A stretch of 64,000 nucleotides of DNA from Patellaria atrata CBS 101060 (lineage: Eukaryota), in contig MU006090.1 in the NCBI GenBank assembly GCA_010093705.1, positions 895,817 through 959,816 on the forward strand, in the 5' to 3' direction. Of the stretch, positions 1-64,000 are shown one piece after another; the first letter of the stretch is position 1, and the number at the start of each line of letters is the position of its first letter. The notes beneath the pieces were generated by a model that was given only the letters and a program-made list of their open reading frames with translations, ran no database searches and was not told the DNA's origin. Position numbers and translations under genes: made by a program.

Positions 1-314
1 AACCTGCTAAGATAGACAAGAGATGTCATCAAAGTCGGAACCTGAACGTGTGACCTCTCAACGAGAGAAGTGATGAAAGATTCCACGGAAGGGAGGGTTG
101 AGTCACGTGGGGGTAGGCAGGGAGGATGTTGAGCGTGTGGTGGAGTTGAAGGTGGAGTAGGAGGTAAGCTCTTGTCAACGACTGGTTGTTCACATCGAAT
201 GACCTGTGAAGCTTTGAGTGCGAGGTAGCTGATCATATCCTTCGATACTGGAAGTTGAATGAAGTAATCAAGGGCGGCCTTATTTTGGACATCTGTAGGT
301 AATGAAGAAGCCAT
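1..314 (-). CDS. Pho85 cyclin, Pcl1/Pcl2 (PclA-like) family; 5' part only, runs off the window edge
   Basis: Absent from the ORF track. Manual translation from ATG at 314 gives MASSLPTDVQNKAALDYFIQLPVSKDMISYLALKASQVIRCE...LPSVESFITSLVERSHVQVPTLMTSLVYLSR, the typical N-terminus and start of the cyclin box in fungal Pcl1/2-type cyclins. Confidence 0.85.
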   Translation of the reverse strand, partial: MASSLPTDVQNKAALDYFIQLPVSKDMISYLALKASQVIRCEQPVVDKSLPPTPPSTPPHAQHPPCLPPRDSTLPSVESFITSLVERSHVQVPTLMTSLVYLSR

Positions 315-1425
315 GATGATGGATATGTTGGTCGACGAAGAGGTCCAAGTTGGGGAAGGTAAGATATTTTATGAGGATAGAGAACGTATTGTTCTATTGA
401 TCAAGGCTGAACAATAAGCTGATTGAAGAATATGCCTATCGAGGCGGCGACGAGCAATGAAGAAGTGGCTGTAAGTCGAGTATTGTACTAAGGTATTTAG
501 TACCTTACTATTGTGGGGGATCCGCGAGGCTAAGGATAGAGTTGGTCCAGGGGTAACACGGGTCACAAAGCTATCCGATGTTATGCTTTGCGATAGGATT
601 TGATGTTGTTGGTAGTAACTTCTTGAAGCGTAAGCTGATCGAGGCTGTACGTATCAGGAAGTTGCGGACCCAAGCGAGAAATGGACTGCAAGTAAACAAG
701 GGGGTACGGTATTAAAGATGATTGTTAAATGCTATCCCGACCTGCGGAAATATAGTATAAAAAAATATGATGGACGATGAAAATTTTCTTTAAGTGATAC
801 CTGAATCGTCAGGATGTCCTGGAGGCACTGCCTACTTTGAAAAGTGATGGTGTTGAGAGAAAAGGTGAGGTTGAATCGCCGAGGGCTGTGCCTGGCAGTA
901 AAGGATCTAGAAGTTCGGGAGTAGGCGTTCCTTTGCTAAGGCCGGGGCCGCCGATTTTCCGAAGAGGCGATGAAAATGGAGGATGTTGTTTGAATGAATG
1001 AAGTAGTCAAAACAACGGGCGAGGCACAGGACTTTTTAATCCTGAGCACCTTGCCTTTGGGTCTTAAATGTTCCAATTGCGGCCTGTTAGGAGGTCTTCG
1101 AGATCTCTAGGGAGGCAGTCGACGGAATTCTCAACTTTCTCAATGATTGGGTGTTCTGATCGCTGGCGCAAAGTAACCCTTGTCTGACGCGCAGATTCGA
1201 GCGCGGCAGGAGAAACAGTGGTTGGCTGTCTCAGCTTCTTCTCCCAGAATCTCGTGCTTCTGTTAATTCCTAGGGAGTTAGAGTCAAAAGGCGCGTTTCA
1301 AACTTTGCTGGCTACAATCAACCGCCAACGAGTGATAGCCCCGCCTTCTGTTTGCAATCGATGACTCTATTTCTGCACTACCCAATCTCCTTGAGCGAGT
1401 ACAGTCCTAGGTTCCCTGGAAGGAG

Positions 1426-1439
1426 TTTCGTGTTTCGCG
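1426..1439 (-). promoter_or_regulatory. Tandem SCB-like elements (CGCGAAA, CACGAAA) upstream of the Pcl cyclin
   Basis: The plus strand reads TTTCGTG TTTCGCG back to back; both match the SBF consensus CRCGAAA on the minus strand. Confidence 0.45.
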
Positions 1440-4400
1440 ATCGTTGATGTTCTGTTTTAGAGCATGCCACCTCGCTGCAAGGCCGAGGATAGAATAAAGA
1501 TTCCTAGGCGAACTGCTCTGGATAGGAAGGGAAGCCAGGAGTTCGTGCAGTAAGTAGTCCCGGCACGCTGGAGGGGTACGTATCGAATTCTTGTGATATT
1601 CGTAGTCTGACTGCTTTTGCTTTGTTCTTTAGGTGACACTATTTCTGCGAGGAGTTACACTACTAGTAATACTTTCTTCAACTTCAATGATGCGGTGGCT
1701 AGAACGACAACTGACAAAGTCAGGATGCAACGTATATGCAATGATTATTCTGAGTGTGTGCTGGCAGTGTGTACGGGATGCTCTTTTCGGACGAAAAACT
1801 GTCATTCAAGACAAATAATAGACGAACGACTGGCGGAGAGAACCGCGTGAGCCCCATCATTAATATTCCTCTCCCATGCCACCTGTGGGGGAGGCGAGAA
1901 CATGGCTGGACTGAGCCATCTTGCATGACGAATGTTCAATCAATTTTGTTGATCGATATTGTTTGCGTGTTCTGGTGGCAAGTGATTCCATGAGTCTATG
2001 CACTCTTTCCCGCCTCTCCCAGCCATCCCCAGCGATGACTTGATATGAGGCGAATGTAAACATCAACTTTAAGCTTAAAGCGTCGCTTCACAGCTTCCGA
2101 TCGGCGAGAAACTGCGATAACAGCTGGCATAACCGAACTGATGGGAAGAATGTGAAGAGCATAAAGCTGAGTTCGTTGGCTATGATTTGGTGTTGAGGGG
2201 AAGCCGTCATCAGCCACAGAAATGTGGCTCGTCAAACAACTAGCGGGAGAGTTCGACCAATGATAACCTTCAGGGTTCCCATCCCCCAATCCCGCTAGCT
2301 TCGTCGATCGGACTGCCGTTGATCTACCGATAAAGCTTTTTTCGGTCGGTGCCGAAGCCGTTTAGGAAAATCTCCTATTCCATCCAGCACCAATAAACAG
2401 CAGTGAATAAGGTAGTTGCTATCTTCAGGGAGTCCAGCTCTATACTACCATTTGCATGTCGTTCATGTCTCGGAGAATGCGTATACATAATGGCTGAGTT
2501 ACGGGTCAAGCTACTTGCTAGGAGCATCTTCAACCACTGTCACCCGAACACCTACCTGGTGGACCACGCGCACAAGAATCATCACCTCAGCTCACGAGAG
2601 CGCTTGATTCACGCTTAACTCAAACCTGCGAGAAACACGGTCACAGGAGAGACATCTATGCACTACTAAGAGCCTACATACGTGAAGGGAAGATGATGAC
2701 GACTTTCAGGTAGAGACCGTGTTGCACGCACTCCAGACTGCAACCGACTGTCGGGATGGCGAGCACTGCCCCTCCCCAACAACCGGGATCCAGACCACGG
2801 AGAACTGCTTTCTAATCCAACTTGGACCGCTTCGCACTGACATCGCATAAAATACCAACGTGAGGCATTTGAAAAATCTTCACTTCTTGAGTGTTTAATG
2901 GATGATATTCAAAGATTCTGCATTGCTTCCACATTCGCGCCATTACACGACCTCAGGTCCCATCTAACTTTGTGGCATTCGAGCCGCTTTCATTTGCACA
3001 AGTCGTTTCTGAAGGCATATTGCATTGCATCGCATCACAGTTCTCCATTCAAGATAATATTTTCTATTTTCGAACTCTTGATCAGCATCTGTGTATCCGT
3101 CATTTCAATTTCATCTAATCCGTTCAGCGATGCGCCCGGATGGGGCTCATATTGTATGTCGTGTTGCGCTGAAGCCAGGCCATCGCATTAATGACCTACG
3201 GGGTCTCAACGCTATCAAGCGCCCGGTAACATAGGGCAGGCGCTTCAGCGCGTACGACCATCTCCACATTTGTTTCAATGCGTAAGTCAACTTCGACAAA
3301 TCAAAGCTTTTGTTTGGAATTTCTTTCCATTTTATCATTCACTTCTAGAAGATCTTGAAACTACACCGTCTTCACGTCGACAGAGATAATTTCGCCTATG
3401 TTGCGCTTTGGTCTGTACAGTACTTTGTTTCTTCCAATAATAGATGGCGCAATCATCTCTTCAGATCTGGTTCCTTGACACCTGACGATTCCTACGGTTC
3501 ATAGTAAAGACCCTACCTATATTTGTTATCCTAGAATGATTCCGAAACAGATCTCGACCTGAATATGCTCTTTCTCATTTCCACGTCGTCATACATTTGG
3601 GCCCAAATTTAGACCTTCCCAAATGGTAGTCAACCGGCGACCATATTCTATTATGAGACTCGGTCAAAGCCGTGAAGGTCCCAGTCTACTTTTTCACCAA
3701 TTGTGCTTTTCTTGTTGACATCGGCAAAAGCGAGCCGCTTTTCTCAGTAAAGTCTGTCAACCGTCTGAGCCACCGTATCTCCCAGACCTCTAGTATTCGT
3801 TCATTTTCCCTTCGTTAGAGCCAACTCCGTGCGACAAAACCATATATGTGATGATTCGATTATTGACTTTCGTTGGGTATACAGTATCGAGATGCGATCT
3901 AATCCGCTGACACCAGACTTGGTGGGTCAGATACTTGATACACTTTGTGTTCCTGAATGACCTACAACGTCTCAAACAGCGATCAAAATCACGTGAGATT
4001 ATGGAGTCGCGAAGAAAATTATAACTTCATTCTTTCCTGTTATCCGTTGTGTAACCTTTCTTTCATTTGAAGCGACGTTGTGGCTCGCATTTACCGCATT
4101 ACACCAGCGCATAGTCAACGAGATTATACTCAATTTTGCCTCAACGCTTCACATATATACACAGTGAAAGCTTTATGTCTCCTTTACACTAATCCTTTGG
4201 CACTCGATTATCAATATTCTCACAATTCTTACTCAAGCAGTCACGGCATAATTGTGCAACTGTGTGCTCTTGCTACTACGCATCGTCCAACACAGAAATC
4301 TTATCAATCAAACTTCCAAAAAGAATATCACTGCTGACTCAGTGAACCAGTCACACAGAATCCTACAAATGGTCATTATTACCCAAGTTACGATGTGCCC

Positions 4401-4805
4401 AAGGCGCCTGTACGATCCTGCAGGGGCACCGTCATACCTACCATCTCCGTGCTTTCTCGGCCGTGCAGACGCAATGCCGATCCGCCATGAACATTGACCA
4501 GACGTAACATATAGTACCTGGATACATTTATTTGTATTGGATGCCTACAATCTAATAGATACCATTTACGTCGGTGGAGTATCACCTGCCCTTGAGGCAT
4601 GGGTGGGACTCTGTTTGTCAGTTATGCTTTACCAGAAAAAAATATGCCGATGTTTACGCTATTCCAGGCTTCAGTCCAAGAGGTTTGGTGCTGTATACTG
4701 AACTCTCTCAAAAATTATTCCAAGTATAGTATCCAAACAGGCCGAATGGGGCTTCTGCTAGCTTCTGCATCACCCACGTCTCTAGAGTATCAGCGGGCCT
4801 GAAAA

Positions 4806-4905
4806 NNNNNNNNNNNNNNNNNNNNNNNNNNNNNNNNNNNNNNNNNNNNNNNNNNNNNNNNNNNNNNNNNNNNNNNNNNNNNNNNNNNNNNNNNNNNNNN
4901 NNNNN
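4806..4905. other. Assembly gap (100 N)
   Basis: Run of N flanked by A-rich sequence. Confidence 1.
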
Positions 4906-6062
4906 AAAAAACTAAAAAAACTCATACAGTCCCATGAGGATAGAGCTAGAAGATATCGAATCCACTCCCACAAATCCTCATTTCAACGTGGAGAATGATA
5001 ACTCCCATCTTTAACGGACGTAAGCGTTAAGCTATCAGAATTTGGTCCATCTCTTCCCTTAGATATCGTCTCGTTCTTCCCTTCTCTTGATTCTACCTCC
5101 GGATGCCACCGTTACGGGATCAAAAGTACGAAGAAAAAGGCAAGATTTCATATACTGACGTCGTGTCGACCCATCACCCCGGAGTTCGGTGTTGAGATTT
5201 AGATGATAGGCAGAGTGCGAGTGTTTTCGGCTGCGCGTCCATTCTGTGTAGAGTGTAGTTGTTCAGAAGATAATTGATGGGAGTGGTGGTGATCGTACAT
5301 TTGGCATGTCAATCAAGAGAATGGGACAGAATCACTGCCGGAAACACTGTAATAGGAGTCACGAGTCCACATAGACCACCCCTAGAACCTCTCACAATCC
5401 CTCATTTCTCACCATCATACCCGTTATATATTTGGACATATTCATTTCTTGTAATTTGCGGAAGTGTCGATGGCGCTCGTGTTGAATAGGATGTCTGTGA
5501 CATTTAGTGACGATAGGGGTAAGGAATTCGCGCTGCTATGTGCTCTACCGATCTTTCAGCCCTCCTCAACTTTAGCAGTGTGATAGCAACTCAATATATG
5601 AGTGAATCATACGTATGATGGGATTGAAGGCGTCCATGCCGAAGTGTAGATATTATAATTGTAGGGCGTAGGCCCTAAGGCTAGTGAATCCATTGAATGA
5701 TAAATCTTCCCTATTGATGAAAAGGAATTCGATCCTATCATCAGTTGGAGGTAGATAACCCATTGGATTAGAAACTTCCCATGTTAAGGAAGAAGGATCC
5801 GGTCCTCTGCCATTGTTGTGCTGTCCATTCTTTCATAGTTGGACGAAATTCTTTTGCGTTACGGAAGAGTTGACTACGTGTGGAGATGATCTGGGTCTTT
5901 ATAGTCATTTCACTATCTCTATCAAAGAATATTGCGTACAACCCCAGTGATTACTTAGAGGGAGTTCTTTTCCTAACTTGTAAATATCTGAGTCGGTGAT
6001 TAGTTCTGTGTTGATAGTAACTTCAACACCACGGTTGGAATCGTTGATAGGAATTGCGCATA

Positions 6063-6156
6063 CCGTTAAAATTCACCTGTTGTAACCCGAGGGCATAGCG
6101 TCAGCTAACATTAGCTGACGCTATGCCTTCGGGTTACAACAGATGAGGTTTTACGG
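6063..6156. mobile_element. MITE-like foldback element (Tc1/mariner/pogo-type ends) with TA target duplication
   Basis: Near-perfect inverted repeat with a 2-nt centre: CCGTTAAAATTCACCTGTTGTAACCCGAGGGCATAGCGTCAGCTAA-CA-TTAGCTGACGCTATGCCTTCGGGTTACAACAGATGAGGTTTTACGG. Flanked by TA at 6061-62 and 6157-58. Confidence 0.6.
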
Positions 6157-7446
6157 TATGACGATGCCGGAGACATGATCTACGTGATTGACTGCCAGGA
6201 CATTTACTTCGCAAAGTAATCAGAACTACCTACCTATCAGAACCTTTCCGCCATCCATCCACACCATCGAATACTCCTCGTTGACGTAAGCGTTAGACCA
6301 AGGATCCCTTCTTCGATCTGCGGGAGTGACGTCTGATGGCGTCGAGAGGAAGGGAAGGTGGAGGGGAGGAAGGGAAGCTTGTCGGGGATGACTACCGTAT
6401 GGCCTGATGCGTGAGCTAGGGATGATAGACTGGTTTTGGGGGGGTGGGGGGAATTGAGAATGAATTATTAGCTATACCTTAAATAATAAGTAGACTAAGA
6501 GGAACTTTCGGTTTGTTCGTCCGCTCGCTAGTTTCATCTGATATATCGGACTCGGACCGAGAAATAATCTCCACTGGAGTCTCAACCACTGGGTTGGCAT
6601 CCCTTGACTTGCCTCCTGGCGATGGGACGTTATGTAGGCCTGGCTTTTGGCTCTGGCTCTGAATTCTGTTGCGGTATTGGAAGCCCTGGGTCGAAGTCGG
6701 GTTCTCCAAGTGGAATCTTTACCAACGATATATTGCATTCCAATATTTCATATGTCGCATCGGATAGTTCTCGTCGACGTTTCACGGTATCAATACGATA
6801 TAGTATGAGATCCGTATGTATCTCGACGGGAGTGATGTGGTTTAACGGTTCGTGAGGATATGTAAAATTTTAGAGAGTTTGGACCTACCTGAAGATAACC
6901 TAAGTAAGTCCCTTCGCACTTGCCTTTTTAATCAACAAAATCTAATCAAGTATCGGACTCTTATTCTTTAATAGGATTACAATATCTTAAGTATATTTGG
7001 AGCCACGGCACCGGAGATAGATCAAATTATGAACTATTACTGTACGCTATTTTAATATACTCCTCTTATGCATTTCCATGGGCGAGTTCGTAAACTCAAC
7101 TACCTTGATGCAGATAATGAAGTGAGATGTGAGATCCGCCAGTCCCATTCCTTCGTATAGACAGCCTTGATGTTTTGATGGGGATACGCCTACAAATGCA
7201 GTCCGCCTACGCAAGAGAACAAAGGAAAAGGGTTCGAAACGCCATAGATTCCCTCTCTATTCATGAAACTCCTTCAAAGATTGTAAAGAAACAGAAAAAT
7301 TACGGAAAAAGTAGCGTGTAGGGTATCTCTACTGAAAGGAAAAGATTCTGAGAAGGAAATCTGACCTAAGGAAATAAATTTCGCGCACACGCAGTTTAAC
7401 GCACAGAAGGTGGGAGAATATGGACCTGCAGAAAGTAAATGTACGA

Positions 7447-9482
7447 CTACTCCTCCCTATACCTCCAAAACGCCAGTTTGCTCATGACGCTCTTCTTCTT
7501 CCTCCCGTACTCGCTAACATCCCGCTCTGTCACTTTGCCCGACTTGAGGCTGATCATGCTCTTCGGACGGACCTTACTTCTACCCCGCCTTGGGGTGCAG
7601 CCGCATTTGTCTAGACACATGAGACAGAATGAGAGCCTCTTCGTCGCGCATGGAGTCTCCGTGTCTCCCACCTGAGGTCCACTGTCTATGGGGTGGAAGA
7701 GAGGAGGCGATTGAGGGACTTCGATAAAAGGGGGGGATGTTGTAGTGATGGGAGCGCGAGGGAGCGATATATTTGTAGGAGCAGGAGGAGATGAAGTGAT
7801 TTGAATAGGAGATGCTAGAGGCGGACTGGCTTCAACGTCTTTGACAGGGGAGGATACTTCCTCGGTTTGGGCCCGTTCTGAATCGCTTTCGGGAAGGATA
7901 GGGGAGCGGAGAACCCAACTGGCTCGTGCACGATGCGGACTATTAGTCGTATTTGCTCGACGAACAGATGTATCGAGGGGAGTCCCGAGAGACGAAGATG
8001 ACGTAGAGGAACGGTGGACAACTGTAGACCCAGAGCGTAGAATCTTGGGGAACAGCATTCGCGTTGGTACTCTATCTGGGCTAGAAGACCGGCTATTAGT
8101 AGGACTCGTAACTGCGGTCATAGACGCACTACGTGGAAGGACTGATGGACGCTCAGGCGCGAAAGAAGGGGAGCTTGGAGATGGAACCATGGAATACCCG
8201 TCATCGGTCGAAAATCTACAGACGCTTGACCAGTTCTCCCGAAATGCGACCCAAATGCCTGTGACTAATATGAGCTTGCGGAGAGCTTCGTCGGTAGCGA
8301 ATTTTCTGGATTCCGGAGCGGTAGCATCCATGTAAGAACCTGCATCAGACAAAGCAGAGGCTGGTGTTACTAATGGAGATGCTGCTGAAGGGCTAGGCAT
8401 CGTGTAGGTATCATTTACTTCAATGGCAGCACGCGTCATAGAGGCAATAACAGGGTGTCTCCTCGAGTCCGGACTAATGGTACTAAAATTGAATTTCCTG
8501 TCTTCCGGGGCGAGTGCTGACAAGCTGTTTGTTCGTCTTCGAGTACCTTGCCCCGAGTTGCGCTTGTTGCCTGGTGTTCGGGGGACCCAACGAGCCGTGA
8601 GGCTGAGACCATGTTTATCAGTTGAGACAAACTCGTATACGCCAGTTCGTAATGATGTCGCTTCCCAGACGGATCCATCATCCATAAATATCTCGCTCTT
8701 CCCTACCGACCTCTCTTCATCCTTAGAGTGGGAACACACTATCCCAACAACCTCCCGTGCGTCAGTAGCCTCCTCGTCAGAGTCACCACTCTCCTCAATT
8801 GCTCCATACTCTTGTGCTTTTATGATGAGAAAGCCATCCTTACTTTGTCCACTCGAGCCCTTAATTGCCCTGATAAACTTGCGTCCTACTTTGGTCCGGG
8901 GAACGTAGGATGCGGTTGGTACTACTTCGAAGGCAGGTTTTGGCCTAGATGTAGGGTTCGATTGGTGAAGTTGAAGTAGAACCTTGGGTAGAAGATGTAA
9001 CTTTTGTCTTGGACGTATGGATGGCGGCGGTTGCGCAAGGCTGTATATTGTTTTCGGCCGAGGGGTCCTCTTCTTCTTAGCCACTCCCTCCTCTGTGGAC
9101 ACGTTGCTACTCGACGAAACGGGTCTGGAAGTCAACGCGCTGTCGGAATCGTGAGTTTCGACCTCTGCAAACATGATAGTCTTTTCACTCCGCGTGCTTC
9201 CGGTCGAATTGATTTTCAGAGCACTTGGCGGTAATGGTGTGGGCGGGGGGCGTTGCCGAGCTGCGGAAGTGAGGATGCTGAGCGGAGTTCTCGGAATTGG
9301 GGAGGAACGATCTGGTGATGGTGAAGCTGAAGAAGAGGATTCATGTTTGTCAGGTGCAAGTGCATCCGCAGTTAACATGGAGAAGAACATTGTATCTACA
9401 TACTGTCAGACGAATTATTAAGGTAAGCGGGATGGTTGTCAGGGTAAGTTTCCGTACTCGCATCATCACCCTTATTCGGTGG
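7447..9482 (-). CDS. Conserved fungal hypothetical protein, Ser/Pro-rich with a central folded domain; true start not resolved
   Basis: 647-aa ORF 7447-9390. A probable intron at 9403-9327 (GTATGT..CTGAC..TTCAG) joins in frame to an upstream exon 9482-9404, which itself follows an acceptor, so further exons are likely. Confidence 0.75.
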
Positions 9483-11398
9483 CTAGGGTGTCAAAACAGC
9501 AAGTCAGCCTGTGACCGATCCTTCAGTCGGCCTAGCCAGCGGCCGTCCCTCGAGGGGAGGCTTTTCGCTTTTGAGCTTGTCAATTCGAACTGGGATCCGA
9601 AGTATGCGGTGGAGTTGTCTGTAGACAAAGCACTACTAGACGAGTAGATGCAATTGTTGAAGCGCGTATTCGCTTAAGCAAGGTTAAGTTAGGCTAACAA
9701 CTGGTGGCAGAGAAAGGTGGAAAGCTGACGACGTGCAGTCCAGTACCTCCGACTCCGATTTTAACGGATATACAAAAGATTCGTTCTTCAAAGATGGTGT
9801 GAGAAATGAGAACTGAGACCTGAGAACAGAATGAGCGGAGGAGGGGATGCGGGCGGAGTAATAAGATGATATGTAAGATCTAATAAGAGGGACTCCAAGG
9901 GTTTTCTTTGTGTCATTCATTCGAACGGGGTAGTACGAGCTTGACAAGTCCTACTAGAACTTACAAGCATTCGTTAATTCGATCCAGGTGACGATTTGAT
10001 CTTCTTTGTTTCTTCCGGGCTTTCGGGGTTTCCATGTACAAGTACAACAGACCGATGGTGATAAATAGGGCCAAATGCGGTGAGGTTCACGAACAATCAA
10101 GGCCTTGGTTCCTAAATCTCAAATCCAAAGGCCTCAATTCGTTGTTTGACTGCGATAGACTTTTAGACTACAAGTATGGATCTATGGATGCCTATAACCT
10201 TTCACAGCACGCGGAACGCATCAAAGTGGATCTCAATCGTGGGATGAACGATGGACCAGCAAATCATAGACACCTTGATGGGGAATATTCGAAACTAATC
10301 ATTGACCGATGATTTCCATTCTGAGTCTGAGCTCAGTTAGGAACGTCTCCAGTAGAGATCGGCCTCTCGAAATCCTCGACCAACGACGGAACTTCAAACA
10401 CGCCTTACGCTCAAGCTTCGATGAGTTGGACTGCAAGCACTCGGAAGTAAGTAACTTCCTCAACATCCGATTGCTTGTCTACAATAGCTAGCAAGGAGCG
10501 ATGGAGAACTATGTGTTCATGTTTCAGCTGCGAGGCCTCCTATGGCTTGAGGGAGGCTTCCTAAACCCTGGAACTACATTGTTGGATTCCAACGTCAACC
10601 GTTTTGCTGTATAAAGTTGTCTTTTATAGCGGATGTCAGCGGGGATCGACTTCAAGTCAATCACCAATGAGAAGCCGCTTTCCACTTGTTTATGTTCTAC
10701 GAAGAATAAGTTTAAGGACATTAATGTAGATATGTAATAAATGAATGTTACCTGAACTATCTTCTAACAAGAATAATGTGCCACAAAGAAGCTGACACAG
10801 AAAATAGTGACTCCGCAACCCCGCACACAATATTTCCTTTCAATTATGAGACTTCCGTCGTAGCTTCGATATACAGTACAAAGTACTACTGATCGATTTT
10901 CGAAGGTCTGGAACTGAACGCTGCAAGATCCGTTCCATTCCTTCTCTAGAGGCACAGTGTCGATCAGCCAAGTCACTTGCTCGCTAAATTACCCGCAACG
11001 CTCCGCACCGGCAGACGGAATCCTAAACATCCTATTGCATTTTCATTAAATCCATCTAAACCATCAGGTACTCCAAGTTCCGTGTTCGCGGTCATCGGCA
11101 TTTCTTGTTGCCCGAAGAAGACCTTAAGGTACTCATCTTTTACGGCCGATACTAAGGTAGTTTGTTGTTGAAGTTTAGCTTCGGATTCTACGGAACTAAT
11201 ATCTTCCGTATCTTTGGAGCCTTTGGAGTGTGATGGTCAGGATTGGAAGTGAAACTTCCAGCTTATCTTACAAGTCACTTCCGGAAGCCAGAAAAACACT
11301 TGGACAAAGCACTCAAGCACAAAAGAGAGAAGAGAGAGCTTGAGACCTTTTGGGCAAGCTTTTACTAGCTTTTCCCGCATCTTGCAAAGTCATTACTA

Positions 11399-12902
11399 AT
11401 GCGGTCATGGAGTCCTTACCGTAGGCCACTTGATGATCCTGTCAAGTCTCTGGTCTTGCTTTGGACCGCTTGGAAATTAGTCCTGAATTTGGTTGCAATC
11501 CTCAGTCCATTCCCTGGTTATGACACATCAACAACCATTCTCCTAAACAGCAACCGATTAGTTGGTGAGCATGAAAACCCCATTTTGCATTCGCTGTCTA
11601 GCAAGCGCTGGATCAGTAATTTCGTCAAATGGGATGCAATATACTTCTCCAGCATTGCTCAAAGAGGTTATATCTTTGAACAAGAATGGGCGTTTGGGTG
11701 GGGCTTTACACGATTGATTTCCTTAATCACTAGATGCAAGTATTCTTATCATAGAGCTATATTGAGCCTTACTAACACCAATGGATAGTCTTTTCAAAAA
11801 CGGAATTAGACGTCTCTCCAGACCGTACGGCCTGGGTTGGAGTTTCAATCTCACATGTCTCACACTTATTATCTGTTCTGGTTTTATATTGTCTCGTCCT
11901 GTCCTTGAAACACCAATCAAAGATCCCAAAAGTTGCGTTCATCACAGCTGTACTTCATATCATCTCTCCGGCCGGTTTGTTCCTATCAGCACCTTATGGA
12001 GAATCCCTATTTTCGCTCCTAAACTTCAGTGGGTTTCTCCTATACGTCCTCTCACGCAGGACTCCGTTGAGTGTGAGTAGACGCCGGTTGAAAGATGATG
12101 TGTTTCTTCTTGTTGCAGGCGTTTGCTTCGGGTTGGCTACTACCATTCGTAGTAATGGCCTGTTCAGCGGCATAATCTTTGCATATGATGTCCTAACGTC
12201 ACTACCTAATATTCTCAAAATTCTGCAAGATCCTATCGAACTCCGTAGGATAAGCTGTACCATTTTAGGTGGTATTTCGGTTGCTATAGGGTTTATGATG
12301 CCTCAATGGATTGCCTATTCGGAGTATTGTCTTGTAGGTTCTGCAACCTTGCAGCGAGAGTGGTGTACTCGCACTATCCCAAGTATATATACTTGGGTTC
12401 AAGAGAAGTATTGGTGAGTTTAAACTCTTTAGGGTGTCCAACTCAGCGCTAATCGTCTCCCTCTAGGAATGTCGGCTTTCTCCGTTATTGGACATTGTCA
12501 AATTTGCCCCTATTTCTACTAGGCGCTCCAATGTTGTTTCTATTGCTATGGTCTTCCTATATCACATTCCAGAAGAGAAATATCACGCGAGACCCAAAGG
12601 GTACAAAGACCAGATTTCCACGTCCGAACGTTGGACAAGAGCACATGTGCTTAAGGTCGTTTGCCCTCGTGCAGATTGTGTTGGCTCTGCTTGCGTTAAC
12701 GAGTTTTCATTTCCAAGTTATCACTCGAATATCCTCGGGGTACCCTCTATGGTATCTTGTTGTAGCGCAAAAGGCCGTGGCCGCCACGGCCAAAGAGGAA
12801 AACAGGGAAGACCATCACTTTGCTCAGTCCACCGTTCTTTGGATGGTTACCTATGCCGTTATACAAGGAGGATTATATGCCAGCTTTCTACCACCTGCTT
12901 GA
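11399..12902 (+). CDS. GPI18: GPI mannosyltransferase 2 (PIG-V/Gpi18)
   Basis: Exons 11399-11735, 11789-12413, 12467-12902. Motifs KWDAIYF, EQEWAF, SPAGLFLSAPYGES, RSNG, YWNVGFLRYWT..NLPLFLL and C-terminal FLPPA. Confidence 0.95.
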
Positions 12903-14935
12903 TTAAATCTAATGACAAGGACTGTCAACCCTCTCAGGCCTAGAACTTGCGATGACATCTATATTTTGCGTCTGGATCTCGTGAGCAGCTTCTCCACGTC
13001 GACAGCGTAAACAAATGGATGGCTCTGTCTGAGGAATTGTTGTGACGGAAGCGGAGAAATCTGAATACAATCATCTTCAAGCGTCATCACCGTCCGCCAC
13101 TGTTTCGATCGATGCTGATGAAAGCGAAAGAGGTGGTCCATCGTTGAGGTATATTTCCAATAGTAGAAGCGAACGTCGTTCGAGCCACTCAGTTTAGTTA
13201 ATGCCTTGCGGTTTTAGGGGAATTTGGCTCTAGACCGTCTTGTGGTCATCCAATCACCAATAGGTTTGTCTCTTGGACTCACAGGATAGGTAGTAACATG
13301 CACCAATTCAGCACGGCCTGTTACAGCCGCAGAGCTCCCCTTTTCATGTAACCAATGACCCAAAAGCCAAAAGTGGCAATCAAGAAATGCGCGAGGATTT
13401 GGTCATACGTGTCGGTACCTAAAATACGGGCAGTGTTTCGTTGTATCCTTAGATCTCCAATCACGATGACATGTTGAATAGACAACGGCAGCAGCACAGA
13501 GTACGAAACCAAATCCCCAAATCCATTAGAACGGAACGTGTAGCCCTTTGCCCTAGAACAGAACTTCTCGTCGGGAAACGAACTAGATGGAAATCTTTAT
13601 TACTGATTGCAAATCGATAAGCTTTCCAGTCAATTGATACCAGAGTCTGGCGAGTGCAGCATCCACAGCATTTTCACCAGTATACAGCTCGCATCACTCT
13701 AAATCGTCAAGTACTCATCATGTCCAGGACATTGCTCCTCGGCCGTTGTGTATCGTTGTGCAGTAGTCTAAACGAGGAGGCATTTCCATGTTTCTACTGT
13801 CGTGCTACTTATCATCACCTAACTTAACATGTACTGCAGATACGGCACCAGTCACTATAATTCAATTTCATCGAAAGATCGGGTATCTACATGTCCCCCG
13901 CGTATCTCATCTGTTTTTGTGTTACTTGGCTGTCATTTTCACTCACATCTGTACATCTGATGTAATGTTTCATGTAGCAGCAGGGCAGGCACTTTCATAT
14001 TTTCCCGTCTTTAAATGTTCTAGTTCAACCTATCTCCGCTTTGTTAAGCTCAAATCCTTTTCTCATCTAAGAGGTGATTCCAAGTTCGATCCCTTTACTA
14101 CATTTGCTGTGCTGCATTGATGTATGAAGCCACCAATATCCTTCCGTGCAACAACGTCTCGAGCCTGGAGAAACTTCGCACAAGTTTCAGCCCTGTCCTA
14201 ATTCATAAATCCGGCCAGTGTATGTCGACTTGGTCGAGGCCATCGAATAAGGCGGATAACAAGTAAACGTCACGGGAAATTGTATGGAATAAGGTAGAGA
14301 TTGGGTGTGGACCACCTCAGCTCGCACTGTTGATATGGCTCACAGATATGGTACCTGCCTTGTGTAACCTTGTCTATGATGTTGTATCACAGAGGCTGAT
14401 GCTGTCCAATTTTACACCGCACAAGCTCATGTGCTCCAGAATTACTCCCATCATGTTTGGTGGAATAGAATGAGCACTCAAGCAATTCCCATGCTCTAAG
14501 ATATGACGGATTATTGCAATATGATGTCCGGCAGAGGTAAAGTTACAAGAATATGTTACTCCAGAAAACTTCAGCCATCCATGTACGATGAGAAGTCAGA
14601 CGTTTCTTTTTCCATTTTGGCTGTGTCGTGAATCCAAACGAGGTAGCTGCAAGGGACTGAGACCGGGGAGTATCTCATGAGGAGAGCCTTCATCTCCTAC
14701 TTTGGAAAGAACCATCTGGTGAAAGTGAACCAAGCTTGTAACTGAATGTCGAGGCTTTTCGGGAAATCACTTAAAGAGGTCTAACTCCATCGCAACTACC
14801 CGTTCAAGATTCAATAACGAACGGACCTACTTCGATTCATATAAAACCCTTCTTCTCTTCATCTTTCTCTTCTCCTCGACTTTCTTCACCTCGTCTCCTC
14901 GTCATATGCTCAATAAGTTTCAAACACTCGCTATC

Positions 14936-16085
14936 ATGAAGTTTACACCTATCATCCTCCTATCACTGGCTCACAATGCATTTGCAGCACTCGCTGGACG
15001 TGCGGTCTGTAACGCCGATAACTGCGCTCGAGCAGTGACTGGAACTCGTCGAGGTCCAGAGCACGTTTCGTCAGCAAGGGCAGATTGCTCAAGCTTCATG
15101 GCGGCAACCGTTGTAGTTTACCCAAAGTAGGCTTCTGAAATCTTACTGTGTGATATCTCATCAGCTAAACCATTACACAGTACAACGGCAACTTACACTG
15201 ATGTTGTTACCGCTACCATCACCATTACCCCTTCGTTTCAACTGGCACGACGTCAGGCCACAACAACATTCGAGGGTAACGCCACGACAAGATCGCTTCC
15301 AGCATATGCGTCACCATGCAACGGTGATTACTCACGATATGCCAGTGCATGTTCTTGCTGGGGTATCAACGCAACGACGGTAACATCCAGTGCAGTAAGA
15401 CCTCACCCTTCTTCAATTCACAAACAGAAATGCTTATCATCATCGACGTATAGCCATCTTCAGTCACCGTCACTGAGTACACGACCATTACTGAAGTTGC
15501 ATCAGTGAATTCAACGTCAACAACTTCGTCAAGCACTAGCTTGAACTCAACTTCTAGCACAAGTGAAAGCACAACCCCAACTCCAACCACTACTGTCTGC
15601 CCTCCATTCCAAACTGAATGTAGCGGCGAATGCGTTGACACCCTTGTCGACGAGACCAACTGTGGTGTTTGCGGCAACGTTGTAAGTTCATATCTCCGAG
15701 CCCTACGCCCTACCACTTACTCACTCGACGTCCTAACTCTCTTCAGTGCTCTAGCGGAACCTGTACCAATGGTGTCTGTGCCTCTGCTGCCTGTGAAGCC
15801 TCAAGCTGTGGCAACTTTAGCTTCTGTGCTTCCGGTGCACCCTGCATCTGTGCTTCAACAGCTGACAGCACAGGCTTCTGTATTGACGGCAACACATCTT
15901 GCGGCGTACTATCAGACTGTGCGACTAGTGCTGATTGTGCCGAAGGCCAGGTCTGTGCGGTCAATTCCTGCTGTGCCAGGAACGTCTGCATAGGCAGTGG
16001 CGGGTGCGACAATGACAGTGCACCGCCGAGGATCTTTGCAAAGAGGAGCCGCGCAGGAACCGTTGGAGGATTCGGGATGATCTAA
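14936..16085 (+). CDS. Secreted Cys/Thr-rich modular protein (CNADNC N-terminal module, STIG1-like repeat, Cys-rich C-terminal module)
   Basis: Signal peptide MKFTPIILLSLAHNAFA. Introns 15127-15180, 15395-15453 and 15682-15746 all keep frame. Motifs CNADNCARAV, PAYASPC..YASACSC, CSGECVDTLVDETNCGVCGNVC. Confidence 0.85.
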
Positions 16086-18586
16086 TGCTGGCAAAGGTAC
16101 TAGGTAGTGTTCTCTGAAGTGGTGATGTGCATGCTTGCAGATGTCAAAACATGTGACCCGAGGTAGCTAACAGGGTAAAGTATTGTCTCAGTGAGAGACA
16201 AGGCGAAATATTTTCGATTCGGAACTTTCCTTCATTTCGATTGTACATCGTTAGTAGTTTTTTCAAATACAGTATTGATCTCGGATGTAGAAGTCTCGCA
16301 TATGACCACATAATTCGACTGGAAAGACCTCATCATCTCAGCGGCAAAAACTTCGTTATTGGCAATGACAAAATGCATCATGGACGGGAAATTGTAACTG
16401 AAGTCTTGGTTTACTTTAGACTAACTTAGGACTCTTTAGATGGATTTTAGCGAAAATATACTTCGTATTTCATCTTTGTTATTGGAATCTTCAAGAAGTT
16501 GGATAAACAGGGAGGGAGGGAACGATAGAAAATGAATTGTTCCTAAATATCAAAACGATTCGCCCTGAAGGAAGGAGAATTGTTTCATGTCGAACATAAG
16601 AAAGTACGATTTGCTGGCGATTGACTAGAGTGATGGAGAAGATAGCATGTATATTGAGGCACTTCTTCTATCGAGGTTTACTGTATACGCTTATCGTAAA
16701 TGTATGCAGATGGCACCCGGTTTTCAAACCATCGAAACAAAACGTCCACTGTAGTTATCAACCAAAAGCTATAGCGGAAGAAAACGAGGAAACTGATGAG
16801 ATTTTAACGTAAAACTTTGCTATTGTTTATAACTGAGATGATGAAAGATGGATACATAATCATAAGCTAAGAGAACCTCTTACTAAATAGTACTTTTCTT
16901 CGGTTTACTTAGTAGTAGTGAAAATTTAGGATATCCAGTATTTTACTGGCTGTATCGGGCTACCAGCATTCAAGGGATAGGTTTATGTCTCTATGTCCGT
17001 AAGAGGCTCTGGAATCCCTCCACCTATAAATCATATACCTGCAGATGGACAACCATGTCGAATGTTAAGATGGTTTCCAATATTATATTTGTCTTCTAGT
17101 CCCACTAACAGGGCCTAATGTGGCCGCTCCATTAAGGTTATGCGAGACTGGCCTTCCTCATATATAGAGATGTGTATGGACGATATCGATGCCACGTATT
17201 GCTGTCTTCTTAAGAATTTCGGAAAAGATTGTACTCTACATGATTCAGGGTCTGCAGGCCGTTTAACAATGCATGTAAGAGCATATAGATCTGATAGGTC
17301 GTTGAACTGCAGGTTGTTCAACGAAAAATGCCACTAAGATCTGGAGTACTGATATATCTATAGCTAATTGGAGATTAGCCCTACAGATAATTAAATGGCA
17401 TAGGATAAGGTAATACGGTCCTGAAGTAGCCTCTATCCGAGCTTCCTATCCTAAGGTGGTTGTGGGATTGGCATAGGCACTATGTAGATTTGTCGATCTC
17501 TCGGCTTCAGAATATACAGAATCCATATATGATATTCTAGAAGATAAATCAGGCTGATTAGAGGACCAATGGGGTACAAGTCTATTCTTCTGGCCATAGT
17601 AACGCAAGCTGGGAATTTTGCCTCGGGGTCCTACGGTACTGGATTGTACAGTACGGTATAATAAGACCTCGATTTCTCCCGTTCTCACTCCCGGCTCTTA
17701 TCCGCGGAAGCCTCCTGCAGGCGCAATGATGAATGTACAGTTAATCCAACAAGGGGTGAGAGGCAAAGGATCATTTCGCGCTATCGGATGTAGCATGCAT
17801 TCCCCTCAAATACGGACAGGGAAAGGCGCCATCGGGGTCTACTGCAAGAGGGTCTACTGCAAGACACGGAATATCTGGAGGAGGGTTAGCGTGGATGGAG
17901 GCACTTGTATGCATTCTGGGTTGAAATATACCATATAATGGAAACAGGTTGAGTACTGGACTGTCCATACTTCCATAAAGGGGCAAGGAGAAGGAATGGC
18001 TCAAGTGTTTACAGAACCATGAATGCTCATTTTAGTACTATTTTAAAGATTGGCTTCATATAGCAGTTTAGATCTTGGTCTAATAACCGAGCGGATGCTT
18101 TGTGAATTTGTAGTTGCCGCGTTCGCCTGGCAAGAAATAATGACGAGGTCATAAGTGAGGTTGAAAGACTGAAGTGACGCCTAGAACGCCACGATGCAGG
18201 ATATTGTTCTTGATAAAGGTAAACTACACCTGTGCTTCCTCTAGTTGCGTTTATTCTTTCTATACTTTCTGTGCCTATCAACATTCTCAGCTTAGTTCTA
18301 CTTATAGTTCACTTACAAACATTTAGTTTACTGCCCTTAAGTCATCCGATTCGCCGCATTCCATACTCCGCATACGGGCCGTGGGGAATCCCAGCAAGGA
18401 CCTTGGGCCAAGGGTGGGCAGGACTAAGGACCCAACCTAAGGACAGCTCTTTTAACTCTATCAAACTTTCAACGAGGAAACTCCTGCTTTCCCCGCCGTA
18501 GGCTTGCCTCTCTTAGGAATTCTCGATCCAAGTTCTGCACCAGGAGTCTACCTACAACCTGTTCTAGAAACGCTTCATCCTTCATC

Positions 18587-19611
18587 ATGTCGATAAAGTA
18601 CGTATCTTCTCTACTCTATCACACGCATACCCTTTCTGTTCTCAGTTTCCTTGATCATTTTCCAGCTATCATACCTATATACTCGCTTTCTTAAACTCTG
18701 TCTGGCATCTTATTGTATACCTGGCGTCGTTCTAAGTGACTTAACATGTTGCTAAAACGATCTCGCGTTCGCAAAACTAGTTGGGTGATGCTTGAAGAGA
18801 ACGGCTTCGTACCTTTACCGGGCGAGCAACCGATTTATACATCCCCTCCTCGAACTTCTCTCTCACTGCACTCCCTAAACAAGTACCCCGGAAAAGAGCC
18901 TTTCTCGTTACAGAGCTCGGCGGGTGTCATATATTTGACGAACCGAAGGGTACAATCGCCTTGTCAAAGCGAACTCCAGGACATTGGCTAACCTAAAAGT
19001 AGATAGTATACCTTCCCGCGTCACCCACACCGCAACTGAAGTCCTTCGCCGCACCTATCCTCAATCTACACGATACCCACGTAACCGCACCTTTCTTCGG
19101 ACCGAATGTATGGACGGCATTAGTTCAGCCGGTTGCGGGAGGTGGCATACCCCCCCAACATCCAGCACTAGAGCTTAAAATGACATTCAAAGATGGTGGA
19201 GCCTTTGATTTTCATACAGCATTCGAAAGGATAAAGGAGAGATTACAGCAAGCAGTAGAAATAGCTAGGGAAAGCGGATATGCAACGGGTGATGGGTCAG
19301 AATCTGGAGGTGCTAGAGGCGGAGGAGCTCTCTCCGGAGTGAACCTTGATGCTGTGACCCTGGATGACTTACCTGCGTATGAAGCATCTGGAGCGTCTCC
19401 GCAAGTTCATCCCTCAAGCCCACTCGGATCGCCTACGGATGGCACCGCTTTTGGCGCACCATCAACCTCACTTCCTGTAGCAGGCGGAAGCGTTCCACAT
19501 AGCCCGCAGCTGAACAACTTCAGCCCACCTGCAGAGCCACCGCCAGGGTATGAGGAGGTTCAACGTGGAAGCATCGCGGATGAGCTTGAACGGCGCTTGC
19601 GGGCACCTTGA
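18587..19611 (+). CDS. WBP2-like protein (GRAM/PH-like domain plus PPxY motif)
   Basis: Micro first exon ATGTCGATAAA, introns 18598-18780 and 18950-19002. Spliced product MSINWVML..GFVPLPGE..GVIYLTNRRIVY..APFFGPN..TFKDGGAFDF..EPPPGYEE. Confidence 0.88.
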
Positions 19612-20073
19612 TATATCAATTCGAGCGCCCCATTGGCTTTGCCGCGCGTGCCTTGGGCGAGAGTTGCCGATGCTCCGCATTCTCGATCTTAAGGTATATG
19701 GCTCTGAACGGGCTAGCAAGGCGTTCTAGGTGCACTCTGTTGGGATCCATCTTAAGGAAAGGATTTTTATGGGTGGTTCATCTTTCATTCCGTTATCCAA
19801 GCTCGTAATGGGGTACAGACGGGAGGCATATGAATTGTAAGATGCTTACCGTAATACTTTACTATAAATACCATTATTACAGATGGTTTTCGCTCCCCGG
19901 TCATGTGAATATGCATTGCTGAACAGGATCTAGCATGTGAAAGAAGCTTACCCCAGACTGCCAAGCCGCCAAACCAAACGCGGAAAGCCGCGGTATGTTT
20001 GAGGGCGCCCGACATCATCAACGCTCGGACTTGGACGTGACAGTCGATGGCAATAAAGCCCTCACTTCCGCTC

Positions 20074-20079
20074 CCTCGG
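20074..20079 (+). promoter_or_regulatory. CCTCGG FarA/FarB (CTF1-type) fatty-acid response site
   Basis: Exact CCTCGG about 90 bp upstream of the peroxisomal thiolase ATG. Confidence 0.5.
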
Positions 20080-20165
20080 CACTGTAACTGTCCTTAAAAT
20101 CCACCTAGCCTTTTAAACTCTTTCTCCGACTCTTACCCTCTTCATTTTCATCAATAACCTCAACT

Positions 20166-21655
20166 ATGGCGAATCAAGCCGGAAAACGCTCTGCTGGTAG
20201 GTCTACGGCTAGGTCTCACAGCGAGGCAATGCATATGCTGACAATATGAAGCTCAAGACCGTCTATCGCAGGTTTCAAACCATCTAAGATCTTCTGAAGC
20301 AGATATACCTCGGGGAAGGGAAGCTCTGTTTGAAAAGCATCCTGATGATGTACGTAGAATTATCCCTCCATTCTGCACTCGAAACAGACAACTTAACCAA
20401 CACCTACCCTACATATCTAACGATTATTCCCATCGTTGGACAAGGCATGAGGACCTATGATATCGTTATCTTCTCTTTTCTAATGTGTCTGTAGATTGTT
20501 GTAACATGTGCCCTTCGTACAGCTATCACAAAAGGCGGCCGTGGAGGCTTCAAGGACACTGCCGCAGCTGATCTTCTCCATGGAGCCTTCAAAGCGCTCC
20601 TTGAACGTTCCAAAATCGATCCTGCCCTCGTTGAAGATATCGCCGTCGGATGTGTCCTTGCTCCTGGAGGCGGTGCCACTGAGTACCGCGCTGCAGCCAT
20701 CGCTGCGGGGTTCCCAGTTACCTCTGCCGTAAAGAGTCTGAACAGACAATGCAGTAGCGGTCTACAAGCGTGCGTAGATATTGCGAATGCGATCACGGCC
20801 GGCATGATTGAGATCGGTGTTGGGGCTGGTGTCGAGAGCATGAGCTCCCAGTACGGCCCACAAGCTGTGACCGAGTTCTCCGACCTCCTAAACTCCGTAC
20901 CAGAGAGCAAAAACTGCACCGTACCCATGGGCGTGCTGTCTGAAAAGATGGCCAAGGAGAAGAAGATTGCACGTAACAGGCAGGATGCCTTTGCTGCCTC
21001 CTCGTTCCAGAAAGCCGAAGCTGCTCAAAAGGCAGGACTATTCGATGAGGAGATTGCGGCTCTGAAGGTCAAATATACAGATCCCAAAACCGACGAGGAG
21101 AAGGAGATCACCGTCTCGAAAGATGATGGCGTAAGGCCGGGCATGACGCCCGAATCTCTCGCCAAGATCAAGGCCGCTTTCTCCAAAGACGGTTCCATCC
21201 ACGCTGGCAACGCGTCTCAGATCTCGGACGGTGCTGCTGCGGTCCTCCTTATGAAGCGTTCAACTGCCTTACGCCTGAACCAACCTATTCTAGGCAAATA
21301 CGTCACTGCCACCGTCGCCGGTGTACCACCTCTCCTCATGGGTGTTGGCCCTGCAGCCGCCATTCCCCCCGCACTAAAGAGAGTAGGTATCACGGTCGAC
21401 GACGTCGATATCTTCGAGATCAACGAGGCGTTTGCGAGTCAGTGTCTCTTCTGCGTCGAGCAACTTGGAATCGATGCGAAGAAGGTGAATCCTAAGGGTG
21501 GCGCTATCGCGTTTGGACATCCACTTGGGTGTACGGGCGCGAGGCAGATCAGTACGCTGTTGTACGAGCTCAGGAGGACCGGGAAGAGAGTCGGGGTTAG
21601 TAGTATGTGTGTAGGCACGGGAATGGGTATGGCTGCTGTTTGGGTGGCGGAGTAA
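20166..21655 (+). CDS. POT1: Peroxisomal 3-ketoacyl-CoA thiolase
   Basis: Introns 20197-20251 and 20350-20494. PTS2 RLSQVSNHL. Catalytic motifs NRQCSSGLQA, NEAFA, GHPLGCTGARQ, CVGTGMG. Confidence 0.95.
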
Positions 21656-22174
21656 ATTACGGTAAAAGTGCGCTGTGTATTATACGAGTGCGTTTAACGT
21701 AGGCATTGAGGTGATCTTGGATGAATGTAAGTCTAGGTATTGTATATAGGGACGGTAGAACTCTGCACGGAGCAATTATACGATTAAAAAGTCTCATATG
21801 AAATGCCTGCTCTGCTGTACCGTATAACATGATGTCCGCCCTTGTCAAACCCCGAGCAGCAATTTGCAGAACATACTATGCACTGGTATCTCAGATCAAA
21901 GAGTTTACACCCATGATTCCATCCCATCTCCTTTTATATCCCCTCCACCCAAGGAAAGCAAATGGAAAGAGCGATAGCGGCGCCATTCTCTAGAAGTGAC
22001 CTTTTCCCGTCCACAATAACATAAAAAACATAGAATGACGCCGCCAGACAAAGTACCAGAAGTGACAGACAAACCGCCCGCCCCACACAGGTTAAGCCGC
22101 CCATGATTTCAACACGAGGTACCGCCCTATCCGAAACAGAAAAAAGCGCAGAATTCAAGTAATCTTTCCGCCTT

Positions 22175-25088
22175 CTACGTACTCTCGCCAAAGAAGCGAC
22201 TGGCGCCTACGATATCCCGATCGTTGTTCGCGAAATCCCAGCCCACGATCGTCGGATCCTGCGAGCAGCAAATGATGCGTCTGGAGTCAAACTGTAACTT
22301 GAAGACCCTGCTGTTCGCTGCCACGGGGTTGTTCTGCTGCGGAGGTTGGACGTGCGGTTGTGGGGGTTGTGGGAGATTCGCCGCTTGTTGTTGGGCATGA
22401 TGAGCTCCTTGATACTGTTGCTGCTGCTGCTGTTGTATTGCCATAGCCAGCCCGTGGTGATGGTGATGATGATGTGGTGGGTGATGGTGTGTTTGTGGTT
22501 GGACTAGAGGTACAATGGCGGGATTTGTGGTCGGTTGAGCGTCCCCGTTCTGAGCCGGCTGCCCCTGATTATTCTGGTTCTGCATCTGTGCCAATAGTAC
22601 CGCGTTTGCTGTTTGCGAACTGTTCTGCGCCAGTTGGGCTAGCTGCGCCTGCATCTGCTGAGCGTGCAGCGCGTGTGCCTGAGCTACCAATGCTTGCGCG
22701 TGTTGAGCTTGAGCCTGTGCCTGGGCTGCGAGTTGCTGAAAGCTAGCCATCGGGGTAGGCGCGCCGTTTCCTGGTTGTGTATTGGCTCCCTGAGCAGGGG
22801 AGCGTCCCCTGGTCCCGCTGGCAGCACGCACGGCGTCGGATTGCTTCAGCTCATGTTGCGGTACCCATTTGCCCTTAGAGTCCTTCTTCCATATGATCAC
22901 AGTTTCATCGTAGGAGCCCGAAACGATGCGAGCCCAGCGGCTACCGCCTCCACCCGGGGGTAACTTCGCACCGTAAGCGAAGATGTCCTTAGGGTCCTTG
23001 GAGCCAGCGTTCCGGGCACGACGATGCTCGCGGGTTAGCTCAGTGCTAATGGTTCCCTTATTCATGGCCTCGAAGTACTTCTGGTCAACAGCGCGCGCCT
23101 CAGCTTCGAGCTCGTCCTCGTTACCTGGATGGTCCCCGAAGCGAGCTTGGACGGTACGAACGAGAGAGGCATGGCCTTGTAGACATGCAACCTCGGCGCC
23201 AGTGACGCGGTCAAATATGCGGACGGTATTATCGCTACTACCGCTTACGATCCGTCGACCATCAAACTGGACACAGGCAATGCCCTTGATGTGGCCAACG
23301 AAGGTCTTGAGACATATTCCGGTGCGCACATCCCAAACCTTGACAGTACGGTCACCGGATGCAGAAACGATCTGTCCGTCTAGGATCTGAATGGCATTGA
23401 CAGCTGCACTGTGGCCATTTAGTGTCATCATTAAACTGTATTCCTTCAAAGGCTTGAAATGCAAATGCTGGCTCTCTAGTTCATGGAACATGTTCACAAT
23501 ATACGGCGGAAACGATGTACCGGGTGTGGTGGTTGTTTTGGGGTAGGCCTCATCGGTGGGCAAGATTGCATTTCTGTTCCAGACCTTGATTGTTTTATCC
23601 TTGGAGCATGTTATTAAGTGACGGTCATCAAATCGTAGGTTCAAAACCGATTCTGTGTGAGCGTTGGTAAGGGTTCGAATCAGTTTTCCAGTTGAGAACT
23701 GCCAAAGTATCACGTTGTTATCACTGCCTCCAGATATGACGATATCCTGTTCTGGTCTTTCGTCAAACTGTAGGCAGAGGACTGACGCTTTATGACCTGT
23801 TAACGGAGGCACCATGAGTCTTTGCGTCTCTAGATTCCATATTCGGACAGTCTTATCCCTACTACCACTGACCAGGTAATTTCCGGAGAACTGGATCGTG
23901 TAGACACACTCCCCATGAGCCTCCTCCATATGGTTAGGGTGAGGTAATTGAAAGTTCACGTATCGTCCTGAATTCCAGTTGTCTTCTAGTCTTCTCTTTT
24001 GTTTGTATAAGTATTGCCAATTAACTCTAGGCTCATTACCCGATCCCGACTGTAATAAAGTGGGTGTGACAGGGGGTAGTATAGGATCCGCCGATATAGG
24101 CGGAGACTGGATTGTCGAATCGTAGTGATATATTGGAACAGGATGCATGATATTGTTCCCTCTCATATCTCGGCTTGTTGTCGTAGCTTCAGGAGATAAC
24201 CTGGAGTCGTGAAAATCCACATCTTGCATAGCATCCTCGATCACAGGTATACTATCATCTGCTTCGACAACTCCATGTTGCTCCACCCACGATTCAGCCG
24301 GTCCATCTGTATTTTGCACATTTCTACCATCTTGACTACCGTCACCGAAGAGGCCGGACTCTTGCACTACCCGTTTCTTTGGGGACGGGCGGTCACCATC
24401 CAAGTCTGCCCGTCTGACACGCCGTCTCCGTTCTCGGAGTTCCAGCACGCGTGATCTTTCGGAAGCCTCAAACGCTCTGATCTGAGTCATATCAGCTACC
24501 CATCCTTCGGAATGGAAGGCCTGCTTCCACAGCTGACTGTCTAGAGCTCTCAATCGCCATGCTTTGGACATGGAAGACGTTAATAGTAGAGTCTCTGCTG
24601 GTAGGAATGAAAAGATAGCGAAGATAATTTCGGACGGTAAACGATTGACGGGATCAAGATGCAGGAGCGGATTTAATCTTTCCACTATCGCTGCAATTGA
24701 GGAGGTCCGAAGTGATCGAAGTATTGCGTACGTAAATTCTGCAGTAACGATAAGCGCGCGTTCGTCTGCTATTGTTAAGTCATACACAATAGCGCAAATT
24801 TGCTATTGTGTTACTGTCTGAGGGTCACGCTGACATACCACTCCGCTCTGCCTCACTCAAATTCAAGATCCATGAAGGTAACGGTATTGGGCCTGGTTCA
24901 GACTCTGAACTTTCCACCATTCCAGACTCCGTTCTCGTAATTAGGTCACTTCCACTTTGGCTTCTTGTATCTTCCGAAAAGCCCTCGTCAATCTTGTTGA
25001 ACGGCGTTCCCATACTAGCACTACCAGCAAACCCCGACAAGTATGGATATGGCTGGTTCCCGAACGGATTCGAATTATTTCGCCGCAT
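22175..25088 (-). CDS. fwd-1: F-box/WD40 SCF substrate receptor, FWD-1/beta-TrCP-like
   Basis: Exon 25088-24839 (contains KIDEGFSED), intron 24838-24739, then F-box LPSEIIFAIFSFL and WD40 repeats (LVSGSRDKTVRIWN, IVSASGDRTVKVWD). Q/H-rich insert near the C-terminus. Choice of start ATG is uncertain. Confidence 0.88.
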
Positions 25089-26228
25089 CCTATCTATCCA
25101 CTCGATATCGTCCAGGAAGATGACCCGATATGGATTTATGACTTCTGCCCTCAAGAGCGCTAACACAGTGTAAAGGACACCTTCGAACACACGTCTGGTG
25201 CGCAATAGATCGGGGTAAACAGATGACAGTATGTTTCGAAAGCAGTGTGAGAAAGAGCAAGGAACTTGTACAAGGACAAGGACAAGCTGACCGGACCGTA
25301 GATACGATCCTCTCCTAATCCAGTACTGACGGCGATATCTGTATGCAGGGCACGATGTCCTTGTTTTTATATCGTTGTCACGGGAGACTGGGGTGGAAAA
25401 GGCTGAAGTCGGAAGAGTTTCTAGTAAAGCGGAGGCGGCGACCGGGGAATCAGAGTGAGTTTCGTATAAGTTCGGTGCAGCAGAGTGCGTCAAATGCTAT
25501 ATGTGAGTATTATTTTACTGGCGATCAATCTGACAGAGAATACAGAGTACCAAAGGCCAACGTTGGATTATCTATGAAGCGGTGTAAAGCGATCTCGTGC
25601 ACGATTTATGTTGTCTTTCGGTCGTCTTCGTCGGGTTACGTTGTGTAATGGTGAAATGGAGACTCAACTTTGGCAAACAAGCAAACAGTGCTAACGATAA
25701 CGTGACTAGTAGACTTTACTTACGTGAGTGTTAGACCGGAGTGCTTGACCTGTTAGTAAGCGTGGTAAGATAGCCTACCGTGTCCCGATGTTTCTTAACA
25801 GTTAAGTTACGGCAAGACTCTTTACGTTTACGACTTCGCTACCCCCAATGCACCCCTAGATTTGGGATCAGAGATAGCCTAGCGCTGTTACAGTATCTTA
25901 TTAGTTCTTCACCTCCAAGGTATCTTACCTTACGGAGGAGACCCTTTCTATTCCTCGTTAATTGCCTTTCACTTTGAACGCCTGTGGAAGGCTTATTAAC
26001 CGTCCAAGAAAGGCTTAGCGCGCACCTTTGCCAAGGTCACCCTGAAACGCATCGTCTTTTTGACATCTCTCACAACCCACCTTACCGCTGTCAACGCCAA
26101 CTCCCCTATAACCTTCTACACAGAGTGCGCTGCATCTATCCAGTAATTACTTCGCGCTTTTGCCCGCGCTGGAGCTCCTTTCTACAGCGCCAACCACTCT
26201 TACATCCTTCCACTGACCGATCAAAGGG

Positions 26229-29200
26229 ATGGAGGTGGCGTCGCAGATCCCTCTTTATCGAACCTACACAGCTCCTCCTCCAAATTCTCACACCCGCCTT
26301 CATAGCTCGGGAGGCTCTTCCGCGCTCATGCAAGCCTCGAGTCACCAGAGCCTTCAGAGCCACCAGAGCTCTAGCCATTCCGTCTACTCTCCTAGAACCT
26401 CGGGCGGCAACAGCACCGGTGCTGAGAATACACCGAACACCTCATCATCTTCCTTGTTCGCTGCCTCGTCACTCAACCCGACGCCAGTCAACCCCTTGTC
26501 AATAAACGGCGGACCTCTCGAAGCTTCCAACAATGTCATCAATATCCGCGGAGACAAGAACAATTCCCTTTGGCAATACTGCGGTCACCTTCGACGACGC
26601 TTAGAGGAAGTCCCAGGTTACGATAAAATTCTAGCCCAGGAGGAAGAGGAAGCAGATGATGAGACGATCCAAACCGACCCAGTGACTCTGGTCTGGAGAA
26701 CCTTCAGGAGGGGCTATCCTCTAATGTTGATATACAACACGATAGAACCGGAAGTAGAGCTCTTTGTCAACAACGACAAGGTCGGCGAAAAAAAGCGCGC
26801 TCAAGCGGCCACGATGGCATTCCTCAAAGCATGTATCGACCATCTTAATATTCCATCCGAAGATTGTTTCATTATCGCAGACCTCTACGGTGACGATACT
26901 TCGGGCTTTGTCAAGGTTTGTTTACCCTTCACTCTTCTGTCATGTGCCTGACTGCCCGATTTCACGCCCGCTCTTCAGAGATTGTGGAAGGAGAAACAAA
27001 GTGCTTCAGTCCATTATGCTCAGCTGGAAGAGATATCACCTTTTGATCAAGTCATATTACTATGACTCTTCGCTTATTACTCACAAACCCCCCAGTCGCG
27101 CTCCCAGAGTCTGGACGGAGATACAAAGTGCTTCAGTCTATGATGCTCAGTTGTGGAGGCTCATTGCCTGTTCCCTTCTGTCAATTATCAGGGGTCTTTG
27201 CTTTGTACTCATAGTTCTATAGGTCGCCAAGGTCGTCAATCGCGTCTTAGATATCCTTGTCGAAAAGGGCAAGATCAAAGCTGTAGAGAAGAAAATTCAG
27301 GACAACACCTCCAGCATTGGGGATTCCAAGGAAGCAAAGTTTCGAAAGAATGTGATCAAAGAGCTAATCGACACCGAAGTAACCTATGTTCAGCATCTAG
27401 AGCTTCTATTTGCGTTCAAGACTGCGGTCGAAGAGAAAGGCGCGATACCCAGAGATACTATCCATCAGATCTTCTTGAACCTAAATCAACTTCTGGACTT
27501 CCAACGTCGTTTCCTCATTCGCTTGGAGCAAGTCAACGATCTACCAGACGAACAGCAAGATTGGGGACACGTATTTATGACGTATAAGGACGCTTTCATG
27601 GTTTATGAACAGTTTATCGCCAACCAAAAGAAGTGCGAAGAGGTCGCTATGCGTGAGTACGACAAATTGAAAGCAGCTATGAGTAGTTCTCCGGAGCTAC
27701 GTCAAATGGTGGAATCTACCACCACATTGACTTCATTCTTATTGAAACCATTCCAGAGACTTTCAAAATATCCACTTTTACTTAGGGTAAATTATAATAT
27801 CTCCTTTAGTAACTTCCGCTAACCAAAGCAGCAATTGCTTGAGCATGGTGGTCTCAACGAAAATCTGAAAGCCCATATCGCAAAGGGACTGGAAGCACCT
27901 GAATCCGTTCTACAGAGTACAAACGCCATGATTGACCGTGAAGAGCGGAACGAAGCCGTCATCGAGCTGAGAGAGCGTGTGGAGGATTGGAAAGGACACA
28001 AAATTGAAGGCTTTGGAGACCTACTGCTTTTTGGCACCTTCACAGTTCTTAAAGGCGAGGCTGTTACATCAAAGAACGAAGAGCGAGAGGTAAGGAGAAT
28101 TCTAGACGAAGTATGAGTTCGCCCTAGAGCAGACACTCTTCCTGGGCCGTCACACTTTATCTTCTCCCCACGCATGCGCCATGGATTTCCATTGGTGTAG
28201 GCGTTCTATTTTCGTCTGGCTAACTTGAGATTAGTACAAAATCTACCTCTTTGAGATGATCCTATTATGTTGCAAGGAGATCAACCCGAACAAGCAAAAG
28301 GCTAAGATAGTCAGAGATAAACGAGGCAAACCCAAGCTTCAATTGAAAGGCCGCATATTCATGCAGAATGTCACGGAGGCTATTCAGATATCAAAAGTTG
28401 GTAAGTAGGATTTTTCAGTCAAGTTTCTTTCAACCGGGTAGGACGGCTGTAATGACCAACTCTACAGGCTCCTACACATGTCAGATATTCTGGAAAGGCG
28501 ATCCTGGAATCGAAAATTTCATCATTCGATTCACTACAGAAGATGCTATGAGGAAGTGGGCCACCCAGATCGACACTCAGAGGAGACAGTGGAAGGACAA
28601 CTCGAGAAACAGCGCTCGCACTCAACAGTCAAGCACATCTCAGACGGAATTTACCTACATGATAAATCAAGGAGCTCTCGAAAATCCTTACAGGCAGGAT
28701 GATGAAGAAGAGGAAGAGCTCACTGGAACGACCTACGCTCCTGTGGATCTCAACATTACTAGAACTGGCTCAAGCACCAGTCTTCGCTCCCGTTCGGCTA
28801 CCGGTGATAGCGGACCTCCTATGAACTCTACAGATCCCAGAGCTGCGCCACCACGTTTCCCAATGATATCCGGCCCGCTGTCACTTCAAACTCAGCGCAT
28901 GCCTGGTGCTCCGTCCCCAGGAGAACGACCTGGCGACTCTTATTTCTCGCCTGTAGTGGAGACTCCTCTTTCGTCCAGGACTAGCTCCTCATCTACGAGC
29001 ACTTTCCCTTTTCCTCGTCAGCAGACACCAATGAACGGTTGGCATCATGAGGAACACAATCGATTCACCGCCCCAGCAATGGGCAGGACTACGTCGCGTG
29101 AGAGCTCAAGCATTCGTAATCCTCAACGTCCATCATTGCCTCCTGGCTCTTCTTATGCTACGTCTATGTCATCTCAGGCTCGACTACGATCAGCAAGCAG

Positions 29201-29894
29201 TCCCGATATTCAGAACTCCGCTGGGCAGCGTAGGCCTTCTAACGGGGCCATCCAGCCACCGGTGCCGGAGGTCCCACCAATTCCATTCCCTACGCACCAT
29301 GCTTACCATCATGGATTGGTTAATCGTAGTTTGAACAATTCGCCTAACTTCGCTCATCAACTTCCAGCGCGATCAGCTACACAATCACCTAGCGTACAGC
29401 GTGAGAGAGTGGTCCCTGCTCATAATCCATTCGAGCATGGTCCTATGCCTCCCCGCAGCACACCGTTTGCACGCACAGGGACACCTGGATCACTCATGGA
29501 CCCCCCTCGCAATCTCACTCCCGCCTCTATGGAGACAAGAACGCTGTCGCCTCCGCTTGCAGGTAGCACACTAGATAGTGAAGGCCCATCACAACTCAAG
29601 GTCAAGGTAGTTTTCAAGACTGTAGGACAATCGATGACCTTGGTGGTTCCGATGAATATTTCTTACTCGACCCTCAGGGGCAGGATCGATATGAAGGTAT
29701 CACGCGTAACTGACAATCAATGGTCTCTTCTCGACGGTACACTCAAGTTGAAATATAAGGACGACGATGGTGACCTAGTCACTATTCAATCGGACGAAGA
29801 TGTTCAAACCGCGTTCGAGAACTGGAAAGAGCAGCAGCGCGATCAAATTTCTGGGGGCTCTCTGGGTGAAATTACGCTACAGCTATCCCAGTAG
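26229..29894 (+). CDS. CDC24: Cdc42 guanine-nucleotide exchange factor Cdc24/Scd1 (CH-DH-PH-PB1)
   Basis: Introns 26916-27222, 27787-27831, 28090-28234, 28401-28468. CH-like DLYGDDTSGFVKV; DH ELIDTEVTYV..LKPFQRLSKYPLLL; PH YKIYLFE..LQLKGRIFM; PB1 LKYKDDDGDLVTIQSDEDV. Confidence 0.96.
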
Positions 29895-31177
29895 CCACCC
29901 TTCCTTCGGTCTCTCTCAAGCGCAATCGCCTTGGGTTTTTACAAAAGCTGTCTCTCTGCATTCGGCGGCGTCATACATGTTTCCACCTTCTAAGTCGTAA
30001 GGTTTGGTCTTCTCTTCTAGCAGGGTCACCCGGCGCACGAATGCTAGGTTTCAAAAATTTCGGTATATTCGGACAGAAGGCGCAATGAGGCGCCGAAGGT
30101 CCTTTTTCCAATTACTCTTCTTCACTTGGACTTATACAGCATAGGCCGGAGCAAATGTCATTGAATCTTTTCACGGCGGTTCTATAAAGGTCTATACACC
30201 TGTGCTGGTCAAGTTCTGTTTCGGGTTAGCTTTCATGGTTTGTTTACCTCATATTGTGTGAGATCGAGTCTCACCCCACCATTGTCAAAGGCTGGAGTTT
30301 ATGGAATGAATTGATGAAGGAATGATGTTCACGGCGTCGGTGCAGGACGGCTCAGGTGTTATGGCATCTATTCTGACTGTCACATATCAGATCAGGAAGC
30401 TTGGGTAGCTTTCTTATCAACCCATATAGTCTGCTTTAAGTGCTTTTATGTATGTAGTAATCACAAAATTGAATGCAGAATTTCAATGAATCGGTAAGAT
30501 AGTAAGCTTAAACTTAATAAGTTCATGTCAACCTGTGTAATCCACATCATACGCTAGTCAAATATGTGACAAGTCTGAAGAGAAAGATGCACAGTTAGGC
30601 TTAAAGCACCGTAAAGTGCTCGAAGTCGTCCATAGAGGAGCTGATGTGCAAGGGGTAACGTCAAGCCACCAAGCCAGGTACACCCAATTCAGGTGCATGG
30701 CCGCAGGAACACAAAAATTCCTTTGTTTGAATCCTGAAAGGTCCCAGGTATGGATAGCTTAGATCACCATCAACTCTTTGTTCTTCGCCATCAAAAGAAT
30801 CAAAAGCCGGTATAGAGGTAAGGCAGTCTCTAAATATACATACTATATGCTGGGGTTACGAAGATCTGGGGAAAGTCAGCGGGGTACGACTGTCTTGAAA
30901 TCTGGAGCATAGGGTTGTCGATACGTAAGTCACTATCCTGATGACGACTACTTTACGGTTAACGGGTAAGGTAAATACACAGTACAGCACTATTTTACGA
31001 AAATCGCAAATGCTTGATCATGAGCCCGACTTCTCCCGCCAGATCACCTTCCCAACAAATCTTATTCTTTCCTCCTGAAAAAGTATATAACCCCGTCGGA
31101 CCCCCCACCCTGATGTCCTAGACCTCCCTTCTCCCGCTTAACCTACACCGCCAGGAAACTTCTTCTTCACCGCCAAC

Positions 31178-33157
31178 ATGAATTGCCCTTCACGCCCAGA
31201 TGCAGATGTTCATATCGAAGGGTGGAATCAGAACCCTTCTGACCTCGCGGCCGACACTACTACGAGGAATGACTTGAACCATATCGCTAATTCCCGCCAG
31301 CAAAGAGGTCATCGTCTAGATCCTACTGACCCTTCACTCATCGATGTCGTAGCTGTACAACAGCCAGAACACACCGATTCTGAACACAAGAATCAGAAAA
31401 AGAGCTCGGGAAAAAAGGAATACAAAGCTACCGAGCAAGAGAGGGATGTGGCAGCAATGCCTACGTCCCTGTATGGTGGTTCAAGTGGAGCGGACGGTCC
31501 CTCATCTCCTGTCATGGCTTCCTTGACCAGAGCGCGCGAGATTTTGGTGAAATATTCCAAATTCGTTGGCCCAGGTTTCATGGTTGCCGTTGCGTACATA
31601 GATCCCGGTATGTTAGCTTGGAAATAATGTCCTCAGATTCCGACATCACTATCTGGGACAACACAAGAGAAAGCTGCTAACGTAAAAATTGTTGGTCAGG
31701 GAACTATGCAACCGATGTTGCCGCAGGTGCTACCTATAGATTTAAATTACTATTCATAATTCTTATGTCTAATCTTTTTGCTATTTTCTTACAAGCACTT
31801 TGCGTCAAATTGGGTACCGTGACTGGTATGAACCTAGCGGAAAATTGCAAAGCTCACCTTCCCTCATGGTTGAATTACGTGTTATACTTTTTCGCTGAAT
31901 CCGCAATCATTGCCACGGATATTGCAGAGGTTAGTAAAAAGTCTCTACGCCTTTTGCTTTGTCCATCGGTAAAATATGAATTTTCGATTTGAACTAACCG
32001 GAGCAGGTTATTGGCACTGCCATCGCCCTAAACGTCCTCATTAACGTACCGCTTGTCGCGGGTTGCGCCATCTCCATCGTGGATGTTCTCATAATTTTAT
32101 TATTTTATAGACCACAGAATGGGTCAATGAAGGCCCTCAGAGCATTTGAATTTTTCGTCATGGCACTAGTCCTTGGCGTCGTCATTTGCTTCTGCTTCCA
32201 ACTCAGTCTCATCGAAAATACCTCCGTTAAAGAGGTATTTAGGGGATATCTTCCTTCACACGCTGTTGTGGAGTCTAAAGGGCACGTATCTCCCTACTTT
32301 AGCTCATACAACCGATCAACTGACTCAATTATAGTCTCCTCCAATCATGCGGTATCCTCGGTGCGACAGTCATGCCTCACTCCCTTTACCTAGGTAGTGG
32401 CATCGTTCAACCGCGCCTTAAGGAATTCGACGTACGAGCTGGAGCCATCTCGCCCTCCCATGGCGACGAAGATGACCCAGCTCTCGAGAAATACCGCCCT
32501 TCCATCTCCGCCATCCGAGCATGCATGAAATATAGCATCATCGAATGCGCCATCTCTCTGTTCACCTTCGCCCTCTTCGTCAACAGCTCCATCCTCATCG
32601 TTGCTGGAGCTTCACTTTCAAACACTCCTGCTGCAGAGGATGCTGACCTCTTCGCCATACATGACCTCCTCGCCCGTACGCTTGCCCCTGTGGCTGGTAC
32701 CATATTTGCTCTTGCGCTACTTCTTAGTGGTACCAGTGCTGGCATTGTCTGTACTATTGCTGGTCAAATGGTTTCCGAAGGCCAACTCAATTGGACAGTC
32801 GCACCTTGGGTACGCCGGCTCATCACCCGTGCCATTTCTATTACGCCCTCGATTATCATCGCAGGCGCAGTCGGTAAGCAAGGGCTTAGCAGGGCGCTTG
32901 AGGGTAGCCAGGTCGCACTCTCTGTAATCCTGCCATTTGTCTCCGCGCCTCTGATCTATTTCACCTGCCGCAACAGCGTCATGACGGTCGCGACGGATGG
33001 CGAGGGTGAAGTTGTGGGCGAGGGCGAGGCGAGGGTTTTTGGAGGCGTGAAGATGAGGAATGGTTGGGTGACGATTGTGGTGGCAGGCGTGATCTGGGGA
33101 ATCATTGTTGTTATGAATGTTGCGCTTCTGGTATTGGTGGGACTCGGTATTGAGTAA
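31178..33157 (+). CDS. SMF1: NRAMP-family divalent metal (Mn/Fe) transporter, Smf1/Smf2-like
   Basis: Introns 31608-31699, 31930-32006, 32282-32334 (GC-AG). Signature motifs AYIDPGNY and GATVMPHSLYL; AGQMVSEG. Confidence 0.93.
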
Positions 33158-34467
33158 GGGGATAGCGGTATCTGAGATATGTTACCGCGGTCCGGGAAAC
33201 TAGACAGAATGGTTTCTGTCGATCAATGAGAGACCATCAAGGCAGAGCTCTGAAAATGGATTGAACCACTGGGTAAGACTAATGGTTATGAATGATTATG
33301 GAATGATATGATCGGTGAAGGAATTGATATTTCGAAAAGGGGAAGCATAAATGGTAGTGCTTAGGACCTGATTTGTGATAGATAAGCACGCCCGTACGTA
33401 AGACAGAATGGACATCAACTCGTAAAATGCTCAATCATACCACACATCTTCGTATTATGCTGGGATGATTAAGTTCACTTCAAGTAATGACGGATTGATC
33501 GGAAGTCTACCAGTTCCCTATTATGACATTTATCACCTATCGTATAGTTGATTTAGGATCCTCTTACCCCTTTGGTTTACAGGAAATTGAACAAGTACTG
33601 CGGCCTTGTAACTGTAGCTATCGTGAAACCATACGGATACACCGACTGAATGCCTTCTCCCGGCGCTTTCTCCGTCGCTACTTTATAGGAAATACCGGAG
33701 GGTACCGGGAGTCCCAACCGTAAATGATTGGACTATAAGAGAATACTTCAAGCTCTCAACGGCACTGCAGTGAGAAAAAATTGAGACCACACCGGAAGGT
33801 GCCCAGTCGTATGGATTGCTTATCCGTGACGGTCTACCTGTTGTACCATAGCTCTCCAGATCGTCCCCGGCTCCAGTTACAGGAAGTACCGGAATGTACT
33901 GAAGCCTTTGCGGCCGTCCATATGGCCGAATTGTACGGATGCCACTACCGACTTATTTTTTTTGGAATTCACTCCGACTATCACGTATAGGGAAGACCCG
34001 AGCATAAATGGATCCTCAACCGTAAAAATAACTTATAATTAACCAGGGAAACCGTCCGTTGTAAGTTTTACTTAACCATTTAGATCCCCTTTTCAAAGTG
34101 TATGGGCAGTTCAGCGCTCCTTTCTTTGGATGAAGACAGTGTACTGCGTACTTCTGATGAATTAGTAATAGCCCCCATTCTTAAATGTTACTAACCCCGT
34201 CGATCTTTCCTAAAGTGAGTGTGAGGTGGAAAGAAGAGTGGTGCAAAAGGTGCAAACAAATGGACAACCAAATAGTTCTACCTTCCTAGCTCGTTATCCC
34301 TGGAGACCAAGCTAAACTTGAAAAATGGAAGCTGCTTGAGATGGATGAAGTTATTGGAGCAGCGGCAGAGCTACCTCAGCTGTGCCTAACCTAAGGTAAA
34401 GGTACTGTCATCGGTAGTCATCTCCGCGCATATACCTTACGATAACCTAATGTGAATGTTCCCCTCT

Positions 34468-34475
34468 CACGTGGG
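34468..34475 (+). promoter_or_regulatory. CACGTGGG E-box (Pho4/NUC-1/PalcA-type site)
   Basis: About 130 bp upstream of the acid phosphatase ATG. Confidence 0.45.
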
Positions 34476-34602
34476 GAACGGGTGGAACTTTCTTATCTAT
34501 GAAATGGAAAGAACGTAGAACGAACGAGTTCTATTTATTTTCCTTCCCCTCCATTCTCGTCCATTCGTCTCAATTGATCCTGAACCATCGGTTCCGCTAT
34601 CT

Positions 34603-36105
34603 ATGATGTCTCCAAAGATCTCAATTGCTTTCTGGAGTAATCTCTTAACATGTGCTCTGGGTGAAACTATCCTGGGGGTAACTGTCTATAGCCGCCATGG
34701 TGACCGTAAGTTATAGAAACCCCTTCACACCATTGTGAAACTACCGTGTGAACCAATTCTGACAAGTGCAGGTTCATCGAAGCATTACAAAGGTTACAGC
34801 TTGACCAACCTTGGACTGAACCAGAACTTCCAAACTGGGTCTTTCTATAGAGAGCAGTACATTGATGTCGCTTCCCAAAAACAAATCCTAGGAATATCGG
34901 AGGACCTGTACAAGCCTTCTGAGATATGGGCCTCTGCTCCCGATCAATTGGTCTTATCTAACACCGCAACTGCTTTCCTCCAAGGCCTTTACCCTCCAGT
35001 TGACGGAGCTGATCACTCTCTTGCTGTTCAAACCCTCACCAACGGTTCTAGTTACACCAACCCTCTAAATGGATACCAGTACGTGCTTTTAAACGCCAAG
35101 GATAGTGATTCACCGGATACCATCTGGATCAAGGGAGACGATAGTTGCCCAGCTTATCAAGACGCTGCCGATACCTTCCACACCAGTGACCTTTTCCAGG
35201 AGAAGGTAGAAGCAACCAAAAGCTTTTATTCGAAATTCTGGGATATTCTAGATGATGTTTACGATTACGAAGCGGAAAACATGACATATGCAAATGCTTA
35301 CGACATCTACGATCTCATTAACGTTGCCCGCATACACAATGAATCCTCCCCAGCGGTCAATGTCAGTTCCGCAGACATGTTTCAGCTCCGTACTCTCGCC
35401 GATAGTGCTGAGTGGGCTTCTATATACAACGAGTCTCAGCCAGCCAGGTCCATCGGTGGTCAAAGTTTAATGGGAGGTATTCTTCATCAACTGAATCAGA
35501 CAGTTATTGGCAAGGGCAAACTCAAGTTTTCGCTTCTAGCGGGCTCTTATGACAACTTCATGGCTTTCTTCGGTCTTGCAAATCTAACATCCGCCTCAAC
35601 TAACTTCTACGGCCTTCCAGGATATGCATCCACCATGGCCTTTGAGATACTGACCGAAAATGACGTTCAGGCATTCCCCTCCAGCACATCTGAGCTGAAG
35701 GTCCGGTTCCTCTTCCGTAACGGCTCGGATAGCGAACTAACTGCTTACCCTCTTTTTGGTCAATCCGAAATAGTCCTTCCTTGGGACCAATTTGTTTCTG
35801 AAGCGGAAAGCCGCGGAATACTGGATCTCAGCTTATGGTGCAGTATGTGCCAAAGCACGCAAGAATTTTGCACTCCTTATCCTAATAATCCTGCATATGC
35901 TGCTGCCCATGAGTCAACTTCAACTAGCGGGAAAAGCAATATGTCGAATGCTGTAGCCGGTGTTATTGGCGCAATGGTTACTCTTGGAGTCATTGCAACT
36001 TGTGGACTTGTCACCTATCTTGTGCTTCGTCGTCGGAAGGCGCCGGTACACGACGTCTATCTCTCGGAAAAGGGTAGTAGCAGCAGTATTAGCAAGGGTG
36101 ACTAA
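34603..36105 (+). CDS. Histidine acid phosphatase family protein, signal peptide plus C-terminal transmembrane helix
   Basis: Exon 34603-34705 and intron 34706-34771 rebuild RHGDR. TM segment AVAGVIGAMVTLGVIATCGLVTYLVL followed by RRRK. Confidence 0.9.
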
Positions 36106-36701
36106 TCGCACGTGAACATCTTGGTGATTGAAAGACGGTTTGATGAATGACCATCGAGGAAAAGCAATAACAGAGGCAAGGTGACTATGGGAAATATCTG
36201 CATAGTAAAGCATGTGGTGCACTATCCAGAAACTTATCATCTCGAGTATAGAAATCTCTTTAGCCCATAATCTTAATGTAGTACTCGTGTTTGTATACAA
36301 ACAATTATGGAATTTCGTATGATGGTTCCCTCCGGCCACATTCTCATCCTGACTTTGATATTGGGGGGTGGATGTGGTCAATGGATAGAGCATATAAATT
36401 TGGGTTTGCTTAATACATTCCAGACGTCTCAATCTTATCCAATCGTAGTACTTAGTAGAATGGAAATATTTGAACTTCCAGGTCATATTGAAAGACTGTA
36501 GGGGGATTTTGAAACCAAAAAGGTCTTGTTGTGCCCTGTTCATATTGTAGTTCTATACGGATGATGTCAGTGCTCTCACCAATTGCGACGCGAGGTATGG
36601 CCGTCCTTCTATCTCACAATCACCAATCCATAATTTCAGATCATTCTTGAGCTTTGAGCCTCTTCTTGAATTATACGACCATATTCCAACTGTTCGCTGA
36701 G

Positions 36702-37514
36702 ATGATATCTATACGTATCTACCGCTCAATTGGACCCATCTCCAAGTTGGGTCGTAGATGCGTCTCGACCCTACCAAATAGTCCACACATAGTACGCGAT
36801 TAACCCCTCATTGATAACTTTAGATAGTATAAACCTAATGTATCATAACATTAGTATCATTTCCCCCATCCGAACCCGGCCTATGGTCATATCCTAACCC
36901 TTCTTCCGACATCTCCACCGACACAGTCCCTCGCAATTGCCACCTCAACCTCAATCCCACCAACTCCCCAATCTACGACCGAAAATCCCAAGTTTCTCTC
37001 AATTCTTAATGCCATTCTACGCGATAATGTAGTACACGATCCTGTTGTCCAGGCCTCTGCGAATGCCTTTGCTTCATCGGCTGGCTCTTCCTACCCAGCC
37101 ACGCTTTCACAACCCGCGCAGCAACGGAAGCGGAGAGGTGAGGGGGCCGGTGGAGCGAGCGCGCAGGGTGGTATGGGAGGAGCAGGGAGAGGTGGCTGGG
37201 TACATGTTAGCGATTTAAGGAACCCTCCTGACTATGGACGGATAGCAAATCCGGAGGATATCTTTGGCAGCGTGGAGGTGGATGGACGGGGACAGTTCGT
37301 TGAAGAAGGGGGAAATTTTCAGGAGAGTGGGACATATCGAATCGTGACGAGGGAGGGCATGTGAGTGTTCAACACAAATCATCTACAGTCGGGAAAACAC
37401 TGGACTAAGATCAATGCTAACATACAATACAGATTGGGACTTAGCCCATATATGAGAGAGACGCTCATACAGCGCCTTAAAGAACTCGAATCAAGGGAGA
37501 AGAAGACTTCTTGA
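36702..37514 (+). CDS. Conserved fungal hypothetical protein, possible mitochondrial presequence
   Basis: Introns 36792-36854 and 37361-37432 keep frame. Arg-rich, acid-free N-terminus. Core GGWVHVSDLRNPPDYGRIANPEDIFGSVEVDG..SGTYRIVTREGILGLS. Confidence 0.85.
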
Positions 37515-38268
37515 TCATGACGGATCCATGTCCATACAGTCGGTATCCTCTATCATATTCCGTCTATAATATATTCCCTTCCGTCTCCTAATATTTGAAC
37601 ATATTCGGTACACAATACAAGTTCCTTTCATGTACAACAAGCATCATCTAACTCTTACAGCTCTTCTTTCCATCACATTATCTAGCCAGGTAATGAAGCT
37701 AAACACTCCTTGGATAATATACCGAGCACTGTAGTAGTAAAGATGCGGCGTGAAGTACCGTCCGTTAGGAAAAGGAGGAACCAAGCGGGACTCCTTGGGG
37801 TGACGTGGAGAATGGTTGCATTTGTGATATACACCAGCGAGCAAAGCCAACAAAGAACATAATGGCCAGCTCGATGTTCCCATTACCTTTGCATTGTTCC
37901 AATCCTGAAATGGAATGGCACAAAGGGTATTGCTATCGTCGAATATAGGAACAAAGCATGATTGTTCTAAACAAAGTTCGGCTCTAAATTAAAGGATCCT
38001 TGTTTTTTTTCGAACCGTCGTTGGAAACAATGCACTCATTGCTCGAAATATATCAATGGTGTTCGTCCCTGACCGCCAGCCTTTTACGAGGTCGTTCACA
38101 AAATCAGACTTAGACTTTATTTCCCAAACATACAACAGCTTTGGATCAATCTGCAGGCGGATCGTAATCTCTTAGCTCCCAATCTATATTTCAATAGGAC
38201 ACCGGTAAGGTATACTCTTTCATACTTATAGAACTTACTTGTTACTCAACCTAGGCATCGAGGTCAAT

Positions 38269-39783
38269 ATGCCACAACGTAGGAGAAACAATGGGGTCTT
38301 TGGTGGGAACCAAAACGGTGGAAATCAAAATGGAGGAAATGGCGGGAATCGAAATGGAGGAAGCCGAAATCAGAACGGCCAGAATAACAGCCAACAAGAG
38401 AATCGAAGCAATGAGAACAATAACCAACAAGGGAATCGAAATAATCAGAACAATAATAACGGACGAGGGAACCGCAACAACAACAATAGGGGTCAAAACT
38501 CTGGAAACGGTAATCGAGGAAACAAATGGTGTGACACTTGTAAGAGGAACAACCATAACACAAACGAGTGCTTCAGAAATGAATGTCCCAACCAGAACAG
38601 CCAGAATAATAACTCGAACAACACCAACGACAACAACAATAGTAACAATTCGAGGAACTCGAGGAATCAGGATCGCTCTTCATATTGTGGTTGGTGTAGA
38701 CAGAAGACAGACCACCCAACTAAGACCTGCCACTACCTCGCCGAGGAGGCGCAAAAGAAGTATAATGAGACTGTACAGCGATATGAGTCCGTTCTACCTT
38801 GCCAATTTTGCCGATCACCCGACCACTCCTCTAAAGATTGTCAGCTTGAGCTCGCCGGCTTTGTATTCAGCACAATCCGCGAACGTATCAAGGCGGATCT
38901 TGCGCAAAATCTAGATGCACCCGACGTCTCCGTTGGTGACATCACCATGCTAGACGAGTATGACCCGGTCACAGCTGCTGCAATGGCTGCGCGAGCCGCC
39001 GTTCCTCCAGTACAGCCGGAACCGCGGAACCAGGCGTACTGCGTTGCATGTCACAGGCGTGGGCATTGGATCGGAGCGCCGGTGTGTCAGAAGACGCAGG
39101 CCACAGAGTCTTCAGTAGGACAGAACTTTAAGCTATGCTCATGCGGGTTCAACATCCCAGTTCCGCACCAAGCGGTTATGGATCCGAATTGGAGCTATCA
39201 GTGCCCTCGCTGCGATAGATTCAACACCTTCAATACCGTGGTTCCCGCATTCATCAACAGCGCTGGTGGCATAGCCGTCCCGTTGCAATCGCGACCTGGA
39301 CCGGTGAACAACGTCTTCTTCCTCGGGGAGGGGTTCAACCAACCCAGCCTCTCCGAATTCGAACGCGCGAAGCAGGGCGGACCGCCGTTCGTGAGGGACC
39401 TCGGCCGCGACGAACGTCCCTTCTACGGTCATGCGATGCTCGATGATGACGCCTGGGGTAACGCGCAGACATTCTTCCCCGGCTCGCGCTTGCGGCTCAG
39501 CGCCGAGGCACAAGTCATCATGGACAACCCTTCTGCAGCCGTTAACCGGGCGACCCAATCGATGGAACCATATTGCTCCGAGTGCGGTGTTCCGGGTCTC
39601 ATCTGCGATGATGATGGCGATTTGGTCATGACAGGCGCGGATCAAGCTTGCGTGGCTGGAGCAGGTAAGGGCAGAATCTGGTACTATCAACCGGGACTCG
39701 AGAGCGAGGGAAATTGGAATTGCTTGTGTGCGAAATTTGGGTATGCGCCCGCGGTTGCGTATCGACCGGCTGGTAGCACCTGA
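38269..39783 (+). CDS. Uncharacterised protein with an Asn/Gly/Gln/Arg-rich N-terminus and multiple CCHC zinc knuckles
   Basis: Uninterrupted 504-codon ORF from ATG 38269. Likely 5'UTR intron 38204-38254. Motifs CDTCKRNNHNTNEC, CGWCRQKTDHPTKTC, CQFCRSPDHSSKDC, CVACHRRGHWIGAPVC. Confidence 0.8.
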   Translation: MPQRRRNNGVFGGNQNGGNQNGGNGGNRNGGSRNQNGQNNSQQENRSNENNNQQGNRNNQNNNNGRGNRNNNNRGQNSGNGNRGNKWCDTCKRNNHNTNECFRNECPNQNSQNNNSNNTNDNNNSNNSRNSRNQDRSSYCGWCRQKTDHPTKTCHYLAEEAQKKYNETVQRYESVLPCQFCRSPDHSSKDCQLELAGFVFSTIRERIKADLAQNLDAPDVSVGDITMLDEYDPVTAAAMAARAAVPPVQPEPRNQAYCVACHRRGHWIGAPVCQKTQATESSVGQNFKLCSCGFNIPVPHQAVMDPNWSYQCPRCDRFNTFNTVVPAFINSAGGIAVPLQSRPGPVNNVFFLGEGFNQPSLSEFERAKQGGPPFVRDLGRDERPFYGHAMLDDDAWGNAQTFFPGSRLRLSAEAQVIMDNPSAAVNRATQSMEPYCSECGVPGLICDDDGDLVMTGADQACVAGAGKGRIWYYQPGLESEGNWNCLCAKFGYAPAVAYRPAGST

Positions 39784-42700
39784 AAGGGGTCAAGGTAAGT
39801 CATAAGGTAAGTGGTGTGTTAGGGCTCTAGTAGGTCTTTTACTATTTCGTTCCGTTTTTGGGTAATTTTGTAATGGTAAGTATTTTTCTTATTTGTATAA
39901 ACTTTGACTAAGTGAGGTATTACATGATAAGATGTGCTTGATACAGTCTTTTGTCACTAGATATTGCATCCTCTCAGATCGCCTATAGATATCGATTTAG
40001 GTGCTGTACACTAACTCTCCGTGTTTCCGACTATACTGTACAGAAAAGTAAATAACGTACGAAGTGCTGTGAATCATACCGAGGACTTGATCGTACGGAG
40101 AATAGAGACATGGTGAGACTTTGGACTTCAACGACCGCGAATACTGGGAAAGGTTGGCTCAAGAAAGTATAGTAAGACACCGAATGAACTCAACACTCTG
40201 CAAAGAACTATGAGATCGTCAAGTAGACACCTGGATGGAATCTCCATCTGCTTGCAACGACGCTCAAATCATTAGATTATCATGAGGTGCGCAGGAAGGT
40301 GATCAGGTACCCGCAGTTCCGAGTCCATCCTTCGGGTCCCAGGATCATGGCTCCAGGGACTGTTGATCTGATCCTTCCCCTCGACCGTTTTCCCGGCCTT
40401 GAAATGTGATGCGTCAGATGGACTCACGCTGTTACACAAACTCCTTTTTCTGGATTACAGTCTATCGTTTGAGAAGGCTGACAGCATTGCGGTGGAAGAA
40501 ATCGCTGTGATTCACAGTCGATTCGTGAGATGAAAGGACTATGAAAGATGAGAAATCTTTTAGGGAGACCTTACTACTCGCGCTGAGTTCACTGTATGCT
40601 TTGCGGTAAACAGGACTACGTATAGGAGACTAGCGAATGTGTCTCCGGGCAAAATATGACGAATGGCGAATCTGAGCAGCACAGGTAGGCGTGCATCTTG
40701 CTATAACCGTACGGCAGACCAGAAGATTTTTCAAAAGGGAATGAACTGAATGTACGAAAATCGTGCATATTACCCTTTACTCTTTACATGGTCGATACTT
40801 CGCCTCGGCTTCTGTACACTTTCCGTACACAGAACGACGTACGGAGGACTGTTAGAATTGTCTCCTCACGGGATCTCACGGGCCTATACACCACAAGCTG
40901 GAGTAGAGCCCAACCCAAGCGTACGGGAAGTCAGAAGTCCACCGAAAAGGAGAGACTTGATGTACGGGGTGGGAGTATGAAACAAGGAAGTGCTAGCAAT
41001 GGTGGTTCAGCGCATCGAGCAGATATCGGGAGGAGCGTACGGTACCAGATAGAGAGAGAATGGAAGTTTCATGCCCTTCTCCTCGATCGAAAAAAAAAAA
41101 GATTGTTTAGATGTGCCTCTCCCAGGGGTCCAGATAGAAGAACAGGAGAGCGAATATCTCATACACATATACGTTTCAGCCTTGTGGCCTTGCAACGTGC
41201 TGACCGAAGACGCGGCAATGGGTTGAGAGAAATCCCGATGCCTCAGAAGGGTAAGTGGCTGACAGCAAGTTTGGACTTTCCTGGATTCTCCTTGCTCGAA
41301 GAGGGACGGACGGATGAGGATTGAACGATGGATGCTAGAAAGAGACTTGAGGTCCAGCGAGATGGTCCGAAACCAACAAATGGTCTTCTTTTTAGTGCAA
41401 CAAGAAGGATTGTACTAGACATATACTACACGCTAGAGTAAAGTGATAAGGATGCAGGTACAAGATGTCAATTGCGCTAGTATTGAAAGCTACTTATCGT
41501 AGTGTCATTGAGGATCTGTTGAGGATGTTTCAAACGGCATTCGCAAGTCAGCTTTTTCTAGTTATCGCGAGTACTAATTCTTCGTTCTATCACAAACACA
41601 GCTTACCTTATGTGCGGTGTGAACAGTTTTGAGTCTCATGAAACAGTCGCTAGCGAGATTTACCCGCGTTAGCTTCAAACACCCGAGCTGTTTCAAAACG
41701 TGGAGATGCACCTCTATCAAAGTTCAGGACGAGAGTCGAAACAAGAGCTGGAAAGGTCGATGAACACGTTCAAGAAGGGACAATTGAGATGTGAGTAATC
41801 ATTGAACTTAGCAAGAGATGATATTATTCAAGGTAAAATAGACGATTATAGGAAGATGGTCTGTTATATGTTCAAGAATAATCGGGGCTAAAAGGTCGCC
41901 GTTTATCGTTAGGGCGAGCCGACCCGAAGCAGGCAATAGCGCTTCCCAGCCGAAGTACCTTAAACGATTATTACCCATTCCATTACTCGACCGAAGTTAC
42001 AGTAGCAAAGTCGTTCAACAACTTGCAGAAATAACAGTGTACTGTACATCTGTGGCTTCATCGTTTGACTCGATCGGGAATGTGGGCATCGCGTCGCCGA
42101 AGAGGGTAAGTGTATTCTTCCAAATTCTGTTCATGCTCGTACAGTACAGTTCAAGTACATCTTACGATCATACGTGGCGCCAGTTGCCCATACTGTATTC
42201 CAGATGAGATTCTAACAAGGTAGAGGAGTGGATAACTACTACGATTGAGGTTTCTTCTAACAATCTGCTGTACGAAAATCTCCAAGCGACATACATACAG
42301 TTACTTACCAACGTCAGCTTCGGATGCACAACAGTGAGAATTCCACTTCTCAACTTCCGTTTCGAGTCCATCTTGCACTTTTGGACTTATGATGGACGAG
42401 TGTGGTGCGATGTTGGGCGGCCTAGGTTTCTCCTCCTTCGGTTCTTTCCATGAGGCTTGAATAATGCTGTCTCATAAAGAATCAAAAAGATGATTAATTT
42501 ACTGTCAATTCCGCTCCTTCAAGCCGTTTTTTCTATTTTTATTTTCCTTTTCGAGTCAATTTATTGAGGTATCATTCTTTTCCGACTCGGCAAGCCACAA
42601 TAACTAGTTGCAGCCTTCAAATTAATTCCCAGGATGTTGTCGAAATCTTCACCCCCAAGAATCTTCAGGGGTCCCCTCAATTCCCTTCCCGCCTTCTAGT

Positions 42701-43592
42701 ATGACACCCGTCTTTTTGGTTCGGGAGGAGGTCTGGGAGAAAGTAGAGAAGAGAACAGTCGAACTGATCACAGTTGCCTTGAAACTCAAAGCTAAAGGGG
42801 GATGAGACAACTTCGTTTATCCAAGTCTGTCTCCTGCGTTCAGCCCAGCAGTCTACCATTTCTTTTGTTTCAGAACGGTCAGCTATCTAAAGATTTGCTA
42901 CAATCGCAATTCTACGACGAGTACGCGCTCTGGGGTTCGTCCACGTAACGTTTTGGCTGTCTGGTTACTTCTGGTAGACAGAAGCACTCTAGAGTCCACT
43001 TTGTGCATTGTCGTCCAAGCTTTTCGTGCATCAAAGATCCCGACGGAGCCTCCCATGGGGGCCGAGGGTCCAACGTATCAAAGGCGACAGATTAGACAAG
43101 CTCTGCTCTTTGCGCCATTGTTTGTTCATTTCGCGGAACCGCACTTATCTAGGGTCTCATTAGCCTGTGGCACGGGGCAACTGGTGTTGCGGAATATGCA
43201 GAATACTGCATGGGGCCTGGTCCAGCCAGAGTAGTGCCAGTCCGCCAGACTTCTAAATATGTTGGTGGACGTGCACTGGGGGAGGAGGAGCACGAGGGAG
43301 GTTGGAAACCAATATATAAAAGTTATCGTTGATCCTCTTCCATCTCGAGTCTTATTACATCTGCAGTCCAAATATCAATCAAAAGAAAGCATCATCGGCA
43401 GAGAGAAAGGCTTTCTTAATTCTCTCTTTCCCCTTTAATACCTTTATCCCTCTCCTCTATCACCAATTTCTTTCCTTAGCGGCTCAATCTTACCAATTGG
43501 ACCTCTGGAGGCCATTCGAAGTCCATTTCTTATCAATTCGACCGACATATAGACACGAGCGCTGGCCACTCGGACCTAATATAGCATTCAAA

Positions 43593-44354
43593 ATGATCTT
43601 CAACACTGCAACAACCCTCATCCTGCTCTTCAGCAGCGCCATTAATGCTAGTCCCGTCCTCTCTCGCCGCGCCGCCACCGTCCCCCTCTCCTCGATTCCC
43701 CTCCCGAAGGAAGCAGGCCCGGGTGGACTTCCCCCACTTGGTGACAATGAACTAAAACACATCATCCTCGGCCTCGGAACTCAGAACTATACCTGCGCTG
43801 ATTCCACCGCAAACTCTATCCCCGCATCCGTCGGCGCCGTAGCGGACCTTTACCTATTGGACCCCATCCTCACCTCTTCTGCACAAGCCAAAATTCTCAT
43901 TCCTCTTATTCCCCCAATGGCCCTCCAGTTCAGCAAATTCCTACCCAAGAAGGGTGGCAAGCCGCCCAGCCCTATGGCGAAGCTCTCCCTTCCCAACAAC
44001 GGCATAGCGGCACCCAAACTCGTATACGGAAGCCATTTCTTCAACTCCAACGGTCCCATGTTCGACCTCTTCAAATCGGTGCCAATTGAGGGTTTGAGCG
44101 CGAAAAAGGACAAGGGCATGACTGCACCTGCGAGATCTTGCAAGGGTACCAAGAGCGAGGGTGCTGTCGACTGGCTTTACCTGATCGACAATGGTCTCGG
44201 TGTCAGCTATGGCGGTGTTTCTGTGGTCTACCGTCTCGAAACTGCCGGTGGCAAGGCACCTGCCAATTGTAAGAGAAACGGCAGCGGAGCTTACACGATC
44301 GAGGTTCCATATGCCGCAGAGTACTGGTTCGCCGGACCTGTAGGGCCAGCTTAA
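43593..44354 (+). CDS. Secreted DUF3455-family protein
   Basis: Signal peptide MIFNTATTLILLFSSAINA, then SPVLSRR. Motifs GLGTQNYTC, GSHFF, VDWLYL, VYRLETAGGKAP, VPYAAEYWF. TATATAAA near 43313. Confidence 0.88.
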   Translation: MIFNTATTLILLFSSAINASPVLSRRAATVPLSSIPLPKEAGPGGLPPLGDNELKHIILGLGTQNYTCADSTANSIPASVGAVADLYLLDPILTSSAQAKILIPLIPPMALQFSKFLPKKGGKPPSPMAKLSLPNNGIAAPKLVYGSHFFNSNGPMFDLFKSVPIEGLSAKKDKGMTAPARSCKGTKSEGAVDWLYLIDNGLGVSYGGVSVVYRLETAGGKAPANCKRNGSGAYTIEVPYAAEYWFAGPVGPA

Positions 44355-45608
44355 ACCCGCTCGTCCAGCTTCACCGTGACATGGTCACGGCATCGACGCG
44401 TAACGCAAGCAGATGTTGATACGGTATCGTAATGGAAGTTGTTCTGGGCTTGTTGATTGTACATACGAATTCTTTTACTGTTCACATGTTCTCGACGTTA
44501 TTCTACGACAAAGGACCCTATTTTTTTATCTTTCATTTGGTGGTTATCTGATTCAATCTATGGTAGATTTTTCTGTTTTTGGTTGTATTACTATTTTATA
44601 CCCCTAGTGCGGCAAACAATGCAGCAACGCGAGTCACCCAAAAAGTTTCTATTCCTTTGATTCAAAAATGAACATGACATAGATGTCTATAGTCAATAGA
44701 AAAGTGTTCCAAAATCGTTCCACGCCTCCAAAAATAGCACGCACTGTATCCCACAGAAATGTATGACATGCACAACTCGTCTGTCCGAAGAAGCAATAGC
44801 ACCCGTAACGAGATTCGAATTCGTCTCGTCAATGCAGAACAGATCGAGACAAACCCATTAGAGTCAGGTGGGAGAAAATGTAACGCTTCTCTCCGGAAAG
44901 TACTACCATCTAGGACGGGTTGTGTTACCACCTGTGTGCGCGCGCGGTTAGATCATATTATCGATTTCATGCGAAACTAGGTTGGAGTAAGGGTATATCC
45001 ACTCACAATCATACTATAACACCAATATTCAATATATCATTCCTCTTGAATGATTATCATAGTACCTGTAAAAATCACCATCATCAATACACCATCTACT
45101 GTACCTCCTAAGAAGACGAAAACAGATTCGCACCTTGGGCTATACCACCCCCCAAAATTACAAACGTTACACTCTCAACCAAGCCTGGCAAGACGCGCGC
45201 TTCCCACTTTTCTTTTTGAATTGTCCTAGGTTGAGCACCCCACCCCCGCCCAATAGGCAGTATTCCGGTGACTTAGAACTGAAAATTGGTCTCGGGAGTA
45301 CCCGCTCCCGCCAACCCCGAATCTTTCATTCACGAGCTACACTTACCGGAAACGTCGCGACATCTCTCGGCTCATTATTGTTTCTCAAAAACTATACAGT
45401 AGGGAGTATGAGCAGACTTTTCAAGGACTATAAGCTGCTTCTATCATCTAGAACGATCATTCTCGAGGTTATCAGTCCTATCACACTCACAGTGCTTACA
45501 TAGGTCATACGTTCAATGTACTGTACAGGACGTAGTATGACTTATCAACGACACGAATTTCCCAATAGACCATCCAACACCCAAAAACCAGAAAAAAGAA
45601 GAAAAGAA

Positions 45609-45708
45609 NNNNNNNNNNNNNNNNNNNNNNNNNNNNNNNNNNNNNNNNNNNNNNNNNNNNNNNNNNNNNNNNNNNNNNNNNNNNNNNNNNNNNNNNNNNN
45701 NNNNNNNN
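45609..45708. other. Assembly gap (100 N)
   Basis: Run of N within an A/G-rich simple sequence. Confidence 1.
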
Positions 45709-46593
45709 AAAAGAAGACCACTACTTATCCCTCTACATAACACCCCTCGTATCTCCTATTGCACACACTGTCCCTCATCTCCCTCATCCCCTCGCACTGT
45801 ACAGTACCAAAAGACACGACCCCATCCTCACCCCTTAACCTACACGTGCAGTCCAATACATCCCACGACGAAGTCCCACCACTATACCACGGTAGAAGTA
45901 CACCATCAGACCAGCCGAATCTCACAACTCAAAACGTCTTGACTGTACTGTACTGTACCGTACAGAGCGCCAGAATCGTCAGGGTCGCCAACGCGTCGGA
46001 GCATGAGTGTACCGCCACCCGTCCAGGTCGCGAGGCAGGATCTACCGTGACCATTTTGGGGAGAGGAGGTATCAAAACCCACTCTCTGCTTCGTATACTC
46101 CGTACGTTGGGGAATGGAAGATGAGTGTGAGGTGATGGTGCGGAAGTACATGTAGTACGTCCCCTGTCTTGTCCTCTTCGATTCATATCTCGAAATCGTG
46201 GATTCTACCTGTGTCGCTTCCCCTTTCGCGTTGTACGATACAGTACTGGCGGCTCCTACTCCATATCATACCATTCGCTCTTCATTTCCTTGACGAACTT
46301 TGTCTCATATCACAGCCTAGAAGTCAAGCTCGCATGATACAGCACGAATGTTTTATTCGATAAAGCCACGCAACGAGCTCAATCATCTACATGTATACTT
46401 TCCAGATAGTCTCTCCCCCTCACTCCTATATACCCTGCCACCGCCTCCCAACACCAATTTTCCTTAAATAAAGGAAACCAGATCCAAAAAACGCCATCGC
46501 GATGCATATTCCAAATCTAAACCACCCACTCCCCATCCCTTATCTTACACAAAAGCCTCATTCCCCCTCCCCTTTCGCCCTTCCCAATCTACC

Positions 46594-49500
46594 TTAAATC
46601 CTACCCCCTTCCACAATCTCCCTTCCTATCAACTCTAACTCCCCCGTCTCCGCTGTCCGCCTCCTCTCCAACACCCACCGATTCATGCCCCTCTCATCCT
46701 GTTCCTTGACATAAGTGACGCTATCACTCCCGGTCCTACTGTGCGTCCTCCACCCCTGCGGCCTCGTCGGCGATACGGGCGTCAGCTGCGCAAGTGGTAT
46801 ATGTCCCAGTTTCTGCGGTGGCATGACAGGGCTCGCATCCGTGTCCTCCTGCTGCTCCCCCGCGAGGCCGAGGTTTTGGGTCTGCAGCGGAAGCGGGTGA
46901 TGCGGGAGGAATGCTCGACGCGGCGGAGGGCGCGGTGTCGCTTCGTTGCTAGGAGGGAATGAAAAGTCGTTGGGGCCGAGGGTTGGGCTACCAGGTGGAG
47001 AAGACGAGGAACGGGAAGACGAGTTATGGGAGATGTAATCTCTCCCTTCTACTCCGTGAGTGGTGAAGTCATCGTCATCGACCTCTTCGGCGACTTCATC
47101 GAGAAAGCTAGACCCTGTTCGGGAATCCGTGCGGGAGATGGGAGTAGCATCTTGTTGAGGCATGTATTCAGTGCGAGTTATAGGACTTGACCCCCGTGCT
47201 GCGTACTGAGGATTGGCGATGGGGCTAGAGTTTCGTGGGCTACTAGCTGCGCTCCTCAAGCTGCCGTTACTGCCGCCGAATGCCCCACGCCTGAGCTTCA
47301 TTAATTGAGAAAGAGACATATCGTCGTCGTCGAAACCGTAAGGACTCATTCTTGCTAATTGCGCAAGTCCAGGACTGGGCAGAGCGCCATTGTTCCCACC
47401 GAAGTGGTGAAGGGAGATGTATGAGTTCCGTGTGCTGTACTCACTACGTTCGGTGATTGGTGTCAAATTGGGTTCTCGTACTGCGTTGCGTCCGCTGACG
47501 CTACGTCCCAGATCTCCGCCTCGAGGTCCGAAGTAGCCACCGTTAGCAAATTGCGCTTCAGAGTTCTGACCAGCAGAGGCATAGAATCCGAACTCCTGTC
47601 CGTAGAACCCATCGTCATCATTAGCGAGTGCTTCCGCATTAGCTGCCGCGATTATAGGATCATCCTCAAGCGCATCGAAATCATCGTAGCCGTAGTCATC
47701 CGCGAAGTCCACCATTTTGAAAGCTGTAGGAGAGAAGGATGTTGCACGGGTCGAGTTGGGGAGTTGGCTCGGGCCAGAGTCCATACTAGGCGAACCGTCG
47801 TTATCCATTTCATCCTCATGGGTCGAATAAATGGAAGTAGAGATACTATCGTGCCTTCTGAATCGCCCATCTGCCGCCGCTTTGTTCGCGGCGTCGGCAA
47901 GAGCACCATGATATGCTTCAAGGTTGTTGAAACCCCCTTCGCTTGGGCCATGCGCGACCACAACTTGATTACTATCAGAATCTCCAGTGTTATCTTGCTC
48001 TAAATGGTTGCCCTCTTGAGCATTGGAAGACGGATCTCTTGGGACTGGTGTTGGCCGCTCGTAAAGGGGATTTGACGGGTCATCAAATTGTGATTCATCA
48101 AAATGATCTCCATAATCTTGGTTAACGTCTTCTATCATCCCATCATCAAAATACATGTCATCGTCTGCCAGGATGTCTTCTGTCACGGAGTCCGGGGTTT
48201 GTTTCAGCTCTTGTCTGGAGAATCTCAAAGGTAATACTGATAATCCTTCAGTGCTCGCGCTGTTCATTGTTAAACCGGAAAGTCCCAAACCCTGTGGACT
48301 CGTAGTATCATTTTCAACGTTTGAATCATACACCGGAGACTGAGGATTGCTGTTAGACATAGCGTAGCCGATGCGATTGCCGAATGCATCTCTAGGGGTC
48401 TGAATGGAGTCCACTATAGGACTTAGAGGATTAACATAAGGCGTTCGATCCATAGAGAAGTTGAATCCCGACATGTCTGACTCTGGGTTATGCGAACTGC
48501 CATAGTCCTCAAATGTACTATTGCTGATGGTACTGTGCGCAAATCCGTTGTTGAAAGGTTGGTCGGTTATGACATCGTCAGAGGTCTCGTTCTCAAAAAC
48601 GGTACCATGTATACTGTCCTTTGGAATACCGTCGTCAAAGGTGCTATCATGTATATTGCTTTTCGGAATCCCGTCGTCAAATGTACTGGCATTGATACTG
48701 TTATTCCGAATTCCGTCGTCAAAGGTACTGGCGTTGATACTGTTGTCGTGCATGCCGTCGTCAAAGTCAGCCCCATAATCGTCATCATCGAAGCCGCCCT
48801 CGAAGCCACCCTCGTCCATATCGTAAAGAGCATCTTCGTCAAATTCATCTTCTTCAACTGGTAACGATGCAATGGATTGTCTCGTTGCAGCAGCAGCTTT
48901 CGCGGCGGCTTTCTGTTTATGCCTCTCTTCCAACAGCTTTTCTTGAGCCGACGAATCACCGCCATGAATCTGAAAGCTAAATCGAGACGCTTTGCTTGTG
49001 AGATGGGAAGGTAGGCCAGCAGGATGCCATTCAGCTCCTGACGTGGCACGTGAAAGTGTCTTCGTGGATCTCTGGGATGCACGAGACTTTCGTACGCTGG
49101 ACTGGGGAGTAGGGTCATTCTCGGAGATAGGCGATAATTGCGAGGATTCTTGGGTTCCGAGTTGACTTTCATTAGGCAAGGGAGGTAAGGGTGCTGAATG
49201 TATAGTTTCCGGGTCGCTCATTCGAGCATTCAATGGTCGGTTCTTCGACAATGCTGGGATGGGAGGCGGTGAATGATCAGGAGGGGGTAAAGACACTTTC
49301 GCTAGAAAAGCTTTATTTGCCAAAGACTCTGCACGAATGGCCGCATCGGTCTCACCAGCTCCTAGGTTATGGTCGAAGTTTTCTTTGAAAATTGGGGTAT
49401 GTTCTCGCTCAATTTTTATAGGACTTTCATCCTTCTCTTTACAATTTACATCCAGGGTATCTATATTTGAAGATGAACGCTGGAATTCCTCCATGTTCGG

Positions 49501-50394
49501 AGTCCTTCCTGAAGAATATCGTGATCGTCCGTCACCCTCCCCAAAAGAAATATTCCTCTTAGGTCTAGGTGCACTGAAATCGTGAATAACATTTCCTCTA
49601 ATCCTCGGATCATAGTCATCTGGTAGGCTCATGGCAGGAACATTCCTGTGCGATACTAGAGATTCCTCGGACAAATTCTCAAGAGCATGGGCATTCCGTC
49701 GTCTCATTAGGAGGGACATAGGATTCAGAAGGTTTAACTTGGTTTTTCCAGACTTTTGAGCGGATGGAATTGAGTAGGACTGCGCGGCTCTAGTCGCATT
49801 AGGCCGTTTATCATTGAGTGCATATCCGCCCTGGAAAGACGAAGTGGTCGGGAGCGAAGTTGTACTACTTGAAAATCCAGTGACAGTGGAAAGGCTTTCC
49901 ATGGATTGTAAGGGGATAGTATTCATATTGTTCACCCTCTGCCCTCGCGTCCGATAACCCGTAGGCTCAGCATCGTGCGGTCTCTTCATTGGCTCGGTAT
50001 AAATGCTGTCTTTAGGAGGAGGAATAGGTGACAATAGAGCCGGAGAGACTACACTTTGACTATCCCTCAACTCATTCGATATCTCACCATCTCGGCTGTA
50101 ATCCCATTGGCTTGATGGTATGGCTAATTTGGTAGAAATAGGGTGAGAATGTTCGATACGGGATGCTATGCGAGGAATTGGAGGCAAGCTCGGAGGAATT
50201 GGTGATATAGGGGACTCAGACGGTGTGTTTGAAGCGTCGCGTATTCGAGGAAAGGAGTTGTATATATCGGGGTCGTTGATGGACCAAGGTGCGTTCGATG
50301 AATGAGAGGAGATTGGAGGCTCCGGAGATGTAGGGTTGGATCCATTTCTTTTATGATGAGGACGTAGATAAGAGAACACATTAGAAGGTGCCAT
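46594..50394 (-). CDS. Large conserved fungal hypothetical protein, mostly disordered and acidic
   Basis: 1266-aa intronless ORF with short conserved-looking islands LNLLNPMSLLMRRR, LPDDYDPRIRG..IHDFSAPRP, EPNLTPITERSEYS and C-terminal WVLERRRT..ELELIGREIVEGGRI. Confidence 0.88.
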   Translation of the reverse strand: MAPSNVFSYLRPHHKRNGSNPTSPEPPISSHSSNAPWSINDPDIYNSFPRIRDASNTPSESPISPIPPSLPPIPRIASRIEHSHPISTKLAIPSSQWDYSRDGEISNELRDSQSVVSPALLSPIPPPKDSIYTEPMKRPHDAEPTGYRTRGQRVNNMNTIPLQSMESLSTVTGFSSSTTSLPTTSSFQGGYALNDKRPNATRAAQSYSIPSAQKSGKTKLNLLNPMSLLMRRRNAHALENLSEESLVSHRNVPAMSLPDDYDPRIRGNVIHDFSAPRPKRNISFGEGDGRSRYSSGRTPNMEEFQRSSSNIDTLDVNCKEKDESPIKIEREHTPIFKENFDHNLGAGETDAAIRAESLANKAFLAKVSLPPPDHSPPPIPALSKNRPLNARMSDPETIHSAPLPPLPNESQLGTQESSQLSPISENDPTPQSSVRKSRASQRSTKTLSRATSGAEWHPAGLPSHLTSKASRFSFQIHGGDSSAQEKLLEERHKQKAAAKAAAATRQSIASLPVEEDEFDEDALYDMDEGGFEGGFDDDDYGADFDDGMHDNSINASTFDDGIRNNSINASTFDDGIPKSNIHDSTFDDGIPKDSIHGTVFENETSDDVITDQPFNNGFAHSTISNSTFEDYGSSHNPESDMSGFNFSMDRTPYVNPLSPIVDSIQTPRDAFGNRIGYAMSNSNPQSPVYDSNVENDTTSPQGLGLSGLTMNSASTEGLSVLPLRFSRQELKQTPDSVTEDILADDDMYFDDGMIEDVNQDYGDHFDESQFDDPSNPLYERPTPVPRDPSSNAQEGNHLEQDNTGDSDSNQVVVAHGPSEGGFNNLEAYHGALADAANKAAADGRFRRHDSISTSIYSTHEDEMDNDGSPSMDSGPSQLPNSTRATSFSPTAFKMVDFADDYGYDDFDALEDDPIIAAANAEALANDDDGFYGQEFGFYASAGQNSEAQFANGGYFGPRGGDLGRSVSGRNAVREPNLTPITERSEYSTRNSYISLHHFGGNNGALPSPGLAQLARMSPYGFDDDDMSLSQLMKLRRGAFGGSNGSLRSAASSPRNSSPIANPQYAARGSSPITRTEYMPQQDATPISRTDSRTGSSFLDEVAEEVDDDDFTTHGVEGRDYISHNSSSRSSSSPPGSPTLGPNDFSFPPSNEATPRPPPRRAFLPHHPLPLQTQNLGLAGEQQEDTDASPVMPPQKLGHIPLAQLTPVSPTRPQGWRTHSRTGSDSVTYVKEQDERGMNRWVLERRRTAETGELELIGREIVEGGRI
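48600..48766. repeat. Coding minisatellite, four 42-bp units (14 aa)
   Basis: CCGTCGTCAAA at 48629, 48671, 48713 and 48755; encodes FDDG-containing repeats. Confidence 0.9.
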
Positions 50395-51288
50395 GATCGT
50401 TTTTAGGGATTGCTGCGCCTTCTAGCTCGTATTCAAAATGTGACTTGAGCTAATCGACCTCCCGCCGTCGCATTAACGCGACCGAGGAGGGAATATTACC
50501 ATTCTTCGCGACAACGCGTTTGGGGAGGTATTGTGAGGGGAACTCGGGATGAAATTATATAATCTAAAAGAGGGAGAAATCAATACGTTTGGTTCGATTA
50601 TTCAAGGTGCATGTGTAGAGCTCAGCACAGCATATGGAGAGTAGACGACGAGATATCATACACACCTCTATCAAACTAGGTAATGTAAGGAATCGATAGG
50701 TTCCAGAGTGAGGTTTTACATAAAGGAATAGATAAGGATGGAATTGAGGATCTAGGAGCACAACAGCATGCAGAGCAAAAAGATGAAGAAAAGATTATCG
50801 TGGGTGTGGTGAACAAGTCGAGAATGTTCGCCATCAGCCCAGGGTGCGCGGGATCCCTTGAGGTGTGAGATGCAATGGAACTGGAAGATGCAGCGCACGA
50901 ACCACCACCCTGAAATAAAAAAAGGTGAGGTGATGTAGCAGCTCGAGGTCAGCCATCCCGCCCACGCCGTCCGTTTATATTCTCTCATGTGCGTGAATCT
51001 CTTGACACAATATTCAACTTCAGATAATGTCTAAAAGGCCATCGAAAAATCAAATCGATTGTCTTATGGTATTGTAATTAATAATGAAAGAGAAAGACCC
51101 AATAGCATTAATTCACAAACCCTTCAGTTGTCATAATGCATACGAAGCACTAGCACATATTCGCCAAAACACCTTGCTGAGCCATAAGACATCAAAGAGA
51201 TTGTACTCGACCGGAACCGAGCATACAATGGTATCAAACCCAATCACCATCACTGACGGGCCAAAATCTCAAATGGAATAGCACCTCA

Positions 51289-53726
51289 TCAATTATCTTT
51301 TTTACCATGATCATCACTACCTGGCGTGGTCGTTCCGCTTTCCAATTCCCAATCACCACTTTCACTCCGTCTTCTCTGCCCACGCTCTCTCATAGCACCT
51401 CGAATCTTTCTGCTTACCTCGTCTACCCCGGATTGGGAGTCGATCGTACTCATTGGTTGTAGACCGAAGCCACCGAACCCTCTTAAATTCGCGCTGGAAT
51501 TCGTCCTACTACGGCTCCTATTAGGAGTGCCCGGGCGAGTAGCGAAGATGCCGACATCACCCAGATTCTTGAACGATTCGTTTCGCGGTAAATCTGAAGA
51601 AGCATGCGTCATGAAACTAGGGCCGTCGGGATGACTGATACCAGGCGACGAAGGCACTGATTCCAGTGAGTATTCGCTGTCTCTGCGAGCCCGACTGCGA
51701 GACGGTGATGGTGGTCCTTGATCGCCCTTGAACGGATCCGCAATAATCCGGGATGCGTCGAAGTCTGGAAACATTTCGGGTCCAAGGGTGTTGATGAGTT
51801 CCGTGACTTGCGTGGCTAGTTCAGCCCGTGTCTTACGCAACTTAACCATGGTGTTGCCAGATGATGGCTTGAGTGAAAGCACGAGAGGCCGGAGTGACTT
51901 AAAAATATCCATCCCGACCTCTCCAAAACGTAGTGCCGCATAAGTGATTAAGGGAAAGACTGCGTAACCAAAAATCACTACTGCAGGGAGGGGTACATAA
52001 TCAGGCATGTAGCCTTGGACCCGATTCTTGTACGTCCAATAGGTAAGAAGGATTGTATAAAAGTTGTATAGTAAAGGTGCCAAAGCCATCGACACAAGCA
52101 ATTTCCAAGTTGCTACGACATCTCGTGCTTGAATCTTGACGCTCGAAGCTGCAAGTGCTTCCCGAGACTTCTTGATGGATATTACCTTCCCAGCAATGAA
52201 AACTGGCGCAAACAAAACGAGGCCGGGTAACACAGCTGCGGAAAGGATTAGTAACTTAGCCGTACGATACAGCAGCGTGAAGACGACTTTGAAGATTGAA
52301 AATTTTGCGTATTCAACTTGGTGATCGCGCACGTTAAGGAGCATTAGTTGCTTATTGTAGTCCAATACGGACTTTTTGAGCGCGATGATTCGATGGTCAT
52401 CCTTATAACGAGTGTATCCCTTTACAAGACGCCTGTTAAGCTCAACAACCATAGGTAAAGGTAGTTTCTTGCCTTTAGGGTTATATAAGCGGCGGACGGC
52501 TTGGATCAACTGAACATGAGGTGTGGTTAGTCTTAACCGAACATCTTAAATTTATGTAGATCACTCACCATGAGAGTATCGTAATCGGGAGCAGTAACTG
52601 TAACCGTAGCGAGAGCATCTTGAACCGTCGCGAGAAGCTCGCTGACAGCCTCACGCCTATTTCCTTCCCGATACGCTTCAACTAGCTCGGGTTTAACCTC
52701 GATTGGGTTGCCAAATTCAATAACAGCTCGGGATCGAAATTTATGGGCATGAAAGTAGTTCATACCAACGGGAATGATTTTCACACCGCAATCTGGGTTC
52801 GCAGCCAAAGCTCCAAGAGCCATTATGGCAAGACCAGCTTGTAATGTCAGCCTTTCGAATCGTATGGTAACATCTTCATGGAATACATACGTTTGAGTGG
52901 TAACAGTTCCGTCCTATCATGACTGCCACCTTCAGGAAAGATTCCAACGCACCCTTCTTGGTTGAGTCTCTCAAACACTGCGTCGTAGACCTTGCTTTGA
53001 TCAACTTTAGGAGCGACTTTGAAGTTTATTCCCTGAAAGCCATCCGCGGGGCCAGTAACGACAGTACCATCTATCTTACCATCTTCATCGATATCTTCCC
53101 GGCCTGTCAGCTGCCTTAATGCTACCGCCCCTTTAAAAGGCTTCTTGAGCTGAAGCTCTTCCGGACCCCTGATTTCCAGTATCTCGGCGTTTGCCGCAGT
53201 GTTATTCACAGATGGTAGAACAACAAGGCCCCCAACCATGAACTCCGAGGACTCGAAATTGGTATCAATACCGCGGATAAGGCAGGGATGATTTACGGGA
53301 TCTGGTAGATATACCTTTCCCTTCGCCGGTTTGGTACTATCTAGAGCACGCCCAACAGCTACAGCTCCTAAAGAGCCCGCAGCCATTCCGACAAACCTTC
53401 TTCTCATGGATTTCTCGGCGATAAGGAATGAGATACGCCTTCGAGATTCGAGGCGCACAACACGCATCAAAATAAGGGGATCGACGAACTAGATTAACCA
53501 TTAGCTGTAGCTCACTTTGTGAGTAAGGACCAGGTCGCACCTGGTTTGCATGTGGTGCTGCAACAAATATGATCGGTCCCTTGCGAGGTATTTTCCAACA
53601 ACTACGTGGATGTATTTCCCGAAAGAAAAGATCAATGGTTATTGACATGATCCATAACAGCAGGTCATAGAGTATATTGTTTATTGACGTGCTATTAAAA
53701 GCCGCCTTATCCTTCTTTGACCCCAT
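51289..53726 (-). CDS. SCT1: Glycerol-3-phosphate/DHAP sn-1 acyltransferase (Sct1/Gpt2 family)
   Basis: Introns 53540-53489, 52890-52838, 52568-52510. Motifs APHANQFVDP, FPEGGSHDR, IIPVGMNYF, ARDVVATWK. Confidence 0.95.
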
Positions 53727-54568
53727 TGTAGTACGTCTTACGCTTCCAAGACTGTATGCTCTAGAAACCTTTGATCTCTGTTTGACAGATAATCGGAATG
53801 AGGATTGGGAATGACGATGGGGGGGCCTGTATGAATATGGAGTAAGCAACGTGATCGTCTCAGTATTTTGTAAAAGAGAAGAAGTATAGAAGCACTTACA
53901 ATCAGGCTCATAAGGATGCGCCGTGCTTTGTTACTCTTCTAATAGTGATGGTTCGTTAGGTAATGCGCTGTTACCTATTGGGACTCTCCCTCCGTATGAC
54001 CGCGGGGTTTCGGCTGTTTCGGTGTCTAGAAACGGTGTGAATGGTTGATAATACTACTTTCTGAGTATCAAAATAGCGTTCCAGCTCCAGGTAGTTGAAA
54101 TAAATTGGAAAAATGAACATATGCGTGGGAGAAAATTGTGGTGGGGTTGAGTATCTCTCGACGTCCGAACGGATGTTGTCTTACGTTCGTCATTTTTTCT
54201 TGGGGCCTGGTGCGAAAAGCTGGAACATACCATCTAGACTGCAGAAATCAAGGAAGGTTCGATCAGTGCAGCTCCATAGAATCTAATAAGGCACTTGGAT
54301 GGTCTTTTAAGAAGGCTGACGTCTAGCAGTTTATTTACTTATTAAGGACATACCTTACGCTGTTCGACAACAGATTGTGGGATCCCAAATATGGGAATAC
54401 AGTAAGGACCCGCTCTCAGTTTGTTGTCGATTCCAAACAGCGATCATCAAGGCCGGTTTGCATCTCGCTAGTACAGTTCTGCAAGGTACTGTAACCAGAT
54501 AGTTCTGCATTAACATGATCTGTTGAATCGTTAGGTTGAACCAACAGTAGAGCTACAACACCCAAGGG

Positions 54569-55240
54569 GCCAAGGTCTCTATGTCGTCACAACCACTCGT
54601 CTTTTAAAATCTTGATACTTCAAGGACGGTCGTTCAACAGGTTACGTTTAACCAGTTCTTGTAAACCTCATGCCAAGTGGAACATGGCACAGATTGTGGC
54701 TTGCTTTTTGACGATAAGACTCCGTAGAAGTGCAATAGTTCTATTGTAACGCCATGCACGGCATCTCGGCTCAGGAAAAATAGTGTACAGGGTACTATAC
54801 ATCCAATTGAGGATATATGCGACGTGATACAGATGGTAGTTTATTAAGAGACAATAGTTGGCTAGCACTGTTGGCCACTACTGTGACTTTTAGTTCTAGC
54901 AAAGCGTATTTTCTGCAATACCTATCAATCTTGAGCTGACAGCAACATCCTGCACGCACCGTAAGCCTCACTATTCCGTACACTAGTACGCAAAAGTATC
55001 TTAAGGTATCTCTTTAACTCGATATTTACCTTAAAGTAGTTCTATTACAATGGAGAAACTTGGCCTGAGCGCTCATCTGGATAGTAGATCTGATCTGAGG
55101 AGCCTCATAGTTCTAATCAAGATCCGCTCTCCACCGGTGCCACCCCTTTCCCATTGCCTCCGCCGATAACGGGGTGATGGGTACGGGGCTCAATGTGTTT
55201 TCCTTGAAGTTGATGTGGCGGAGTGCATTAGATACTTGGC
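54569..55240. promoter_or_regulatory. Four PacC/Rim101-type GCCAAG sites upstream of the ENA ATPase
   Basis: GCCAAG at 54569 and 54672; CTTGGC at 55059 and 55235. Confidence 0.5.
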
Positions 55241-55686
55241 ATGCCTTATGCCGTGAACTTCCAAGGAGCGGAGCGTTTTCTGTATCTTTTGGCTGATCCA
55301 CGTAGACTCCGTTTTCACCAACCGCATATCATCCCCAGTTACTAAAACTTCTCTCGCATGGGCTCTCACGGCTCTCCACGCACTCCACGCTGTCCCAAGA
55401 ACTCGGCAGCGGATCCGATTGCAAGCTATTGAACTCGTCAGTAACTCGTTATACTAGGGAAACAGAAAATCAATACTACGATGGGACTAGATACTTACTC
55501 CCATTCGTTTGTCGGCACGCCTCCGCGTGACTGCCCTGGTTTACAGTATATCTTCCTATGGCCACCCCGCAAATACATTCCTTCTACTTACTACCTACTT
55601 CTCTTCTCAATCACTTCTGTGATACCTTATTGCAACCGCCGCCTTCCTCATAAAAGCCACTCTTTATAATCTTCTATTCAAAGTGA

Positions 55687-58600
55687 ATGGGTATAGAGGA
55701 CTCACAACTAGATGTCGAGGAGACGACTGAACCTCCTATATGTGGCTTTGATGAAAAGCAACATTCGAAATATCCACCGGAGTCTACCCTAAAAAGGGAC
55801 TTCTTACCTTCTCAGGACCCATCAACTGATAAACGATCATCTTCCGTTGTCGGAAGCATCAACTGGGAGGAACAGCATGAATATGCACACACCTTCACCC
55901 CTCAACAGATTGCCGAGACCCTCGAGGTCGATCTCCAGTGAGCGAACATCATATCACATAGTATCCCTTTCAGAGAACTAACTTTTTTTCAGAAATGGAC
56001 TCTCTGCTACCGAAGCAGCATCTCGCTTGGAGCGTGATGGCCCTAACAAGGTTAAGGGCGCTGAGGGCTTATCCTTGTGGAAAATTCTGTTAAGACAGGT
56101 GTCGAACAGTCTCACTCTAGTTTTAGTCATAACCATGGCCTTATCATTTGGCATAAATGACTTCATCGAAGGAGGCGTCATCACCGCTGTCATCGTTCTC
56201 AATGTCGTCGTAGGGTTTTTCCAGGACTTTAAGGCCGAGAAGACTATCATGTCTCTCTATGCACTTTCTGCGCCAGTGTGCAAGGTTATTCGGGAAGGCA
56301 GAATTGAATCTGTCAAAGCGGAAACCCTTGTCGTTGGTGATATCGTCCAACTTGCAGTTGGAGATGTTGTTCCCGCAGACCTTAGGCTCTTTGATGGCAT
56401 GAATCTGTCAACAGATGAAGCCCTACTTACGGGCGAATCTCTACCGATACTAAAAACACCTTTCAACACTTTCACCAGGAGTGACATCCCCATCGGTGAT
56501 CGTACGAATATGGTGTACTCTGCTAGCACTGTCACTCAAGGCCGAGCCAAGGGCATTGTGACAGCTTCTGCTATGCGTACAGAAGTAGGTAAAATTGCAG
56601 CATTACTCCGACGTCAAGGGTCCATACCTGAAGCTTCCACCAAGGCTCGTCGTACCTGGTTCAAATTCAAGCTTGGAATTAAGACAATCCTAGGGTTGGT
56701 TGGCACACCCCTAACGGTGACGCTCAGCAAGTTTGCTCTACTCCTTTTTGCACTCGCGATCACTCTTGCGATCATTGTCTTTTCCACTAGCAAATGGCAT
56801 GTTAGTGGTGAAGTTTTGATCTATGGAATTTGCGTTGCCGTAGCTGTTATCCCCGAGTCCCTTATCGCTGTTCTGACCGTCACCATGGCAGTCGGGACAA
56901 AAGCTATGGTTAAAGGAAATGTCATCGTTCGAAAACTGCAAGCTCTTGAGGCTGTGGGTGGCGTAACGAACATTTGTTCAGATAAGACCGGGACACTCAC
57001 ACAAGGGAAAATGATTGCACGCAAGATTTGGATCCCAGGAAACAGCACCATAACGATACACGAAACGACGAATCCGTTCGACCCGAACAGTGGATTCGTG
57101 AAGATTGACGGCCTAGAGATAGATGAGGACAAATTTGAACACACCCAGCAGCTCAACAAACTACTCTCTGCCATTGCGCTCTGTAATCTGTCAACAGTCC
57201 AGAACAATTCAGACAAGTCAACGATGGACACAAATTCTATTCCCGCAGATTCATGGACAGCAAGCGGCGAACCAACTGAAATCGCGCTTCAGGTTCTCGC
57301 AATGAGGTTCAATTCCGGAAAGACGTCGCTTCTACAAGGAGGACATCGCAACCTTCTTGCGGAATTCCCCTTTGATTCCTCGAAGAAACGTATGTCAGTG
57401 ATATACAGCTCAACGAACCAGAGACAATCAGATGTATTCACCAAGGGGGCTGCCGAAGTGATCTTACCGCTTCTGACAAGCTCCGACGAACAGAAGAATG
57501 AGATTCAGTCTATGGTCGATCAAATGGCGGGTGAAGGCCTGCGAGTACTATGTATTGCTCATAAAGCAATTTCCAAGGATGACACTGCTCAACTGTCAAC
57601 ACGGGATCTAGCTGAGAGCGACCTCGATTTTGTCGGCCTCGTAGGCTTATATGATCCACCCCGTCTTGAGACTGCCGGAGCCGTTAGGAAGTGTCAGATT
57701 GCCGGCATCACTGTTCATATGCTTACGGGTGATCATATTCGCACCGCAACTGCGATCGCCCGTGAAGTAGGAATCCTTAGTCCCACTGCTGCCAACGCGG
57801 CTGATAGTGGAAGCATTATAATGCCAGCTGCAGAGTTTGATAAGCTCACAGATGCGGAGATTGATGCTATTGAGACTTTACCTTTGGTACTTGCTCGCTG
57901 CAGTCCTACTACGAAAGTCCGTATGGTAGAAGCAATGCATCGTCGTAAGGCTTTCTGTGTTATGACTGGCGATGGAGTCAACGATTCCCCTGCTCTCAAG
58001 CGTGCTGACGTTGGTATTGCAATGGGTCTAAATGGTAGTGATGTAGCCAAAGAAGCTGCAGATATGGTCCTGACCGACGATAATTTTGCTTCCATTGTGC
58101 GAGCGGTGGAGGAAGGAAGGCGCCTATTCGACAATATCCAAAAGGTAAGCGTAGTCCACTTATACTTTGATCTGCCAACCTCTAACTGAAGTAGTTCCTC
58201 ATGCATCTGCTTATCTCCAACATATCACAAGTTATTCTGCTTCTTATAGGCCTCGCCTTCAAGGATGCGGATAACCACTCTGTCTTTCCACTTTCGCCCC
58301 TTGAAATTCTCTGGGTGAACCTGATCACATCCTCCTTTCTAGCCCTAGGTTTAGGTCTTGAGGAAGCTCAACCAGACATAATGCTTCGGCCTCCTCACGA
58401 CCTCCGAGTTGGCGTCTTCACTCGGGAACTCATCACGGACAAGATGATCTACGGCTCATTTATGGGATCACTCTGTCTTGTCGCCTTCGTCTCCGTTTCA
58501 TATGGCGCTGGTGGAGGAAACTTGGGAGACGGTTGTAATGAGGGATGGAACGAATTCTGTGGAGTTGTCTTCCGCGCTCGCGCAACTACTTACGCTACGC

Positions 58601-58989
58601 TATCCTGGTTGCTACTGGTGACGGCATGGGAAGTCAAGCATTTCTCGCGTTCGCTCTTCAACCTTGATCCACTGCGCAATTCCGGCCCACTTTCAATATT
58701 CCCAACACTATGGCGCAACCGTTTCCTGTTCTGGGCTGTGGTCGCAGGCTTCACAATCACCTTTCCCGTCGTGTACATCCCGGTGATCAACCGCGCGGTC
58801 TTTAAGCATGGTGCCATCACCTGGGAATGGGGTGTCGTGTGCGGCTGCGTAGTCGTGTATCTTGGACTGGTGGAAAGCTGGAAGGCTATTAAGCGCAGAT
58901 TCGGTATCGGGAGTGGGAAACATAAATTGTTGACTATTGAGGACGCGGAAATGAGGGCTGGGCTTGCACCTCTGGTTATGAAGAGATGA
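55687..58989 (+). CDS. ENA: P-type IID Na+/K+-efflux ATPase (ENA family)
   Basis: Introns 55938-55992 and 58145-58194. Motifs LTGES, VIPESL, CSDKTGTLT, GEPTEIAL, MLTGDH, TGDGVNDSP, WVNLITSS. Confidence 0.95.
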
Positions 58990-59907
58990 ACCGCTTTATC
59001 TCAGGTTCATAAATCGAGCAATGGTATTGCTGGGTAATGCACTCAATTGGTGGTTAGGGGTCGGAATTGTTGTTTCGATTACGTTGCTTCCTAGTGAGTT
59101 GCTACGATACGGTCCTTACCGAAACCAACTGTTTGCATGGGAAAATTTCAAGATAGTAAGGCAGTGATTCAAAATATAAGCTAGTCATCCTCTGATTTCT
59201 ATGAACCATATATCCTCCAGGTGCTGATTTTGTCGATATTCCGAACCTCTGCAATTCAAGTCCCTTATCTACATAACTTCTATCTTGCTTGTTTTTGACT
59301 TAATACTCCACCTTTCATACTTCGTGCTGTTCGAATACCATTTACCTGTGTCATTCCTGCGATTTTGTTTGTGTTTGTCAACACTTCAGTAGTATTTAGT
59401 ATGTAAGAGACCCTCTGCCCGCTCCCTTTGTTCAGATTTCCATCAACACTAAGAAACTTAGGATGCAGTACTATCGTGACAAAGTGTTCTGGACCCTTCA
59501 AAGGAGATGGTCGGAAAGTCTCAACCCCATCATCTGTCAAGGACAATAGGATTACAGGTGACGCCCGTGACTATGCCCAATTACCAGTTCAGTGGGATAG
59601 CCCACCCAGCGCAGGTTTTACTACTGAACTGGCAATCCTCAATTTCACCGATATCGAGCAACCAGTCGTGGCTGACACGTTTGAAGGCAGGCAACTTAGG
59701 TTATTGTCAGCACGTACAATAAAACATTCCAAAGTACGTTACAACCATAGGAAAGAAGAGTATACATAAATCATTGAGCTCGTGCTATGCATCCTGCATA
59801 CGCTATACTGCGTGAAGTGCAAAAGTCAACGCCAGGCGGAGTTTTATCTCATCGAGAGTGCAAACCTTAGGTTCTCGTTTCTAATACCTGTTGCGTCCAG
59901 TCTGCAG

Positions 59908-59909
<2 letters not shown>

Positions 59910-59977
<68 letters not shown>
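59910..59977. repeat. (TG)34 microsatellite
   Basis: Perfect dinucleotide run about 420 bp upstream of the aminotransferase ATG. Confidence 0.98.
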
Positions 59978-59979
<2 letters not shown>

Positions 59980-60396
59980 GAATGGCTACTTTTGACAAGG
60001 TGCGGGATTATTCGGAGCGGTGAGTATGAAGCTGAAGTAGCAACCCAGCTCTGCGCCTTTCCATATTGGTCAGGTACTCTGCTTAACTTCGAATAATCAT
60101 CGACAATGCAGATATGTTTATACTTGTCTCACGACCATGAGATGAAAGTAGTATCCAAGTAACCCAATTCGGCCCGGTTCCGTCACTTTGCAGTTAGGAA
60201 GCTGGTAAAGTTACAAAAGTAAGCTTCTGACGATCCGATCCCGTTATCTTGTTCTTGCGCTGGACGCTGGTGATGTGACCCTGCATCCTAACCTAACGGT
60301 CTGATCCAGTGTCATATAAAGTCATAGGCGCCGCCTCCATATTTTATTTTTCTGGAACTACAATTCTGACAGACAACAGACTGCGGAGCTGTAAAG

Positions 60397-62432
60397 ATGA
60401 GCTTCTCAGCTGCGGATGTTAGCGTTGCTAATGTTCGAAATATTTTACAAAGGGAAAGGCGATTTTCCACATCTAAGGAGCCTACCGAAAATGGTACGTC
60501 GTTGATTTTAAGTTAAAAGTACGACAGAGAATAAACCTGCAGGTATTGAGTATAGTAGATGATGTTTAAGTCTTTTTCTATCCGGGAATATACTACCGTC
60601 CTCCGCTGTTCAATACTTACGTCAATATAGAGCGTAGCTCCGAAATCCATCGTCAATTTCGTGGTTACCATGAGGGCCACAAACCTCATGCAGGTCTTGA
60701 TCCTTCAAGAGCGAGTACTGGAGTGGTGTGGTGTTCTGAACGAGCATACGAACATGGCTATATGGACGATCCTTCCGCCTGGGCAAATTTAGGCCAAGGA
60801 GCTCCAGAAGCCGACGACGATATCGAAGGATCATTCCAACGGCCTAAAACCATACAAATCGATGAGAATGGCAGAGAATACGGACCTACAGCAGGGATCA
60901 AGCCACTGAGAGAAGCAGTTGCTAAGCTATATAACGAGCATCATAGACAACACCATTGGAGTAAATACACGTGGGAAAACGTATGTATAGTTCCTGGAGG
61001 AAGGGCTGGATTGATTAGAATAGCCGCAGTGCTTGGAAATGCGTACCTGGGGTTCTTCATACCAGACTACGTAAGTATTTCATTAAGTAGTTGCATCTTT
61101 GATAGTCATAACACGTTGTAGACTGCTTATAATGAGATGTTGTCGCTCTTCCGAAATGTAGGTTCTCCTGACTAGCTGGATGAAGCATATTATTGACGTA
61201 TCAGTTCACATCCCTCCCTATTCCTCTTTCTCGGGCCGATAAGTATCATATTCATCCAGATAAAGTTGCGGAAGAAGTTGCAAGAGGTAGGATACTGAAT
61301 GAAACGAGGCATAACGGTCTTGAAATACTGAAATGCAAAAAATATAGGAACCTCTGTGATCCTTACCTCAAATCCAAGGAATCCTACAGGAATGGTCATT
61401 ACAAACCCAGAACTTGCTAAGATCCAAGACATTTGTAGAGATCGGGCTACCCTTATTATGGATGAATTCTACGGCGTACGTATTATGCTCTAGCCTTCCA
61501 AATATTTCTCATTGGTGTTTAGGGGTATAATTATACGAGCGATTGCGACGGAAAAGTAGTTTCTGCAGCTGATAACATCAATGACGTGGATTCGGACGGT
61601 GAGTTGATGGAACTTTGGTGTAACTGCTCTTCTCATGAAAAACTGATGTCCTCTGGCTAGATGTTCTTATCATCGATGGTCTCACCAAGCGTTTTCGGCT
61701 GCCCGGATGGCGAGTAGCTTGGATTCTTGGACCTAAAGAGTTCATAAAGGCAATAGGCTCATGCGGTTCCTATCTCGATGGCGGTACAAACGTAATGGCA
61801 ACCCCATCCTTTCTTACTCCTCATCCTCTCTTTTGCGTCTTTCTTTACGTAAAATGCTCTCAACTGACAACCACCCAAGGTTCCATTCCAGCAAGCTGCA
61901 GTAGCTATGCTCGACCCTCCCCTCGTCCGTAAGGAAATGGCAGCTTTGCAGACGCATTTCTTAGCTAAACGCAATTATGTTTTGAAGAGACTGACAGATA
62001 TGGGATTCACGATGTCGTACGAGCCCAATAGCACTTTCTATATCTGGTTGGACCTTCGATGTCTTCCAGAAGCGATAAATGACGGTCTCAATTTCTTCGA
62101 GAAGTGCCTACAAGAGAAGACGATCGTTGTGCCAGGAATATTCTTCGACCTGAACCCGAGTAGGCGAAGGGATTTGTTCGACAGCCCTTGCCATCGTAGG
62201 TATATCCAATTTCGCTCTCCAAGGGACAGGGTTAGCTAATAGATTACCTAGATTATGTTCGAATCTCTTATGGACCTAGGATGGAGGTTCTAGTAAAAGG
62301 AATGGATGCGATTGAGCGGATTGTTAAACAGTAAGAAGATTACTTTCCATTGGACCGTTTATAGCGAGAAAGCTAAGTTATTATCACAGGAACGGTGGCT
62401 GTAAAAAGATGGACGTGACTGACGGCAATTGA
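60397..62432 (+). CDS. PLP-dependent aminotransferase, class I/II (aspartate aminotransferase fold)
   Basis: Ten exons joined in frame by nine GT-AG introns. Motifs NLGQGAPE, YGPTAGIKPLREAVA, SNPRNPTG, MDEFY, DGLTKRFRLPGWRVAW (PLP lysine), YVRISYG. Confidence 0.92.
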
Positions 62433-63625
62433 AAATGAAGCTTCTCAAGCATGAAACTACAAAGAATGACTGAATTAGGGCTAGAGGCCATCATATAGTC
62501 AGTAGAGCAGCGGATGAATGTCCTAAAAGGAGCGCAGAAGTCATCAAACTGTTAGAGTTAGCACCTAGTCCGATGGTACTTATACTTTCATAGACAGTGC
62601 TAAGCTTTGGAACGCTTCCTGTTTCTGATTGTAGAAGGTCGCTTGCAGAGTACAAAATGTTGTTCCGGGTTTGTTTGAAGTGGGGTGAGGTCATTTTGTA
62701 GACTATCAAATGAAGGATCGACGTATTTCTTCGCAGCTTCACCGGTTCTTCACCGTAGAGCCAAAGACCTCGGTTTATATCCTCTCTTCCGGGTACTTCT
62801 ACTCTAAGGGGCAAAGGTGTTAATGACTTAAGGACGAATAAGGAGAGCTTTGAAATGGATGTACTTTTCAAAAACAATTATTACCTTAAGTACTCCATAC
62901 CATAGTTCTATTACTCTAGAATTACTCCAGCGCCGAGGTGCAACCGTGCAAACTCTTTTCCGAGTATTCGTCTCCAACTGCACTTTTCCAGATTAGTGCT
63001 AGCGTTTCGACGGGGAAATATAAACCCGCCCTTTCAAAGATGATAGACAGATCAGCCGCACGACTTCAGCCCCAAGCGCCTGCAACCACACCTACAAGTA
63101 TGCAACCACAAAAGACATCCACCACACAAATTGTAAACAATTTTCGCCGGTCCTGGACTAGACTCAGCCTTTATATGCTTCTTTTTAATCCGTGGCTTGG
63201 CTACAAGCTTTCATGATTCGCTCTATCCACCATGCCCCACGAGTATACGATGGTGTTTTGATTGTCCAGTCCCAAGTAGGAAGCCCTGGAATCAATTCAA
63301 AAGCCAGGGAAGAAGCTTTTACGAAGCTACACGAGATGGCGTCCTTGGGCCCAAGGTGGCTTCACAGGTTGTTCGTGGGCTGAGGTCGCTGGGACCACGT
63401 GCCGGTGAAGCGCAACTCACATTTGAGCCTAGGTGTCGGGTTTATGAACCTCTATCTCCCAATTCCCTCGTCCATGGTGAAGTACTTTCTTTCTGCTAGT
63501 TGTGTGTGGGATATCTACCATCATATCTCTATCTTGCAATCAATTATTGAGCCTCAGGGATCACTCTTATTGTCCCTTCCATCTTCAATCTGGTTCAGTT
63601 CAAAAACTCCGGTTCTTCCGCTGCA

Positions 63626-64000
63626 ATGCAGCCAAACAACTATGTCCCAGTTCTTATGGTTCCCGCTCTCGCAGTAGCTATGCCTTGGGTAGGACCCTCA
63701 CCCACCGAAGCTGTTCAAATCGACCGTTCCCAAGGTTGGAGTCCCGCCCCTACATTTGGAGCTGAACGGATAGAAGACGGCCTCTTCGACCTTTTTAAAC
63801 GCCAGAACAATGATGACTCTTTGAGAACCTGTGGGTGGATAGACGCAGATCCCGCTTCCTCTCTTACCTGCCAGTCTGGGCGAATTTGTGCGACGAATTC
63901 CTTCTATGGAGTTGCTGGGTGCTGTGAGCCTCTGGGACTGGATACCTGCACGCTCTACACCACATGCGTACCTTCGTCCCTGATGCGAAGCTGTACAGCT
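63626..64000 (+). CDS. Secreted or cell-surface Cys-rich protein; 5' part only
   Basis: Open frame to the window end: MQPNNYVPVLMVPALAVAMPWVGPSPT..GWSPAPT..LFKRQ..TCGWIDAD..CQSGRICATN..GCC..C..TTC. Has a signal peptide and a Kex2 KR site. Confidence 0.8.
   Translation, partial: MQPNNYVPVLMVPALAVAMPWVGPSPTEAVQIDRSQGWSPAPTFGAERIEDGLFDLFKRQNNDDSLRTCGWIDADPASSLTCQSGRICATNSFYGVAGCCEPLGLDTCTLYTTCVPSSLMRSCTA

Follow-up and report, generated by a model that had tools for sequence, protein, structure and literature searches.

The gene at positions 38269–39783 (plus strand) of the window, the 64,000-nucleotide stretch of Patellaria atrata CBS 101060 DNA analysed here, encodes a protein of 504 residues (P0001) belonging to an uncharacterised family with a new combination of domains and an uncurated C-terminal domain. 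It is a real single-copy fungal gene, lineage-restricted rather than an orphan. With a probability of about one half, we regard it as a host gene inherited vertically in the Dothideomycetes, whose product would act as a modular, lineage-restricted RNA-binding adaptor; this reading is built on sequence comparison and predicted structure.

The gene and its family in the Dothideomycetes

As the earlier note had proposed, the coding sequence is intronless: one frame without internal stops runs from the ATG at 38269 to the TGA at 39783, and the first methionine of P0001 lines up with the start of the full-length homologues in the alignment. A coding extension 5′ of this ATG is ruled out because of an upstream in-frame stop. 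The 50 nt directly 5′ of the ATG (38205–38254; GTAAGG...CTAG) may be an intron of the 5′ UTR, its branch site being weak, and three donor-like GTAAGT sites within 100 nt of the stop (39795–39812 and 39876; two are 12 nt apart) may mark a 3′ UTR intron. The 3.8 kb downstream (39784–43592) contains no recognised gene; its longest ATG frame (40788–41324, 178 aa) had no Pfam match, and no Rfam match was found over 36000–44000. Two sequencing runs, probably from DNA of one sample and perhaps the source of the assembly, showed no differences over 31000–45000. The GC content rises from 0.43 (codons 1–136) to 0.59 (codons 291–504), in line with the more GC-rich 3′ half described before, and four-fold sites follow it (0.39, 0.42 and 0.64 in three segments along the gene, compared with 0.37–0.57 across ten neighbouring coding stretches). 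In the last 214 codons (39139–39780), the CpG observed/expected ratio reaches 1.16, more than in any other of the 13 coding stretches of the window that were compared.

The earlier note had named beforehand, as a refutation of its proposal, a match to multicopy gag frames of transposable elements; in the 28.7-Mb assembly, P0001 and the surrounding 6.1-kb stretch match only themselves, and a distant homologue used as the query returned only this locus (3/3 matches). Neighbouring genes encode RhoGEF/PH/PB1, Nramp, histidine phosphatase and DUF3455 proteins, and the frames flanking the P0001 gene are host genes or lack a family assignment. No LTR or terminal inverted repeat was detected over 33000–46000, consistent with the previously reported absence of LTRs nearby, and the top two direct-repeat families in this interval are 24- and 33-nt units within the Asn-coding part of P0001 itself. 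An active or recent LTR or LINE element was rejected on these grounds (one copy, no LTR, and flanks in which each frame is a host gene or lacks a family).

A search of 1.84 billion representatives with residues 137–504 yielded 23 proteins at E ≤0.001, namely P0001 and 22 homologues, so that the "orphan-like" label of the earlier note has to be dropped; the number is a lower bound on the range, coming from one sensitive search with a single divergent query. Among the 21 homologues that were looked up, nine have names, all hypothetical or "CCHC-type domain-containing". These nine are all from Dothideomycetes, six from the Pleosporales (Trematosphaeria, Byssothecium, Lophiotrema, Lojkania, Amniculicola and Polyplosphaeria) and three from the Botryosphaeriales (Macrophomina, Neofusicoccum and Diplodia), with one entry for each named species, which agrees with the earlier description of a lineage-specific, real protein matching no characterised family. 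An additional intronless member (L002) was recovered from a metagenome contig (1 of 69 candidates), and none of 115 candidate stretches from viral contigs was confirmed as family. Three word-indexed protein searches (1, 2 and 2 matches) missed known members and have no bearing on range. In a literature search with subscription journals outside its scope, none of six member accessions was found, nor was a description of the family found by topic.

The family alignment is collinear across the full length. In full-length relatives (500–630 aa), a basic low-complexity tail is followed by five or six knuckles, then by a Cys4 ribbon and lastly by the conserved C-terminal region, and the homologues share this whole layout at overall identities of 20–45%. 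Identity is 30–43% within the Pleosporales and 20–25% between the two orders; P0001 shares 22–27% with eight full-length members (seven named and one from the Neofusicoccum cluster). A profile built without P0001 recovered it among 2945 frames, at E 1.2e-8 through the region of knuckles 4–6 and at E 3e-24 through the C-terminal domain. In a 23-row tree from a quick maximum-likelihood run, from which near-duplicates and the shortest fragments were left out, the six named Pleosporales and three named Botryosphaeriales were split by a branch with an SH-aLRT of 100, and the two Massarineae formed one well-supported group; P0001 fell outside both named orders on a long branch (3.35), its placement being unsure. 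Since the orders separate in the tree and each named species occurs once, the family fits a vertically inherited, single-copy, fast-evolving gene, as judged from sequence. The window and the L002 contig have no neighbours in common over ~10 kb downstream, a comparison that is uninformative at such distance and that lacks the upstream side of L002, where the contig is cut off. None of five frames beside L002 (2392–5364 and 9052–10572, minus strand) had a Pfam match, and none matches the window.

Knuckles, ribbon and C-terminal domain

P0001 carries four CCHC knuckles, two canonical and two variant as noted before, separated by linkers of 38, 23 and 66 residues (all features below are on the plus strand). 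The first, CX2CX4HX4C at residues 88–101 (38530–38571), corresponds to family knuckle 1, with 13/17 identities to that of P0004 (Trematosphaeria) and 12/17 to that of P0015. It is followed by a second Asn tract at residues 108–136 (38590–38676; 52% Asn). At this position, relatives have an N-rich linker and then knuckles 2 and 3; since the first knuckle of P0001 is the family's first, knuckles 2 and 3 are the ones it lacks. The CX2CX5HX4C motif at residues 140–154 (38686–38730) is family knuckle 4, whose ligands are kept in 13/13, 13/13, 14/14 and 14/14 aligned homologues. A predicted helix (38731–38787; helix 19–37 in the model of residues 137–504) joins it to knuckle 5, CX2CX4HX4C at residues 178–191 (38800–38841), and this linker is 23 residues long in all four members measured. 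The knuckle 5 ligands are kept in 15/15 aligned homologues, and a second helix is predicted after it (residues 194–216; 38848–38916). Family knuckle 6, CX2CX4HX6C at residues 258–273 (39040–39087), varies in its H-to-C spacing; Cys-258 and Cys-261 are each kept in 16/16 homologues, His-266 in 13/16 and Cys-273 in 17/17. Knuckles of the CLIP1 type bind proteins, and weak CLIP1_ZNF matches to knuckle 6 appeared in 6 of the 28 family proteins (E 0.007–0.08, all under the cut-off).

In 14/14 proteins, each of the last three knuckles has an aromatic residue next to its first Cys. The zf-CCHC profile of Pfam was passed at its cut-off by only one of 28 family proteins, the best score of P0001 (knuckle 5, E 0.19) lying below. 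Using a knuckle pattern fitted to the observed spacings, four or more motifs appeared in none of 5000 shuffles of residues 87–504 (one motif in 29, two or more in none). The putative zinc ribbon of the earlier note is borne out by its conservation: at residues 290–315 (39136–39213), the CxC pair Cys-290 (18/18) and Cys-292 (18/19) is followed by the CxxC pair Cys-312 and Cys-315 (18/19 each). The ribbon is missing from P0008, P0014 and L002. Weak zinc-ribbon matches in Pfam were obtained for P0006; NCBIfam gave no family for P0001 and two weak ribbon matches in one of 23 members.

An acidic D/E-x-x-M motif in the knuckle 5–6 linker (38938–38949) recurs in 11/19 members, and a DxxGDxVM form lies in the C-terminal domain (39607–39630). 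A related DNA pattern had ten matches in the genome, two with an in-frame stop, versus none for the reversed control, and the motif is possibly a short linear motif of fungal proteins. A literature search for an acidic D-x-x-M motif found no publication.

The family-defining C-terminal region, residues 359–504 (39343–39780), comprises PS and GNxQxxFP motifs followed by a compact predicted domain (~409–504), and this domain of about 100 residues is the best-conserved part of the family. Its cluster of six cysteines, recorded in the earlier note, is present, but only part of it is conserved: Cys-436 (21/22), Cys-439 (22/22), Cys-485 and Cys-487 (18/18 each) are kept, whereas Cys-446 (2/22) and Cys-461 (10/22) are not. 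This pattern points to a single Cys4 zinc site of the form CxxC...CxC. Asn-398, Gln-400, Pro-404, Asn-426, Asp-447, Asp-451, Val-453, Met-454, Gly-466 and Gly-468 are invariant or nearly so. According to the AlphaFold2 model of residues 359–504 (28 sequences; mean pLDDT 77, with 73/146 residues at 90 or above), the domain spanning ~409–504 is compact, and the conserved GNxQ motif N-terminal to it is poorly defined. No Pfam family covered this region in any of the 28 family proteins. Compared with 48,161 PDB representatives, the model gave four matches at Z ≥2 (best Z 2.2, rmsd 2.4, 45 aligned), and Foldseek against PDB and BFVD gave none at E 0.001; the absence of a fold match says nothing on whether the fold is new. 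The longer model of residues 137–504 is weak (pLDDT 54), with generic helical-hairpin matches only (best Z 6.9, rmsd 4.1, 72 aligned) and no match in BFVD. In the ESM Atlas, a first match (0.81; zf-CCHC, 29%) is a lead only, and residues 375–504 gave no usable match.

It is highly improbable that P0001 represents a decaying or non-functional open frame. Although it has lost two knuckles and diverges most within the family (22–27% identity, longest branch), its 504 codons are intact, it retains all 16 knuckle ligands, the four ribbon cysteines and the invariant C-terminal residues, and the frame lacks RIP-like dinucleotide skew (composite index −0.29 to −0.58).

The N-terminal tail and the question of a Gag origin

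The low-complexity tail at residues 1–86 (38269–38526), made in part of the 24- and 33-nt repeats, is composed of 40% Asn, 22% Gly, 13% Gln and 13% Arg, with one aromatic residue, so the Asn-rich start and the second Asn tract described earlier both stand. Q/N-rich prion domains of the yeast type have at least 30 Q/N in 80 residues and a PAPA-type score above 0.05. P0001 reaches the former, as 44 N/Q fall within its best 80 residues, more than in any other of the 13 full-length members, but fails the latter at −0.013; on this PAPA-type scale, 13/13 full-length members score below 0.05, which favours a condensate over an amyloid, as the earlier note had suggested. That note's prion-like Asn region does not hold as a family trait: only 6/12 full-length relatives reach 30 N/Q in 80, and 8/12 carry RGG repeats (ten in L002), which P0001 lacks. 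In all 13 full-length members, K+R exceeds D+E across the first 130 residues. By composition, the conserved trait is a predicted disordered, basic G/N/R/K region rather than an Asn prion domain, and for the tail a disordered, RNA-binding region is a better fit than a prion domain.

These data bear on whether the protein might be a functional amyloid or prion, a Rim4-like repressor that would assemble in SDS-resistant form through its Asn-rich region. The RNA-binding modules of Rim4 are RRMs; unlike this amyloid-like protein, the family has knuckles and a tail that scores low for amyloid propensity. Budding-yeast Rim4 does combine an RNA-binding module, putative here, with a rapidly evolving disordered region that keeps an amyloid-like repressor function and forms amyloid-like assemblies (PMC12483275, in part), and P0001 has the highest N/Q count of its family. 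We nevertheless give this reading little credence: half of the relatives stay below the N/Q threshold, PAPA-type scores are low throughout, and the tail of P0001 is net basic with three aromatics in 136 residues.

The earlier note had also suggested a Gag derivation. An anciently domesticated retroelement Gag or ORF1 protein, now restricting or packaging transposon RNA, would account for the CCHC knuckles and for the intronless genes of P0001 and L002, and single-copy co-opted gag genes, Crtg12 and Crtg13, exist in Dothideomycetes (PMC8321522, in part). The evidence runs against this origin, which we hold to be distinctly improbable. Gag-clan, Arc or PNMA matches in Pfam were found in 0/28 family proteins (P0001 searched to E 10, the others to E 1 or E 0.1), the gene has neither an LTR nor a second copy, and four family members compared with 25 knuckle loci of the genome, gag-like frames included, gave a best E of 0.13. 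In Gag proteins the globular domain comes first and the knuckles after it; here the knuckles are N-terminal and central and the globular domain is last. The family resembles Crtg12 and Crtg13 in being single-copy and Dothideomycete-restricted, and it has CCHC knuckles in common with retroelement NC. It differs from them in reaching the Botryosphaeriales, in its knuckles preceding the globular domain and in having no match to the Gag clan, the profiles by which the Crtg genes were defined (PMC8321522, in part). In the part of the Crtg supplement available to us, three family accessions had no match, and by our own reading of the three-letter codes the 17 Crtg13 labels in its tree look like other taxa (PMC8321522).

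Gypsy-like gag frames of the P. atrata genome (L021:1441–2673, L022:781–1893 and L023; G000:C31, C2 and C27) have a long Cys/His-rich tail past the nucleocapsid knuckle. In L021, L022 and L023, this tail contains a CX2CX4-5HX4C motif and several C-x-x-x-C...YH repeats; these frames are not homologous to the P0001 family.

A putative RNA-binding adaptor

Several observations argue for an RNA-binding adaptor. P0001 has whole-length homology with 22 proteins, in which the zinc ligands are kept at only 20–45% identity; aromatics flank the last three knuckles in 14/14 proteins, tails are basic in 13/13, and RGG repeats occur in 8/12. The best PDB sequence matches of the family profile, although weak, are RNA-binding knuckles (HIV NC, E 0.009; Lin28, E 0.025), and family knuckles 2–3 match a CNBP-like protein of the P. 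atrata genome (summed E 1.2e-10). The split of the named orders (SH-aLRT 100), together with the single copy, supports the vertical inheritance of a host gene. CCHC knuckles bind single-stranded RNA and also proteins (PMC3384339, PMC3528734, both in part), and nucleic-acid binding, as proposed in the earlier note, is what the anatomy points to. Conversely, knuckles 2 and 3, the two most canonical ones, have been lost from P0001, which also has no RGG; its zf-CCHC score is under the cut-off, which a single family protein exceeds; its linkers, at 23–66 residues, are long and set it apart from Gis2 and Air2 with their tandem knuckles; and knuckle 6 is weakly CLIP1-like in 6/28 proteins. Moreover, the role assigned to the C-terminal domain is a guess, and the tree is a quick one with a P0001 branch of 3.35.

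Some of these features would also suit a multi-zinc-finger protein scaffold or a DNA- or chromatin-associated factor, in which the atypical knuckles, the ribbon and the C-terminal domain would mainly contact proteins or DNA, with the tail used for targeting. The knuckle spacings are atypical, the long linkers are predicted to be helical, knuckle 6 leans weakly towards CLIP1_ZNF, the acidic D/E-x-x-M motif recurs between knuckles 5 and 6, and knuckles can serve as protein-interaction modules (PMC3528734, in part). We consider such a factor rather unlikely, however, since RGG-rich basic tails and conserved knuckle aromatics are typical of RNA binders and CNBP-like canonical knuckles 2–3 are present in most relatives.

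Among known knuckle proteins, Gis2/Byr3/CNBP (ZNF9) resemble the family in having both several CCHC knuckles and a basic stretch rich in Gly and Arg, and their association with granules would be the counterpart of the function proposed for P0001 and its relatives (PMC3528734, in part). CNBP is an 18.7-kDa protein made largely of seven canonical knuckles, whereas the family (500–630 aa) has four to six knuckles, most of them atypical and far apart, and adds the ribbon and an extra C-terminal domain. An assignment of P0001 itself to Gis2/CNBP was rejected, the protein having 504 residues and four knuckles (two canonical; five or six in relatives) rather than seven canonical ones. By our reading of the translations, the P. 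atrata genome contains separate knuckle genes of CNBP-like (two further loci, G000:C13 and C7), Msl5-like and Mpe1-like type.

To our knowledge, the C-terminal Cys4 domain has no counterpart in the Air proteins. Air1/Air2 (ZCCHC7, TRAMP) use a knuckle array to bind RNA and to bridge protein partners (PMC3384339, in part), which by analogy is the working model here. In these proteins, five knuckles stand in tandem on flexible linkers, and linker 4 carries an IWRxY motif; P0001 has four knuckles and two predicted helices. P0001 was not accepted as Air1/Air2, lacking five tandem knuckles with short linkers (38, 23 and 66 residues here). IWRxY is absent in 35/35 proteins, with WRxY alone in two, after knuckle 5, and a PF21759 search for an Air orthologue found no match in the genome, nor in the controls. 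The human stress-granule knuckle protein ZCCHC3 restricts LINE-1 (PMC10351740, in part) and offers a precedent for an anti-transposon role, by functional analogy only, the shared sequence seen being the knuckle motif.

For the RNA-binding adaptor, we propose the following mechanism. As their conservation shows, the knuckle array, the ribbon and the C-terminal Cys4 site bind several zinc ions. The class of the knuckles suggests that they, and chiefly the helix-linked pair 4–5 with its conserved aromatics, would grip single-stranded RNA, as knuckles do in Air2 and nucleocapsid proteins (PMC3384339, in part). As its composition implies, the basic N/G/RGG tail would add non-specific RNA affinity and may partition the protein into RNP granules that are liquid-like rather than amyloid. 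In the weakest step, the C-terminal domain, perhaps with knuckle 6, might recruit a protein effector, so that the bound RNAs would be stored, repressed or routed to decay, as with Air1/2 and Gis2/CNBP.

The fast evolution and narrow range of the family hint at a specialised context, for example sexual development or genome defence. In an unlikely but more specific form of this idea, the family would organise RNA granules specifically in Dothideomycetes, in the service of the sexual cycle or of transposon silencing. The knuckles would select RNAs and the tail would condense them; the C-terminal zinc fold, unsolved, would present its invariant Asn, Gln and Asp residues as a site of binding or catalysis in the silencing step.

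Many crop pathogens and endophytes are Dothideomycetes, a group in which little is known about lineage-specific RNA regulators. With the orthologue of Macrophomina, Neofusicoccum or Trematosphaeria, for instance, the family offers a defined, single-copy target ready for knock-out, and it adds a zinc domain that is small, well predicted and outside Pfam. Very low identity with strict conservation of ligands is the pattern of germline and genome-defence factors in other groups. If it holds here, the family would add a new component to RNA silencing in fungi or to translational control at the sexual stage; if not, it would still be a new domain family worth curating.
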